From: Escherichia coli
Lineage (GTDB): Bacteria > Pseudomonadota > Gammaproteobacteria > Enterobacterales > Enterobacteriaceae
NCBI RefSeq assembly: GCF_044324785.1
Contig: NZ_CP172127.1
DNA: 64,000 nt
Strand: one strand, 5' to 3'
Shown here: piece by piece, positions 1-64,000 of the stretch
Position numbering within the stretch: the stretch's first letter is position 1
How the letters are laid out: every line of letters starts with the position of its first letter
Notes under the pieces: generated by a model
Databases searched by the model: none
Seen by the model: the letters and a program-made list of their open reading frames with translations, nothing else
What the model was told of the DNA's origin: nothing
Made by a program: the position numbers and the translations under genes

Positions 1-23679: not shown

Positions 23680-24418
23680 ATGGACGACACACAATTGCAG
23701 GCTCTGGCTAACGAACTGGCCAAAAATCTCAAAACCCCTGAAGATCTCAGTCAGTTCGATCGCCTGCTCAAGAAAATAAGTGTTGAGGCAGCTCTCAACG
23801 CTGAACTGACTCACCATCTGGGACATGAAAAAAATCAGACCAAATCGGGAACCAACTTCCGTAATGGCTATTCCACGAAAACCGTCACCACTACCGACGG
23901 GCCGATGGAATTACGTACTCCACCTGATCGTGATGGTTCCTTCGAACCACAACTGGTGAAGAAAAATCAGACCCGCATTACCGGCATGGACAACCAGATC
24001 CTGGCGCTGTATGCCAGAGGGATGACTACCCGCGAAATTACCTCAGCCTTCAAAGAAATGTACGACGCCGATGTCTCGCCCACGCTGATATCCAAAGTGA
24101 CCGATGCGGTTAAAGAACAGGTCTCTGAATGGCAAAACCGACCGTTGGATGCACTGTATCCCATTGTTTATCTTGACTGTATTGTGGTTAAGGTTCGTCA
24201 CAGCGGGAGTGTCATTAACAAAGCGGTGTTCCTCGCGCTGGGCATCAATACCGACGGTCAGAAAGAGCTGCTGGATATGTGGCTGGCCGAAAATGAAGGT
24301 GCAAAGTTCTGGCTGAATGTACTGACGGAACTGAAAAATCGCGGCCTGAACGATATCCTTATCGCCTTCGTGGACGGCCTGAAAGGCTTCCCGGAAGCGA
24401 TTAATGCCGTCTATCCCA
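23680..24418 (+). pseudogene. IS256-family transposase, N-terminal about 246 aa, truncated by IS200 sequence
   Basis: MDDTQLQALANELAKNLKTPEDL...NAELTHHLGHEK...LDCIVVKVR...IAFVDGLKGFPEAINAVYP then loss of homology. Confidence 0.8.
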
Positions 24419-24650
24419 TAAAGCCGGATACGCTCATTTTGGGCGGGATCTCCACAAGCATATGGATATGATCTGCACAGCACTCAGCTTCAAGAATCCG
24501 TACACTTTTCCACTCACACAGCTTTCTCAAAATACTGCCTGTTGCTTTACGCTTCTCTCTGTAGAACACTTTTCTTCGGTATTTTGGCGCAAAAACTATG
24601 TGATATTTACAGTTCCATCGGGTATGCGCTAAGCTCTTTTCGTTCCCCAT
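24418..24650 (-). pseudogene. tnpA: IS200 transposase TnpA, N-terminal part only
   Basis: MGNEKSLAHTRWNCKYHIVFAPKYRRKVFYREKRKATGSILRKLCEWKSVRILEAECCADHIHMLVEIPPKMSVSGFMG; gene cut off at 24418. Confidence 0.75.
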
Positions 24651-24654
24651 TGGG

Positions 24655-24723
24655 ACCCCCTTTTGATTTCTTGTTTGACACTTGCAGTTGCCAGACCGCA
24701 AGGTGTTTTAACAAATCAAAAGG
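24655..24723 (-). promoter_or_regulatory. IS200 5' leader stem-loop immediately upstream of the tnpA start codon
   Basis: 12-bp arms CCCCTTTTGATT (24655..24666) and AATCAAAAGGGG (24712..24723) with 45-nt loop; RBS and ATG lie directly after the stem on the minus strand. Confidence 0.4.
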
Positions 24724-24739
24724 GGTTTTAATAACTGGC

Positions 24740-25787
24740 TCAAAGCTGAAAGCTTTCCGGCCCCCAGCCTAGCTGGGGTTTTTCTGTGCACAAAAATCCG
24801 GAAACGAGTGAGCGTTTCAGGATTCTTAAACAGACCCTGGATCGGTCAACTGCTCCTAAACTGATCGGCATTACACCTGTCGGCTGCCGTTTTTTCAGCT
24901 CCGTGATCCATGGGCCGGGTTCTTTGGTAAGCAATGCTGCCGCCCTTGCCCCATGGATAAATAATGTCCGGTGGTAGGTATCCCCACGTTTGCTTATCCC
25001 CAGCATGCGAACCTTCCCAGCGGACCCCGTCTGCTTCGGCACCAGACAGACATAAGCGTCAAACTCACGTCCGGATTTAAATGCTGAGGCCTCGCCCATG
25101 GTGGCGACCACCGCCGTAGCGATTAACGGCCCCACACCGGGGATTTCCATTAGGCGCTTACAGTTTTCGCTCTGCCGTGCCACGCTGTTAATCTGTTTAT
25201 CAAGGCCATCTATCTGCATGCCCAGCTCACTCAGTCTGTTGTACTGGTATTCAAGCACAGTGATGAGATACGGCGGCAGGTTCGTCTTCATTCGCTCTAG
25301 GGCTGTCGGTAGCTTTCTGTCCATCGCTGTCCAATCTTTGTGGAGGATTTCACCAAACTCGAGGAGCGTGCCAAGGGTATTAATATGCGAGGTTCTGAAC
25401 TTCACCAGTTGTCTGCGCGAACGGTGCAGGACCAGAACTGACTGCTTCTCTTCCGTTTTAACAGCGATATCTTTACTGGGCTGCTGTACCGCCATCCAGA
25501 TAGCACGCGCATCCATCACATCATTTTTGTTGCCCATGACGAATGCTTTAACGAAGCGAGCTTGCAACAGCCGAACTTTGTGTCCCAGTTTTTTCCAGTT
25601 CCCTCGCCCAATGTTGGGAGCCTCCACAAGCCTCCATACCTATCAGACAGGGTTCCCGGTTGCTGAAGAACGTCAGAAAATCCTTGCTACGTAGCTGCTT
25701 GTCCACCACTTCGCCCGTGTACTCATTGATGAAGTGAACCTGAATCAGATACTTTGCGATATCAACGCCAACCGGTGTATATTTCAT
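24740..25787 (-). pseudogene. IS110-family transposase, frameshifted near 25600
   Basis: N-terminus MKYTPVGVDIAKYLIQVHFINEYTGEVVDK...LIGMEACGGSQHWAREL (ORF 25548..25886), continuing in another frame with MEIPGVGPLIATAVVA...MLGISKRGD (ORF 24740..25627). Confidence 0.75.
24761..24783 (+). terminator. Hairpin followed by a T-run (rho-independent terminator-like), at the IS200 left end and the 3' end of the IS110-family gene
   Basis: CCCCCAGC-CTA-GCTGGGG followed by TTTTT on the plus strand. Confidence 0.35.
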
Positions 25788-26028
25788 TTGTGGAGTCGCC
25801 AGTCTGAGGGCGCTTTTGCATCCCGTATTGGGCACTATGATGCCGGAAATCTGAGAGGCTCCACAGCAGACAATTTTACCCTTCATCCATCACAGTGCAC
25901 CTCTCTTAACAGGGCAGGATGTGTTCAGTACATTTCTCCTTTTATGGTTACAGTTTATCCATCATGGCGTAATTGAAGGCTGTCGTGAAGGAGAGGAAGA
26001 GCATCTCATCACTTACAAACAAATACAT

Positions 26029-26047
26029 TAATGATAACCATTTGCAT
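26029..26047 (+). promoter_or_regulatory. Fur-box-like sequence upstream of sitA
   Basis: TAATGATAACCATTTGCAT resembles the Fur consensus GATAATGATAATCATTATC. Confidence 0.3.
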
Positions 26048-26066
26048 TTGTATAGATTATGCTATA

Positions 26067-26088
26067 AAACATAGCCGTTGCTATGTTT
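26067..26088 (+). promoter_or_regulatory. MntR box upstream of sitA
   Basis: Palindrome AAACATAGC-CGTT-GCTATGTTT, essentially the mntH-type MntR operator, about 35 bp before the sitA ATG. Confidence 0.5.
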
Positions 26089-26120
26089 GTTCTAATTTTG
26101 CTCACTATAGGTACTGAATT

Positions 26121-27035
26121 ATGCACTCAATAAAAAAATTAACCATGCTCTTGGGGTTCCTCGCCCTCACCTGCTCGATCGCATTTCAGGCGAGTGCAAC
26201 TGAAAAATTCAAGGTCATTACAACATTTACCATCATCGCAGATATGGCCAAAAACGTGGCTGGAGATGTTGCAGAAGTCTCATCCATAACCAAGCCCGGT
26301 GCGGAAATTCATGAGTATCAGCCTACCCCTGGCGATATTAAACGTGCGCAGGGGGCACAACTGATTCTCGCCAATGGAATGAATCTGGAATTGTGGTTCC
26401 AGCGCTTTTACCAGCATCTCAATGGTGTTCCAGAAGTGATTGTCTCTTCGGGTGTGACGCCAGTAGGGATCACCGAAGGCCCCTACGAGGGAAAACCTAA
26501 CCCTCATGCCTGGATGTCGCCAGATAATGCTTTGATTTACGTCGATAATATTCGTGATGCGTTGATAAAATACGATCCGGCAAATGCAAAAACATACCAA
26601 CGTAATGCCGATACTTATAAAGCCAAGATTACCCAAACCCTTGCCCCCCTGCGTAAGCAGATTGCTGAACTCCCTGAGAATAAAAGATGGATGGTCACCA
26701 GTGAAGGGGCTTTTTCTTATCTCGCACGCGATTTGGGGCTAAAAGAGCTTTATCTGTGGCCGATAAATGCCGATCAACAAGGAACACCCCAGCAGGTACG
26801 TAAAGTGGTTGATATAGTGAAGAAAAATAATATCCCAGCGGTATTTAGTGAGAGTACGGTTTCCGATAAACCAGCGCGTCAGGTTGCGCGTGAAACCGGC
26901 GCACACTACGGCGGTGTGCTCTATGTCGATTCCCTGAGCACAGAAAACGGCCCGGTACCTACGTATATCGACCTTCTGAAGGTTACTACCAGTACGCTGG
27001 TGCAGGGAATTAAAGCCGGGAAAAGGGAGAAGTAA
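26121..27035 (+). CDS. sitA: Mn/Fe ABC transporter periplasmic binding protein SitA
   Basis: 304-aa ORF with signal peptide; ZnuA/TroA-family SBP; first gene of a four-gene SBP-ATPase-permease-permease operon. Confidence 0.9.
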
Positions 27036-27862
27036 TGATGCAATCTGCGGGTATTGTCGTTAATGGCGTTACTGTCACCTGGCGTAACGGGCACACAGCA
27101 CTGCGCGATGCATCCTTCACAGTACCAGGCGGATCTATTGCCGCTCTGGTTGGGGTAAACGGTTCCGGAAAATCGACGTTATTTAAAGCGATTATGGGAT
27201 TCGTGCGTCTGACTACCGGAAAGATATCTGTTCTGGGTATTCCCACGCGGCAGGCTCTGCAGAAAAACCTGATTGCCTACGTCCCGCAGTCAGAAGAAGT
27301 GGACTGGTCCTTTCCTGTACTGGTGGAAGATGTGGTGATGATGGGCCGCTATGGGCATATGGGTATGTTGCGTATAGCCAATAAGAGGGATCGTCAGGTT
27401 GTCACCGATGCGCTGGAACGTGTCGATATGGTAGATTTTCGCCATCGACAAATCGGCGAGCTTTCCGGTGGACAAAAGAAACGCGTCTTTCTGGCGAGAG
27501 CGATTGCACAGCAGGGTGATGTGATCCTGCTGGATGAACCTTTTACCGGCGTTGATGTGAAAACCGAAGCCAAAATCATCAGCCTGTTGAGGGAGTTACG
27601 CGCGGAAGGCAAAACGATGCTTGTCTCAACGCACAATCTCGGATCCGTCACGACATTTTGCGATTATACGGTCATGGTCAAAGGCACCGTCCTGGCAAGC
27701 GGGCCGACAGACACCACTTTTACAGCCGAGAACCTGGAGCTGGCTTTTAGCGGCGTACTACGCCATGTCACACTTAAAGGCTCGGAAGAAAGCATTATTA
27801 CTGACGATGAACGCCCCTTTGTGGCTTATCGACCATCAGCGGTGCAGAGGGAAGAAAGATGA
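27035..27862 (+). CDS. sitB: Mn/Fe ABC transporter ATP-binding protein SitB
   Basis: Walker [10 protein letters not shown], signature LSGGQKKR, Walker B ILLDEP. Confidence 0.9.
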
Positions 27863-28716
27863 ACGTGCTACTGGAACCCTTCAGCTATGAATATATGCTC
27901 AATGCGATGTGGGTCGCGGCGATGGTCGGCGGTCTCTGCGCTTTCCTGTCATGCTATCTGATGCTAAAAGGCTGGTCGCTGATTGGCGATGCGCTGTCGC
28001 ACTCTATCGTCCCGGGTGTTGCGGGGGCATATATGCTGGGGCTTCCGTTTTCTCTGGGGGCCTTCTTTTCCGGTGGACTGGCTGCGGGCAGCATGCTGTT
28101 TCTTAACCAACGCACTCGCTTAAAAGAAGATGCCATCATCGGCCTGATCTTCTCGTCCTTTTTTGGCCTGGGGCTGTTTATGGTGTCATTAAACCCGACA
28201 TCCGTAAATATTCAGACCATCGTCCTGGGCAATATTCTGGCAATCGCTCCGGCGGATATCCTGCAACTCACTATCATTGGCATTGTCTCAGTCATAGTGC
28301 TCTTTTTCAAATGGAAAGATCTTATGGTGACCTTTTTCGACGAAAATCACGCCCGTGCTATTGGATTATATCCAGGAAGATTAAAAATCCTCTTCTTCAC
28401 ACTGCTGGCGGTATCGACCGTTGCAGCATTGCAAACGGTTGGGGCTTTTCTGGTGATCTGTCTGGTAGTGACCCCTGGCGCAACAGCATGGTTGTTAACC
28501 GATCGTTTTCCCCGCCTGCTCGTGATTGCTGTAACTATTGGCAGTGTAACCAGTTTCCTCGGCGCGTGGGTCAGTTACTTTCTGGACGGAGCGACAGGTG
28601 GAATCATCGTGGTGGCGCAGACACTGCTGTTTCTTTTAGCATTTGTCTTTGCACCCACCCATGGGCTTTTGGCAAATCGTCAGCGTGCGCATAAGGTGCT
28701 GGAGGATCGCTCATGA
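27859..28716 (+). CDS. sitC: Mn/Fe ABC transporter permease SitC
   Basis: 285-aa polytopic membrane protein, ABC-3 family; overlaps sitB stop. Confidence 0.9.
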
Positions 28717-29591
28717 TGGCATTATTACTGGAGCCACTGCAGTTCACCTTTATGAGTCACGCACTGCTGATTTCACTGGTAGTTTCCATACCCTGTGCGC
28801 TGCTGTCGGTCTTTCTGGTCCTGAAAGGTTGGGCACTGATGGGAGACGCGATGAGTCATGCGGTTTTTCCTGGTATCGTGCTTGCGTGGATACTGGGTTT
28901 TCCTCTGGCGGGAGGAGCATTCGTCGCCGGAGTATTCTGCGCGGTGGCGACGGGATACCTGAAAGACAACAGCCGAATCAAGCAAGATACAGTGATGGGG
29001 ATTGTTTTTTCTGGCATGTTTGCCGCAGGTCTGATCTTGTATATTGCAGTCAAACCCGACGTACATCTTGACCATATTCTTTTCGGCGACATGCTCGGGG
29101 TAACCATCGGCGATATAATCCAGACGGTGATTATTGCCGGGCTGGTTACACTTGTTATTAGCGTAAAATGGCGGGATTTTTTGCTGTTCAGCTTTGATTA
29201 TCAACAGGCGCAGGTAAGCGGTTTGCATACGAGATGGCTGCATTATGGGCTGCTGTGCATGGTCTCTCTGACCATTGTGGCGACGCTGAAAGCGGTAGGT
29301 ATCATTCTCTCCATTTCTCTGCTCATTGCGCCTGGCGCCATTGCGGTACTCCTGACGCAACGCTTTCATATTGCGCTCCTGCTGGCGCTCGGTATATCGG
29401 TAATGGTCTCAATGACTGGTGTATGGCTCTCCTTTTTTATAGACAGCGCACCAGCACCAACGATTGTTATCTTATTCACGGTTGTATTCATCCTGACGTT
29501 TACCGCTTCCAGCATCAATGCTCACGCGAAGGAAAATGTCGATCCACAGGATCTCCCGACTAGTACAACAACCAGAGAGCAACATCTGTAG
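28713..29591 (+). CDS. sitD: Mn/Fe ABC transporter permease SitD
   Basis: 292-aa ABC-3 family permease, paralogous to SitC. Confidence 0.9.
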   Translation: MMALLLEPLQFTFMSHALLISLVVSIPCALLSVFLVLKGWALMGDAMSHAVFPGIVLAWILGFPLAGGAFVAGVFCAVATGYLKDNSRIKQDTVMGIVFSGMFAAGLILYIAVKPDVHLDHILFGDMLGVTIGDIIQTVIIAGLVTLVISVKWRDFLLFSFDYQQAQVSGLHTRWLHYGLLCMVSLTIVATLKAVGIILSISLLIAPGAIAVLLTQRFHIALLLALGISVMVSMTGVWLSFFIDSAPAPTIVILFTVVFILTFTASSINAHAKENVDPQDLPTSTTTREQHL

Positions 29592-29825
29592 GCACATAGC
29601 AGTCATGGAGACAATCTTGTGAAGTCATAGAGTGTCGGGGGAAGGTATTGAAAGTCCCCGACCTCCGAAGAAAATATGGGCGGCATGATCAGGAAAACAC
29701 CGTCAGCTCCTGTATAAAGTTATTTGTTGCCACCGTTGCCCAAATCACTCATATCAACAAACGGAATATTCAGTTTGAATCCACATTCCATTGTGGGCGT
29801 ACGAATAGCATCAAGTTTTGCTGTA

Positions 29826-29850
29826 TTGTCAACAACGGATGAAAAGTGGC
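29826..29850. repeat. Solo IS21-family (IS100-like) terminal IR remnant
   Basis: TGTCAACAACGGATGAAAAGTGG, nearly identical to the IS100-like IR at 12747..12772; no IS21-family genes adjacent. Confidence 0.4.
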
Positions 29851-29860
29851 ACTTCCTTGG

Positions 29861-29950
29861 ATTTACCTCTATATTTCCAGACATCTGTTATCACTTAACC
29901 TGTTACTGTCCTTCAACTGCAGGTGATTCAGGGGGCCAGTCTAACCGCTA
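29861..29950. mobile_element. Miniature IS2 remnant: both IS2 ends fused, about 90 bp, no coding sequence
   Basis: TGGATTTACCTCTATATTTCCAGACATCTGTTATCACTTAACC (IS2 right-end-like) joined to CAGGTGATTCAGGGGGCCAGTCTA (IS2 left-end-like); compare the intact IS2 ends at 38350 and 39680. Confidence 0.5.
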
Positions 29951-30074
29951 AGAACATGTTCCCGAAAATTGAGATAAACACGTTATGACAGCAACGTAAA
30001 ATAAAACAGCGTTTTTTAGTCATAATGAACATGTAGAGTCCGTTTGTTCATACTCTGTGATTATCTCCATACGT

Positions 30075-30428
30075 TCATCTCTGGCGCTGCCAGATAGCGT
30101 TTTCGTTCTTACAGTCAATGCGCACCCGATACTGAATATCGGCTTTCTTCCCCCGGGCGGTGAGATGCACTGTGACTAAATTATCACCTTTACTTACCAG
30201 CTCACGAAGATTCACCCAGACAACAGGATGCTGCTGACTGAAGATCACCTAGTCATCTTTCCAGTGAAGCACCTGTTTCTGGAGATAGTCCCGTTTGACG
30301 CTGGCTGCAACAGCCGATGATTCCTGCCCTTCACATCGTGGAAAACTGACGGTTCTGTTTTTATCAGTAGCCAGTGATGATACACAAATACCGAAGGTGA
30401 GCAGAATTGAAGAGAGTGTTTTGTTTAT
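30075..30428 (-). pseudogene. Small exported-protein gene remnant (in-frame TAG, no start codon)
   Basis: Minus-strand frame reads LSSILLTFGICVSSLATDKNRTVSFPRCEGQ...HWKDD-stop-VIFSQQHPVVWVNLRELVSKGDNLVTVHLTARGKKADIQYRVRIDCKNENAIWQRQR; signal-peptide-like start; family not recognised. Confidence 0.25.
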
Positions 30429-30522
30429 TTACAGAACCCCATCATGGATAGCTCATTGTATTATTACTTTACATTTTAACAACATAAAATATCACTTTCA
30501 GAAGCAACAATCACATAACTTC

Positions 30523-31635
30523 TTATCCATTATTAATCACCTTATACAACGGGAGCATCGCCGCGCCGCATGACGCACTCTGTGCTCCCATCGAAGAGGC
30601 AGCTAACTTCACTCTGGGGCGGTTGGGATCGAGGCAGGCTTCCATCAGTTGATTCAGTTCCTGCACCAGACGACTGATAATCGGTTTCGGCATCGCGCCA
30701 CCGAGTACGATGATTTGCGGGTCTACCCACTGCACACAGCTGAAGAGCGTCTGCTCCACCTGGCCACGACAGCGTTCAAACCAGCTTTCCAGCAGTGGGT
30801 GCTGCCCGGCTATCAGCTCCGGTAGCTTAGTTTCACTGAATCCTTCACGCTCCAGTGTGGCAAGCAAATCCTTATACGACGGGCGCGGTGTACCGGATGG
30901 AAACGCCATCCCGACTTCACCGGCATTGCAGAACCCGCCGCGTAGCATTTTATTCCCGGAGATAATACCCGCGCCGATACCGTAGCCAAGGTCGATAAAG
31001 GTTAGATCGCTGTACGCATTCCATTTGCCGCTGTACAGTTCACCTACCGCCGAGGCGTTGGCATTATTTTCCACCCACGTCGGCCACGGCAGGTTGTCGG
31101 CAAACGCCTGCTGGAGATCTACCTCACGCCAGCTCTCCAGCCACGGTACGCTGTGGCGCTTGCGACCATCCGCTTTCAGAAATCCGGGCACTGCATAGCC
31201 AATGCCGAGAATACGTGCGTGCTGGAGCTGGCGCTTTTTCAGCATTTTCTCCACCAAGGTTTTGATCTGCGCGAGAGAGGCCTCCAGTGGCTGATTCTCC
31301 TGATGTGCTTCGCAAAGCGACAGCAGCTGGCGACCACTGAGATCGACCACCGTCATATCGATAAAACCGGGACTGAACGACAACCCGATAGCACAACCGC
31401 CGCCGGGGTTAAGGCGCAACGGCAGCGACGGCTGGCCGCGCTGCCCGGTATTGCGCTCCCCTTCCACCACCAGGCCGGAGAACATCAGCTCTCGGCACTG
31501 TTGGGTGATCGCCCCCGCCGTCAGTCCCGACAGCCGTGCCAGTTCAGCCCGCGTCACCGGGGCGTGGAGACGGATCAGTTCCAGCAGCAGGCGCTGCGAA
31601 CCACGTAGTTCAAGGCGTTCAGAGTGGGCGTTCAT
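30523..31635 (-). CDS. ROK-family transcriptional regulator (NagC/Mlc-like)
   Basis: 370-aa ORF, N-terminal HTH (VTRAELARLSGLTAGAITQQCREL), ROK sugar-kinase-like fold with Cys/His-rich motif. Confidence 0.8.
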   Translation of the reverse strand: MNAHSERLELRGSQRLLLELIRLHAPVTRAELARLSGLTAGAITQQCRELMFSGLVVEGERNTGQRGQPSLPLRLNPGGGCAIGLSFSPGFIDMTVVDLSGRQLLSLCEAHQENQPLEASLAQIKTLVEKMLKKRQLQHARILGIGYAVPGFLKADGRKRHSVPWLESWREVDLQQAFADNLPWPTWVENNANASAVGELYSGKWNAYSDLTFIDLGYGIGAGIISGNKMLRGGFCNAGEVGMAFPSGTPRPSYKDLLATLEREGFSETKLPELIAGQHPLLESWFERCRGQVEQTLFSCVQWVDPQIIVLGGAMPKPIISRLVQELNQLMEACLDPNRPRVKLAASSMGAQSASCGAAMLPLYKVINNG

Positions 31636-31650
31636 GGTGTCCTTATTTTT

Positions 31651-32481
31651 CTAGTTCCAGCGCAGGCCTGCTTCTTCAATCAGTCCCTGCAAATACGGAA
31701 TATCATCGTGGCTGAGCATATCAATCAGCCCCGCCTGCATCCAGCCGATAATCACCGGACGACTGTCACAGCCGAATTTATAGTCGTACTGCTCCAGCGG
31801 CGTCATGCCGTTTTTCATTTCATGCAGATACATCCGCACGCCCAGTCCGGCATTTTTGTAGGCCCGCAGGTCGTCGATATGGGCGAACTCGAACTCAAAG
31901 CAGACGCATCCGGCATTGGACTGCTGTACAGCCGCAAGCTGGTTATTGTAGCGCTCCAGCGTCACCACCTGTAACGCCAGTTGCGGGATTTGCGCCTTCA
32001 CCCGGTTGATCAGCACATGGTTGAAGCCCAGCAACTGGATATGGCCGAGGGCATCCAGATGCTCATGCAGCAGTGCGACCAGCGCCGCCACAAACTCGTC
32101 ATGGCGGTTGCGCTGTTTGACCTCAACAATCAGCCCCATGCTGTTTTCCACCGCCCAGCGCAGCACGTCCGCCAGCAAGGGGATGCGCGTTCCGGCAAAC
32201 GACGGATGGTATTTCACGCCAAAGTCGCACGCCAGCAGCTGCGGGTACGTCATCTGCTCCACAAATCCGTGTCCGGTGGATACCCGGTCGATACGGTGAT
32301 CGTGCGTGACCACCAGTTGGTTATCCGCCGTCAGGTGGATATCGATTTCAATACAGTGGGTTCCCGCCAGGCGGGCGGCTTCAAAGGCCGGGAATGTGTT
32401 CTCCGGCGCGCAGCTGGAATAACCTCGGTGGCTGTTGGCCAGCACGATCCCCTCTGCCGCCCGGTGAAAGTTAAACGCCAT
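31651..32481 (-). CDS. Glycerophosphodiester phosphodiesterase family protein
   Basis: 276-aa ORF with GDPD motifs (HRGYSSCAPENT, EIDIHLTADNQLVVTHD). Confidence 0.8.
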   Translation of the reverse strand: MAFNFHRAAEGIVLANSHRGYSSCAPENTFPAFEAARLAGTHCIEIDIHLTADNQLVVTHDHRIDRVSTGHGFVEQMTYPQLLACDFGVKYHPSFAGTRIPLLADVLRWAVENSMGLIVEVKQRNRHDEFVAALVALLHEHLDALGHIQLLGFNHVLINRVKAQIPQLALQVVTLERYNNQLAAVQQSNAGCVCFEFEFAHIDDLRAYKNAGLGVRMYLHEMKNGMTPLEQYDYKFGCDSRPVIIGWMQAGLIDMLSHDDIPYLQGLIEEAGLRWN

Positions 32482-32696
32482 CTTCTTTTCCTCTCGAATG
32501 TAAGATGGTAATTAACTTTACTACTTAAATTTAAATGTGAAAGATGTTTTTGTTATTTTATGGTTAACCCATTGTTTTATATGCTTTTAATTTGATATTT
32601 AGATCATTTTTTAGCTTTAAGGATCTGTGTCACATAAATTTAATGTTTAGTATGTAAATTTAATAATCATCTTTTTAACCGATGGAAGAGAGACTC

Positions 32697-33764
32697 ATGT
32701 CAAAACTGGTTCTGGAACAGGTGACCAAAACCTTCGGCGAATTCTATGCCGCCAGAGAAATCTCGTTCTGCGCCGAAGAGGGGGAGTTCGTGACCCTGCT
32801 TGGGCCGAGCGGCTGCGGTAAAACCACCCTGCTGAAAATGATCGGCGGTTTTCACCAGCCGGACAGCGGACGCATTCTTATTGGCGATAAAACGGTCAAC
32901 GCCCTGCCGCCAGAAAAGCGCAATACCGCCATGTGTTTCCAGTCCTATGCGCTGTTTCCGCACCTCAACGTGGCACACAACATCTGCTTCGGCCTGAAGC
33001 AGAAAAAAGTCGCTATCAGTGAACAGCAGGACCGGCTGACGGAGGCGCTGAAGCAGGTGGGGCTGGAGAGCCAGCGCCTGAAAATGCCCGCCCAGCTCTC
33101 CGGCGGCCAGCAGCAGCGCGTGGCGCTGGCGCGGGCGATGATCACCCGCCCGGACGTGATCCTGTTCGACGAACCTCTCTCCAACCTTGATGCCAAGCTG
33201 CGCGAAAGCGTGCGTTTTGAAATCAAGGAACTCCAGCGGCAGTATCAGCTCACCTCGATCTACGTCACACACGACCAGGCGGAAGCGCTGGCGATGTCGG
33301 ATAAAATTGTGGTGCTGAACGCCGGTAATGTTGAGCAAATAGGCAAACCGGAAGAGATTTACTACCGTCCGGCCAACCGCTTTGTGGCCGACTTTATCGG
33401 CGCGGCCAATATCGACACCGCGCAGGTCACGCCCTCAGAGCAGCCGGGCTATTACCGGGTACGCTGTGCCCTCGGCGAGTTTTATGTGCATTCCGTACAG
33501 CCGCCACGCACAGAGCACTGCTATATCTGCTGGCGACCGGAAGATGCGCAGTATGTCAGCCAGCCTCAGGCAGGCAACAACCACTTCTCCCTGACGCTCG
33601 ACAAAATGGCCTTTATGGGCAACCTCACCGAAGCCTGGGGCCACAACGACAGCGGGTTATCGGTCCGCTTACAGCTAATTAAAAAGCCGCCCGTCGCCCC
33701 CGGCGAGAGTGCCTGCTTCCGTCTGGCGGAAAACGCCATCCATTTTCTGGAGCCGGTATCATGA
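32697..33764 (+). CDS. ABC transporter ATP-binding protein (PotA/MalK-like, with C-terminal TOBE-type domain)
   Basis: Walker [10 protein letters not shown], signature [14 protein letters not shown], Walker [12 protein letters not shown]; the track ORF starts 15 bp earlier at 32682. Confidence 0.8.
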
Positions 33765-34627
33765 AAAACTGGCGCAATGATGCGGTCGCCTGGCTGCTGA
33801 TGCTCAGCGGGCTGGGCACGATCCTACTACTGATGGGATCGACGTTTTATGTGGTGATCGTCCAGAGCCTGGGCTGGTTCAACATCGAAGGCGACAGCAA
33901 TTTCTCGCTGGAATACTGGCGCAATATGTTGCAGGACGAAGTGTTGCAAAGCGCCCTGTTCTACTCAGTGAAAGTGTCACTGCTGGGGGCGTTCGGCTCG
34001 GTGATTTTCGCCTATCCGCTGGCGCTGTGGCTGCGTAAACCGATGGCCTATAAAGAGGGCATTATCGCGGTGCTGCGTGCGCCGATGTTTATCCCCGGTC
34101 TGGTGGCGGCGTTTCTGTTCGTCAATATCGTCGCTTATCACGGCATTATCAACGAACTGCTGCTGGCGCTGGGGATTATCAGCGAGCCGCTGCGGATGCA
34201 GAACGATGACTTCGGCTGGGGCGTGGTTATCCTGCAAATCTGGAAAAACCTGCCCTTCGCCCTGATCCTCGTCGGCGGCGCAGTCAACGCCATCCGTAAC
34301 GACGTGCTGGACGCCGCCAGCAATCTCGGTGCCAGCCGCTGGCGCAGTTTTACCGGCGTGGTGGTGCCGCTGACGCTGCCCGCCGTGCAGGTGACGCTGA
34401 TTCTGGTATTTATCGGCGCGCTGGGCGACTTCGCCTTCTTCTCGGTGGCCGGGCCACGCAACACCTACTCGCTGGCGCGGCTGATGCAGGCCACCGCCAT
34501 GGAGTACGGCGAGTGGAATAACGCGGCGGTGATTGCGGTGATCATTATGGTCACGGCGGCCATCTGCACGTTGCTGATTGCCACACTGATTACCCCGTTC
34601 GCCACCCGCAAAGGAGAGGTCAAATGA
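33761..34627 (+). CDS. ABC transporter permease (binding-protein-dependent family)
   Basis: 288-aa polytopic membrane protein; overlaps the ATPase stop by 4 bp. Confidence 0.8.
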   Translation: MKNWRNDAVAWLLMLSGLGTILLLMGSTFYVVIVQSLGWFNIEGDSNFSLEYWRNMLQDEVLQSALFYSVKVSLLGAFGSVIFAYPLALWLRKPMAYKEGIIAVLRAPMFIPGLVAAFLFVNIVAYHGIINELLLALGIISEPLRMQNDDFGWGVVILQIWKNLPFALILVGGAVNAIRNDVLDAASNLGASRWRSFTGVVVPLTLPAVQVTLILVFIGALGDFAFFSVAGPRNTYSLARLMQATAMEYGEWNNAAVIAVIIMVTAAICTLLIATLITPFATRKGEVK

Positions 34628-35460
34628 GCCACACTGCCAACGGTCGCCGGGTGGTGACGATTTCGCTGATCTTCTTCGTGGTCGCTAATCTGATCTGGCT
34701 GGGTATGCCGTTCGGCATGGCGATCCTCTGGTCGCTGGTTGACCCGGCCCATCCGTGGAGCTACCCGGATATCTTCCCGCCGGTGCTGTCGTTCAGCCGC
34801 TGGCTGCTGGTATGGGAAAAGACTTCGCTTTCCGAGGCGCTGTTCAACAGCTACACCATTGCGCCTGCGGTAGCGGTCGCCAGCCTGCTGCTGTCGCTAC
34901 CCACCGCGTATGCCTTCGGGCGCATGACCTTTCGCGGTAAGGCGGTGGCGGAGATGCTGACGCTGATCCCGCTGGTGATGCCGGGGATGCTGATCGGGAT
35001 TTTTTTCAGCGCCATGCTGATCAACCTCAATATCGACAACGCGTTTATCAGCATTGTTATCGGCCATACGGTACTGACGCTACCCTATTCGATCCGCATT
35101 ATGTCTGCGGGGTTTAAGTCTGTGCCGCAGGATCTGATCGACGCCAGCCGCGACCTGGGCTCCGGCGCGTGGGACACCTTCTGCAATGCCTATCTGCCGC
35201 TGTTAAAACCGAGCTTCCTGGCGGCGCTGATTTTTTGTCTGGTGCGAAGCCTGGAAGAGTTCGGCATCTCATACGTGCTGGGCGCGCCGGACTTTATCAC
35301 CGTTCCGACCATTCTTTACTCTTTCCTTGGCTACTCCTTCGTCCGCCCGGATGCGGCGGTGGTGTCGATGATTCTGGTGATCCCCAATGTCATCCTGATG
35401 GTCATCATTGAGAAGTTGCTGAAGGGGAACTATCTGTCGCAATCCACGGGAAAAGCCTGA
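34624..35460 (+). CDS. ABC transporter permease (second subunit)
   Basis: 278-aa membrane protein, translationally coupled to the preceding permease. Confidence 0.8.
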   Translation: MSHTANGRRVVTISLIFFVVANLIWLGMPFGMAILWSLVDPAHPWSYPDIFPPVLSFSRWLLVWEKTSLSEALFNSYTIAPAVAVASLLLSLPTAYAFGRMTFRGKAVAEMLTLIPLVMPGMLIGIFFSAMLINLNIDNAFISIVIGHTVLTLPYSIRIMSAGFKSVPQDLIDASRDLGSGAWDTFCNAYLPLLKPSFLAALIFCLVRSLEEFGISYVLGAPDFITVPTILYSFLGYSFVRPDAAVVSMILVIPNVILMVIIEKLLKGNYLSQSTGKA

Positions 35461-35478
35461 CCTTTTACAGGAGATAAT

Positions 35479-36558
35479 GTGATGAAAAAAACAGTGATGA
35501 TTCTGGCGGGCGGCCTGCTGTGCAGCTCGCTGGCAACGGCGGCGGATAGCCCCGACCTGATTGCCCAAGCGAAAAAAGAGGGCAGCGTGACCTTTAACGT
35601 CTGGTACTTACAGCCGCAGTGGCGCAGCTTTGTGAAGGATTTTGAGCAGCAGTACGGCGTTAAGGTGCGCATCCCGGAAGGGAATATCGACGGAAACGTG
35701 AACAAGTTGCTGGCAGAAGCGGGGAAAAAAAGGGGTAAAATAGATGTTATCGCCTTGTCTGTTGCGCAACTGCCAGTGGCAATGGGAGCGAAAGCGCTGG
35801 CGAAGGTGGACGATTTGCCGGGCTATGGCGACGCCATTCACCAGATTCAGAACGTTGACACCCAGGGTTATGCCGTGGCGTTCTGGGGCAACCAGACCGG
35901 ATTTGCTTACGACCCGCAGCAGATGGGTGACCGGGCGCTGCCACAAACGCTGGAGCAGTTGCAGAGCTTTATCGACGCCAACCCGAAAAAGTTCGGCTAT
36001 AACGACCCGAACAACGGCGGCGCGGGGGAAGCCTTTATCCAGCGCATCGTCACTACTCAGGGCGACACGTTTAACAGCGAAGCGGAGAGCGTTGACCCGG
36101 CAGTGGTGAAAAACTGGCAGAAAGGCTGGCAGTGGTTTGCTGCTAATAAGGACAAAATTACCCGCACGGCCTCCGGTGCTGATAGTCTGACACGCCTGAA
36201 TGACGGCGAGCTGATGCTGACACCATCCTGGGAAGACCATCTTGTCGGACTACAAAAAACCGGGGCTATCAATTCGCGGCTGAAATTTTACGTACCGGAG
36301 TTTGGCATGCCTGGCGGCGGTAACATCGCTGCCATTGCCGCCAACAGCCCACATCCGGCGGCATCACGCTTATTCCTCAACTGGCTGATTCAGCCTGAAA
36401 CGCAACATGCACTGAGTAAAGTCTTCGGCTCCACGCCGATGAACAAACAGCTCCGTCCGGATCTGAATGAGATCCCGGAGCCCACGGTGGAGTTTTATGG
36501 CAAAGCGTACAGTACACAGCTCAAAAAAGATTTCGTTCGTGAGGTCATGATGCAGTAA
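35479..36558 (+). CDS. ABC transporter periplasmic substrate-binding protein (family 1, PotD/AfuA-like)
   Basis: 359-aa ORF with signal peptide MMKKTVMILAGGLLCSSLATA; last gene of the four-gene transporter operon. Confidence 0.8.
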   Translation: MMKKTVMILAGGLLCSSLATAADSPDLIAQAKKEGSVTFNVWYLQPQWRSFVKDFEQQYGVKVRIPEGNIDGNVNKLLAEAGKKRGKIDVIALSVAQLPVAMGAKALAKVDDLPGYGDAIHQIQNVDTQGYAVAFWGNQTGFAYDPQQMGDRALPQTLEQLQSFIDANPKKFGYNDPNNGGAGEAFIQRIVTTQGDTFNSEAESVDPAVVKNWQKGWQWFAANKDKITRTASGADSLTRLNDGELMLTPSWEDHLVGLQKTGAINSRLKFYVPEFGMPGGGNIAAIAANSPHPAASRLFLNWLIQPETQHALSKVFGSTPMNKQLRPDLNEIPEPTVEFYGKAYSTQLKKDFVREVMMQ

Positions 36559-36653
36559 GCTTCATTTCGCGCACAGCCATCCCCCTGAAATCTGGCTGAC
36601 TGTTATTTCGCAACAGTTATTGAGTAAATCTTTAACCTGTTAACAGAGGGTTT

Positions 36654-37178
36654 ATGAAACGTAAACTTATTGCCTTTGTGATTCTGGCTACATCATCCTG
36701 TGGATATGCAGCCACCAAAGATGTAACAATGAATCTTGTTGATAGTGACGGAAAAGAGCGAAATATTGGTAAAATAACCATCCAGAAGACACCCTACGGG
36801 CTGCTGTTCACCCCTGATCTTCACTCCTTACCCGCCGGCATTCATGGTTTTCATGTACATGAAAACGCAAGTTGTGCTCCTGCCCTGAAAGATGGAAAAA
36901 CTGTCGCTGCTTTATCTGCAGGTGGTCACTTTGACCCGGAAAAAACAGGGAAGCATCTCGGTCCATGGTCTCCTGATGGCCACCTGGGTGATCTCCCTGC
37001 GCTTTATGTCACTCATGACGGAAAAGCAACCTACCCGGTGCTTGCGCCAAGACTATCTGAATTAAAGGAGCTCGATGGCCGTTCGCTAATGCTCCACGCA
37101 GGAGGTGATAATCATGATGACCATCCTGAACCTCTAGGTGGCGGTGGTGCAAGAATTGCCTGTGGTATCATCCCATAA
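36654..37178 (+). CDS. sodC: Periplasmic Cu/Zn superoxide dismutase, prophage-type SodC (second copy)
   Basis: Identical 174-aa product to 22235..22759. Confidence 0.9.
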
Positions 37179-37306
37179 TCAATCAGGTAAGGGATATCCT
37201 CCCTTACCCTTAATCTTCCCTGGCTGCATGTGCATATCTTTCAGTTACTGTGAGATACCTGTATTACGGTGTCTTTTTAGCTCACAGAAATATCAGACAG
37301 CCCGTT

Positions 37307-37531
37307 TCAGTGTTTTATTACCTTAATCTTTTTACGGCATTCTTCAGCTCTTGCGCATGCTATTTTTTCACCTGTTTCATAACATTGCTGGCAGCCTAAT
37401 CCAAATTTCATCGCCATATCATAACCTTCCCGAAAACCTCGGAACCACGCGTTACGAAGGTATTCATCATATTCCCCGCAGTCAATAATAACCATTTTAT
37501 TTTCATGGGATTTTCCGGTATTCTCACTCAT
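37307..37531 (-). CDS. Hypothetical small Cys-containing protein (copy of 21882..22106)
   Basis: Same 74-aa product with 2 substitutions (H-to-Q, Y-to-C in the 119-aa track ORF). Confidence 0.35.
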   Translation of the reverse strand: MSENTGKSHENKMVIIDCGEYDEYLRNAWFRGFREGYDMAMKFGLGCQQCYETGEKIACARAEECRKKIKVIKH

Positions 37532-38360
37532 TTTCGATACCTCAATGCTTACAACAGAAAAGTATACTTTTACGAAGTTCGCCTTTGCAGGACTATATAA
37601 AGTTATCACTGGATGCAAGAGCCGGAAATCCTGTATATCAGGATCAACTTTGTAATTCAATAACATATTATCCAGTGAAAAAGTAAGTATATTTAAGCTG
37701 GGGAAGGAGAAGGGGGACTTGATTTGATATTTTCATCAATAATATTATTTTTCCTCCTCCATTATTCATTCAGACCTGGTTCCGGGCGTAATTCCGATTT
37801 CTCTGTTGAAGCGATGCATTTATATTTAAATATTCACCTGTCATTGAATTTTATTTGAAATAGGAGAAAATCTCCTCCTGTACTACAGATAACCCGGAAT
37901 GTTCCTCGAAAGAAAATTCTGGCGCAGAATTCACGCCCGGTTCTGTTCAACATCATGCAGGATAACGATACCGAAACGTTAAACTCTGGCAATTCTCGTG
38001 TTATACACAGGCAGGAGTGATTACTACGGTAAGAATTGCTGAAAAGGGGAGAACACTGAAGGCCTTATTCGCGAAGAATAAAGGAGACATTTCATGTAAA
38101 TTATTATCAGAGATAACCTTCTCCAGGCGCTTTTGTTCGCTTCCTGAATTGCTACCTGATACATATTTACGGGATGCCAGCCTGGTGACTATAACTCCGA
38201 AAAGACCGATTATTGTATTGCGTGCATCCGGCATGTTTACAATGTACGCTGGTATCTAACGGAGTCTGACACAGATGCACGCAGGTGTATATTTTAACGT
38301 AATTATCCGGAAAGAACAGTATATTTTAATGCGGGAGTTGCATGAGCGGTGGATTTGCCC

Positions 38361-39266
38361 CTATATTTCCAGACACCTGTTATCACTTAACCCATTACTG
38401 GCCTGCTGCCGCAGATATTCCCGTGGCGAGCGATAACCCAGTGCACTATGCGGATGCCATTCGTTATAATGCTCGAACGCCTCTGCAAGGTTCTTTGCTG
38501 CCGTTAACCCGTCTGGTTTAGGCATGATACTGATGTAGTCACGCTTTATCGTTTTCACGAAGCTCTCTGCTATGCCGTTACTCTCCGGACTCCGCACCGC
38601 CGTGTTCTTCGGTTCAAGCCCCAACATCCGGGCAAACTGCCGTGTTTCATTAGCCCGGTAGCATGAACCATTATCCGTCAGCCACTCTACTGGAGACGCC
38701 GGAAGCTCGTTGCCGAAGCGGCGTTCCACCGCTCCCAGCATTACGTCCTGTACTGTTTCACTGTCGAAGCCGCCCGTAGTGACTGCCCAGTGCAGTGCCT
38801 CACGGTCACAGCAGTCCAGCGCGAACGTGACTCGCAGTTTTTCTCCGTTATCACAGCGGAACTCGAACCCGTCAGAGCACCATCGTTGATTGCTTTCTTT
38901 CACGGCCACTTTGCCAGTATGTGCCCGTTTCGATGGCGGTACAGCGGTTTTTCGCTCAAGCAACAGCGCATTCTGGCGCATGATCCGGTAAACACGTTTG
39001 GCATTGATCGCAGGCATACCATCAAGTTCGGCCTGTCTGCGAAGCAGCGCCCATACCCGACGATAACCATACGTGGGCAGCTCTCCGATAACATGGTGTA
39101 TACGGAGAAGCACATCCGTATCATCTGAGTGACGGCTGCGGCGACCATCTTTCCAGTCATCGGTTCGTCTGAGAATTACGTGCAACTGCGCACGCGACAC
39201 CCGGAGACAACGGCTGACTAAGCTTACTCCCCATCCCCGGGCAATAAGGGCGCGTGCGCTATCCAC
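38361..39266 (-). CDS. insD: IS2 transposase InsD (orfB)
   Basis: 301-aa [33 protein letters not shown]...[22 protein letters not shown]. Confidence 0.9.
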
Positions 39267-39589
39267 TTTTTTGCACGCCCGTATTCAACGGCTTCTTTAA
39301 GGAGTTCATTTTCCATCGTTTTTTTGCCGAGCAGGCGCTGGAGTTCTTTAATCTGCTTCATGGCAGCAGCAAGTTCAGAGGCAGGAACGACCTGCTCTCC
39401 TGCGGCCACAGCAGTAAGACTTCCCTCCTGGTATTGCTTGCGCCAGAGAAATAACTGGCTGGCTGCCACACCGTGTTGCCGGGCAACAAGGGAGACCGTC
39501 ATTCCCGGTTCAAAACTCTGCTGAACAATAGCGATCTTTTCCTGTGTAGTACGCCGTCTGCGTTTCTCCGGTCCTAAGACATCAATCAT
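39224..39589 (-). CDS. insC: IS2 InsC (orfA)
   Basis: [52 protein letters not shown]...; the track ORF is extended upstream to 39634. Confidence 0.85.
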
Positions 39590-39681
39590 CTGCTCTCCAA
39601 TGACTAGTCTAAAAACTAGTATTAAGACTATCACTTATTTAAGTGATATTGGTTGTCTGGAGATTCAGGGGGCCAGTCTAA

Positions 39682-39948
<267 letters not shown>

Positions 39949-40069
39949 CAACGTATTCATGAGCTGGAAAAGCAGGTTCGTCGCCTGGAGGAACAAAAAA
40001 CGATATTAAAAAGCTACAGTGCTCTTGATATCCTCCCCACTGAACGGTTTACGATAGTTACCAGACTGA

Positions 40070-40499
<430 letters not shown>

Positions 40500-40744
40500 T
40501 AATTACACTGTGGGTTGACGCCGGAAGAATCAGAGAACAGATACCGTTCTTACTGTAAAACGTGGCTAATATTAATTGAGCACTGCAGTGTTCAGAGCAC
40601 AAAGAAGAAAAAAGATGTGTGCGAATGCCTGTAATGTGTTAAAAGAATGTTCCGCGTTTCCGGTACGCTTTTCGTAACTAACAATGCAGGGTGACGTAAC
40701 GCTGGTTGTGCCGGAAACGCGTCCCTCCCCCTATCTTTCCTGTT

Positions 40745-40770
40745 TGGATTTGCCCCTATATTTCTGGATT
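40745..40770. repeat. Solo IS2 end remnant
   Basis: TGGATTTGCCCCTATATTTCTGG matches the IS2 terminal sequence; no IS2 genes adjacent. Confidence 0.4.
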
Positions 40771-41080
40771 ATCCGACAAAACCGGCGTGAAGTATTACTC
40801 TCGTCGCCCAGCACCATAAGGATAACGCCCATAAAATCATGAAACTTTTCTTCCAGATTGGATACAATCAGGCCGAAACGGTGATGAATATTATCCAAAT
40901 CTGATGGTTCGTAGCGTTTTCAGCCCCCAGATTCTGAGTTGCCTGTAGGGATGATTTCAATTCCCGATTTGTCTATCGCATAGAGAAAAAGAATTTCATT
41001 TCTGTTCACCAGAACCCATGTAACCCACTCCAATTCGTTATTTATCTCACTGATTGCCCTTCATTTATCTCATTGATGCA
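40771..41080 (-). pseudogene. Possible yahC-like membrane protein remnant, truncated by the IS2 end remnant
   Basis: Minus-strand frame NLEEKFHDFMGVILMVLGDESNTSRRFCR directly abutting the IS2 remnant; position matches K-12 yahC (memory of synteny, not verified). Confidence 0.25.
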
Positions 41081-41108
41081 CCGAAAGGTAAAACTGCCAT
41101 CCGGTGCA

Positions 41109-42038
41109 TCACGCTCGATGCATCAAATCCTGATAAATCCCCGTCAGTATTCCTTGTAAGCTAAATTCTCTTTTTATCCACTGAGTGACTTGACCGCTTG
41201 CCGAATGCCTGGTTGCCAACAGCATTCGTGAATCCTGACGTGGGTTGCGGATCTGCCGTGTCACCAGCAATGACTTTTCCATCGCTTCACGCACCATATA
41301 GTCTGGCAGAAAACCGATTCCCTCCCCCAGGATCTGGCACTGAAGCTTAGTATTAAAGTCGGGAACCAGAATCGACTCTTGCCCGTGTAACAGCCAGCCG
41401 ACTTTTTTGTTTATAGTGTTTGCAGTGTCTTCCACCATGATGTTCGGGTACAGACGTAACTGACTCTCAGAAATGGGCTCAGGAATAAACGCCAGCGGAT
41501 GAGCCGGAGAAATCGCGAACAACCAACGAATCATGCCGATTTCAATGTAATCAATTCCACCACCGTCCAGTAACGTATCGGGCGCGCCAATGGCGATATC
41601 AGCCTGGTTATTAATGAGTGAATCCCAGACGCCATTATACACCTCTGTAGTAATAGCTATCTGGCAGGTTGGAAAGTGTTCCCTGAGCACTTGCAGAAGC
41701 CGAGCTGTATGCTGAGGGGTATACAACAGTTGATTAATACAAATGCGCACCCGGGATTTAATTCCCTGAGCGATGGCATCAACTCTACGTATGATGGAGT
41801 GGTAATCGTTGAGCAGGTCAGTTGCTTTGCAAAAAAGGTAGTGCCCGGGCTCGGTCAGCTCAATGCTACGGGTAGTTCGGGTAAAAAGCACCACGTCAAG
41901 CCCCATTTCCATACGCTTGATAGTGTAACTAATTGCCGATGTGGTTAAGCCCAGTTCCTTCGCCGCCTTGCTGAAACTTCTATAGCGGGCAGCCATAGTA
42001 AATGCCAGTAAGTTTTCTTCCGTAAATATTGAATTCAT
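41109..42038 (-). CDS. yahB: LysR-family transcriptional regulator (YahB-like)
   Basis: MNSIFTEENLLAFTMAARYRSFSKAAKELGLTTSAISYTIKRME HTH, LysR substrate-binding domain; the track ORF is extended upstream to 42167. Confidence 0.75.
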   Translation of the reverse strand: MNSIFTEENLLAFTMAARYRSFSKAAKELGLTTSAISYTIKRMEMGLDVVLFTRTTRSIELTEPGHYLFCKATDLLNDYHSIIRRVDAIAQGIKSRVRICINQLLYTPQHTARLLQVLREHFPTCQIAITTEVYNGVWDSLINNQADIAIGAPDTLLDGGGIDYIEIGMIRWLFAISPAHPLAFIPEPISESQLRLYPNIMVEDTANTINKKVGWLLHGQESILVPDFNTKLQCQILGEGIGFLPDYMVREAMEKSLLVTRQIRNPRQDSRMLLATRHSASGQVTQWIKREFSLQGILTGIYQDLMHRA

Positions 42039-42424
42039 CTTTCTTTCCTCTGGCGACAATACACATACACAACATGATGATTGTTGAATGTATTTGTAAT
42101 TCTTATAACCGGCAATCAGTTTTGAAAAAATTAACACCGTATTTACATTTAATTTGAAGGAAATCACACATCTGAATTTTAATTACAGGCAGCTATCCGT
42201 GCTGCAGACCACCTTTATTTATATGACTGCGGATTAATGGCTAAAATATCCCAGCTATAATAGAAATATTGCACTATATCACACTCTCTTATTATTGTTA
42301 ATTTTGTTTCAATAATTCATGGTCTAATGATGAGTAAATTTTAAATGGATGGTGCTCTATGCATTCTGTTGCTATTCTTGGCTTGTTATATTTGTAAAAT
42401 CTTAAAAAGAGCAGGAGATCGATT

Positions 42425-43030
42425 ATGTCCAATAAAGAACTCATTACAGAATTTCTGCTGGCGGCAGAACAAGGTAATGCCGATGGATTAAAATCATGCC
42501 TTGATAAAAAGGTTGATATTAATGCGACTAACCGCGAGGGGCGTACTGCAATTATTATTGCCAGTCTGAATAAACATTATGACTGCGTTTCTTTATTGAT
42601 TTCCGCAGGTGCTGATATTAATAAACAAGATCAAACTTGTTTTAATCCCTTCCTGATTGGCTGCCTGAATAATGATTTAACACTGTTGCGTACGGTATTA
42701 CCGGCTAACCCCGACCTTAATTGCCTAACCCGTTTTGGCGGTGTTGGTATTACACCTGCCTGCGAAAAAGGCCATGTCGAGATTGTACGTGAATTGCTGA
42801 TGCGTACTGATATCAATGTCAACCATACTAATTTTGTTGGCTGGACGCCGCTCCTAGAGGCCATCGTGCTGAATGACGGCGGTGAAAAGCAGCAGGAGAT
42901 CGTCAAACTGTTGCTTGAGCATGGCGCAAACCCGCACATGACGGATAAATACGGTAAAACCCCGCTGGAGCTGGCGCGAGAAAAAGGCTACCACAAAATT
43001 GCCGAGTTGCTGATTTCGGCTGGAGCCTGA
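42425..43030 (+). CDS. yahD: Ankyrin-repeat protein (YahD-like)
   Basis: 201-aa ORF with repeated ankyrin motifs (GRTAIIIASLNKHYDCVSLLISAGADIN, GWTPLLEAIV...LLLEHGANP). Confidence 0.75.
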   Translation: MSNKELITEFLLAAEQGNADGLKSCLDKKVDINATNREGRTAIIIASLNKHYDCVSLLISAGADINKQDQTCFNPFLIGCLNNDLTLLRTVLPANPDLNCLTRFGGVGITPACEKGHVEIVRELLMRTDINVNHTNFVGWTPLLEAIVLNDGGEKQQEIVKLLLEHGANPHMTDKYGKTPLELAREKGYHKIAELLISAGA

Positions 43031-43115
43031 CAACAGGAGCACGATTATCGCTATATTATCACGGCAATCTTTTCGGGCACTAACCGCAGACTGCGCGTTT
43101 CTCACTTTTCGGGGA

Positions 43116-43964
43116 ATGGGCCAGGTTGAACAGGTTTTTTCCCATGCGGTAAATCTGTTAATACCTGAACAGCAGCGACTGCTGACGTTACTGAGTGAGG
43201 ATTGTGATAACGCACCTAACAGTTGTCGTTTAGCACTGACACATTATGAAGACCTTTTTCACCCCGGTGAACAGGTCAATTTTAGCGGGTCTGGAATAAC
43301 TGTTGGAAATGATAAATGGATAGAAATAACCGGTTGTCAGATGTGGCGAATACCACGGTGGACATCTGATTCAGCAAGCCTTGCCAAAGTCGGCTGGCAG
43401 CATTGGGAAGAGTTTATCCGCCAACAACTAAGAAGCAACGACACATTATTTCTGTACCAGGGTGACAATCCATTTTATCAGGAAATTTCTCGCCAATTAC
43501 TCAACCGCCGAAAAAATTTGCTGAAGGCGTTGTGTACAGGAGAAAACATCACTGCGGCAGTCAACCAGTTAATTGGTCTTGGAATAGGGCTGACGCCATC
43601 ATCGGATGATTATTTAGTAGGTTTAAGCACTATTTTATTTATTCAAGGACATCCACTAAGGAAGTATAGATACGATTTCTTAGCAGCATTACAACTTGCA
43701 GGAAATAACATAACGCTTCTCAGCAAAATAACGTTAGAGGAAGCATTTAATCAGCGTTATCGGGAAAGAGTCGGACGGCTACTGAACCAATTTATTACTG
43801 AGCCACAACCCATTTCTACGCAATATGTTACTGACATAAAAAATATAGGCTCAAGTTCTGGATGCGACATGCTGTATGGCATGGCGGATGCCTGCGCCCT
43901 GAGCCACAGGTCCGGAGGTAATTATGTCAATCAGGATAGTTGTAAAAAAAAACACGTATTTTGA
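43116..43964 (+). CDS. yahE: YahE-like protein of unknown function
   Basis: 282-aa ORF; position and size match yahE of the E. coli yah cluster (memory of synteny). Confidence 0.6.
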   Translation: MGQVEQVFSHAVNLLIPEQQRLLTLLSEDCDNAPNSCRLALTHYEDLFHPGEQVNFSGSGITVGNDKWIEITGCQMWRIPRWTSDSASLAKVGWQHWEEFIRQQLRSNDTLFLYQGDNPFYQEISRQLLNRRKNLLKALCTGENITAAVNQLIGLGIGLTPSSDDYLVGLSTILFIQGHPLRKYRYDFLAALQLAGNNITLLSKITLEEAFNQRYRERVGRLLNQFITEPQPISTQYVTDIKNIGSSSGCDMLYGMADACALSHRSGGNYVNQDSCKKKHVF

Positions 43965-45471
43965 TTCTGTTTCACTGATGTCTATCTCCACGCGCGCAAA
44001 TAAGCTTGATGGAGTTGAGCAGGCATTTGTTGCTATGGCGACAGAGATGAATAAGGGGGTGCTGAAGAATCTCGGTCTGCTGACCCCTGAGCTGGAAGAG
44101 GCGAAAAGTGGCGATCTGATGATTGTCATTAAAGGTACCAGCGAGGAGGCGAACGAGCGGACGCTAATAGCGATTGATGAGCTGTTTGCGCATAAAGAAC
44201 AGGGAGGCCAGCACGAAGCACGCTATGCCACGATTGCCAGTGCGAAGAAGCATGCTCCAGAGAGTAATCTGGCGGTGATCTCTGTCAATGGCCTGTTTGC
44301 TGCTCGTGAAGCTCGTCAGGCACTACAAAATAACCTCAATGTTATGCTGTTTTCTGACAACGTCTCTCTTGAGGACGAGCTGGAACTCAAGCATCTGGCA
44401 CATGAAAAAGGGTTGTTGATGATGGGGCCTGATTGTGGAACCGCCATCATTAACGGCGCAGCGTTGTGTTTTGGCAATGCAGTGCGTCGCGGCAACATCG
44501 GAATCATTGGTGCCTCCGGTACGGGTAGCCAGGAGCTGAGCGTACGCATTCACGAATTTGGCGGCGGGATTTCCCAGCTGATTGGGACAGGTGGACGCGA
44601 TATGAGTGAAAAAATTGGCGGCCTGATGATGCTTGACGCGATTAGCATGCTGGAGGCCGATCCACAAACTGAGATCATTACGCTTATATCCAAACCTCCT
44701 GCACCAGCGGTAGCCCGTAAGGTGCTGGAACGTGCGCGCACCTGTCACAAGCCTGTGGTGGTGTGTTTCCTCGGACGTGAGTCCACCCCTGCGGATGAAG
44801 AAGGCCTACAGTTTGCCCGCGGTACTAAAGAGGCTGCCTTGAAAGCGGTACTGTTGACTGGTGTGAAAAAAGAGAGTCTGGATTTGCATCCGCTCAACTG
44901 GCAGCTGATTGAAGAGGTTCGCTCCCGTCTGACTCCACAACAAAAGTATATCCGTGGCCTGTTCTGTGGTGGCACGTTATGCGATGAAGCGATGTTTACT
45001 GCCATGGAAAAACTCTCGGATGTGTATAGCAATATTCACCCGAATCCGGCGTTCCGCCTTACAGATCTCAACCGTAGCGTGGCGCATACCTTCCTCGATT
45101 TCGGCGATGATTATTTTACCAACGGCAAACCACATCCGATGATCGATCCCACCAATCGCATTACCCGGCTCTTGCAGGAAGCACAGGATCCTGAAGTTGG
45201 CGTGATCGTGATGGACTTCATTCTTGGATTTGGATCACATGAAGATCCGGTTGGAGTGATGCTGGATACAATTGTTGAAGCCAAAGAAATTGCTGCCGCA
45301 GACGGTCGCCCGCTTGAGATCCTCGGCTATGTGCTGGGAACCGACCTTGATACACCGTCGCTGAAAAAACAGTGTCAGATGTTGACCGATGCCGGGGTTA
45401 TTTGGGCAAGCAGTAGCACCAACACCGGATTACTGGCACGTGAATTTATATTTAAAGGGGAGGAAGGCTGA
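43924..45471 (+). CDS. yahF: FdrA/YahF-like acyl-CoA synthetase (succinyl-CoA synthetase alpha-like fold)
   Basis: 515-aa ORF, CoA-binding/ligase-CoA-type glycine-rich motifs (GIIGASGTGSQE, GPDCGTAIING). Confidence 0.75.
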   Translation: MSIRIVVKKNTYFDSVSLMSISTRANKLDGVEQAFVAMATEMNKGVLKNLGLLTPELEEAKSGDLMIVIKGTSEEANERTLIAIDELFAHKEQGGQHEARYATIASAKKHAPESNLAVISVNGLFAAREARQALQNNLNVMLFSDNVSLEDELELKHLAHEKGLLMMGPDCGTAIINGAALCFGNAVRRGNIGIIGASGTGSQELSVRIHEFGGGISQLIGTGGRDMSEKIGGLMMLDAISMLEADPQTEIITLISKPPAPAVARKVLERARTCHKPVVVCFLGRESTPADEEGLQFARGTKEAALKAVLLTGVKKESLDLHPLNWQLIEEVRSRLTPQQKYIRGLFCGGTLCDEAMFTAMEKLSDVYSNIHPNPAFRLTDLNRSVAHTFLDFGDDYFTNGKPHPMIDPTNRITRLLQEAQDPEVGVIVMDFILGFGSHEDPVGVMLDTIVEAKEIAAADGRPLEILGYVLGTDLDTPSLKKQCQMLTDAGVIWASSSTNTGLLAREFIFKGEEG

Positions 45472-46889
45472 TGAGCCAGACACTGTTTAATCAGCCGCTG
45501 AACGTTATTAATGTCGGTATCGAAATGTTCAGCGATGACATGAAAAAGCAGAATGTACCGGTAACCCAACTTGACTGGACACCGCCAGGCCAAGGAAACA
45601 TACAAGTGGTAACGGCACTGGACGACATTGCCGCTTCACCACTGGCAGACAAAATTGCAGCTGCTAATCAGCTGGCGCTGGAACGCATTATCCAGTCGCA
45701 TCCTGTGCTAATTGGCTATGATCAGGCGATCAACGTCGTGCCGGGTATGACCCGTAACACTATCCTTCACGCCGGGCCGCCAATCCACTGGGAAAAAATG
45801 TGCGGCGCAATGAAGGGCGCAGTAACCGGGGCTCTGGTATTTGAAGGACTGGCGAAAGATCTGGATGATGCCGCCGAACTAGCTGCTTCAGGTGAAATCA
45901 TCTTCTCTCCGTGCCACGAACATGACTGTGTCGGCTCAATGGCGGGTGTCACGTCTGCATCGATGTTTATGCACATCGTCGAGAACAAAACCTATGGAAA
46001 CCGCGCATATACCAATATGAGCGAGCAGATGGCAAAGATCCTGCGTATGGGCGCTAACGACCAGAGCGTTATAGAGCGTCTTAACTGGATGCGAGATGTA
46101 CTGGGACCTATGTTGCGCGATGCTATGAAGCTGGCGGGCGAAATCGATCTGCACTTGATGTTAGCGCAGGCGCTGCATATGGGCGATGAGTGCCATAACC
46201 GCAACAACGCCGGGACGGCGCTGCTGATTCAGACGCTGACGCCGTGGATTATTCAGACTGGCTACCCTGTTGAGCAGCAGCGTGAGGTGTTCGAGTTTGT
46301 CCTCAGTAGTGATTACTTCTCAGGACCAACATGGATGGCAATGTGTAAAGCCGCAATGGACGCTGCGCACGGCATTGAATACAGCACCGTGGTGACAACG
46401 ATGGCACGCAATGGTGTTGAGTTCGGTCTTCGTATTAGCGGTTTGCCGGGCAAGTGGTTTACCGGTCCGGCGCAGCAGGTGATTGGGCCGATGTTTGCGG
46501 GCTATAAGCTAGAGGATTCCGGACGTGATATCGGTGATAGTGCAATTACCGAAACCTACGGCGTTGGCGGTTTCGCTATGGCGACGGCACCAGCTATTGT
46601 GTCACTGGTGGGCGGAACAGTTGAGGAAGCTATTGATTTCTCACGTAAAATGAGAGAAATCACTCTCGGAGAAAACCCCAACGTCACCATTCCCCTGCTT
46701 GGTTTTATGGGCGTACCGACCGCTATCGATATTACGCGTGTAGGCAGTACAGGCATTCTGCCGGTAATTAACACAGCCATTGCGCACAAAGACGCAGGGA
46801 TCGGCATGATCGGCGCAGGAATTGTTCACCCGCCGTTCACTTGTTTTGAAAAGGCGATCCTCAACTGGCGTGACCACTACTGCCAATAA
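45471..46889 (+). CDS. yahG: YahG/YlbE-like DUF1116-family protein
   Basis: 472-aa ORF translationally coupled to yahF. Confidence 0.7.
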   Translation: MSQTLFNQPLNVINVGIEMFSDDMKKQNVPVTQLDWTPPGQGNIQVVTALDDIAASPLADKIAAANQLALERIIQSHPVLIGYDQAINVVPGMTRNTILHAGPPIHWEKMCGAMKGAVTGALVFEGLAKDLDDAAELAASGEIIFSPCHEHDCVGSMAGVTSASMFMHIVENKTYGNRAYTNMSEQMAKILRMGANDQSVIERLNWMRDVLGPMLRDAMKLAGEIDLHLMLAQALHMGDECHNRNNAGTALLIQTLTPWIIQTGYPVEQQREVFEFVLSSDYFSGPTWMAMCKAAMDAAHGIEYSTVVTTMARNGVEFGLRISGLPGKWFTGPAQQVIGPMFAGYKLEDSGRDIGDSAITETYGVGGFAMATAPAIVSLVGGTVEEAIDFSRKMREITLGENPNVTIPLLGFMGVPTAIDITRVGSTGILPVINTAIAHKDAGIGMIGAGIVHPPFTCFEKAILNWRDHYCQ

Positions 46890-47001
46890 CAATAACCGGG
46901 GCTAACGCAGTTAGCCCCACAGTAGCGGAAAACGTTGTTTACCTTCAGGGCTGGGCGATCTCCATGATCGCAAACGATGCTTAACCTGTTAAGGAGATTC
47001 C

Positions 47002-48552
47002 ATGAACAGCATAAAACTAGAATGGAAACGTGGTGACTGGGCGGCTTACTTTGGACTGATGACCAACAATCTGACTAACCTGCTGACAATGATGGGTCTG
47101 CTAATTTTTGTCGTCGGAATCCCTACTGAAATTGTCTATGGACGCATTGCGCCTGCCTTTGGTCTTGCAGTGCTGGCGGCCAGTGTCTGCTACTCCTGGT
47201 TTGGTCTACAGATGGTGAAGAAAACCGGTCGTAGCGATGTAACGGCGCTGCCGTCTGGACCGAGCGCACCCTCAATCTTTACCGTGACATTCCTGGTGCT
47301 GATGCCGGTTTATCAGCAAACCAAAGATGCCAACTTTGCTATTCAGATAGGATTGGTGTGGTGCTTTGTCGAAGCGTTGATCCTGGTCGGTGGCTCCTTC
47401 CTGGGTGAGACTATCCGCAAGATGATCCCGCGTACAGTGCTGCTTTCTTGTCTGTCCGGACTGGGGTTATTACTGCTGGCAATGAACCCGATGCTGCAAG
47501 CGTTCGAAGCGCCGACAGTTTCTTTCATCGTCCTGTTATTGATCTTCATTAACTGGTTCGGTAAGAAGCCGATTTTTCCCCATATTCCTACCGGTTTGCT
47601 GTTGCTGATTGCTGGTACGTCCCTAGCGTGGATATCCGGTTTACAAAGCCCGGAAGACATTAAAGCGTCGATGTCTTCCTTCGGCTTCAACCCGCCGGAA
47701 ATTCATGTAAGGAGCTTCCTGCAAGGTTTGCCGCACGCTCTGCCATATCTGGCTTCTGCAGTTCCTTTGGGCCTGGCTAACTACATTTTTGACCTCGAGA
47801 ACATTGAAAGTGCGCACGCGGCTGGTGATGAATACAACACCCGTAAGGTCATGATGGCGAACGGCTTTGCCTCCATGCTCGGTTGCATGCTGGGTAATCC
47901 GTTCCCGGTAACCGTATATGTTGGGCATGCAGGCTGGAAAGCTATGGGCGCTAGTATCTGCTATACCCTCGCATCAGGCATCACTATGTTTCTGGTGCCA
48001 TTGTTTGGGTTGGGCGCGTTTATGCTCGCCATTATTCCCATGACTGCTATAGTGCCAATTCTGGTTTTTATCGGTGTGGTAACCGCCAATCAGGTGGTGC
48101 GAGAAACTCCTAAAGTCGAGGTTCCCGTCATTTTCATCTGTCTGTTCCCATGGGTCGCCAACTGGGCATTGACCATCGTTAACAGCGTGATGGGCGCAGC
48201 CGGAACATCCGCTGAGAAACTTGGTAGCGACCTGTTGCACAGCAAAGGCGTCTATTACGATGGACTGATGCATCTGGGAAGCGGTGCACCGCTGGCCAGC
48301 ATGCTGTGGGGATGCATTGCTATCTTTGCCATTATGAATAAGCCGCTGCGCGGGGCGATAGCTGCATCCTTTGGAGCACTGTTATCGCTGTTTGGCGTGA
48401 TTCACTCCCCAGCGGTTGGCTTTGCGGAAGGCAGCTCGATTGTGTTTGTTGTGGCCTACCTGATGATGCTTGCTATGTTTGCCCTCAAGCATGTTATTGA
48501 TAGCCGTGAAACAGTGGCTGCGTCTGAGCAGGAAGAGACTAAAACGACCTGA
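47002..48552 (+). CDS. Integral membrane transporter, 516 aa, family not assigned
   Basis: More than 10 predicted hydrophobic segments; located between yahG-like and yahI-like genes. Confidence 0.7.
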   Translation: MNSIKLEWKRGDWAAYFGLMTNNLTNLLTMMGLLIFVVGIPTEIVYGRIAPAFGLAVLAASVCYSWFGLQMVKKTGRSDVTALPSGPSAPSIFTVTFLVLMPVYQQTKDANFAIQIGLVWCFVEALILVGGSFLGETIRKMIPRTVLLSCLSGLGLLLLAMNPMLQAFEAPTVSFIVLLLIFINWFGKKPIFPHIPTGLLLLIAGTSLAWISGLQSPEDIKASMSSFGFNPPEIHVRSFLQGLPHALPYLASAVPLGLANYIFDLENIESAHAAGDEYNTRKVMMANGFASMLGCMLGNPFPVTVYVGHAGWKAMGASICYTLASGITMFLVPLFGLGAFMLAIIPMTAIVPILVFIGVVTANQVVRETPKVEVPVIFICLFPWVANWALTIVNSVMGAAGTSAEKLGSDLLHSKGVYYDGLMHLGSGAPLASMLWGCIAIFAIMNKPLRGAIAASFGALLSLFGVIHSPAVGFAEGSSIVFVVAYLMMLAMFALKHVIDSRETVAASEQEETKTT

Positions 48553-48578
48553 ATAGCCTGCAAACGGAAGATAATTCT

Positions 48579-49541
48579 ATGAAAGAACTTGTGGTCGTTG
48601 CCATTGGTGGCAACAGCATTATCAAAGATAACGCCAGCCAGTCGATTGAGCATCAGGCGGAGGCGGTGAAGGCCGTCGCCGATACGGTTCTGGAAATGCT
48701 GGCTTCCGATTACGACATTGTGCTGACCCACGGCAACGGGCCGCAGGTCGGTCTGGATTTACGCCGCGCGGAGATAGCCCACGAGCGCGAAGGGCTACCC
48801 TTAACGCCGCTGGCGAACTGTGTGGCGGATACGCAAGGCGGCATTGGCTATCTGATCCAGCAGGCGCTGAACAACCGGCTGGCGCCTCTCGGCGAGAAAA
48901 AAGCCGTCACCGTGGTGACTCAGGTGGAAGTGGATAAAAACGATCCGGGGTTTGTCCATCCCACCAAGCCCATCGGTGCATTCTTTAGTGAAAACCAGCG
49001 TGATGAACTACAAAAGGCAAACCCTGACTGGCGTTTTGTTGAAGATGCCGGACGGGGCTATCGCCGCGTGGTCGCCTCGCCGGAACCGAAACGTATTGTC
49101 GAAGCACCTGCCATTAAGACTCTGATCCAGCAAGGCTTTGTGGTGATTGGCGCGGGCGGCGGTGGCATTCCGGTGGTGCGTACTGACGCAGGGGATTACC
49201 AAAGCGTGGACGCGGTTATCGACAAAGATCTCTCTAGCGCGCTACTGGCTCGCGAAATTCACGCCGACATTCTGGTGATCACCACCGGCGTGGAAAAAGT
49301 GAGTATTCATTTTGGGAAACCCAACCAGCATGCACTGGATACAGTGGATGTCCTAACGATGGCCCGTTACATGCAGGAGGGTCACTTCCCGCCTGGGAGT
49401 ATGTTACCGAAGATTCTTGCCAGTCTGGAGTTCCTGGAACGTGGAGGTAAAAGAGTGATTATCACCACGCCTGAATGCCTGTCCGCGGCACTGCGTGGCG
49501 AAACAGGCACCCATATTATCCACTCCCAAGAGGAGACGTAA
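48579..49541 (+). CDS. yahI: Carbamate kinase-like protein (YahI/ArcC family)
   Basis: VVVAIGGNSI...LTHGNGPQVG...GGGGIPV amino-acid-kinase-family motifs. Confidence 0.8.
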   Translation: MKELVVVAIGGNSIIKDNASQSIEHQAEAVKAVADTVLEMLASDYDIVLTHGNGPQVGLDLRRAEIAHEREGLPLTPLANCVADTQGGIGYLIQQALNNRLAPLGEKKAVTVVTQVEVDKNDPGFVHPTKPIGAFFSENQRDELQKANPDWRFVEDAGRGYRRVVASPEPKRIVEAPAIKTLIQQGFVVIGAGGGGIPVVRTDAGDYQSVDAVIDKDLSSALLAREIHADILVITTGVEKVSIHFGKPNQHALDTVDVLTMARYMQEGHFPPGSMLPKILASLEFLERGGKRVIITTPECLSAALRGETGTHIIHSQEET

Positions 49542-50328
49542 ATTAAGGAAAGCGACCGCCGCCGTGAATTTTTAATGTTCATTGCAGATTATCGTGGGCT
49601 GGAAATGATAACGGTTGGGGAGTTATTGTTTAGTTGCTAAAACAGAACGATAACCAACCCCAACCGTTCTCAATTTCGAATACTATCTTTTCCATTTATC
49701 TCTGGATAGGCTTTGACGTCGTCCCTACTGAGTAAAATCCCCCTCATCATCCACCTAAAACCGATTGAAAACGGTCATTACTCTTGTGGCAAACAGGCTA
49801 AAGCCGTTCACGATGCTTCACTTCGCACCTTATCGTAATGAACAATACTGGTATTTCCAGTTCAGTTACGCCTACCCGTCTACCGCATTCTTTGCCCTAA
49901 CTGCGGCATAGTTCGGGATTATATCAGCTGGCTAAAGCCTTATGCTCATCAGACCACATGACTCATTGAGCATGTTGAGGCGTTACTCAAAATCTTGCCG
50001 ATTAAACATATTTCGTAATTTCTTACCCTGCACTAACATATCATCAATACTATCGACAAACGTCAGTTGCAAATAGAGGTCACAGGGTCTGATTGATGTA
50101 CTGTCAAGGCCGGGTCATGAAAGAGTTTGCCCTGTTCAAAGCTCATCGTTACGCACCGTCGTAGCCGATGCGGATACTCATCAATCCTCTGGATAGGTGA
50201 GGTGCGTAGTAGAGAAGCTCGGTCGTTTTTCGTTAATCTGAATCAGTACTGTCAACATATTCAAGTCGTTAATATGGATATGAATACCTCCTTTGACCTA
50301 GAGGTACAGATGCACTACCCCCCAAGCT

Positions 50329-50352
50329 GTCAACGACGGATGAAAAGTGGCT
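50329..50352. repeat. Solo IS21-family (IS100-like) terminal IR remnant
   Basis: TGTCAACGACGGATGAAAAGTGGC, matches the IR at 12747..12772 and 29826..29850. Confidence 0.4.
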
Positions 50353-50684
50353 CTTCCGCAACCTGGATGGAGATTTTCATGCCAGTGGACTCATGACCCT
50401 CTGCCTGAGTAGTTCAAATCCGGCTCGACCATACATCTGGCCTTTCAGCATTTTTAGCCAATTTACATGACTTTCGACCACCCCCCATTATTCCAGCGAC
50501 TGCTGATTGCCTCACATATAGCCGCAGCATCAGCTACCATCCTTGCAGCCACGCGCCGAAGTTACCACTTTCTCGTTGCTCTTTTAACCACTCCCTCCAT
50601 GGGTCCAGAAGTCCTCGCTCTGGAGGCCGGGTTGACATTTCAGGGAATGTTCCTGAACACACCCAGAGACTGACTGTCACACGT

Positions 50685-50741
50685 GATAAGCCTGTAATAC
50701 GGGATAAGCCTGTAATACGGGATAAGCCTGTAATACGGGAT
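50685..50741. repeat. Perfect 19-bp tandem repeat x3 (GATAAGCCTGTAATACGGG)
   Basis: Three exact head-to-tail copies; read through by the tail of the 50640..51539 ORF (IPYYRL x3). Confidence 0.9.
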
Positions 50742-50779
50742 ATTTCCCCTGAACCCACATCCCTTGTTATGTAGTGCCA

Positions 50780-51539
50780 TAACCTCTGTCCAACGCTGAT
50801 GCCGTTTTTGGCGGGTTTGCTGTTTAAGGCGTTCCGGACGACGGAGCGATGCTACAGGCACAGACAGTACTGGCTTAGGTGATTTCTTTGGTGACAACCC
50901 ACTGGCAACAAGACGTATCAGAGGCATCTGTCTGTACATCATTCGTTCAGGCGCATCGCCAATATTTTTTAGCAGGTGCCATCGATCAGCTATCTGTCTG
51001 GCCTGAGGTGCACCTTCACGTGCTGCTGTCGCATAGACTCCGCCACGGTCACGTGAGACAACCTGTATTTCCGGATATTTTCTGAACCAGGTCGCCAGCG
51101 TACTCTGATCGCAACCGGGAAGCAGGACGAGGGGACGGTGAGTATCAAGATTGACAATTAACGTGCCGTAATGGTGGCCCCGATGCCACGCCCACTCATC
51201 AATACCGACATGAGGCGCGCCCGACTGTTTCGTCTCCGGGGTATTAATAACCCTGCGAAGAAGAGTATCAGCACTGCAACGGAGCCCCACTGCCGTTGCT
51301 GCCTGTTTCCCGGCCTCACCTCCGGCTATTAATCCCAGTTGATGTTGTAAATTTTGTAACACCTGTGAAGAATGCTGGGAGTGAACCGGCGAAGGGGGCA
51401 AGCGACCCGGCAAAAATTTTACGTGAACAAGCCGGGTTACGGCAGTACCAGTGGCGGACGGAAAATACAAGCCATAGCGTCTGCCCTGAGCAGGGTAGAT
51501 GCTGTATCCGGCGCCGACGATAACTATGAACAGAGTCAC
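50780..51539 (-). pseudogene. ISL3-like transposase fragment, N-terminally truncated
   Basis: GIDEWAWHRGHHYGTLIVNLDTHRPLVLLPG...VVSRDRGGVYATAAREGAPQARQIADRWHLLKNIGDA resembles the ISL3-family catalytic region; no N-terminal zinc-finger/HTH part. Confidence 0.45.
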
Positions 51540-51716
51540 TACGCTTAAAGCATTCAGGACTTGTGCTGTTTTGCGTTTTCCGTGGAGATGGAGGGTTATA
51601 CCGTCAGAGCTAATAATTTGTCGACTGCATCTCCATCCGCAAGGTAACTGTAGAAGTGTCTGGTGATGCTGCCAACTTACTGATTTAGTGTATGATGGTG
51701 TTTTTGAGGTGCTCCA

Positions 51717-51992
51717 GTGGCTTCTGTTTCTATCAGCTGTCCCTCCTGTTCAGCTACTGACGGGGTGGTGCGTAACGGCAAAAGCACCGCCGGACATCAG
51801 CGCTATCTCTGCTCTCACTGCCGTAAAACATGGCAACTGCAGTTCACTTACACCGCTTCTCAACCCGGTACGCACCAGAAAATCATTGATATGGCCATGA
51901 ATGGCGTTGGATGCCGGGCAACTGCCCGCATTATGGGCGTTGGCCTCAACACGATTTTACGTCACTTAAAAAACTCAGGCCGCAGTCGGTAA
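51717..51992 (+). CDS. insA: IS1 InsA
   Basis: [88 protein letters not shown]. Confidence 0.9.
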
Positions 51993-52414
51993 CCTCGCGC
52001 ATACAGCCGGGCAGTGACGTCATCGTCTGCGCGGAAATGGACGAACAGTGGGGCTATGTCGGGGCTAAATCGCGCCAGCGCTGGCTGTTTTACGCGTATG
52101 ACAGTCTCCGGAAGACGGTTGTTGCGCACGTATTCGGTGAACGCACTATGGCGACGCTGGGGCGTCTTATGAGCCTGCTGTCACCCTTTGACGTGGTGAT
52201 ATGGATGACGGATGGCTGGCCGCTGTATGAATCCCGCCTGAAGGGAAAGCTGCACGTAATCAGCAAGCGATATACGCAGCGAATTGAGCGGCATAACCTG
52301 AATCTGAGGCAGCACCTGGCACGGCTGGGACGGAAGTCGCTGTCGTTTTCAAAATCGGTGGAGCTGCATGACAAAGTCATCAGGCATTATCTGAACATAA
52401 AACACTATCAATAA
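51911..52414 (+). CDS. insB: IS1 InsB frame (expressed as an InsAB fusion by frameshifting)
   Basis: ...[51 protein letters not shown]... Confidence 0.9.
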
Positions 52415-52425
52415 GTTGGAGTCAT

Positions 52426-52578
52426 TACCGTGTTCCCGACAGACGACTCGGTGAAAAAAGTGGTGTGGCTGGCAATCCAGTCTGCGTCCCAGAAATGGAC
52501 GATGCCGTTGAAGGACTGGCGAATGGCAATGAGCCGCTTTATTATCGAGTTCGGTGACCGCCTGGACGGTCACTTCTG
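52426..52578 (+). pseudogene. IS256-family transposase C-terminal fragment (last about 50 aa), abutting the IS1 right end
   Basis: VFPTDDSVKKVVWLAIQSASQKWTMPLKDWRMAMSRFIIEFGDRLDGHF-stop. Confidence 0.75.
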
Positions 52579-52848
52579 AGAAAAGGCATTTACACAGAAT
52601 CCTAAACAGGCTCATTCAGACAGCTTTTTATTTCACTATGGCTATCCCAGAACAATCAGTACAAATAATAAAAGACATATCACAGCAACACTCCACACTG
52701 ACAGCGCAAAAATAAATGCCGCCTTTGTTATCTTCATATACAAGCAACCTGTCCTGATAATCACCAGCTCATGTTTTATTCTTAACCATTCGTCACAAAT
52801 ACAACAAAAAATAACAGCAGCAGCACCGATATCACAATATAAGATACA

Positions 52849-53304
52849 TTATTCAACACCTGAATCCCCCGCCGCTTCTCTCCCCTTTATAAAACGCCCC
52901 TTCCGGAATCCAGACCGCTGCAGTGCACGACGAAGATGACCGTATACCGTCTTGTCATTCTGCCCCGTCTCTTCTGTAATCTCCGCAATACTTAAACCTC
53001 TGTAATACCGGTTCAGTAACGCTCTGCGCTCTTCCAGCGTCAACACACCTCCGGCCGCTCTCAGATTCAGCATCGACTTATTCAGAATACAGCAGGCCTC
53101 TCCGGTAAAAAGAATACGAACAATATCTGTATACTCATCATCACAGAATACAAAATAATATCTGAATGACCTGCCTGACTGCACCCTTCTTCTGTCTGAT
53201 ATGGCATCTTCTATATATCTGATTCGACTGCTTACGGTTCCAAATACCTCTCGCAGGGCTTTTTCAAAATAAATATCTCTCGTCGCCAGGATTATATCCA
53301 GCAT
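52849..53304 (-). CDS. LuxR/FixJ-type HTH transcriptional regulator
   Basis: 151-aa ORF; C-terminal LTLEERRALLNRYYRGLSIAEITEETGQNDKTVYGHLRRA resembles a LuxR-type HTH; N-terminal domain unassigned. Confidence 0.55.
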   Translation of the reverse strand: MLDIILATRDIYFEKALREVFGTVSSRIRYIEDAISDRRRVQSGRSFRYYFVFCDDEYTDIVRILFTGEACCILNKSMLNLRAAGGVLTLEERRALLNRYYRGLSIAEITEETGQNDKTVYGHLRRALQRSGFRKGRFIKGREAAGDSGVE

Positions 53305-53365
53305 CTCTGTACCTCATTATATCCCGGGGGACTCCCCCCGGGACAGATATCTAAATCCTGACCTG

Positions 53366-54631
53366 TCAGAACTCAAAATTCACACCAGCATTCCACGATG
53401 CGGATGACCCACCTGCAGCAACTGCAACTTTTCCTGCCACATTCTCTGTGAAACGGTAGCCCACGCCCACCGCAATGGCCTGCTCATCACGGTAACCACC
53501 AACGGCTGCTGTCGCGTTAAATTTTCCAACACTGTATGGCTGGAAAAGACCGGCCAGTGCCGCGCTCTGGGCTGCACTCTCCCTTAACTCCTTCCGGTTC
53601 TCTTTAATCTGCTCCTGCATATTATTCATTCTCTCTGTCGCCATCTTCTGCCAGGCTTCCGTCAAATCCAGACGATGACTGTTATTCCTTATCGCTGCTG
53701 TATTTGAGGCTATTGCTGCATCCGTCTGCGCCCTGTTCTTCACAAGCACATCGCTGAGATGTTCTGCCTGGCTTTTCGCTTCTTTACGGGCATCCCGTAC
53801 ACTTTTATCTGTATAAGCCCGGGAAACCTGAACTGTTTCATCCGCTTTTTCTTTTATTTCATCCTGAAGAGCAAGAGAAGATGCATCCGTATACGCCACC
53901 GCTGCCGATGTGCCTGCAATAATATCCCTGCTGAGTTCATCACGTACTGCTGTAACCTGACTGTCAGTATGAGCACGGGCATCTCTGTATACACCGCCTA
54001 TCTCACCGCGCAGGGCATCCCCCGACACCCGTACAGCATCTGCAATGGCGTTGTCCATCTGTCCTTTTGTGGCCGCATCACTATCCTTAACACCATCTGA
54101 AACATTTATAATCCGGCGGGTTTCCGGTGCTCCTTTGACACTCTCTCCATATCCCTCAGGCCCGGCACCAACAGATACCACGTTATTTTCTCCCGACACC
54201 TGTGAGCCATGGCCCAGAGCTACAGAACTGGTAGAATCCTGCACAGATGAAAACGCACCAATTGCCGAGCTCTGACGAGAAGAAATAAGTGACGCTTCTT
54301 TTCCTGCAACAGTCCCCCATTCAGAGTCAGCAATAAGTGCATCATGCCCCAGACTCACACTTCCCGGAGAGTTCACAACACCAGAATTATTCCCCAAAAG
54401 CACAGTCCTGTTTGAGTCTAATAAAAAAGAATCATCACCAATCAACCATACATTTCTTACTTTATCAATCGAACGGCCAGCTACTGATTCTCCAACAAGA
54501 AAGCTATTATCTTCGCCAGGTTCAATCGGTCCGATTAAAATATCCTGAGCCTGAGCCTGAGCCGAGAGCAGCAGGGCCACACTCACTGCCAGCGCGCTTT
54601 TCTTTAAAAAAGCATCACGTCTTTTAAGCAT
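53366..54631 (-). CDS. Trimeric autotransporter adhesin, YadA/Eib-like
   Basis: Signal peptide [28 protein letters not shown]; coiled-coil stalk; C-terminal YadA-type anchor ([42 protein letters not shown]...GVNFEF); the track ORF starts 54 bp earlier. Confidence 0.8.
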
Positions 54632-55828
54632 TCTGTTATTCTCCTGTATTATTACTTCACCAGCCAGAACGGTAGTGCGGAGCAAAAATACAGTGATAAG
54701 AATCCTCTTTTATTAATTTAATAATGCCAGGAATATTATTGTGTATAATATGCGCCCTCAATTTAAGCAGCAGAAAAGCAATGACGAGAAAATCATTAAA
54801 ATACATAAAGATAAAACATCATAACTATAATTATAATAAGCGCGCTTATTTTAGCATCTGAACATTTAAAGTACTGCTATCACAAAACAATAAAAATCCT
54901 GGGTAATATCTCTGATGATTGAATGAGAAATTCACGATGTCTGGTGAGAATTCTGTTCAAAACGAGGAATGCAGACATACATGTGGCAGGCATGGACTTC
55001 CACCGATTTAACTTTTTTCCTTCCTTGTATTTACACATCACACATTTTGCGCTACAAAAATTTCACGTGGCACGCACCACGTGATCCGTAGAAAAGCCTC
55101 TTGTTACGAATTTCGTAAACCGCACGTCTGTCTGGTCGTGCGGATTTTTTATCCGTCAACTTCACATGAAACCGCCAGATCACTGTTTCCGGATTCAGAC
55201 ATCAGGCATATTATCATCCACAATGTCGTGAACAAGATCACACTTTTGCAATTCCTTTATTGATCGAAAGCAGTTAATCACGGAAATTAATTACCGGAGT
55301 GAAAGCATTACTGCATCGTAAATATCTACCATTTTTGACTACACCCTCTGACAGAATTTTCAGAGGGTTTTTTATCAGTTTCACCATCCAACCCTGTACG
55401 CCAGAATGGTTTCACTGTCACTCAGTTCTGCTATTGCCTTTTTCATCTCCCTTTACCTTACGTTCTGCCAGAGTCTGAGCCATTTGAACAGGAGGTTATC
55501 ATTGATATCGTGTTCCCGGGCAATACGGGCAACAGAGGCTCCTGGTTGCAAAACCAGTTTAACCATTTGAAGTTTAACTCATTTGAAAATGATCTGCGGG
55601 GTTCTGCGGATAATGTTTTTGCTCCATAACAGGCGCCCACCAGTTTGAAAAGGTGGGCACCTACGTTACCAATACTGGCTTAATGGATACATACGGCGGT
55701 CGGTTCTTACGGTAAAACGACACAACCAAACGCTTCTTATCCTGCAATGAACTGCTTTATTACCGAGTTTAGTGACCGCACAGACACTCACTTTTAAGAA
55801 AAACAGAATGGTAAACAAACTCCATGAA

Positions 55829-56005
55829 TTACAATAGCTCTCTGGCTGCCGCCACAATAGCTTGCGCGGTTAACCCGTACTCTCTCTGTAAAAAGTCCTG
55901 AGTTTCAACCTGGCCATACCGCTCTTTAACCCCCACCCGACGCATGGGCACAGGACAAGTTTCTACAAGCACTTCAGCAACTGCTGAACCTAATCCATTA
56001 TGAAT
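55829..56005 (-). pseudogene. C-terminal fragment of a transketolase-family (C-terminal subunit) gene, truncated by the IS1-family element
   Basis: Minus-strand frame ...HNGLGSAVAEVLVETCPVPMRRVGVKERYGQVETQDFLQREYGLTAQAIVAAARELL-stop. Confidence 0.45.
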
Positions 56006-56780
56006 ACGGTAATGACTCCAATTAGTTGAATTAGGAGTATAATAGCCACTTTTAAGGTTCTTTCATGGTCACAGTTAACCTTCATTGCTCCTGTTGCCAG
56101 TCCGTTCAGGTTTACCGTCACGGGAAGAACCCAAAGGACATGATCGATTTCGCTGCCGTGACTGTCATCGAGTGCTTCAGCTCACTTACCGTTACGAGGC
56201 CCGTAAACCGGGAGTTAAAGAGCAAATCACTGAAATGGCTTTCAACGGTGCCGGAGTTCGCGATACTGCCCGTACGCTGAAAATCGGCATTAATACTGTC
56301 ATCCGGACTTTAAAAAACTCTCGCCACGAAGAATAACGTCATACCCGGTCGCTCATGCTGATATGGCACTCATCTGCGAACTTGATGAGCAATGGAGTTT
56401 TGTCGGCAGTAAAGCGCGACAGCACTGGCTCTGGTACACGTACAACACGAAAACTGGTGGCGTTCTGGCCTACACTTTTGGCCTACGGACTGATTAAACC
56501 TGTCGTGAATTGCTGGCGCTGCTTGCCCTTTTACCATCGGTATGTTGACCACTGACGAATGGGGTAGTTACACCAGAGAGTTACCGAAGGAGAAGCATCT
56601 GACTGGTAAGATTTTTACTCAGCGCATTGAGCGCAACATCTACCTCTGAGAACCCGAATCAAACGTCTGGCCCGCAGAACTATCTGTTTCACGCGCTCTG
56701 TAGAACTTCATGAAAAAGTCATCGGTGCCTTTATCGAAAAATATATGTTCTACTAATTGGAGTCACCACCTTCGTTTGTT
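56006..56780 (+). mobile_element. Degenerate IS1-family element (divergent IS1 relative), frameshifted insA/insB
   Basis: IS1-like terminal sequences at both ends (GGTAATGACTCCAATTAG... and ...CTAATTGGAGTCACCACC); InsA-like ORFs 56065..56336 (CRDCHRVLQLTYRYEARKPGVKEQITEMAFNGAGVRDTARTLKIGINTVIRTLKN) and InsB-like fragments (ICELDEQWSFVGSKARQHWLWYTYN). Confidence 0.6.
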
Positions 56781-57322
56781 TAAAGAACCTGCTGGTCCTG
56801 CCATTAATATTACCTGCTGATTGCTTCACATCCGGATTCCTCGCACTGCGCGCGGGTTATTGTTTCGTTTTCGGCCACGGGGTCGCCAGGGCTCTGTTTG
56901 CAGGCCATGATGGCCTGACCTGTACTGTTTCTCAGGCACTGAGATGTCCGTTTACGCCATTTGTTCCCGGATATCCTTAACCTCTGACGTTTGTTCCCTG
57001 CCCCTCTGTCTGATAACGAATACGCTCACAACGCACAGTACTGAACAATACCGACAACAACATGTCTTACATGAAATTCGCTGTAACATCCACCGGAAAA
57101 CATTTTCAGATATCGGATGAGGTACTACTTCCATTGACAGCGCGAGGTAACAAAATTGATGGTAACTCTGACCATTAACCGTAAACCGCAGGGTATTTTC
57201 AGTAAATCACCGGCAACGCCGCTGCAGAATAAAACGGACACAGCATACAAAATGAAGGCCGGTGACCAGATACCACAGTTGAACGATAAACAGAAACCTG
57301 CTGATAAAACACCGTGGCGACA

Positions 57323-57667
57323 TGACAAAACGCCAGAGCAAAAACCGTAAGCGCATTATTCGTCTTGTGGAACTCTGGCCTGAGTCATTCAACCGGGAAA
57401 AAAACAAAACCACTTAAAGTGGGGATACCTGACGACCTGATACAGGATATCGCCATCCGAGAACTGGCGTTTGGCGCTGGTACATTACATGCAGCAGTGG
57501 CGTCTTATGTGCAGTCTCCGCGCTATTACCGTGCGTTAATAGCAGGTGGCGCCCGTTACAACCTGAACGGTCAGCCGTGCGGGGAAGTGACACCACAGGA
57601 ACAGAAAGAGGCAGAGACCCGTTTAATGATGCTGAATGACCGACGAAAAGACAGAAAACCTCGTTGA
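57323..57667 (+). pseudogene. ProQ/FinO-domain RNA-binding protein gene, frameshifted after about 30 codons
   Basis: MTKRQSKNRKRIIRLVELWPESFNREKNKTT-stop, then in another frame PLKVGIPDDLIQDIAIRELAFGAGTLHAAVASYVQSPRYYRALIAGGARYNLNGQPCGEVTPQEQKEAE. Confidence 0.5.
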
Positions 57668-57684
57668 CTGCACAACAGCGCTGT

Positions 57685-58422
57685 TCACTGAGCTGTAATC
57701 AATGTACAGCGCTGTACCGGGCGATGGGTAATACCGGTCACAACCGGTAACCCCAGAGACAATGCAACTGTTTTTAACGCAATATACTGGCCGGATGTAT
57801 CACCCCGGGCAGCCTGAAAACACCTTTCCACCCGGCATTGTCCGTCAGCACTTATCACCCGCCATGTCTGTTGCAATAAATCCACCCGTTGCGAACATTC
57901 TTCATCAACCGTGGCACTGACCCGTGGATGGCAAATGCTCGTCTGGCTGAGCAGCAACAGGCATCGCATTGTTGCTCCTCCATGTTGTTCCCGCAACCAG
58001 CGTAATACCACCGGTGGTGCTGGACTGGCCGTGTGATTACGTTCAGTAATACGCTCGTGCACCTGTCGGTAAAAGGAAGTACAGAATGCATGAATCTGTT
58101 GTCCGTTGATGTTTCCTTCTGCCGAATGGAGTGTGAAGTGGACGGCCAGCAGACGCGGCCAGTGATCCACCGCCTGCTGAATAAAACGCCGGATTTCCAC
58201 CGGCTCTGAAAGTACGGTTTCGGTTATTTGCACGATTTGATCCCCTTGAATGTTGCTGAACCGGTGTCGGTACGCAGGAAAGCACGCCGAGACCGGTACG
58301 ATGCCTGTTACAGCGAAGAACGAGGAATGACAGACGGGGGCAGCAGGTCGCCAGCACCAGGGACAGGGCTGATTTCCACAATACCAACGCTGGTATTTTG
58401 CACATTGCCAGCGTACCGGCAT
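57685..58422 (-). CDS. Hypothetical island protein downstream of alpA (paralog fragment at 23000..23567)
   Basis: Track ORF 57685..58479 overlaps alpA, so the start is probably later; a second long ORF is open in another frame over the same DNA (57855..58091), so the frame is uncertain. Confidence 0.35.
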   Translation of the reverse strand: MPVRWQCAKYQRWYCGNQPCPWCWRPAAPVCHSSFFAVTGIVPVSACFPAYRHRFSNIQGDQIVQITETVLSEPVEIRRFIQQAVDHWPRLLAVHFTLHSAEGNINGQQIHAFCTSFYRQVHERITERNHTASPAPPVVLRWLREQHGGATMRCLLLLSQTSICHPRVSATVDEECSQRVDLLQQTWRVISADGQCRVERCFQAARGDTSGQYIALKTVALSLGLPVVTGITHRPVQRCTLITAQ

Positions 58423-58433
58423 TACAACACGTT

Positions 58434-58670
58434 TCATGCGGCGACTCCCCGTGATGCTTCGATGCGCTGCTGCATCCACTGCTCCACTTCGCTTCTGTAC
58501 CAGCGGCTGCTGCGGCCCAGTTTGATGGGTTTAGGGAAATGGCCTTCACTGATCAGCTTGTAAAACCATTTGTCGGTCATACCAGTGAAGCTGGTGATGT
58601 AGTTCATGTCGATCAGGGGATCGTCGGCACGCAGCAATACGCTGTCGTGACCTGTCATTGAGGTCAACAT
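58434..58670 (-). CDS. alpA: AlpA-family phage/island regulatory protein (HTH)
   Basis: ...MNYITSFTGMTDKWFYKLISEGHFPKPIKLGRSSRWYRSEVEQWMQQRIE, typical AlpA/Vis-type small DNA-binding protein. Confidence 0.7.
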   Translation of the reverse strand: MLTSMTGHDSVLLRADDPLIDMNYITSFTGMTDKWFYKLISEGHFPKPIKLGRSSRWYRSEVEQWMQQRIEASRGVAA

Positions 58671-58738
58671 GGTCAGAATGTCCTCTGTGAGATTTATGAA
58701 TGTTGGGCAAATGCGGGTGAATCTGCTGAGCTGAGCTT

Positions 58739-59341
58739 TCAGAGCTGGCCTGCTACGGGATACCAGGGATTACCGGCGAGGTAACGGGCTTCCGGATCGC
58801 GCACACCACGACGATCGCGGGCGAAATCACTGAACGCCCATATCAGCTCTTTGAGTCTCTCTTCGCAGTCCGGTGAACGGGGATCCAGCAGCACATCCCG
58901 GGTAATCTGCTTCTGGTACGGTGCCGCTTCACCCGGTGACGCGAAGCCCAGTACGTTGCTCCAGGCATCCAGAATCAGCCGATCCAGTTCAGGGCCGTCG
59001 AAATATTCCTCCCTGACGCACAGCACCACGTGGTATTCCGGTTTTTCAGGATGACGAGTCAGGAGCCAGCAGAGATCACGTCCGGGGGTTGCATTCATCA
59101 GCGCACTGACGGTTTCGATAAAGGCCATACCGAACCAGGTTTTTCTGTCGCTGAAGATGTTGCCATGTTCCCCCGGCAGACGAAGCAGGATCCGCCGTAT
59201 TCGGGAGCAGGGCTGCTCACGCAGCGCACGCTCAAGGACACCGATAACTTTGCTCTGATAAGATGGCCAGAAGGGCGCCATGCTATAGTCGAAATAAGGG
59301 ATAGCATTCATAAGATATGTTCCGTTATACGCAGCCCACAA
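58739..59341 (-). pseudogene. Inovirus-Gp2-like (YagK/YfjJ-family) gene, 5' end degenerate
   Basis: Contains KPEYHVVLCVREEYFDG (compare HYHVILLLNKDTW in the neighbour); the conserved upstream leader is present at 59471..59535 but the ATG after it is lost. Confidence 0.5.
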
Positions 59342-59667
59342 CGCGTCCTGCCCGTGGATGCGCTGACGTGTTATGGCTTGCGTATGGGGTTGATGGAATA
59401 AGTGAAAAACCGCGGCAGAACGGGAAGATCAGGTAACCGACAAGGGACAGAACACCGGATGCAGGTTCAGAATGAATGATCTCCGTTGACTTCGGTTCAC
59501 ATCATTAAGCAGGACAGTAAGGTTTTACCGACGGAGTGTTTCCAGGAGCGAAAGCAGAGAAAAATACCGTTGCATGACTTCAGGACGACTTTTTCAGAAA
59601 ACGAGCTAAGGGCGTCAGCCAACGTCCTGTAGCATAAGCTCAGGCACCGGATGTCGTTTTACAGGGC

Positions 59668-60399
59668 TCACCTGCCATCCAGTAGACGCCCCGGCCCACG
59701 ACTGCAACCATAATTACGTTGCCCGGAACCGTTATGCAACTTCGTTTCATATTTCACGAGATAACTGGCTCTGTTCCGGGCTTTCTGCATCGCTTCCACA
59801 TCACCACGCTTGACCCAGAGCACAGCGGATTCACCCGGCTTTTTGTCTGAAGCCTTCCTGGTATCAGAACATCCACCCGACAAAGGCGTATCATCGGAAG
59901 AAGGGCGAGCATCAGATGATGTCGGTTTACGGAAAGGCGTCCGCCTGGAAAAATGAACCAGTCCATTACCCTGCCAGGGCTCAAGATGCAGAGCACTACA
60001 CCATGCCAGCTTGATCAGTGTCGCCAGCGAAGAAGGAACGGTGAAATCCCCTGGCGAGCACCAGGTATCTTTGTTGAGCAGCAATATCACGTGATAATGT
60101 TTCCTGCCTTTTTCCTTGCCAAACTCCCGGCACCAGAAATAACGCAGAGTGGTTGCACGCACACGCTTGTTGGCACGTCGTTTTTTCCGCTGGTAAGCCT
60201 GAATTTTGGCTTTCAGGGATGCAAAAAAACGAGAAATCACCGCTGAATCCGGATCGGGATCCATGATGGTGACAGGCATATACTCAGGGAAACGTAAATC
60301 CACCCGGATTAACGAGACGGCACGGTGCTGCGCCAGGGCACTGTCGAGAAGGCTGTCAAAACGGGATAACCAGTAAGCATTATGTATTGGTTGATTCAT
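59668..60399 (-). CDS. Inovirus-Gp2-like (YagK/YfjJ-family) protein
   Basis: 243-aa ORF with RBS GGAGAT 10 bp before the ATG; motif RKHYHVILLLNKDTW typical of this island-associated family. Confidence 0.65.
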   Translation of the reverse strand: MNQPIHNAYWLSRFDSLLDSALAQHRAVSLIRVDLRFPEYMPVTIMDPDPDSAVISRFFASLKAKIQAYQRKKRRANKRVRATTLRYFWCREFGKEKGRKHYHVILLLNKDTWCSPGDFTVPSSLATLIKLAWCSALHLEPWQGNGLVHFSRRTPFRKPTSSDARPSSDDTPLSGGCSDTRKASDKKPGESAVLWVKRGDVEAMQKARNRASYLVKYETKLHNGSGQRNYGCSRGPGRLLDGR

Positions 60400-61319
60400 G
60401 ATGAGAGATCTCCGTTGATTTGGATTGACTTCACATCATTAATCACCGCAGTAAAACTTTACGGCGTCCTGTCATTAAGCAACACCAGTGGCTCCTGATT
60501 AGAACAGAATGAGTTTCCCACGAACAAAAAGACAAACCTACACGCAGGGTAAAAACACGCAACAACAGCATGAATGGATTTGAAAACAATATGGATGACG
60601 AAAAATGTCAAAAGTGAAACGGATCAACAGAACGTGCAAACAAAACGTCAGAAACGCAATCAGAGCACTTTCTGGCGCTGTGAATCAACAACAACACCAA
60701 AACCTACAGCTTAACCACATTACTCAATCACGAATGCGAATGACACGTTTAAAACCTGTTTACAGATAACGCCGTAACACGATCATCCCCATCACCATCA
60801 GAATCGATTTTCTCATCCCGAAAATGTTACGTTTCACTACGCACCATAAAAACGATTAACCATCGATAACGTAAATCTCATCTGAATCAAAAAACCAAAA
60901 CCAATCATCACACTTTCGCAATGCAAGAAGAAAAACCACATCATGACGAAAACAATGACCTTACATGAAAAAGCAAAACGTCAGGAATCGTTAATGCCTC
61001 AATCTGATTGTTATCAAAACATCCAGAAAGTCGTTTAACAGAATCGTCGTAAGCACATCGAAAAGAACGTCAGATCACCTCAGGAAAGTTCGGGTTGATT
61101 TAGCGTAAAGATACTTTTCTCAGCTTAACGTCGAAACACAAACCAAAAACCACAAACAACCAAAGCTCAGGAAAGGTTAAACGTCACATCAGTAAAATCG
61201 AATAGCAGATTGATTGCTTAAACAGAAAGGTTTTACAGCAGCTTTAAACTGATTTTAGCTAACGTAAAGATTTACTAAACTGGATGAGTTTCAGACAAAG
61301 CAATGTGTACAGCAATGCT

Positions 61320-61500
61320 TAATGAAAACACTTATAGGGCTGTTTATGAAAACACGTGTATGTCTGGTAAAACACTTAGTAGAAAATACGTGTATAACAC
61401 TTACTGAAATGCTTAGTAAAAATACTTAGTAAAATATGTGTAGAATTATCTATTTAAAAAGATATGTATATAACACTTAATAAAAACATGTGTATATAGT
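61320..61500. repeat. Cluster of short direct repeats and palindromes (iteron-like)
   Basis: AACACTTA(G/C)T at about 61323, 61367, 61403, 61468; CTTAGTAAAA at 61371, 61410, 61423; palindromes ACACGTGT (61349), ATACGTGTAT (61385), ACATGT (61485). Confidence 0.4.
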
Positions 61501-62138
61501 ATCATACCGACATTCTCAACATCTTCAGACTTCCATACATACTGGGTGTTGATTTCTCACTTTTACAGCCAGCATGGAGTTTTCTGTCCTAAAAACAGAG
61601 CAGATTTACTCTGGAATTATTTTTCTGCCCCCGTATTTCAGGCCCCAGAAAAGACAATCCGAAGCAAACCGTTTGTCAGCCTCCATATCATCTTTTACCC
61701 CCGGAAAGTGATCGCGTTTTACAACCAGAATGACAGCCATACTGATTATGTCGTCTCCCGGCCCCCTTCACATATAACATGCATGTCTGTCATTGCTTAC
61801 TGCTCCACATGACCGGATTTCACATACAGGATGCACATTCAGTGTTTTTATCGCCACTATAACAGACAGATTACTGTCGTCTTTACTCTTCAGATTGTTA
61901 ATCTGACCACAAGAACAGCCGAACGGCAAAACGCCCTCCACAAGGGGCACATGAACCATAGTTGATAGCATGTTTTTCCTAATCAAGGAATAGTTCAGGA
62001 ATATTTTATTGCATTAATAACTGGCGAATAATCGTTCTGTGAACACAAAATGCTTTTATTTGTAAATTTTATTGCATTGCACTCGTTTTATTGATATGGG
62101 GTTTAATAACAGATAACCCGGAAAGAAGGAGAAAACAG

Positions 62139-62930
62139 ATGACATTACGGATTAACGATCAGGGGCGAGATAAACAGAATCAATTTTTATCGAAAAATGG
62201 AGAAAATCTGAATTCGTTAAAATCGCGTCATGTGCAGGATAGGCATTTACCTGAATGGCTTAAGGATAAAGTTGCAGCATTCTGGTTTTGTCTGGTGATA
62301 AAGGATATGAAAGTGTCAGGGAGCAGTTACTATGAACTTACCATGCAACTTCCCACTTCTGAAGAATCTGTTTGCATCAGTAAGCTGTCATCCTCAACCC
62401 ATGAGATTCGGCTGGAGATCATCAGGCGATGGATTGATAGTGTAGCACAGATAGAAACGGAAGCTTTTACTAAAAATCTCGTTGATGCCATCTATAAAAA
62501 CTGGAAGGAAATCGGGAACAAAAACCAGGCTACATGGCTTAAAAAAAATCCGGAACAACTCGAGTGGGCATGGAAATATATTAACATTCGTATTCCCGAG
62601 TCACATTTAACCTGGTTTTGCCCCGTCAATAACGAAGAGAAACGCATTGCCATCTTAGCATTGCTTAAAATACTGTATCCCGGAGATATACCATGCCAGT
62701 ACAACGACAAAGAGTTTCATGTCGGGATCTGCGCTGAAGAACATTTTTACAGAAGAATGCACGACGCTTTCAGAAAACAGTTTATCGACGGGAAAAAAGA
62801 TAAACGGGTACAAATTAACGTAAAGATATCACCGTCCGCAAAAAGCGCTCTGGACAGACTGACCAGAGCGAGGAAAACAACACAGCAGGCTATTCTGGAA
62901 CAACTGATTCTGAACGGTAGACTGGATTAA
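62139..62930 (+). CDS. Hypothetical protein, 263 aa, with a possible ribbon-helix-helix-like C-terminus
   Basis: RBS AAGGAGA 7 bp before the ATG at 62139 (track ORF starts at 62091); C-terminal ...VQINVKISPSAKSALDRLTRARKTTQQAILEQLIL. Confidence 0.45.
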   Translation: MTLRINDQGRDKQNQFLSKNGENLNSLKSRHVQDRHLPEWLKDKVAAFWFCLVIKDMKVSGSSYYELTMQLPTSEESVCISKLSSSTHEIRLEIIRRWIDSVAQIETEAFTKNLVDAIYKNWKEIGNKNQATWLKKNPEQLEWAWKYINIRIPESHLTWFCPVNNEEKRIAILALLKILYPGDIPCQYNDKEFHVGICAEEHFYRRMHDAFRKQFIDGKKDKRVQINVKISPSAKSALDRLTRARKTTQQAILEQLILNGRLD

Positions 62931-63928
62931 CTTTCACTACTTCCACTCCTGGCAGTTTTCCTCTTTTTGTAGTGTCTCCCGGCTGCAGGCATCAGGTACT
63001 TTTCCGTCATTTCGTTGCAGAACTCTTCAATGTAGTTAATCAGCTTCTGGTGTGCTTTCACCTTTTCTTCCCCGGGGGACGCTTTCAGATAAATGTCCTC
63101 CTTTTCCACAAGTGTATTTATAAACTCTCCCGGACATCCCTGGTTATAAAGCAACGTGAAAAACAACACATTCCCCAGTCTCTCCAGTAACTGCGATTTA
63201 ACCCTGTATTGTTGTTTGCTGAGGATTGATTGTTTTATAAAGCTTAGTCTTGTTAAAAGTTGTTCAAATCCCGGTTCCAGTTTAAAAACAGATTTTAATA
63301 CCAGGGACTGATACTCCTGATAAAAAAGTTCAAACGTCGGGGATGCAGACTGACGAACAGATTTGGCTACAACCCATGGACTAAATCCCATGATTGGGAT
63401 TTCCTTCGCTCCCTCCAGCGCACTCAGAGGTAGTCCAGCAATCCATGCGTCCAGCTTAGCCGAATCAATATCCCCGCTCAAAACCTCATACAAACTGCCC
63501 GTGAACGGTTGAGTCGGTTTTTTTGTTGTTTTACCTTCTGATTGCCTGAATCCATCCACTTTTCTCCGGATATTACGCGGAATCAGCATAAAAGGCGGGA
63601 CATTAAGTGATAAACGTTTACCCGTCATACGATACCAGTGGCCCACCTCAACCTTAATCCGTGTATCTGGCCTTGTATCTGGCCTTGTATCTGGCCTTAG
63701 CTCAAGTGCTATTATGTTAAGCAGGTACAGATAACGCACCGTATAACAGTCAAAATGTTTCTCCGGATCAAACGGCTCTGATCGTTCTCTGCACACAAGT
63801 CCGCTGCGCTTCAGTATTCGCTGGGTATCTTTCCAGGCCTTACTCTGAAGAATGGTGGTAACTCTGGCTTTATTAGCAATCTCACGCAGCGCATCACTTT
63901 GTTGTGCCGTCATCTCTTCCCTCCACAC
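62927..63928 (-). CDS. Hypothetical protein, 333 aa, with an internal RPDT tandem repeat
   Basis: Long ORF convergent with and overlapping the previous gene by 4 bp; contains a 12-bp x3 DNA tandem repeat encoding RPDTRPDTRPDTR. Confidence 0.5.
   Translation of the reverse strand: MWREEMTAQQSDALREIANKARVTTILQSKAWKDTQRILKRSGLVCRERSEPFDPEKHFDCYTVRYLYLLNIIALELRPDTRPDTRPDTRIKVEVGHWYRMTGKRLSLNVPPFMLIPRNIRRKVDGFRQSEGKTTKKPTQPFTGSLYEVLSGDIDSAKLDAWIAGLPLSALEGAKEIPIMGFSPWVVAKSVRQSASPTFELFYQEYQSLVLKSVFKLEPGFEQLLTRLSFIKQSILSKQQYRVKSQLLERLGNVLFFTLLYNQGCPGEFINTLVEKEDIYLKASPGEEKVKAHQKLINYIEEFCNEMTEKYLMPAAGRHYKKRKTARSGSSES
63663..63698. repeat. 12-bp tandem repeat x3 (GTATCTGGCCTT) inside the 62927..63928 ORF
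   Basis: Three exact head-to-tail copies. Confidence 0.9.
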
Positions 63929-64000
63929 TTTGTCACTCCAGATTTTTTCACGTCCATATTACCTGAATGATAAACCGGATTAGTGTGATCCGGTTCAGCG

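Follow-up and report, generated by a model that had tools for sequence, protein, structure and literature searches.

The minus strand of the 64 000-nucleotide stretch of Escherichia coli DNA analysed here (the window) carries, in order, a leader block (L1, 60397..60470), a canonical YagK/YfjJ ('inovirus Gp2') gene of 243 aa (Gp2-243, 59668..60399), a second copy of the block (L2, 59473..59552), a non-coding spacer of ~160 nt (59312..59472), an intact gene of 190 aa (ORF2, 58739..59311), a 78-aa AlpA-family helix-turn-helix gene (58434..58670) and a gene of 182 aa with a GTG start (ORF4, 57685..58233). The region belongs to an E. coli genomic island of the CP4 type, of which it forms the regulatory/replication-like module, and lies at the core of islands that bear defence and virulence cargo. 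The Gp2-like/ORF2/AlpA module is present in 1872–1910 of 5426 complete E. coli genomes, about one-third, and the arrangement of a Gp2-like gene followed by alpA is kept across genera (Brenneria, Providencia and others); in CP4-57 of K-12 the Gp2-like gene likewise adjoins an AlpA-family gene. The AlpA-like protein, a conserved downstream partner in the module, matches Pfam PF05930 (E 2.9e-10). A ProQ/FinO-family gene is also part of the conserved module; it is frameshifted in this window, where it is annotated as a pseudogene, and in many other islands. Two island types differ in the Gp2 gene, one encoding a 243-aa protein and carrying both L1 and L2, the other encoding a 188-aa protein and carrying L2 only.

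Gp2-243 is a clear member of the YagK/YfjJ family (PF11726) known from the K-12 islands CP4-57 and CP4-6, an assignment on which the Pfam and PHROG searches, the family alignment and the PGAP annotation agree. It matches PF11726 over residues 23–233 with 123.7 bits (cut-off 25.8; E 9.8e-36), and departs from its relatives by an insertion of ~45 aa. There is a further match to PF23343 (5.4e-10), and PHROG replication-initiator profiles are also matched. The HUH motif, HYH (within KHYHVILLLN), and the tyrosine motif, YLVK (within RASYLVK), are conserved across the family alignment. The HUH and Y-x-x-K motifs and the PF23343 and PHROG matches are shared with HUH endonucleases, a group that includes rolling-circle Rep proteins, parvovirus NS1, the adeno-associated virus (AAV) Rep origin-binding domains and TnpA-REP. 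A literature search found no functional study of YagK/YfjJ proteins, and a catalytic role for the two motifs in this family is assumed by analogy with HUH endonucleases in general.

ORF2, annotated as a hypothetical protein, is a very divergent relative. It has no match to PF11726 even at E≤10, nor any in NCBIfam or PHROG, and shares only ~17% of its residues with Gp2-243, with no detectable DNA similarity between the two coding sequences. Profile–profile comparison of the ORF2 family with YagK/YfjJ (hhalign) nevertheless gives 91.6% probability (E 8.4e-7) over 153 colinear columns, and an intermediate protein, P0196, is matched both by the ORF2 profile (1.2e-18) and by PF11726 (1.4e-10, 41.8 bits). 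The initial annotation had described the two genes as Gp2-like paralogs, and this holds at the level of remote homology to the YagK/YfjJ superfamily, supported by the profile match and the bridging sequence, although the Pfam gathering score is not reached. In the family alignment, ORF2 has PEYHVV at the HUH position, where E replaces the first His (CYH and FYH in relatives), and SDFARD at the position of YLAK, with no Tyr; the pair of motifs expected of an HUH endonuclease is therefore present in Gp2-243 and absent from ORF2. An AlphaFold2 model of ORF2 (mean pLDDT 80.5) finds its best fold matches, albeit weak ones, among origin-binding domains and HUH nucleases. The protein is probably a derivative that binds DNA and is not catalytic.

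The start of ORF2 is well defined. All 62 database homologues begin at the ATG at 59311, reading MNAIPYF or a close variant of it, with no N-terminal extension in any. This ATG is preceded by a conserved ribosome-binding region of its own, AACGGA(A/G)CATATCTTATG. In the hhalign comparison ORF2 residue 13 pairs with residue 5 of the YagK/YfjJ family, which places the family N terminus at ATG 59311, and P0196 and P0202, relatives from other taxa, fit the same position. All 11 loci compared keep the 190-aa frame intact, and dN/dS is ~0.23 at dS 0.15–0.5, in the same range as in the Gp2 genes. None of the features of a pseudogene (no usable start, dN/dS near 1, disabling mutations) is seen. ORF2 is shown by these comparisons to be an ancient, full-length and selectively maintained paralog of the Gp2 family.

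ORF4 is probably a third, highly degenerate YagK/YfjJ-like paralog, as suggested by its 73% identity to a RefSeq protein named 'YagK/YfjJ domain-containing' and by a weak yet colinear hhalign match to YagK/YfjJ (E 0.0019). A Pfam search of ORF4 gave no match, and like ORF2 it is too divergent for the Pfam model.

The two copies of the block lie on the minus strand as direct repeats, ~930 bp apart, that flank Gp2-243. Similarity extends over 60462-60395 (~68 nt) in L1 and 59528-59466 in L2, with 77–79% identity and a single 5-nt indel. The local alignment score is 28, against 8.5±1.3 (maximum 16) in 2000 dinucleotide shuffles (z=15), and TTAATGATGTGAA and TCAACGGAGATC each occur at these two sites only in the 64 kb window. 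The shared leader motif reported in the initial annotation thus exists, with its coordinates corrected by 1–4 nt (to 60407..60442 and 59478..59508) and its extent lengthened. Pairwise alignment of the two gene regions, which had been proposed as a check, gives leader similarity far beyond chance and none between the coding sequences; the motif is not coincidental, and the genes are remotely homologous rather than unrelated.

In L1, which lies directly upstream of Gp2-243, the block comprises GTAA-AGTT-TTAC (60462-60451), TTAATGATGTGAA (60442-60430), a Shine–Dalgarno (SD) sequence GGAG (60412-60409) and the ATG (60399-60397). As had been supposed, this copy supplies the ribosome-binding site of Gp2-243, whose ATG follows the SD by 10 nt. 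The last ~75 nt are near-invariant in five loci, among which the sequence further upstream diverges. L2 contains CGGTAA-AACC-TTACTG, then TTAATGATGTGAA (59508-59496) and a GGAG that resembles an SD (59484-59481). Opposite the L1 ATG the alignment has CTG (59470-59468), just 3' of the block and at the same 10-nt spacing from the GGAG. Each block contains a short inverted repeat; the 3' arm of this small palindrome varies among islands, and this makes binding by a symmetric dimer less plausible.

The spacer between L2 and ORF2 behaves quite differently from the block. Among the islands it occurs in two types, distinguished by indels of 12, 13, 14 and 2 nt that shift the frame, and in the window it contains an in-frame TGA (59431-59429). 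Pairwise divergence among 11 E. coli islands is 0.245 in the spacer, about the neutral rate and similar to ORF2 dS, and 0.093 in L2 overall, with 0.02–0.085 in the L2 core and 0.02 in 59492-59473; L2 is therefore 3–10 times more conserved than the ~160 nt behind it. These values show measurable purifying selection on the L2 copy, as judged by sequence divergence. The distance from block to ORF2 ATG is 160, 171, 172 or 197 nt depending on the island and takes all three phases, so that the in-frame position of the CTG at 59470 relative to ORF2 is a coincidence of this allele. At the DNA level the spacer resembles the 5' coding sequence of none of Gp2-243, Gp2-188, ORF2 and ORF4; that it might be what remains of the N-terminal part of a decayed Gp2 gene is rejected on this ground and on that of its variable phase. 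By inspection, no conserved small ORF is present in block or spacer on either strand.

The block is essentially confined to E. coli. Among 100 044 species genomes scanned it was found in a single contig, from an Enterobacteriaceae metagenome-assembled genome, and elsewhere in one contig of a viral collection and five E. coli records of a plasmid collection; from the phage collection, the sole result was a weak match of 263 nt within Gp2 coding sequence. The block is missing upstream of K-12 yfjJ and yagK, which differ from Gp2-243 in this respect, and upstream of the Gp2 homologues of Brenneria and Providencia. ORF2-like relatives outside E. coli also lack it, and pairs of a canonical and an ORF2-like gene occur in other taxa without it. 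An nhmmer profile of the block, run against all fetched loci, recovered L1 and L2 only. Two further candidate copies, a 12-nt identity to GTAAAGTTTTAC upstream of Providencia alpA and GTAA-N4-TTAC before the 188-aa-type Gp2 gene, are not significant alone (E 4.5–5.7) and were discarded. The block is thus a non-coding element of ~75–80 nt, specific to the E. coli lineage and placed before both genes. Since the leaders are ~78% identical, the coding DNA is dissimilar and the relatives have no block, it was copied long after the genes diverged. This speaks against the tandem duplication of leader plus gene put forward in the initial annotation. The differences between L1 and L2 are fixed across all islands, and the copies thus show no ongoing homogenization by conversion.

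Homology between the two island types starts exactly at the 5' edge of L2, with the breakpoint at 59546-59555. Regulatory junctions in mosaic mobile elements typically have such breakpoints. The 188-aa-type islands have kept L2 and lack a neighbouring L1 on the same DNA, and in them L2 begins just ~25 nt past the upstream stop codon, which makes co-transcription likely in that type.

Searches for known signals within the block were largely negative. A sigma-70 scan (−35/−10, 16–18 nt spacing, at least 9/12 matches) found no minus-strand site in either copy, and a relaxed scan of the alignment gave, as best conserved candidate, GTAAA(A/G)-N16-AATGAT with 7/12 only. Rfam 15 contains no relevant RNA family for 55000-64000 at E≤1; the sole match, to PhotoRC-I (19.9 bits, threshold 45), falls within Gp2 coding sequence and is attributed to chance. 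These scans and Rfam also revealed no RNA gene, antisense promoter or terminator at the block. The element GGGACG, bound by the AlpA antiterminator of Pseudomonas aeruginosa (a larger protein, with its helix-turn-helix at residues 128–142), is absent from the block.

On balance, and with only a little more confidence than doubt, we interpret the block as a lineage-specific, cis-acting leader that controls expression and is common to both genes, ORF2 being intact and having its own start. The block would serve as an operator, a 5' leader or both, recognized by a single shared factor from the module, for which the AlpA-like protein or one of the Rep-like proteins is a candidate, so that the Gp2-243 unit and the ORF2–alpA unit would come under the same control. 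L1 would in addition carry a ribosome-binding site, whose SD and AUG could be hidden by folding; in L2 the same sequence would be kept for the shared factor, and the 'missing ATG' would never have been the ORF2 start. The suggestion in the initial annotation that the leader may be a regulatory site is in line with the greater conservation of L2 relative to its spacer, and a regulatory function is likely. Points against the leader interpretation are the negative promoter and Rfam searches, an L2 RNA that folds no better than shuffled sequence, the variable palindrome arm, and the constrained SD-like GGAG retained in L2, which no start codon follows. The arrangement resembles the common control regions repeated before several operons of phages and islands: a short conserved non-coding block precedes two putative transcription units, lies exactly where homology between the island variants breaks off and has diverged less than the sequence around it. 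It differs in that the block has no Rfam entry or RefSeq annotation.

Control by the leader could instead operate at the RNA level only, with a small RNA or an RNA-binding protein, such as the adjoining ProQ/FinO-family protein, binding it and governing translation or stability of both messages. In L1 RNA a predicted hairpin covers the ribosome-binding site and AUG (−23.1 kcal/mol, z −2.8), in L2 an anti-Shine–Dalgarno CUCCGU can pair with ACGGAG, and both the ProQ/FinO gene in the conserved module and the likely co-transcription in 188-aa-type islands fit such a scheme. L2 RNA, however, folds no better than shuffled sequence (z ~0), and several L2 variants break predicted pairs; none of the 19 pairs covaries, in sequences too invariant for covariation to be informative. 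The frameshifts in the ProQ-like gene, here and in many islands, and the negative antisense promoter, terminator and Rfam searches also count against it, and we regard this explanation as unlikely, if the most credible of the alternatives. The ribosome-binding site and predicted structure in L1, together with the ProQ/FinO gene, recall FinP/FinO leader control in F-like plasmids; with no antisense promoter, terminator or RNA gene found here, and the ProQ-like gene a pseudogene, this is a resemblance only.

Two further proposals would tie the block to a Rep-like system. In the first, which we consider rather improbable, it is the recognition site (origin, nick or operator) of a system in which an active HUH protein, Gp2-243, is partnered by a catalytically dead ORF2 as regulator or site-binding partner, controlling island replication or mobilization and AlpA-dependent excision. 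If this were true, a Rep-like pair would act on defence and virulence islands of a type that is very common in E. coli. In the second, of similarly low probability, the block is an HUH/Rep recognition site (origin, nick or termination) whose two direct copies mark off Gp2-243 between them as a rolling-circle unit. The initiator-profile matches of Gp2-243 and its HUH and Tyr motifs, the direct repeats with their inverted repeats, and the weak resemblance of the ORF2 model to origin-binding domains are all compatible with such a unit. Against it, none of the 5426 genomes shows an empty site, in which a lone block would directly follow the sequence upstream of L1, and the 188-aa-type islands have L2 alone. 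Insertion or excision of a cassette at the block was rejected on the same empty-site result. A possible resemblance of the block to the filamentous-phage plus-strand origin and nick site was rejected when no similarity to M13 beyond that of shuffled sequences was found. The block also overlaps the ribosome-binding site of Gp2-243, a position that expression control explains at least equally well.

It is very unlikely that L2 has no function and is left over from the ribosome-binding region of a gene since lost, appearing conserved only through recent spread or gene conversion. The SD-to-CTG spacing, equal to that of SD to ATG in L1, and the similar ribosome-binding region of ORF4 are what a relic might leave. 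In the same 11 islands, however, the spacer and ORF2 synonymous sites diverge by 0.2–0.5 and the L2 core by 0.02–0.09, the fixed L1/L2 differences argue against ongoing conversion, and L2 persists where L1 is not nearby. Least probable is the scheme of the initial annotation, in which leader and Gp2 gene were duplicated in tandem and the second copy, having lost its ATG so that its frame opens only 130 bp later, is decaying to a pseudogene: the CTG in place of the ATG, and a frame from it that in this window reaches ORF2 past a single TGA for a total of 732 nt, the length of the first copy, would suit it, but they are outweighed by the conserved ATG at 59311, ~160 nt after the block, with its own SD-type site and used by every homologue, by the selective constraint and N-terminal alignment of ORF2, by the variable phase and unrelated sequence of the spacer, and by leaders that are 78% alike before coding sequences with no DNA similarity.

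For annotation, the 'hypothetical' 190-aa protein can be redescribed as a divergent HUH/Rep-like paralog lacking both the HUH and the Tyr motif, alpA is probably followed by a third paralog, and an unannotated block of ~80 nt under selection precedes two genes. The block, the AlpA-like protein and the paralog pair offer handles on how CP4-type islands are switched on. The result is a modest, incremental and fairly ordinary one; mobile elements often contain paralogs under a shared control region. One smaller feature may be added. On the 3' side of the Gp2-243 stop codon, the minus strand contains a hairpin read from the sequence (59609..59628; AGGACGT-TGGCTG-ACGCCCT, with a U-rich tail), which was not reported by the terminator scan; in locus L005 its stem is perfect (AAGGGCGT/ACGCCCTT), and it is possibly a weak terminator.

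The module lies in a CP4-type integrative island, with genes for a GTPase, DUF932, antirestriction, RadC and a YeeU/CbtA toxin-antitoxin pair as neighbours. The region is present in thousands of E. coli genomes, and an island in the E. coli GF60 chromosome is 100% identical to it. The module is common but poorly studied. On the minus strand it comprises Gp2-243 (60399..59668; 243 aa, annotated 'inovirus Gp2 family'), ORF2 (59311..58739; 190 aa, a PGAP 'hypothetical protein'), an AlpA-family helix-turn-helix gene (58670..58434) and ORF4 (58233..57685; 182 aa, GTG start, annotated 'hypothetical'). A frameshifted ProQ/FinO-family gene (57159-57667, plus strand) converges on the module; it is also frameshifted in several other islands, but at least one of them (L006) has an unbroken copy of 480 nt.

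The leader repeat reported in the initial annotation is real, with the quoted strings at 60407..60442 and 59478..59508. Similarity between L1, the block before Gp2-243, and L2, the copy upstream of ORF2, extends over ~68 nt (60462-60395 and 59528-59466; 77–79% identity, one 5-nt indel). The local alignment scores 28, against 8.5 ± 1.3 (maximum 16) for 2000 dinucleotide shuffles, and each half of the motif is found in the 64-kb window at L1 and L2 only. L1 contains GGAG, with the ATG 10 nt further on; the L2 triplet aligned with this ATG is CTG. The coding DNA of Gp2-243 and ORF2 shows no similarity exceeding shuffles.

The second copy was thought to have lost its start codon and to be decaying. 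Neither proposal holds. ORF2 begins at a conserved ATG (59311) used by all 62 homologues, all from E. coli, recovered from 5.8 billion proteins; every one starts MNAIPYF or MNGIPHF and none has an N-terminal extension. This ATG and the preceding 20 nt (AACGGAGCATATCTT) are almost invariant in 11 diverged islands, and pairwise dN/dS for ORF2 is ~0.23 (at dS 0.15–0.5), compared with 0.18–0.28 for the Gp2 genes. In the window, the L2 CTG shares the ORF2 frame, with one intervening TGA (59431-59429), and the span from CTG to the end of ORF2 is 732 nt, equal to copy 1. Since the block-to-ATG distance among islands is 160, 171, 172 or 197 nt, taking all three phases, this shared frame is a coincidence of the window allele. 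In 14 of 14 loci (59312-59431, minus strand, in the window; L005–L013, L028 and L029 are among the others), the ORF2 frame remains stop-free for 39–67 codons ahead of the real ATG, and in some it meets an in-frame ATG within L2; its peptides are unconserved and its phase relative to the block is variable.

Two E. coli island types differ upstream of L2: one carries L1 and Gp2-243, the other lacks L1 and has an unrelated Gp2-type gene of 188 aa. Homology between them begins precisely at the L2 5' edge (59546-59555). Across 11 islands, pairwise divergence is 0.093 in L2 (59552-59474), falling to 0.02 within 59492-59473, whereas the adjacent spacer (59312..59472) diverges by 0.245, about the synonymous rate, with numerous indels (12, 13, 14 and 2 nt between islands). 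The spacer resembles the 5' coding region of none of the paralogs. Differences specific to L1 and to L2 are fixed in every island, so ongoing conversion does not maintain their similarity. Together with the low divergence, this points to purifying selection on L2; L1 is also nearly invariant in five less-diverged loci. RefSeq records of some genomes place a 49-aa antisense 'hypothetical protein' within the spacer (L005 3732-3881, L007 3601-3750; window equivalent ~59317-59436, plus strand). Because the spacer is neutral, with frame-shifting indels, this call is probably spurious.

The description of the genes as Gp2-like paralogs stands, although the relationship is remote. ORF2 has no match in Pfam, NCBIfam or PHROG, and BLASTP against copy 1 gives an E value of 0.026. 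Profile-profile comparison of the ORF2 and YagK/YfjJ families gives 91.6% probability (E 8.4e-7) and a colinear match in which ORF2 residue 13 pairs with family residue 5. Among 1.8 billion cluster representatives, a full HMMER scan recovered two distant relatives of full length, one of which, P0196, also matches PF11726 above threshold and bridges the families. In a joint alignment, canonical members have K-H-Y-H-V and (A/S)-Y-L-A-K and the ORF2 subfamily E/C/F-Y-H and S-D-F/M-A-R-D; the latter therefore has neither the initial His of the HUH motif nor the motif Tyr. The AlphaFold2 model of ORF2 (mean pLDDT 80.5) has HUH nuclease and origin-binding domains as its top matches, all weak. ORF2 is a putative non-catalytic derivative.

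ORF4 probably represents a third, still more degenerate paralog. It has no Pfam match, shares 73% identity with a RefSeq protein called 'YagK/YfjJ domain-containing', and gives a weak colinear hhalign match to the YagK/YfjJ family (E 0.0019); its ribosome-binding region (TTCAAGGGGATCAAATCGTG) is similar to the block 3' end. Gp2-243 itself contains a ~45-aa low-complexity insertion (59754-59996, minus strand), which is absent from its 189–208-aa relatives. Database homologues include many 214-aa variants, which shift to an alternative frame within this stretch; the window, too, has this frame open (80-aa ORF).

Tandem duplication of leader and gene together is contradicted by other taxa. There, a canonical or 188-aa-type gene is paired with an ORF2-like gene across a 46-nt gap without the block, so the paralogs are old. 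In Brenneria, Providencia and several metagenomic contigs, ORF2 is missing and alpA is the next gene after the canonical one. The block is absent before K-12 yfjJ and yagK and before distant homologues; exact-pattern scans of 100,044 species-representative genomes and of a viral collection found it in a single contig each, and a similarity search matched the L2 region to five E. coli plasmid-collection records. Given old paralogs and this distribution, the ~78% L1/L2 identity reflects copying of the block alone, inside the E. coli lineage. The outcome is a refined annotation rather than a surprise. A YagK/YfjJ-like gene followed by an AlpA-like gene is a conserved pair across Enterobacterales islands (L016–L024: Brenneria, Providencia, metagenomic contigs), usually flanked on one side by DUF932, antirestriction and RadC genes and on the other by defence cargo (TIR, GmrSD, restriction-modification, WYL).

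A regulatory role for the leader, as first suggested, is plausible in view of the constraint, but the block has no acceptable sigma-70 promoter (best conserved candidate 7/12) and belongs to no Rfam family. The best-supported reading, at about even odds, is a cis-acting control leader common to the Gp2-243 and ORF2-alpA units and read by a module-encoded factor, which would place both units under joint control. A small inverted repeat, GTAA-N4-TTAC, is common to L1 and L2 and recurs upstream of the 188-aa-type gene and of Providencia alpA; the matches beyond L1/L2 are not significant alone and the 3' arm is variable. The main rivals are that the block is a site for an HUH protein or acts at the RNA level only. 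A predicted hairpin in L1 RNA would mask the ribosome-binding site and AUG (-23.1 kcal/mol, z -2.8), yet L2 folds no better than shuffles, with no covarying pairs. A rolling-circle 'cassette' between the blocks is unsupported, with no empty site in 5426 genomes and no resemblance of the block to the M13 origin.

The Gp2-243 promoter was not located. Upstream of L1 lie 1.6 kb of AT-rich DNA (60500-62090; 27–41% GC) with few ORFs, in which PGAP calls a 57-aa plus-strand ORF in some genomes and a terminator-like hairpin is found (60572-60556, minus strand). Shortly past the Gp2-243 stop codon is a hairpin with a U-rich tail (59609-59628, minus strand), which may be a weak terminator between Gp2-243 and the ORF2-alpA unit; other islands have a perfectly paired stem here (L005: AAGGGCGT/ACGCCCTT).

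Follow-up and report, generated by a model that had tools for sequence, protein, structure and literature searches.

A putatively repeat-derived, A-rich spacer in the candidate control region of an HUH Rep-like gene on a CP4-like island of Escherichia coli

In rolling-circle-replicating (RCR) plasmids of the pMV158 type, the non-coding region adjoining the Rep gene comprises a nic locus and the iterons of a bind locus, and the common region of geminiviruses similarly combines iterons with an invariant nonanucleotide. The Ff phages f1 and M13 carry, directly 5' of the nickase gene II, an intergenic region of ~500 nt whose strong hairpins hold the packaging signal and the minus and plus origins, while satellite phage P4 relies for its ori and crr on the alpha primase-helicase and on TGTTCACC iterons. 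IS91, ISCR and Helitron elements are built around a single HUH gene and occur in several copies per genome with variable flanks. We have compared with these systems the region upstream of a YagK/YfjJ ('inovirus Gp2') gene which resides, together with its A-rich upstream tract, in a CP4-like genomic island of E. coli.

The window, that is, the entire stretch of 64 kb that was analysed, derives from an E. coli chromosome and shares 99.9% identity with strain GPEC1040. To the left of the Gp2 gene are located two further YagK/YfjJ paralogues, an AlpA-like HTH gene and a frameshifted ProQ/FinO gene; to the right of the tract follow two hypothetical genes and then the island backbone with genes for a GTPase, DUF932, antirestriction, RadC and YeeU/CbtA. 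The tract thus represents the 5' intergenic region of the Gp2 gene, and its placement upstream of a Gp2-like gene in the original prediction is borne out, since it lies directly 5' of 59668-60399 (minus strand). The region is organized as follows:

59668-60399, minus strand: YagK/YfjJ ('inovirus Gp2') gene of 243 aa with KHYHVILLL and YLVKYETK motifs, HUH Rep-like nickase candidate
60400-60479, minus strand: conserved proximal block with the RBS GGAG (CTCC at 60410-60413), probable core promoter and 5' leader of Gp2
60480-61290, no strand: A-rich, G-poor, ORF-free spacer, apparently of decayed ~90-nt repeats, evolving about neutrally and specific to the E. coli lineage
61296-61500, no strand: iteron array, 30% GC, with AAAAYAYGTGTATA and AAAAYACTTAGTA units and a 44-nt composite unit
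61596-61613, no strand: short terminator-like hairpin CAGAG-N8-CTCTG with a run of T after it on either strand, overlapping the conserved 12-mer
61608-61619, minus strand: 12-mer TAATTCCAGAGT, a deeply conserved near-dyad (TAAYTC-CA-GAGTNA) and the outermost conserved element of the Gp2 module

The Gp2 protein (WP_096990875) matches the Pfam families YagK_YfjJ_C and REP_ORF2-G2P as well as PHROG replication-initiator families, and motifs conserved across its family are RVDLRLP, KHYHVxLLLNKD (HUH) and RAxYLAKxxTK. Its HUH and catalytic Tyr motifs are intact and its predicted fold is that of an HUH nickase; profile matches and conserved motifs thus show Gp2, at the level of prediction, to be an HUH endonuclease-like protein. 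Literature searches on YfjJ, YagK, inovirus Gp2 and PF11726 yielded neither a functional study nor an account of this non-coding region. The binding element of Pseudomonas AlpA (GGGACG; PMC9371919) is not relevant here, as both protein family and sequence differ.

A scan of genomes for Gp2 relatives, based on a 9-sequence alignment, yielded 75 loci. In about 20 of the loci, representing at least 13 genera (Tatumella, Kosakonia, Rosenbergiella, Limnobaculum, Budvicia, Klebsiella, Intestinirhabdus, Brenneria, Enterobacter, Providencia, Tolumonas, Rheinheimera and Colwellia), TAAYTCCAGAGT is found once per locus, always on the Gp2-sense strand and 240-670 nt upstream of Gp2; up to two mismatches were accepted provided that CCAGA was retained, and the match is exact in most loci. 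The exact 12-mer is missing from ~50 Gp2 loci. The flanks of the 12-mer are not conserved among the loci that have it, and the short direct repeats that follow it downstream differ from lineage to lineage. Within the 64-kb window the 12-mer has a single exact match, located 1221 nt from the gene, so that the extra DNA in E. coli corresponds to iteron expansion plus the A-rich spacer. The K-12 genes yfjJ and yagK (of CP4-57 and CP4-6) have neither the spacer nor the exact 12-mer. The hairpin partner of the 12-mer is found in E. coli and a few others only and is not kept in other genera. The iteron array is evident from direct repeats (D1, D3, D4, D6 and D11) and from TRF (period 13, 5.2 copies); it varies between 97 and 245 nt and between 1 and 13 units among 43 copies, units having been gained and lost among homologues, and related AAAACAC/ACACATTTT-type repeats are present in Providencia and Brenneria. 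Both the 12-mer and iterons are thus conserved features of these loci, and the former is a candidate Rep recognition or nick site or, equally well suited by its dyad symmetry, a candidate operator.

When compared with pMV158-type plasmids and geminiviruses, the locus is alike in that (i) an HUH Rep-like gene adjoins a non-coding region and (ii) lineage-specific repeats are combined with one invariant, gene-oriented motif. Among the features of a rolling-circle origin, we thus find an adjacent Rep-like gene with HUH and Tyr motifs and the corresponding predicted fold, and iterons near this gene (61296-61500), the binding of which is putative. However, the invariant motif is a near-dyad which is not consistently placed in a hairpin loop, nicking as well as binding are putative here, a 0.8-kb unconstrained spacer separates iterons and gene in E. 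coli, and the element is not a free replicon but sits integrated in chromosomal islands. With the Ff phages the locus shares non-coding DNA directly 5' of a gene for a nickase with a G2P-related domain; in contrast to the strong hairpins of the Ff intergenic region, the tract is nearly structure-free on both strands, and it has no DNA homologue among 50,697 phage records. The likeness to P4 consists in an island with an AlpA/Vis-like HTH gene, YfjI and short repeats in non-coding DNA, but neither the alpha primase-helicase nor the P4 iterons are present, and the associated protein is HUH nickase-like. An iteron-type theta origin is not apparent in 60400-61640, where neither DnaA boxes nor an IHF site (searched for as TTWTNCACA and WATCAANNNNTTR) were found; the iteron array itself has 30% GC.

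On the right, homology among E. coli variants ends 7-10 nt past the 12-mer at ~61630, beyond which at least four unrelated flanks are found, and on the left it ends ~100 nt past the Gp2 stop codon at ~59570. With sharp boundaries on both sides, Gp2 and its 1.2-kb upstream region behave as a discrete ~2.06-kb module (~59570-61630). Such a module, with a single HUH gene, several copies per genome, variable flanks and one boundary beside a conserved short motif, resembles IS91, ISCR and Helitron elements. The gene order around it is, however, broadly conserved (island backbone), so that the flanks are accounted for equally well by modular recombination and by transposition.

A check for homologues in related islands revealed that, of 5426 complete E. 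coli genomes, 1877 contain the tract; the 1.16-kb stretch is present in a median of 2 and a maximum of 8 copies per carrier genome, with ~3300 E. coli copies in all. Homologues are nearly all chromosomal, with four plasmid matches, and are essentially never annotated; the only phage protein match lies on an unverified, low-coverage 4.5-kb contig. In every locus inspected the tract begins at the Gp2 start codon, and it was never seen away from Gp2. Scanning metagenomes with a conserved 40-mer provided 50 additional loci, and the E. coli and metagenome loci combined gave 43 distinct full-length copies for alignment.

The tract is non-coding, being neither a gene nor a structured RNA. As originally claimed, an ORF-free stretch is present: no ORF of at least 60 aa exists in any frame of 60400-61545 (1146 nt), which is the longest stretch of the 64-kb window free of ORFs of at least 60 codons (the runner-up has 1002 nt). 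The A/C-rich, G-poor character of the top strand could likewise be reproduced (A 40.0%, C 22.9%, G 15.7% and T 21.5% for 60430-61290), and the AT skew of this region (+0.31, A>T) is the largest in absolute value among the 861-nt windows of the 64 kb. Across the 43 copies, no ORF of at least 25 aa is intact in more than 65% (the best is intact in 28 of 43), and 44 among the 61 distinct gap runs have a length that is not divisible by three. A noncoding RNA, which the original prediction had offered as one alternative, is not supported. A scan against Rfam 15 (E<=1) returned nothing in 60400-62090, except for a spurious PhotoRC-I match inside the Gp2 gene (19.9 bits versus a gathering threshold of 45). 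MFE z-scores across the spacer are around zero (-1.5 to +1.3 on both strands, with one window at -2.4), RNAalifold energies for the top strand of the spacer (0 to -5) indicate essentially no consensus structure, and promoter-like and terminator-like matches are weak and form no convincing pair.

Within the tract, a word recurs at four sites:

60644-60651, plus strand: AACGTCAG site 1, which reads AACACCAG in 42 of 43 copies
60977-60984, plus strand: AACGTCAG site 2, which reads AACACCAG in the second haplotype group
61066-61073, plus strand: AACGTCAG site 3, which reads CACGCCAG or CACACCAG in the second haplotype group
61180-61187, plus strand: AACGTCAC site 4, which reads AACGTAAC in most copies

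Three of the positions given for this motif in the original prediction were right within 1 nt, and the third (61075) was off by 9 nt, the actual site starting at 61066. Against a background of 5000 dinucleotide-preserving shuffles of the region itself, the four occurrences of AACGTCAS compare with 0.11 expected, and none of the 5000 shuffles reached four. The word was, however, picked post hoc, and 60% of the shuffles contain some 8-mer at least three times, for which reason the general repetitiveness of the region was assessed as well. The tract contains 40 8-mers seen at least twice versus 19.5 expected from the shuffles (P=0.0002), GAAAACAAT is present twice (at 60582 and 60948; 0.05 expected), and several pentamers exceed expectation 4-7-fold, for example, AACGT (8 versus 1.9), TGATT (5 versus 0.7) and CGTAA. 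As judged from 8-mer counts and pentamers, the internal repetition of the tract is thus real. Since most copies read AACACCAG or CACGCCAG at the sites, the actual word is AAC-RY-CAG. An EM motif finder applied to the tract returned low-information motifs only.

The suggestion that the tract is a decayed array of longer direct repeats is supported weakly but significantly. Tile-against-tile Smith-Waterman scores exceed those of dinucleotide shuffles with z=4.2-5.0 and those of composition-preserving block shuffles with z=4.8-7.6, and ~90-nt units, ~70% identical and with the core ATCTGAATCAAAACAYCAGAAAC in common, can be recognized in the consensus of the 43 copies; this core includes the recurring motif noted originally. 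The best unit pair of the consensus scores 55, compared with 36-39 in shuffles. Neither TRF nor blastn detects a long repeat within 60430-61290, and the significant self-similarity and the ~90-nt consensus units hence argue, on the strength of weak alignments, for a decayed repeat array and not an extant one. The idea that the spacer descends from the iteron array seen today was rejected, as no similarity links the two (z=-0.5).

The spacer lacks detectable constraint and is lineage-specific. Pairwise identity, counting substitutions only, is 0.87 in the spacer, 0.90 at third codon positions of Gp2 and 0.95 in the proximal block 60400-60479, and the density of rare variants is 0.265 per site in the spacer versus 0.173 at Gp2 third positions. 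Conservation in the alignment columns of the AACGTCAG sites does not exceed that of randomly chosen spacer blocks (0.882 versus 0.870; P=0.41). In three common variants (L146, L147 and L066), 60577-60876 is swapped for 1.15 kb with a 176-aa ORF. On the other hand, the length of the spacer is confined to 745-846 nt across the 43 distinct copies despite many indels, which could reflect a constraint on length or composition, and near-invariant blocks are present at 60683-60694, at 60797-60808 and, in 13 unbiased E. coli copies, at 60844-60892; some of these may be real sites. The last block served as bait in the metagenome search, and its conservation in the metagenome copies is thus by construction. 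Likewise, the copies share ancestry, and their preserved composition is therefore not independent evidence in either direction.

Present mutation pressure does not detectably drive the skew, because the rare-variant spectrum is strand-symmetric (G>A 0.237 versus C>T 0.229 per site; C>A and G>T both 0.102) and the net flux among rare variants is eroding the skew, with 59 gains versus 31 losses for T and 35 gains versus 59 losses for C. Nor is the skew a family trait of Gp2 loci: the mean AT skew of the interval between 12-mer and gene is -0.01 in the ~20 loci of other genera, and the sign seen for the tract (on the Gp2-sense strand, T>A and G>C) is shared by Providencia and Budvicia only, where it hints at a shared cause and is not accompanied by sequence similarity. 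The skew is best read as an inheritance from an A-rich seed unit.

Taken together, the account that we favour, and in which we place roughly even confidence, is that the HUH Rep-like gene has a control region of an origin-like or operator type, and that the tract forms within it a spacer which is peculiar to the lineage, derives from repeats and is largely free of constraint. The spacer most likely originated by amplification of an A-rich ~90-nt unit with the core ...ATCTGAATCAAAACAYCAG(A/G)AA..., the units having since decayed, it would appear, at about the neutral rate. Such amplification and decay would explain the lack of ORFs, the strand-asymmetric composition and the recurrence of the AACGTCAG/AACACCAG word. 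The spacer itself would then have little or no sequence-specific function and would passively set the Gp2 promoter and leader (60400-60479) apart from the iterons (61296-61500) and the 12-mer (61608-61619). The proximal block is probably the promoter and leader of Gp2; weak promoter matches are all that is seen there, so that its assignment as promoter is indirect, and the block is duplicated at ~59436-59505 upstream of a decayed paralogue. By analogy with RCR plasmids and geminiviruses, we infer that Gp2 protein may bind the iterons and act at or near the 12-mer, either nicking it, so that the excised island could be replicated or mobilised, or autoregulating its own gene. It is the combination of an HUH gene, lineage-specific iterons and an invariant oriented motif, that is, the architecture of a rolling-circle origin, which leads us to read the region as origin-like or autoregulatory. 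What persists of the original interpretation is therefore the genomic context and the decayed repeats, and what does not are an RNA and an array of conserved AACGTCAG sites.

An unlikely alternative is that the composition has been selected at the RNA level. If Gp2 were transcribed from ~61490-61530 on the minus strand, its mRNA would carry a ~1.1-kb U/G-rich, C-poor 5' leader that evades loading of Rho; conversely, an antisense transcript of the top strand, being C-rich, G-poor and unstructured, would be terminated by Rho. Consistent with this proposal, overlapping divergent promoter-like sites are present at 61477-61528, the terminator-like hairpin at 61596-61613 just upstream would insulate such a promoter, and the sign of the skew recurs in Providencia and Budvicia. 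Moreover, the top strand contains a 300-nt C>G bubble at 60640-60940 (C 23-31%, G 10-14%) which is almost structure-free, folding energies in 60680-61000 being only -5 to -10 kcal/mol per 120 nt. With a C/G ratio above 2 and almost no predicted structure, the top strand of this segment would resemble a rut region, for which an unstructured transcript rich in C and poor in G is expected over 80 nt or more; its dominant base, however, is A and not C. Arguing against such selection, the promoter scores are weak and no better than those of shuffles (2 found versus 5.7 expected), and the proximal block is duplicated before a paralogue that has no spacer, which suggests a proximal promoter. In addition, most relatives lack the skew, the sequence is unconstrained and tolerates insertion of a 1.15-kb gene, and Hfq-type (ARN)n runs are not enriched beyond composition.

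We consider it rather unlikely that the recurring words, AAC-RY-CAG(R)AA at 4-6 per copy and ~75-150 nt apart, are dispersed low-affinity sites bound by an island protein. The binder could be Gp2, the AlpA-like HTH protein or a nucleoid protein, which would form a filament or a loop with the iterons for silencing, partition or an origin function. In favour of such binding, [AC]AC[AG][CT]CAG occurs 2-5 times in 43 of 43 copies at homologous positions, with a spacing of ~74-97 nt in the right half; the AAAAC..CAG flanks do not vary, in contrast to the two bases at the centre, which differ by transitions; and CAGRAA (6 versus 1.25 expected in the tract) is in excess, as is AACGT (8 versus 1.9). 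Yet the motif columns do not stand out in conservation from random spacer blocks (P=0.41), and the sites are embedded in longer degenerate repeat units, which explains their recurrence without binding. The word is, furthermore, missing from relatives in other genera. No 10.5-bp phasing of A-tracts and no DnaA, IHF, Chi or high-affinity H-NS motifs were found in the tract region, in which AAA shows a weak periodicity of 8.25-8.5 nt only. The original notion of a protein-binding region is thus retained in part: the context upstream of an HUH Rep-like gene fits, but the elements that resemble binding sites are located outside 60430-61290.

A very improbable origin of the skew is a mutational footprint of single-stranded DNA, left if the Gp2-sense strand were displaced in rolling-circle replication from the 12-mer and C>T and G>T damage rendered the spacer T-rich and C-poor. 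The direction fits, in that the 12-mer is always on the Gp2-sense strand, which has 40% T and 16% C in the tract, and that, going downstream from the 12-mer, the spacer is the first non-coding DNA to be reached; moreover, replicons with single-stranded DNA are generally known to be T-rich. The strand-symmetric spectrum of rare variants and the current erosion of the skew nevertheless disfavour such a footprint; likewise, the depletion of A on the Gp2-sense strand equals the enrichment of T, which deamination alone cannot yield, and most relatives of the same architecture have no skew. Finally, it is hardly credible that the tract is what remains of a protein-coding gene that has decayed or of a MITE-like element that was inserted. 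In favour of such a remnant, PGAP calls an 82-aa 'hypothetical protein' (WP_000573217) inside the tract in some genomes, and a 14-nt inverted repeat (60450-60463 and 61263-61276) brackets the tract. However, most copies have this ORF broken or shifted to another frame, an A content of 40% is unlike that of coding DNA, and the indels have no triplet periodicity; the inverted repeat does not exceed chance expectation and is interrupted in many copies by an insertion of 13 nt, and the tract is never found apart from Gp2.

Returning to the control region that we favour, its likeness to RCR systems and to IS91 and Helitron elements allows a bolder reading, which we regard as rather a long shot: the ~2.06-kb unit could be an autonomous rolling-circle module of CP4-like islands in which nicking of the 12-mer by Gp2 would serve to replicate or mobilise either the excised island or, as in IS91 or Helitrons, the module on its own, with the spacer being a graveyard of earlier repeat arrays left by origin turnover.

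The tract itself is of modest interest, and the recurrence of AACGTCAG should not be taken as an array of binding sites; the 12-mer, the iterons and the HUH gene are more worth following. The cargo of CP4-like islands includes adhesins, iron-uptake systems, toxin-antitoxin and defence genes, and the islands are present in a third of complete E. coli genomes, often in multiple copies. The conserved 12-mer and the iterons upstream of Gp2 genes, from Escherichia to Colwellia, provide a testable hypothesis of an origin or an operator. If the rolling-circle module turned out to be real, it would assign a function to the widespread YagK/YfjJ family and provide a replication or mobilisation origin for islands that are currently regarded as non-replicative.

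Gp2, the YagK/YfjJ-family protein and candidate HUH Rep-like nickase encoded at 59668-60399 (-), forms together with its upstream region a discrete module of ~2.06 kb, which extends from ~59570 to ~61630 and is bounded at both ends by sharp breaks in homology. To the left of the module the neighbour varies, being YfjI, a restriction endonuclease, ireA or an acyltransferase, and four or more unrelated sequences occur to its right. The individual elements in and near this module are:

57685-58233, minus strand: third YagK/YfjJ paralogue
61296-61500: iteron array, 30% GC, composite unit of 44 nt
61546-61812, plus strand: candidate small ORF of 88 aa, overlapping the 72-aa ORF on the other strand
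61608-61619, minus strand: 12-mer TAATTCCAGAGT, overlapping a hairpin at 61596-61613
61768-61986, minus strand: candidate small ORF of 72 aa, overlapping the 88-aa ORF on the other strand

The outer edge of the module is marked by the 12-mer, a near-dyad at which homology between the E. coli island variants stops. It represents the single exact match in the window to the 12-mer motif TAAYTCCAGAGT, which is conserved in 13 or more genera, each locus having one occurrence, in fixed orientation, upstream of its Gp2-like gene. The adjoining unannotated segment at 61630-62090 shares 93-100% identity among several copies that are otherwise diverged.

Inside the module, the iteron array differs in copy number across 43 homologous copies, from 1 to 13 units and from 97 to 245 nt, and islands of Providencia and Brenneria carry AAAACAC/ACACATTTT repeats related to these iterons. 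The A-rich, ORF-free spacer directly 5' of Gp2 is partly replaced in some copies: in three E. coli loci (L146, at 1583-2736; L147; L066), representing variants common in this species, 300 nt of it (60577-60876) are swapped for ~1.15 kb coding for the 176-aa hypothetical protein WP_000778605 in the direction away from Gp2.

The proximal block that is conserved upstream of Gp2 is duplicated at 59436-59505, where it precedes a second YagK/YfjJ paralogue (58739-59341 (-)). The HUH/Tyr motifs of this paralogue and its ancestral start codon seem to have decayed. Gp2 itself contains a Ser/Pro/Asp-rich, low-complexity insertion of ~45 residues (residues ~150-195; window ~59815-59950; pLDDT <50), which is carried by the E. 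coli 243-aa subfamily and is missing in homologues from other genera. The sole ‘phage’ record with a Gp2 homologue (OR844780.1; 41.5% identity), an unverified 4.5-kb contig of low coverage, probably derives from the host or an island and not from a phage.

Elsewhere, GC skew is more pronounced at ~52500-53600 than anywhere else in the window, reaching about -0.35 over 861 nt; this interval covers the 3' portion of a YadA-like adhesin gene together with a sigma-factor-like HTH gene. Within the island, the ProQ/FinO-domain gene (57159-57667 (+)) is frameshifted. An RNA chaperone encoded by the island through this gene would imply the existence of an RNA partner.

Follow-up and report, generated by a model that had tools for sequence, protein, structure and literature searches.

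The window, by which is meant the whole 64-kb stretch of DNA that was analysed, represents an Escherichia coli chromosomal island with a CP4-57/P4-like backbone. On its minus strand an operon encodes Gp2, a 200-aa paralogue, AlpA and a YagK/YfjJ-domain protein. Upstream of this operon the interval 60400-62138 comprises 1.74 kb without a credible gene, to the right of which lie a 263-aa ORF (62139-62930) and then a convergent 333-aa ORF; genes for a GTPase, DUF932, antirestriction, RadC and toxin-antitoxin proteins follow beyond the window. The features to which the text refers are these:

58434..58670, minus strand: gene for an AlpA-family excisionase/regulator of 78 aa, in the Gp2 operon.
59668..60399, minus strand: Gp2/YfjJ-like gene encoding a Rep-class HUH endonuclease, the proposed trans-acting partner of the array.
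60400..60470, minus strand: Gp2 leader and probable promoter region, near-invariant in ten E. coli copies.
60471..61301, plus strand: A+C-rich spacer from the Gp2 promoter to the array, E. coli-specific and absent from other genera.
61302..61493, plus strand: repeat array of 12 direct degenerate units with an AAYRYKTR core and an 11-14 bp period.
61495..61513, plus strand: 19-nt core TATAtTACCAAnCCGACA, which recurs family-wide upstream of Gp2 genes.
61596..61625, both strands: terminator-like hairpin CAGAG-N8-CTCTG followed by a T-rich run, found by scan and overlapping block 2.
61608..61621, plus strand: block 2, ACTCTGnAnTTA, palindromic, which recurs upstream of Gp2 genes.
62139..62930, plus strand: gene for the 263-aa protein, with a weak C-terminal match to a ribbon-helix-helix domain (Pfam RHH_1, i-E 0.065).

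The repeat cluster described in the first-pass annotation exists where it had been placed and stands well above chance. Between 61302 and 61485, AAYRYKTR matches 12 times on the plus strand and not once on the minus strand, and the other 63.8 kb of the window hold 27 plus-strand matches. The start-to-start spacings of the units are 12, 13, 24, 20, 14, 11, 12, 13, 12, 39 and 13, and two subtypes, one AACACTTAGTA-like and the other AATACGTGTAT-like, alternate within the array. The k-mer repeat score of the array is 48/28/17 at k = 6/7/8, compared with means of 17.5/6.1/2.1 for dinucleotide shuffles, none of 2000 of which reaches the observed score. With a G+C content of 26.6% the array is the A+T-richest part of the region, and A-tracts open most of its units. 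The finer description of the cluster fared unevenly. The four reported copies of AACACTTA are present at 61327, 61371, 61396 and 61472, all on the plus strand and with one further copy in the 64 kb, while the (G/C)T extension attributed to all four is carried by two; CTTAGTAAAA, said to occur three times, has two exact copies (61412 and 61425). Two of the three sequences listed as palindromes, ACACGTGT (61352) and ACATGT (61486), are palindromic, whereas the third, ATACGTGTAT, has ATACACGTAT as its reverse complement and is not. Moreover, the two true palindromes are pieces of one unit subtype and do not form separate features. The suggestion of operators for a dimeric regulator was built on these palindromes and is not supported, one of them being non-palindromic and all units pointing in the same direction.

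A search with tblastn for relic coding sequence, using RHH-family proteins against the 1.7-kb noncoding region, returned nothing below E = 0.07, and a small ORF at 61574 was set aside: it is unconserved and, on reading the alignment, carries a stop in E. coli island L006. The Rfam 15 covariance models, run over 55000-64000, gave a chance-level PhotoRC-I match at 59909 (E = 0.15) and left 60400-62140 empty.

Directly 3' of the array lies the core, which reads TATAGTATCATACCGACAT in the window, where it occurs once in the 64 kb, and contains a -10-like hexamer, TATAGT, at 61495-61500. A Gp2 profile search across one genome per species yielded 49 loci. The core was found, as a position-weight-matrix match or near variant, in ~40 of 47 loci from at least 15 genera (Escherichia, Providencia, Proteus, Morganella, Budvicia, Tatumella, Rosenbergiella, Yokenella, Phytobacter, Enterobacter, Kluyvera, Cedecea, Klebsiella, Brenneria and Pectobacterium), with the family consensus TATAtTAC(C/T)A(A/T)nCC(G/A)ACA. 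In these loci it lies 130-530 bp upstream of the Gp2-like gene and is always directed away from it; Comamonas and Delftia carry a variant. A scan of viral contigs for the core returned 16 chance matches, and Gp2, AlpA and block 2 were absent from the surroundings of all of them. The core is a candidate nick or initiation site, a candidate promoter -10 with transcription start, or both. Block 2 reads ACTCTGGAATTATT in the window and has the consensus (C)ACTCTG(G/A/C)A(G/T/A)TTA, a short imperfect palindrome of the form (T)AACT-CTGN-AGTT(A), positioned 57-122 bp past CCGACA in 34 of 38 loci. It also marks the right end of the backbone common to the E. coli islands, the variants of which diverge ~10-25 bp beyond it.

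A structured RNA between the core and block 2 was considered and rejected as the main explanation: the mean folding z-score is -0.13 (n = 32 lineages) and the alifold value of -8.2 is weak. Likewise, reading the E. coli hairpin as RNA is not borne out by clean covariation; its 5' arm is missing in other genera and weakly kept in E. coli variants. The distance from the core to block 2 changes in steps of ~11 bp, a weak pattern whose data points are phylogenetically dependent, and which hints at a constraint at the level of DNA rather than RNA. Around the core itself neither a hairpin nor a cruciform is predicted (the single-stranded DNA fold of 61440-61560 has -7.1 kcal/mol, z = 0.07), and no consistent inverted repeat surrounds it in other genera.

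The first-pass annotation had named absence of the repeats from homologous islands as an observation that would refute its reading. That refutation fails: other E. coli islands have arrays at the corresponding place, and so do other genera, there with different sequences. Many lineages carry direct repeats of their own immediately 5' of the core, always in a single orientation: AAACACATA in Providencia heimbachae, TAATATC six times in an Enterobacter, CATATAAA in Budvicia, units of ~11-13 bp in Yokenella and a 23-bp unit present twice in Proteus myxofaciens. Obvious repeats 5' of the core are absent in Tatumella, Rosenbergiella and most of the Proteus/Providencia rettgeri group. As the lineages differ in their repeats, the E. 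coli array is the largest case of a variable part joined to an invariant part. Arrays are alike at a Gp2 identity of 88-93%, related at 70% and unrelated at 35-50%, a covariation that is inseparable from shared phylogeny; between genera the Gp2 identity is 35-53%.

Of 5426 complete E. coli genomes, 1861 contain the array region, in up to 6 copies per genome and nearly always on the chromosome; this count is near-equal to the 1873 of 5426 that carry a full-length Gp2 of this subfamily. Array copies hold 5-12 units, whole units being gained or lost, and the distance from the last unit to CCGACA is a constant 21-22 bp in 12 of 12 copies. Ten diverged loci were retrieved by searching with the array instead of the gene, and Gp2 adjoins the array in all ten, which upholds the proposed tie between the cluster and the neighbouring Gp2-like gene; Gp2 is the only gene always kept with the array in these loci. 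The far side of Gp2 differs among them (ireA, dsdC, IS66, IS100, a restriction endonuclease, an acyltransferase), and the rightward cargo past block 2 is swapped among islands while the module stays with Gp2, such that the common backbone runs from the Gp2 start to ~61625-61640. A rare variant, seen in 9 E. coli genomes, has a TAATAT-type array and retains the core and the rightward genes; in it an ordinary E. coli-type Gp2 is split off by an IS and cargo genes, or no Gp2 is nearby, and the left flank of the array, inspected in two genomes, holds an SH3-domain gene and a transposase fragment in both. The E. coli island examined for array motifs at an integrase or att end is a mosaic that has no integrase nearby. 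In K-12, CP4-57 has another paralogue (yfjJ) in a different arrangement and no convincing core, and K-12 transcript maps are therefore unusable for this module.

Comparison of the E. coli copies indicates where the noncoding DNA is constrained. The leader at 60400-60470 is constrained, as its K of 0.054 compares with a Gp2 dS of 0.15; it holds the array-unit-like GTAAAACTTTAC at 60451-60462, conserved in other genera as G(C/T)GTAAAAAATAC, and gene-proximal leader blocks are also present in Tatumella, Hafnia, Tenebrionibacter and Siccibacter. The A+C-rich spacer, with an AT skew of up to +0.51 and a GC skew down to -0.45, is without detectable constraint given a K of 0.236 (60600-61250) against the same dS. 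For the core module K is bimodal: copies of one allelic type differ by 0.015-0.055 and copies of different types by 0.22-0.39, which points to mosaic recombination. Taken with its conservation, the results support the array as a functional-looking cis element linked to the adjacent Gp2-like gene.

The relation of Gp2 to replication initiators, which had been put forward on family resemblance, was borne out by domains, residues and fold, all of which identify a Rep-class HUH nuclease. The protein matches PF11726 (3e-35) and PF23343, 'Replication-associated protein ORF2/G2P' (1.3e-8). His101, His103, Tyr213, Lys216 and Lys220 are invariant in 43 homologues, and the order of motifs, HUH and then Tyr, is the Rep-class arrangement. 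The fold of Gp2 is matched by those of the nuclease domains with which parvovirus NS1, AAV Rep, RepB and circovirus Rep bind their origins; proteins of these types bind tandem direct repeats beside nick sites. The gene is under purifying selection (dN/dS 0.32, dS 0.15) and intact in 9 of 9 analysed copies, the tenth E. coli copy (L009) being annotated as frameshifted. Related Gp2/YfjJ/YagK-type genes occur across the Enterobacterales and in Pseudomonas islands. Among 72,556 plasmid records 66 carry Gp2-like genes, with no small plasmid among them, and 50,697 phage records include no verified phage with a Gp2-like protein, the sole match being an unverified low-coverage contig of 4.5 kb; autonomous replication by the Gp2 family has therefore never been seen. 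An 11.7-kb 'plasmid' considered as a replicon with Gp2 as sole Rep is a linear chromosomal fragment.

Which protein binds the units may be judged from what stays with the array and what varies along with it. The product of 62139..62930, which the first-pass annotation had offered as a binder, is excluded because it is variable or absent while the array is constant: 4 of 10 E. coli islands (L004, L006, L007, L009) lack the gene, its product is 25-49% identical among the remainder with the array units unchanged, and it has different upstream repeats of its own, two copies of ATTTTATTGCATT at 62003 and 62066. AlpA is encoded beside Gp2 in nearly all genera, and its DNA-binding core, TG(M/L)(T/S)DKWFYKLI..G.FPKPIKLGRSSRW, is essentially invariant across genera that have unrelated arrays; AlpA is excluded as the array binder on this ground and is possibly the likelier protein for the invariant blocks. 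The YfjR-like WYL-HTH protein is 33-37% identical between genera and nearly constant in E. coli, and its gene is missing from the island in the window and from L005 and L010, where the arrays are intact. This leaves Gp2, which on balance is the protein we would expect to bind the array units, an expectation held with modest confidence.

In Pseudomonas aeruginosa, AlpA has been modelled as a Q-like antiterminator (PMC7969949, PMC9371919). The layout in that model, a promoter, a site in the spacer and a terminator, is like that of this locus, a remote analogy. The same role for the island AlpA was rejected: the P. aeruginosa protein is larger, with its DNA contacts at 128-142, the island protein has 78 aa, and the terminator-like hairpin is E. 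coli-specific.

Strand-specific repeats abut a core that is conserved beside one Rep-like gene family, in genomic islands of many gut bacteria, and for this reason the array is probably the binding array of Gp2 at a control site of origin-like or promoter type. The fuller reading, on which we settle tentatively and at somewhat short of even odds, is that the array consists of Gp2-binding iterons beside an initiation site, that site being a nick site, the -10 of a rightward promoter, or both. Several Gp2 molecules would bind head-to-tail units ~12 bp apart and, at the core, would load onto or distort DNA that is very rich in A+T. Initiation there could then take the form of strand nicking by Tyr213, at an origin of rolling-circle-type replication or of transfer that is used after excision of the island, and/or of control of the rightward promoter, since the core includes the -10 of that promoter. 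The palindromic block ~100 bp further on would serve this control region as another conserved site for a protein. We infer binding of the units by Gp2, nicking, and the location of the nick. It may further be that array, core and palindromic block together are the origin, of rolling-circle or conjugative-transfer type, of a large family of P4-like islands, with Gp2/YfjJ-type proteins as the Rep or relaxase; this is regarded as a doubtful extension.

What counts for Gp2 iterons at an initiation site, a reading that stays just on the tentative side, is the linkage, the HUH residues, the layout of repeats plus core and arrays that track Gp2 divergence. The purifying selection on Gp2 and the position of the array as the A+T-richest DNA of the region also speak for it. 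The conservation of CC(G/A)ACA and ACCAA goes beyond the needs of a -10 hexamer and speaks for an origin-like role. A HUH-type origin is expected to neighbour a HUH endonuclease with intact HUH motif and catalytic Tyr, and Gp2 is such a neighbour; it is also expected to have initiator-binding repeats near a nick sequence that the family conserves, and the candidates for these are the lineage-specific repeats, which some lineages lack, and the core 3' of them, itself found in ~40 loci. A nick site in a hairpin loop or cruciform was not found. Most rolling-circle origins show the nick in a hairpin loop, and the lack of a hairpin at the core thus counts against the Gp2-iteron reading, as do the lack of an autonomous Gp2 replicon, the lineages without repeats and the rare variant in which the array has no adjacent Gp2. 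Twelve units are, moreover, many for a rolling-circle 'bind' locus.

A purely transcriptional role would account for much of this anatomy, given that the core fits a -10 and that a gene may lie 186-290 nt downstream. Here the core would be the -10 and the start of an activator-dependent sigma-70 promoter, with no nicking, and the repeats would replace the -35 as sites either for an island regulator that is not Gp2, such as the WYL-HTH protein, or for a nucleoid protein of the host; the rightward operon (RHH protein, GTPase, DUF932, antirestriction, RadC, toxin-antitoxin) would then be governed by a switch like those of P2, 186 and P4 with Cox, Apl and Vis. Such a pure operator array is a real possibility, nearly as likely as the Gp2-iteron reading and still, in our estimate, improbable taken by itself. 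A -10-like TATAGT, TATATT or AATAAT precedes CCGACA by 6-7 nt at most loci (exceptions L023, L039 and L040), so that the A at position 2 and the T at position 6 of a -10 hexamer recur in a constant register, and a promoter scan selects the core in the window and in Providencia (L012), while the same scan calls no promoter in Tatumella (L017). Repeat units take the -35 position; there is neither a -35 element at 16-18 bp nor a defined activator, the window having AACACT/TAACAC at that place and other genera no good -35. The first same-strand gene lies 186-290 nt downstream in compact islands, and in E. coli a terminator-like hairpin ~100 nt downstream and variable cargo intervene. The hairpin has been counted for transcriptional control; the lack of a stable RNA from the core up to block 2, the fact that CC(G/A)ACA and block 2 are invariant, which a promoter does not need, and the persistence of the module with Gp2 while the rightward cargo changes all count against it. 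As to the regulator, the WYL-HTH protein varies between genera and is near-constant in E. coli, as the arrays do, but its gene is absent from the island of the window, L005 and L010 despite intact arrays, and AlpA cannot account for arrays that are lineage-specific. Small excisionase-type regulators do control replication-initiator genes in integrated elements (PMC7379572), which has been counted in favour of transcriptional control. In summary, the origin-like and the promoter readings both fit, and they may coexist.

The remaining explanations are less probable still. The array could be structural or silencing DNA without a dedicated binder, that is a slippage-prone minisatellite, phased A-tracts, curved DNA or an H-NS nucleation site, or could be functionless. 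The low G+C content (26.6%), the A-tracts that start most units, a copy number free to vary between 5 and 12 and the lack of repeats in some lineages suit this idea, and alpA-type genes of such elements are known to undergo H-NS-type silencing (PMC7379572 and cited work). It is nevertheless improbable: the units keep a strict single orientation, the register of the last unit to the core is fixed (-22/-21) in 12 of 12 E. coli copies, unrelated repeats occupy the same position in other genera, and the A-tracts are unphased for a planar bend because the unit period of 11-14 bp is non-helical. A theta-type iteron origin for another island protein, for example YfjI/DUF3987, which may relate to the P4 alpha primase-helicase, is a shade less credible again. 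The array would then be analogous to P4 ori/crr or to the SaPI ori iterons, and 5-12 direct repeats of variable number in very A+T-rich DNA, the P4-like backbone (AlpA, CP4-57-type gene set) and the occurrence of YfjI/DUF3987 genes in these islands point that way. Set against this, 61150-61700 is without TTATCCACA (at up to one mismatch), TTWTNCACA, the IHF consensus or GATC, leaving A+T-rich DNA as the one element of such origins that is present beside the iterons, and the units are of 11-14 bp, not 17-22 bp. The window and most E. coli copies have no YfjI gene in the vicinity of the array, and YfjI is adjacent to the array in no locus while Gp2 is adjacent throughout; the neighbours are Gp2 and variable cargo, with no RepA/pi/TrfA-type or primase-helicase gene among them. 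A classical theta origin is thus unlikely in view of the absent DnaA boxes and of the fact that no plasmid or phage uses Gp2, although the absence of DnaA boxes argues against a theta origin only. Least probable of all, and by now barely tenable, is an operator array for the 263-aa ribbon-helix-helix protein in the manner of ParR, omega or CopG-type proteins. RHH proteins typically bind tandem repeats, the C-terminal RHH match is a weak one, and the gene for a homologous 312-aa protein in Proteus is immediately preceded by E. coli-like units (AAAATACTACGT, ~4 copies). In E. coli, by contrast, the gene is absent from 4 of 10 array-bearing islands and otherwise 25-49% identical, it lies 640 bp away past the terminator-like hairpin, and it is served by its own different repeats (ATTTTATTGCATT twice). 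Nor does the locus resemble an RHH-adaptor centromere of the parC/ParR type, there being no ParA or ParM gene and an RHH-like gene that varies while the array is constant.

Comparison with known systems suggests that the site is most like the control region of a HUH initiator, with iterons and a conserved core between divergent operons. The double-strand origins of pMV158/pE194-type plasmids (RepB 'bind' and 'nic') likewise have ~11-bp direct repeats beside a family-conserved sequence and a site upstream of the rep gene; they differ in that here no hairpin shows a candidate nick, the units number 5-12 as opposed to 2-3, and the setting is an integrated island of a family that has no known autonomous replicon. 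In the common region of geminiviruses and CRESS-DNA viruses, virus-specific iterons and an invariant TAATATT/AC lie between divergent Rep and virion-sense genes. The island shares with it a leftward Rep gene, lineage-specific iterons, an invariant A+T-rich core (TATATTAC...), a rightward operon and iterons that overlap a promoter, whereas its core is not in a stem-loop and Gp2 is without a helicase domain. The resemblance of TATATTAC to the geminivirus nonanucleotide may, we presume, simply reflect the -10 box. At parvovirus and AAV origins NS1 or Rep bind ACCA or GAGC units, repeated in tandem beside the nick site; those units are of 4 nt and lie in the hairpinned telomere of a linear single-stranded DNA virus, compared with units of 11-14 bp in a chromosomal island.

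Among regulators of integrated elements, Cox (P2), Apl (186), Vis (P4) and XisF4 (Pf4) are small excisionase-type proteins that act on promoter direct repeats, and XisF4 activates a replication-initiator gene (PMC7379572). Their regions are like this one in the P4-like backbone, the AlpA/Vis-family gene in the Gp2 operon and direct repeats in a control region between divergent operons; they are unlike it given an AlpA DNA-binding region that is invariant while the arrays differ by lineage, and a unit period of 11-14 bp that is not one helical turn. Iteron theta origins and plasmid centromeres (pSC101, P1, R6K; parC of R1) also have direct repeats of variable number in A+T-rich DNA. Here, unlike in those systems, DnaA boxes, a RepA-type initiator and a ParA/ParM partner are all lacking, and the sole ribbon-helix-helix candidate for a centromere has been excluded.

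A search of the literature found neither an account of this module nor one of any cis site on which Gp2/YfjJ-type proteins act. Such proteins have long been annotated as 'inovirus Gp2' or 'unknown', and a 2025 study lists 'inovirus Gp2-like proteins' among the likely core functions of AlpA/integrase islands with no role given (PMC12595487). Genes of the Gp2/YfjJ/YagK type sit in the backbone of CP4-57-like islands and of many pathogenicity islands, and a defined conserved module beside Gp2 makes self-replication or self-transfer of these islands directly testable. If the origin reading were true, the backbones of pathogenicity islands in about one third of E. coli genomes would be actively replicating or mobilisable, and the islands would have element-specific iteron 'incompatibility' types. 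With lineage-specific arrays, islands residing in the same cell would also be expected to fall into specificity or incompatibility groups.

The distance between the core (the conserved 19-nt block at 61495-61513, ending in CCGACA) and block 2 (the palindromic block at 61608-61621) falls into clusters at 57, 67, 77-81, 88-93, 101, 112 and 122 bp across 34 loci. A Rayleigh scan of these distances identified a peak period of ~11.25 bp (R = 0.69) and suggests that the core and block 2 are helically phased protein sites, although the 34 data points are phylogenetically non-independent. In several Enterobacteriaceae there is a third conserved block, CAATAGAAGAAG(A), 27-28 nt after CCGACA (loci L042, L043, L046, L049, L059, L060, L039, L040 and L047); it does not occur in E. 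coli.

The module (core, block 2 and the array of 12 direct units at 61302-61493) and the gene for the Rep-class HUH nuclease Gp2 do not always occur together. The core and block 2 are absent at the Gp2 loci of Hafnia and Tenebrionibacter (L018, L020) and Siccibacter (L021), indicating that Gp2 can persist without the module. At L018 and L020 a gene with the start MRLKSVAVKNFRCYA, which looks like an OLD/AAA-type ATPase, begins ~260 bp upstream of Gp2. In a rare E. coli variant (9 genomes; L084 2880-3010, and L086) the core, block 2 and rightward genes are all retained, but the array is a different one, of the TAATAT type found in Enterobacter and Phytobacter. At L084 an SH3-domain gene and a transposase fragment lie between this array and an ordinary E. 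coli-type Gp2; at L086 the 4 kb left of the array hold the same two features plus an IS21-like element, and no Gp2 gene.

In Proteus faecis (L028, 3060-3125) ~4 units closely resemble the E. coli array (AAACACTACGT, AAAATACTATGT, AAACATATGC, AAAAATACTACGT); these lie downstream of the core, not upstream, and directly upstream of an RHH-like 312-aa gene. In Brenneria (L011, 5270-5370) four copies of AAAATGTGT precede an unrelated 323-aa gene. The RHH-like gene family, represented in the window by the 263-aa gene at 62139-62930 (+), has further members in Budvicia (306 aa) and Proteus (312 aa). Repeated motifs are found upstream of the 263-aa gene and in the spacer left of the array:

62003-62015 and 62066-62078, ATTTTATTGCATT, two direct copies upstream of the 263-aa RHH-like gene
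61104-61112 and 61263-61271, CGTAAAGAT(A/T)(C/T)T, two copies in the spacer, just left of the array

In other E. coli islands the 263-aa gene is represented by a version only 25-49% identical, with different upstream repeats (e.g. GAATAGTT), and the RHH-like genes look like an autoregulated, hypervariable 'immunity-type' family.

The second CGTAAAGAT(A/T)(C/T)T copy is tandemly duplicated with its flank in L003 (AACGTAAAGATTTAC). The 0.8-kb spacer itself is restricted to E. coli and its + strand is strongly A+C-rich at 60500-61250 (AT skew as high as +0.51, GC skew as low as -0.45). Its non-coding divergence (K 0.236) exceeds the dS of 0.15 of the neighbouring gene, and is thus faster than at synonymous sites; short ORFs within it are annotated only sporadically. 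A transcript of the spacer, being C-rich and G-poor, could act as a Rho-loading region.

The first-pass annotation had related the Gp2-like family to inovirus replication initiators; at E <= 1e-3, a set of 50,697 phage records lends the family's 'inovirus' label no support. A Gp2-like gene occurs in just one 'phage' record, OR844780.1, which is an unverified 4.5-kb contig of 3.7x coverage from a phage preparation and is probably host DNA. Further genes of the island are as follows:

58739-59341, -, 200-aa HUH-like Gp2 paralogue, in the Gp2 operon
57685-58233, -, 182-aa HUH-like paralogue, in the Gp2 operon (PGAP: YagK/YfjJ-domain protein)
57365-57667, +, ProQ/FinO-family fragment (NCBIfam E = 6e-11 and 2e-10)
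62927-63928, -, 333-aa hypothetical protein with the tandem peptide repeat RPDT x3 at residues 78-89

The motifs RILLRLP and EYHVVL of the 200-aa product resemble RVDLRFP and HYHVIL of Gp2; with the 182-aa paralogue, one operon therefore encodes three related proteins. The ProQ/FinO-family fragment, frameshifted according to the annotation of a near-identical genome, is an RNA-chaperone relic within the island.

Follow-up and report, generated by a model that had tools for sequence, protein, structure and literature searches.

A hypervariable convergent gene pair as a candidate regulatory module of CP4/SRL-PAI-type islands in Escherichia coli

Close to the right end of the window, the 64,000-nucleotide stretch of Escherichia coli DNA that was analysed (contig NZ_CP172127.1), two genes, here called A and B, converge on overlapping stop codons. 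Both carry the RefSeq label 'hypothetical protein', and a literature search returned no paper that mentions either RefSeq accession. The following features of the pair and its surroundings are considered:

61987-62006, plus strand: pair of GGAATAKTT boxes with 11-bp spacing that precedes A by ~140-150 bp, a candidate target of its ribbon-helix-helix (RHH) domain
62139-62930, plus strand: gene A, 263 aa, an ORF with a ribosome-binding site; RefSeq/PGAP CDS WP_000175256.1 is the same ORF
62805-62912, plus strand: RHH-coding segment of A, residues 223-258, with beta-strand RVQINVKIS, helix SPSAKSALDRLTRAR and helix TTQQAILEQLIL
62846-62870, minus strand: palindrome within the RHH-coding region, folding into a GC-rich 8-bp hairpin with CUUUUUG after it, ~60 nt past the B stop
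62927-62930: TTAA palindrome that forms the common stop codons of A and B, a 4-bp convergent overlap seen in the sequence
62927-63913, minus strand: gene B, 328 aa, an ORF; PGAP CDS WP_029396404.1
63662-63698, minus strand: tandem repeat that encodes the RPDT x3 of a variable loop in B (Tandem Repeats Finder, TRF: period 12, 3.1 copies, 100% matches)
63914-64000, running past the window end: divergent intergenic region between B and a GTPase gene, whose ATG would lie at ~64020

Gene A starts with the ATG at 62139, preceded by AAGGAG, and stops with the TAA at 62928-62930; the PGAP call agrees with the first-pass annotation, which had described a 263-residue product with a strong ribosome-binding site, and the convergent, overlapping arrangement described there was likewise borne out. 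The same annotation had given B 333 residues on the opposite strand; the ORF stands, but that length was counted from a GTG at 63928, and the ATG at 63913, favoured by PGAP and by a GGAGG 6 nt upstream, makes 328 residues the likelier product. An identical 4-bp overlap occurs in strains GF60, CFT073, 492 and CH4793 and at the related locus L005, while the two genes overlap by 11 bp in L011 and are instead separated by a gap of 15-121 bp in L008, L010, L012 and L013. That A and B might be paralogues was considered and rejected (hhalign probability 0.2%).

The element that hosts the pair is a CP4/SRL-PAI-type integrative island. A and B lie between a leftward arm with Gp2-like and AlpA genes and a rightward arm with GTPase, DUF932, antirestriction, RadC and CbtA genes, both arms being conserved and outward-facing, and in E. 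coli GF60, CFT073, strain 492 and CH4793 the pair is found between both operons at four different chromosomal sites. Surveying the genomic context of homologues, a check proposed at the outset, gave the same convergent arrangement in ten of ten relative islands, down to ~25% identity, from E. coli and, at one locus, likely Citrobacter (taxonomy of the distant loci being taken from cluster names). The order (GTPase)/WYL, B, A, Gp2-like/AlpA, with B and A convergent and each divergent from its outer neighbour, was kept in all six distant islands, and the convergent partners of the distant B homologues all matched the family-A HMM (6/6, E 5e-42 to 7e-14). As first supposed, the pair belongs to the island and is not a housekeeping locus. 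Among 5,426 complete E. coli genomes, B was present in 741 and this lineage of A in 560, which places the pair in ~14% of them. A 2-kb query matched 1,825 of the 5,426, in most of them through its last 55 bp, the segment upstream of the GTPase gene. Many islands with that segment probably lack the pair, presumably including the CP4 elements of K-12, and A and B would therefore be dispensable for keeping an island integrated. In genome H30 an insertion sequence (IS) lies inside the region, and the L011 island carries a TIR gene. Literature searches on the island gene set turned up descriptive annotations only.

A and B are real genes, because they remain intact in relatives down to ~25% identity and have dN/dS values of 0.3-0.6, denoting purifying selection. 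The initial caution that the ORFs might be conserved nowhere else fell away, both being intact and full length in the ten relative islands and in hundreds of genomes. In the RHH segment purifying selection is strong (pN 0.03 and pS 0.23 against CFT073, pN/pS 0.13). The view that these are decaying or functionless ORFs, with the RPDT repeat and the overlap as mere accidents, could appeal to the fairly high dN/dS, to mosaic segments, to the insertion in H30 and to the failure to detect the pair in most genomes with the GTPase-upstream segment; set against full-length genes whose motifs persist down to 23-25% identity, the low pN/pS of the RHH segment and synteny conserved in the taxa examined, it is exceedingly improbable.

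The proteins of the B family are mostly helical, with a conserved N-terminal domain marked by the motifs AWxxTQxxLKRSG and IVPxxIRRKVDxFxQ, a linker rich in K, T and P, a C-terminal domain of mosaic character and a tail of basic residues. Full-length homologues number 67 close and ~16 distant ones, and a scan of genome contigs with the B profile confirmed one identical locus only. B had no match in Pfam, NCBIfam, PHROG, PADLOC or PDB sequences, and across 20 diverse members of the family no Pfam or PHROG family came up repeatedly and no PDB sequence matched credibly; B shows no recognisable domain, DNA-binding or other. On these searches B is a new orphan protein family without detectable relatives.

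Family alignments divide A into a fast-evolving, Trp-rich helical N-terminal domain (~residues 1-205) and a C-terminal RHH domain. The C-terminal segment VQINVKISPSAKSALDRLTRARKTTQQAILEQLIL, singled out by the first-pass annotation for its RHH-like pattern, is present and is the sole part of A that gives RHH-family matches. No match of the window proteins passes a curated profile threshold, in keeping with the first impression that neither gene could be placed in a known family, and the profile searches assigned neither to a well-characterised housekeeping family. For RHH_1 (PF01402) A scores 13.7 bits at full length and 18.5 bits as an isolated domain (cutoff 20.5), for RepB-RCR_reg (PF10723) 15.5 bits as an isolated domain (cutoff 21), and for PRK13702 (NCBIfam 'replication regulatory protein RepA') 13.4 bits (cutoff 87); its sub-threshold matches are all to RHH families and all on the last ~35-40 residues. 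The family-A partner in L011 reaches 21.0 bits for RHH_1, above the gathering score of 20.5 (other members, 13-15 bits), and another relative reaches 20.9 bits for RepB-RCR_reg against the cutoff of 21. When 13 members were searched against PHROG, three matched an Arc-like repressor and transcriptional repressor families recurred; a match of A to a 'replication initiation protein' (E 0.015) was set aside, being confined to one of the 13.

The order expected of the fold, namely strand, helix A, turn and helix B over ~40 residues with alternating strand side chains, is found in A as RVQINVKIS, PSAKSALDRLTRAR and KTTQQAILEQLIL; 13 diverse family members preserve it, and hhalign aligns the strand and both helices with those of CopG in the same register. 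Sequence-profile searches of the PDB with family-A queries returned no RHH protein and nothing credible. Structure prediction, suggested at the outset for both proteins, gave AF2 models that are poor overall (pLDDT 52 for A and 45 for B), so that the whole-protein models lend no structural support, although the helices at residues 232-245 and 249-258 of A, preceded by an extended segment, have its best local confidence (pLDDT 75-80). The RHH-like C-terminus thus has support at the family level from Pfam, PHROG and hhalign, with the window protein itself below threshold, and A probably encodes an RHH DNA-binding regulator, the domain being assigned at that level.

As in CopG, Arc, Mnt and MetJ, the predicted domain is a beta-strand-helix-helix unit of ~36-40 residues with an alternating polar/hydrophobic strand, V-Q-I-N-V-K-I. 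Classical members of that group are proteins of 45-100 aa with an N-terminal RHH, whereas A, below the curated threshold, carries its RHH at the C-terminus of 263 aa, behind a ~205-residue Trp-rich helical domain without known relatives. With IncFII CopB/RepA2 and RepB-RCR_reg proteins A shares an RHH in the C-terminal half, second-best family matches (15.5-20.9 bits against 21) and a gene that adjoins Rep-type (Gp2-like HUH) genes; those proteins are, however, ~80-86 aa long and encoded in a plasmid rep operon, while A is three times longer, chromosomal and divergent from distant Rep-like genes. Its sub-threshold scores, length and location in a chromosomal island outside a rep operon place A outside RepB-RCR_reg and CopB/RepA2. 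Nor does A resemble a type II antitoxin of the ParD, CcdA or RelB kind: its partner is convergent, its RHH is C-terminal and B has no toxin-family match.

Comparison between islands separates the pair from its surroundings. Gp2 is 91-97%, the GTPase 89-98% and DUF932 89-97% identical, whereas the N-terminal domain of A is 22-67%, its RHH 32-92% and the C-terminal part of B 43-93% identical. Judged by these identities, A/B is the sole hypervariable element of an otherwise conserved backbone, reminiscent of an immunity region. The N-terminal domain of A is saturated at synonymous sites, which points to a recombination junction inside the gene. Hypervariability of this kind could also stem from an arms race unrelated to regulation. 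The RHH of A is the only DNA-binding domain recognised in the pair and its immediate flanks; as the sole hypervariable element and the site of that domain, A/B is the obvious first target for studies of island regulation.

Rapid diversification might instead mark a two-gene conflict module, engaged in defence, anti-defence, exclusion or helper sensing and locked in an arms race with phages or plasmids. Extreme variability within a conserved backbone, the nearby antirestriction, RadC and CbtA/CbeA genes and the defence cargo of related islands (the TIR gene of L011; PMC12458937; PMC12595487) are what such a module would lead one to expect. Against PADLOC-DB v2, though, neither protein matches a family at E <= 1, and 20 B and 13 A members contain no enzymatic or effector domain, the DNA-binding domain being the sole recognisable one. 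Cargo varies, whereas the pair keeps the same position and orientation in every island examined, and its convergent orientation implies two separate promoters, which would be atypical for defence operons and toxin-antitoxin pairs; a conflict module is thus distinctly unlikely. Of the functions guessed at first, namely island maintenance, regulation or exclusion, regulation alone gained positive evidence, from the RHH domain, the hypervariability and the phased boxes described below; no finding speaks for exclusion or defence, with no PADLOC match and a fixed position in the backbone.

The candidate operator lies upstream of A. Taken alone, the two-box pair of the window is not significant (126 of 200 shuffles reach it), but the homologous position in CFT073 and in strain 492 holds four phased boxes each, which no shuffle reached (0/200). 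In the islands that share the strand RVQINVKIS, GAATAGWT boxes recur on the same strand with 11-12-bp phasing (2, 4 and 4 boxes), and in CH4793, which has a different beta-strand, they are absent. L005, with the same Q-N-K face, carries GAAATAGTT/GAACTAGTT 11 bp apart upstream of A; among loci with other beta-strands, L013 has TACTTTTT x4 (0/200 shuffles) and L011 three 22-bp units, and several distant arrays, in AT-rich DNA, are borderline (9-23/200 shuffles). In this handful of loci the upstream boxes seem to change with the RHH beta-strand. Tandem operator boxes are familiar from the metboxes of MetJ and from the 11-bp half-site spacing of Arc and Mnt, which the phased direct repeats near A resemble. 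The boxes do not overlap the likeliest -35 of A but precede it by ~55-110 bp; a promoter/terminator consensus scan gave no enrichment over shuffles, and no RNA family in Rfam matched the pair or its surroundings credibly. On the other flank, the B-GTPase intergenic region is near-invariant in four islands whose B proteins differ by 12-36%, and contains a 15-bp x2.9 imperfect repeat (63917-63960; TRF) and the inverted repeat AACCGGAT-N7-ATCCGGTT (63973-63980 and 63988-63995).

We tentatively favour, as plausible but short of probable, the reading that A/B is neither cargo nor housekeeping and serves a CP4/SRL-PAI-type island as its central regulatory module, one that varies by allele. A would be a sequence-specific DNA-binding protein, presumably dimeric through its RHH, that recognises the phased direct repeats in its upstream promoter region and would control, putatively by repression, its own promoter, leftward transcription toward the Gp2-like Rep/AlpA arm, or both. 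Its ~205-residue N-terminal domain, apparently swapped between islands like a cassette, may serve oligomerisation or signal sensing. B always accompanies A and is divergent from the GTPase/DUF932/antirestriction/RadC/CbtA arm, with an invariant promoter region of 105 bp between them; it may be the functional partner of A, as a co-regulator, an antirepressor or a regulator of the right arm.

A rival reading is replication control: as an RHH repressor of the CopG/CopB kind, A would limit expression of the divergent Gp2-like HUH Rep gene or genes, the gap between them would contain an origin, and B would bind that origin or assist replication of the excised circle. PF10723 and PRK13702 are the best matches of A other than RHH_1, one NCBI record is titled 'replication regulatory RepB family protein', A is divergent from Gp2-like/REP_ORF2-G2P genes in every island, and the gap, 1.7 kb in E. 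coli, is AT-rich (31-40% GC) with repeat clusters at 61300-61500; these mobile genetic elements (MGEs) also carry HUH rolling-circle initiators (preprint, PMC12458937). Yet the PF10723 matches are sub-threshold and reflect the shared RHH fold only, the single PHROG hit stands isolated, no origin or nick site was found, the 1.7 kb that separates the Gp2 gene from A in E. coli often contains IS elements, and these islands are not known to replicate. Replication control is accordingly an unlikely reading of the pair.

RHH proteins also commonly serve as oriT-binding accessory factors in conjugation systems. By analogy, A could be a relaxosome-type protein, like TraY, NikA or MbeC in role, acting at an oriT beside the 'leading-region-like' arm (antirestriction, DUF932, RadC), with a Gp2-like HUH nickase and B as an auxiliary. 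The right arm does resemble plasmid leading-region gene content and HUH Gp2-like genes are at hand, but neither a relaxase nor a coupling protein nor an oriT-like nick site was found, and the RHH families matched are of the repressor or copy-control types only, which makes a transfer-origin role very improbable.

As a regulatory module, A/B bears a likeness, by functional analogy only, to the lambda imm region and the Stl repressors of SaPIs and PICIs: it is a hypervariable cassette inside near-identical mobile-element backbones, it lies between divergently transcribed element operons, and A joins a conserved DNA-binding module to a fast-diverging second domain. Those repressors are helix-turn-helix proteins with divergent genes, whereas A is an RHH protein and A/B are convergent, and the A/B islands have no known helper phage, inducer or derepression. 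A bolder and rather doubtful extension would make A/B the induction switch of these very common enterobacterial islands, with A a master repressor of new architecture that silences through its RHH and senses a helper-phage or plasmid protein through its hypervariable N-terminal domain, and B a cognate antirepressor or an activator of the transfer-associated arm; if so, the allelic types would define 'hetero-immune' lineages able to coexist in one genome.

The slot that the pair occupies has been recorded before. The SRL PAI has the order YfjJ/Gp2-like, AlpA/Vis, hypothetical ORFs, GTPase, Ag43, YfjQ, YfjX, YeeS and YeeU/YeeV (PMC6980539, Table 2), and its orf42-45, like equivalent 'no similarity' ORFs upstream of the YfjP/YeeP-like GTPase gene in Shigella and UPEC pathogenicity islands, hold the same backbone position as A/B; they are listed as hypothetical, and the equivalence is drawn from position alone. 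The CFT073 island has a diverged A/B pair. Two recent papers class such islands as uncharacterised MGEs, many of whose ORFs are unmatched (PMC12458937, PMC12595487). In E. coli and Shigella, islands with this backbone (P4-type integrase, AlpA, Gp2-like HUH Rep, GTPase, DUF932, antirestriction, RadC and CbtA/CbeA) carry cargo for virulence, resistance and phage defence, and the backbone is shared by many UPEC, APEC and Shigella pathogenicity or defence islands. The pair offers a concrete candidate operator and, in B, a new orphan family. Should the pair prove to be no more than an RHH repressor that regulates itself, plus an accessory protein, the finding would be ordinary for the field, yet the annotation of several hundred genomes would improve.

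Smaller elements within and around the pair were also followed. The hairpin at 62846-62870 (minus-strand fold z = -2.4) is a possible, weak candidate for a terminator of B; as a conserved terminator it was downgraded, because it is conserved only together with the encoded peptide LDRLTR and is absent in CH4793 and L005. A 19-nt motif that occurs both between B and the GTPase gene and upstream of Gp2 is missing from CFT073, strain 492 and CH4793, and was put down to chance. The perfect 12-bp x3 repeat first noticed in B, which encodes RPDTRPDTRPDTR, was confirmed by TRF, and a comparison of strains for length variation, also suggested at first, found three RPDT copies in the window, two in the relatives P0010 and P0066 and one in most others; length varies at the same position in distant homologues. 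To judge from these copy numbers, the repeat is a recent 1-to-3-copy expansion in a variable loop, probably neutral, and, being absent from most relatives, does not define B. A contingency locus was considered and rejected, the unit being in frame and showing no sign of rapid switching. The three-copy form appears fixed in the class of at least 99% identity (50 genomes, varied hosts), as judged from identity, with 514-bp match spans seen in three of those genomes.

The convergent, overlapping pair of genes reported in the first-pass annotation, which lies between the AlpA/Gp2-like and GTPase-to-CbtA arms of the island, was confirmed by the open reading frames, the PGAP calls and a TTAA palindrome common to both stop codons in the window:

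62139-62930, plus strand: gene A, ATG 62139 to TAA 62928-62930; 263 aa; AAGGAG before the ATG; WP_000175256.1
62927-63913, minus strand: gene B, ATG 63913 to its end at 62927; 328 aa; GGAGG 6 nt upstream of the ATG; WP_029396404.1

The frame of B stood, but its proposed start at GTG 63928 (333 aa) did not, since both PGAP and the GGAGG favour ATG 63913. Neither product had been placed in a family and this still holds; RefSeq labels both 'hypothetical protein', and A rose above no curated threshold in family and profile searches. An imperfect direct repeat (63917-63960; 15 bp, 2.9 copies, consensus TTCACTCCACATTTT) spans the ribosome-binding site and start of B and extends into the intergenic region that separates B from the GTPase gene.

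A and B are real genes. Relatives of A, aligned over their full length, reach down to 16-25% identity, while those of B comprise 67 close and about 16 distant full-length proteins, the latter at 23-31% identity; the concern that the two frames might be conserved in no other genome was thus dispelled. Pairwise comparison of four E. coli islands (those of GF60, CFT073, strain 492 and CH4793) gave a dN/dS of 0.3-0.6 for both genes, and it is scarcely credible that they are decaying. By blastn, B was present in 741 and the A lineage of the window in 560 of 5,426 complete E. coli genomes, the CDSs being always unnamed, and 62 complete RefSeq genomes matched the 2-kb A/B region of the window at 99.8-100% identity. 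This 2-kb query matched 1,825 of the 5,426 genomes, mostly through a 55-bp segment upstream of the GTPase gene; this is far more than carry B, and the smaller number with B counts against an essential role for the pair. The K-12 CP4 elements are not known to carry A and B, which may explain why the pair has never been studied.

The four E. coli islands occupy four different chromosomal sites with an identical gene order. To the left of A, three leftward genes (AlpA, a hypothetical gene and one of the inovirus Gp2 family) are followed by an AT-rich gap of 1.5-1.7 kb that sometimes contains an IS; A follows rightward and B leftward with a 4-bp overlap, and after about 105 bp of intergenic DNA come the GTPase-family gene, DUF932, antirestriction, RadC, DUF987 and the YeeU/CbeA-CbtA pair. 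The arrangement was retained at the six loci examined for distant B homologues, whose clusters include proteins of Citrobacter braakii, C. amalonaticus (locus L010), Hafnia alvei and a MAG labelled Acinetobacter: next to B stands a convergent gene encoding 256-320 aa, beyond which lie AlpA/Gp2-like genes, and on the opposite side of B are WYL and usually GTPase genes. All six convergent partners matched the family-A HMM (E 5e-42 to 7e-14). The E. coli islands and locus L005, which is probably from Citrobacter, share the 4-bp stop overlap; it is 11 bp in locus L011, and gaps of 15-121 bp separate the stops in the remaining distant loci. ORFs with 'no similarity' occupy the same slot, upstream of a YfjP/YeeP-like GTPase, in the SRL pathogenicity island (PMC6980539). 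Recent accounts of this class of element, which present it as uncharacterised integrative MGEs encoding AlpA-like excisionases and HUH-type rolling-circle Rep proteins, do not mention the A/B pair (PMC12458937, PMC12595487).

IS elements strike this neighbourhood repeatedly, GF60 (L001 18195-19423) and CFT073 (L002 6737-7952) each having an IS3-family element in the gap that precedes A, and strain AR_0085 (NZ_CP029741.1, match H30) an IS1414 within the 2-kb A/B region. The distant island L011 carries a TIR-domain gene (10313-11287) amid Gp2-like and Zn-ribbon genes, which fits reports of defence cargo on these islands. In the window, a 200-aa ORF (58739-59341, minus strand; RefSeq 'hypothetical') separates AlpA from the Gp2-family gene and could encode a second, diverged Rep-like protein, as distant islands have a second YagK_YfjJ_C/Gp2-like gene at the corresponding position.

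Backbone proteins are nearly identical between islands (Gp2 91-97%, GTPase 89-98%, DUF932 89-97%), whereas identities fall to 22-67% for the N-terminal domain of A, 32-92% for its ribbon-helix-helix (RHH) segment, 43-93% for the C-terminal and 63-84% for the N-terminal part of B. In a segment-wise substitution analysis, the RHH segment had an ordinary pS of 0.23 against CFT073 (GTPase gene, 0.19) and a very low pN of 0.03, while the N-terminal domain of A was saturated at pS 0.6-0.8; this difference points to a recombination junction inside A, with the N-terminal domain exchanged like a cassette, and megablast breakpoints agree with it. Such variability amid a conserved backbone is the signature of a mobile-element immunity or regulatory region. 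That the pair is a conflict or defence module is improbable, and the exclusion function guessed at earlier was unsupported; regulation, guessed at alongside it, gained support from the RHH domain, the variable cassette and phased boxes upstream of A.

Unlike A and B, the intergenic region of 105 bp between B and the GTPase gene hardly varies across islands:

63944-64000, continuing past the window (L001 21943-22020): the 55-bp segment directly upstream of the GTPase gene, 96-100% identical among the matches sampled
Within it, about 27 nt before the GTPase ATG: inverted repeat AACCGGAT-N7-ATCCGGTT

The segment may be a conserved operator, or a structure in the 5'-UTR, of the GTPase operon.

The RHH-like C-terminus noticed in A was borne out, and residues 223-258 very probably form an RHH DNA-binding domain. 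Weak matches, in whichever family member they arose, fell without exception on the last ~40 residues and were all to RHH families (RHH_1, RepB-RCR_reg, RHH_9). The isolated C-terminal domain scored 18.5 bits against RHH_1 (cutoff 20.5), one distant member exceeded that cutoff at 21.0 bits, and another reached 20.9 against RepB-RCR_reg (cutoff 21); PHROG 'Arc-like repressor' and 'transcriptional repressor' families recurred among members. By hhalign, the strand, helix A and helix B were in register with a CopG sequence, and AF2 was confident only at this C-terminal segment (pLDDT 75-80), as an extended stretch followed by two helices. The helical N-terminal domain (~205 residues) has conserved Trp motifs (PxW, AxFWxWL, KWL, WAWxY) and no match in profile and family searches. 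A represents a familiar type of DNA-binding protein in a new architecture, and B an uncharacterised orphan family. With RepB-RCR_reg among the matched families, a replication-control or origin module, which would overlap with regulation, is an unlikely though not negligible reading; an accessory role at oriT is very unlikely.

We tentatively favour the reading, at somewhat under an even chance, that A and B form the central regulatory module of the island. Acting as an RHH regulator, A would bind phased boxes upstream of itself; oligomerisation or signal sensing would fall to its swappable N-terminal domain, and B, on the side of the right arm, would be an obligate partner of A. Variable regulatory cassettes are a familiar kind of module in mobile elements, and none of these results overturns expectations, but the pair offers a concrete, testable starting point for studying how a very common island backbone is regulated. 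Same-strand GAATAGWT boxes occur upstream of A where islands have the beta-strand RVQINVKIS:

61988 and 61999, same strand: two GAATAGWT boxes of the window, 11 bp apart

Four are present in CFT073 and four in strain 492, the latter spaced at exactly 11/11/11 bp; none occurs upstream of A in CH4793, where the strand is RVQISALIS. L005, with the same Q-N-K face, has GAAATAGTT/GAACTAGTT 11 bp apart, and other strands accompany other phased repeats (TACTTTTT four times in L013; three 22-bp units in L011). Against dinucleotide-preserving shuffles (n=200), the four-box arrays of CFT073, strain 492 and L013 were significant (reached by 0/200), other phased arrays were borderline (9-23/200), and the two boxes of the window alone were not significant (126/200). 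The boxes are thus a candidate operator, on suggestive rather than decisive grounds.

The repeat reported in B was recovered, and the length variation between strains that had been proposed as a check was found:

63662-63698, within B (minus strand): RPDT repeat; Tandem Repeats Finder, period 12 bp, 3.1 copies, perfect

The R-x-D-T unit is single in most relatives, double in P0010 and P0066 and triple in the window allele, and in distant homologues the site is a loop of variable length. We infer that the three-copy form is stable within the window allele, as the class of B at ≥99% identity comprises 50 genomes of varied hosts and, in the three examples listed, the match covers all 514 bp. The repeat is incidental and looks like a tolerated slippage expansion, neither a defining nor a switching feature.

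A small Cys-rich ORF (MLSTMVHVPLVEGVLPFGCSCGQINNLKSK...CEIRSCGAVSNDRHACYM; about 67 aa; 61768-61974, minus strand, ATG 61974), which has no RefSeq annotation, diverges from A with the GAATAGWT boxes between them. The DNA block around it is about 90% conserved in CFT073 and strain 492; the reading frame runs open to a common stop in the window, GF60, locus L009 and CFT073, and strain 492 has lost that stop. Further from A, between A and the Gp2-like gene, an AT-rich cluster of imperfect repeats (61300-61500; 31% GC) contains a 13-bp unit, AAAATACTTAGTA, in 5.2 copies (61369-61434) and 24-27-bp repeat pairs with GTGTATAWMAC; its possible roles are those of a regulatory region, an origin or an H-NS target. 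In the non-coding gap beside the Gp2-like gene (60400-61150), the plus strand is A- and C-rich, with an AT skew of +0.24 to +0.34 and a GC skew down to -0.39, a strong strand asymmetry that is unusual for intergenic DNA.
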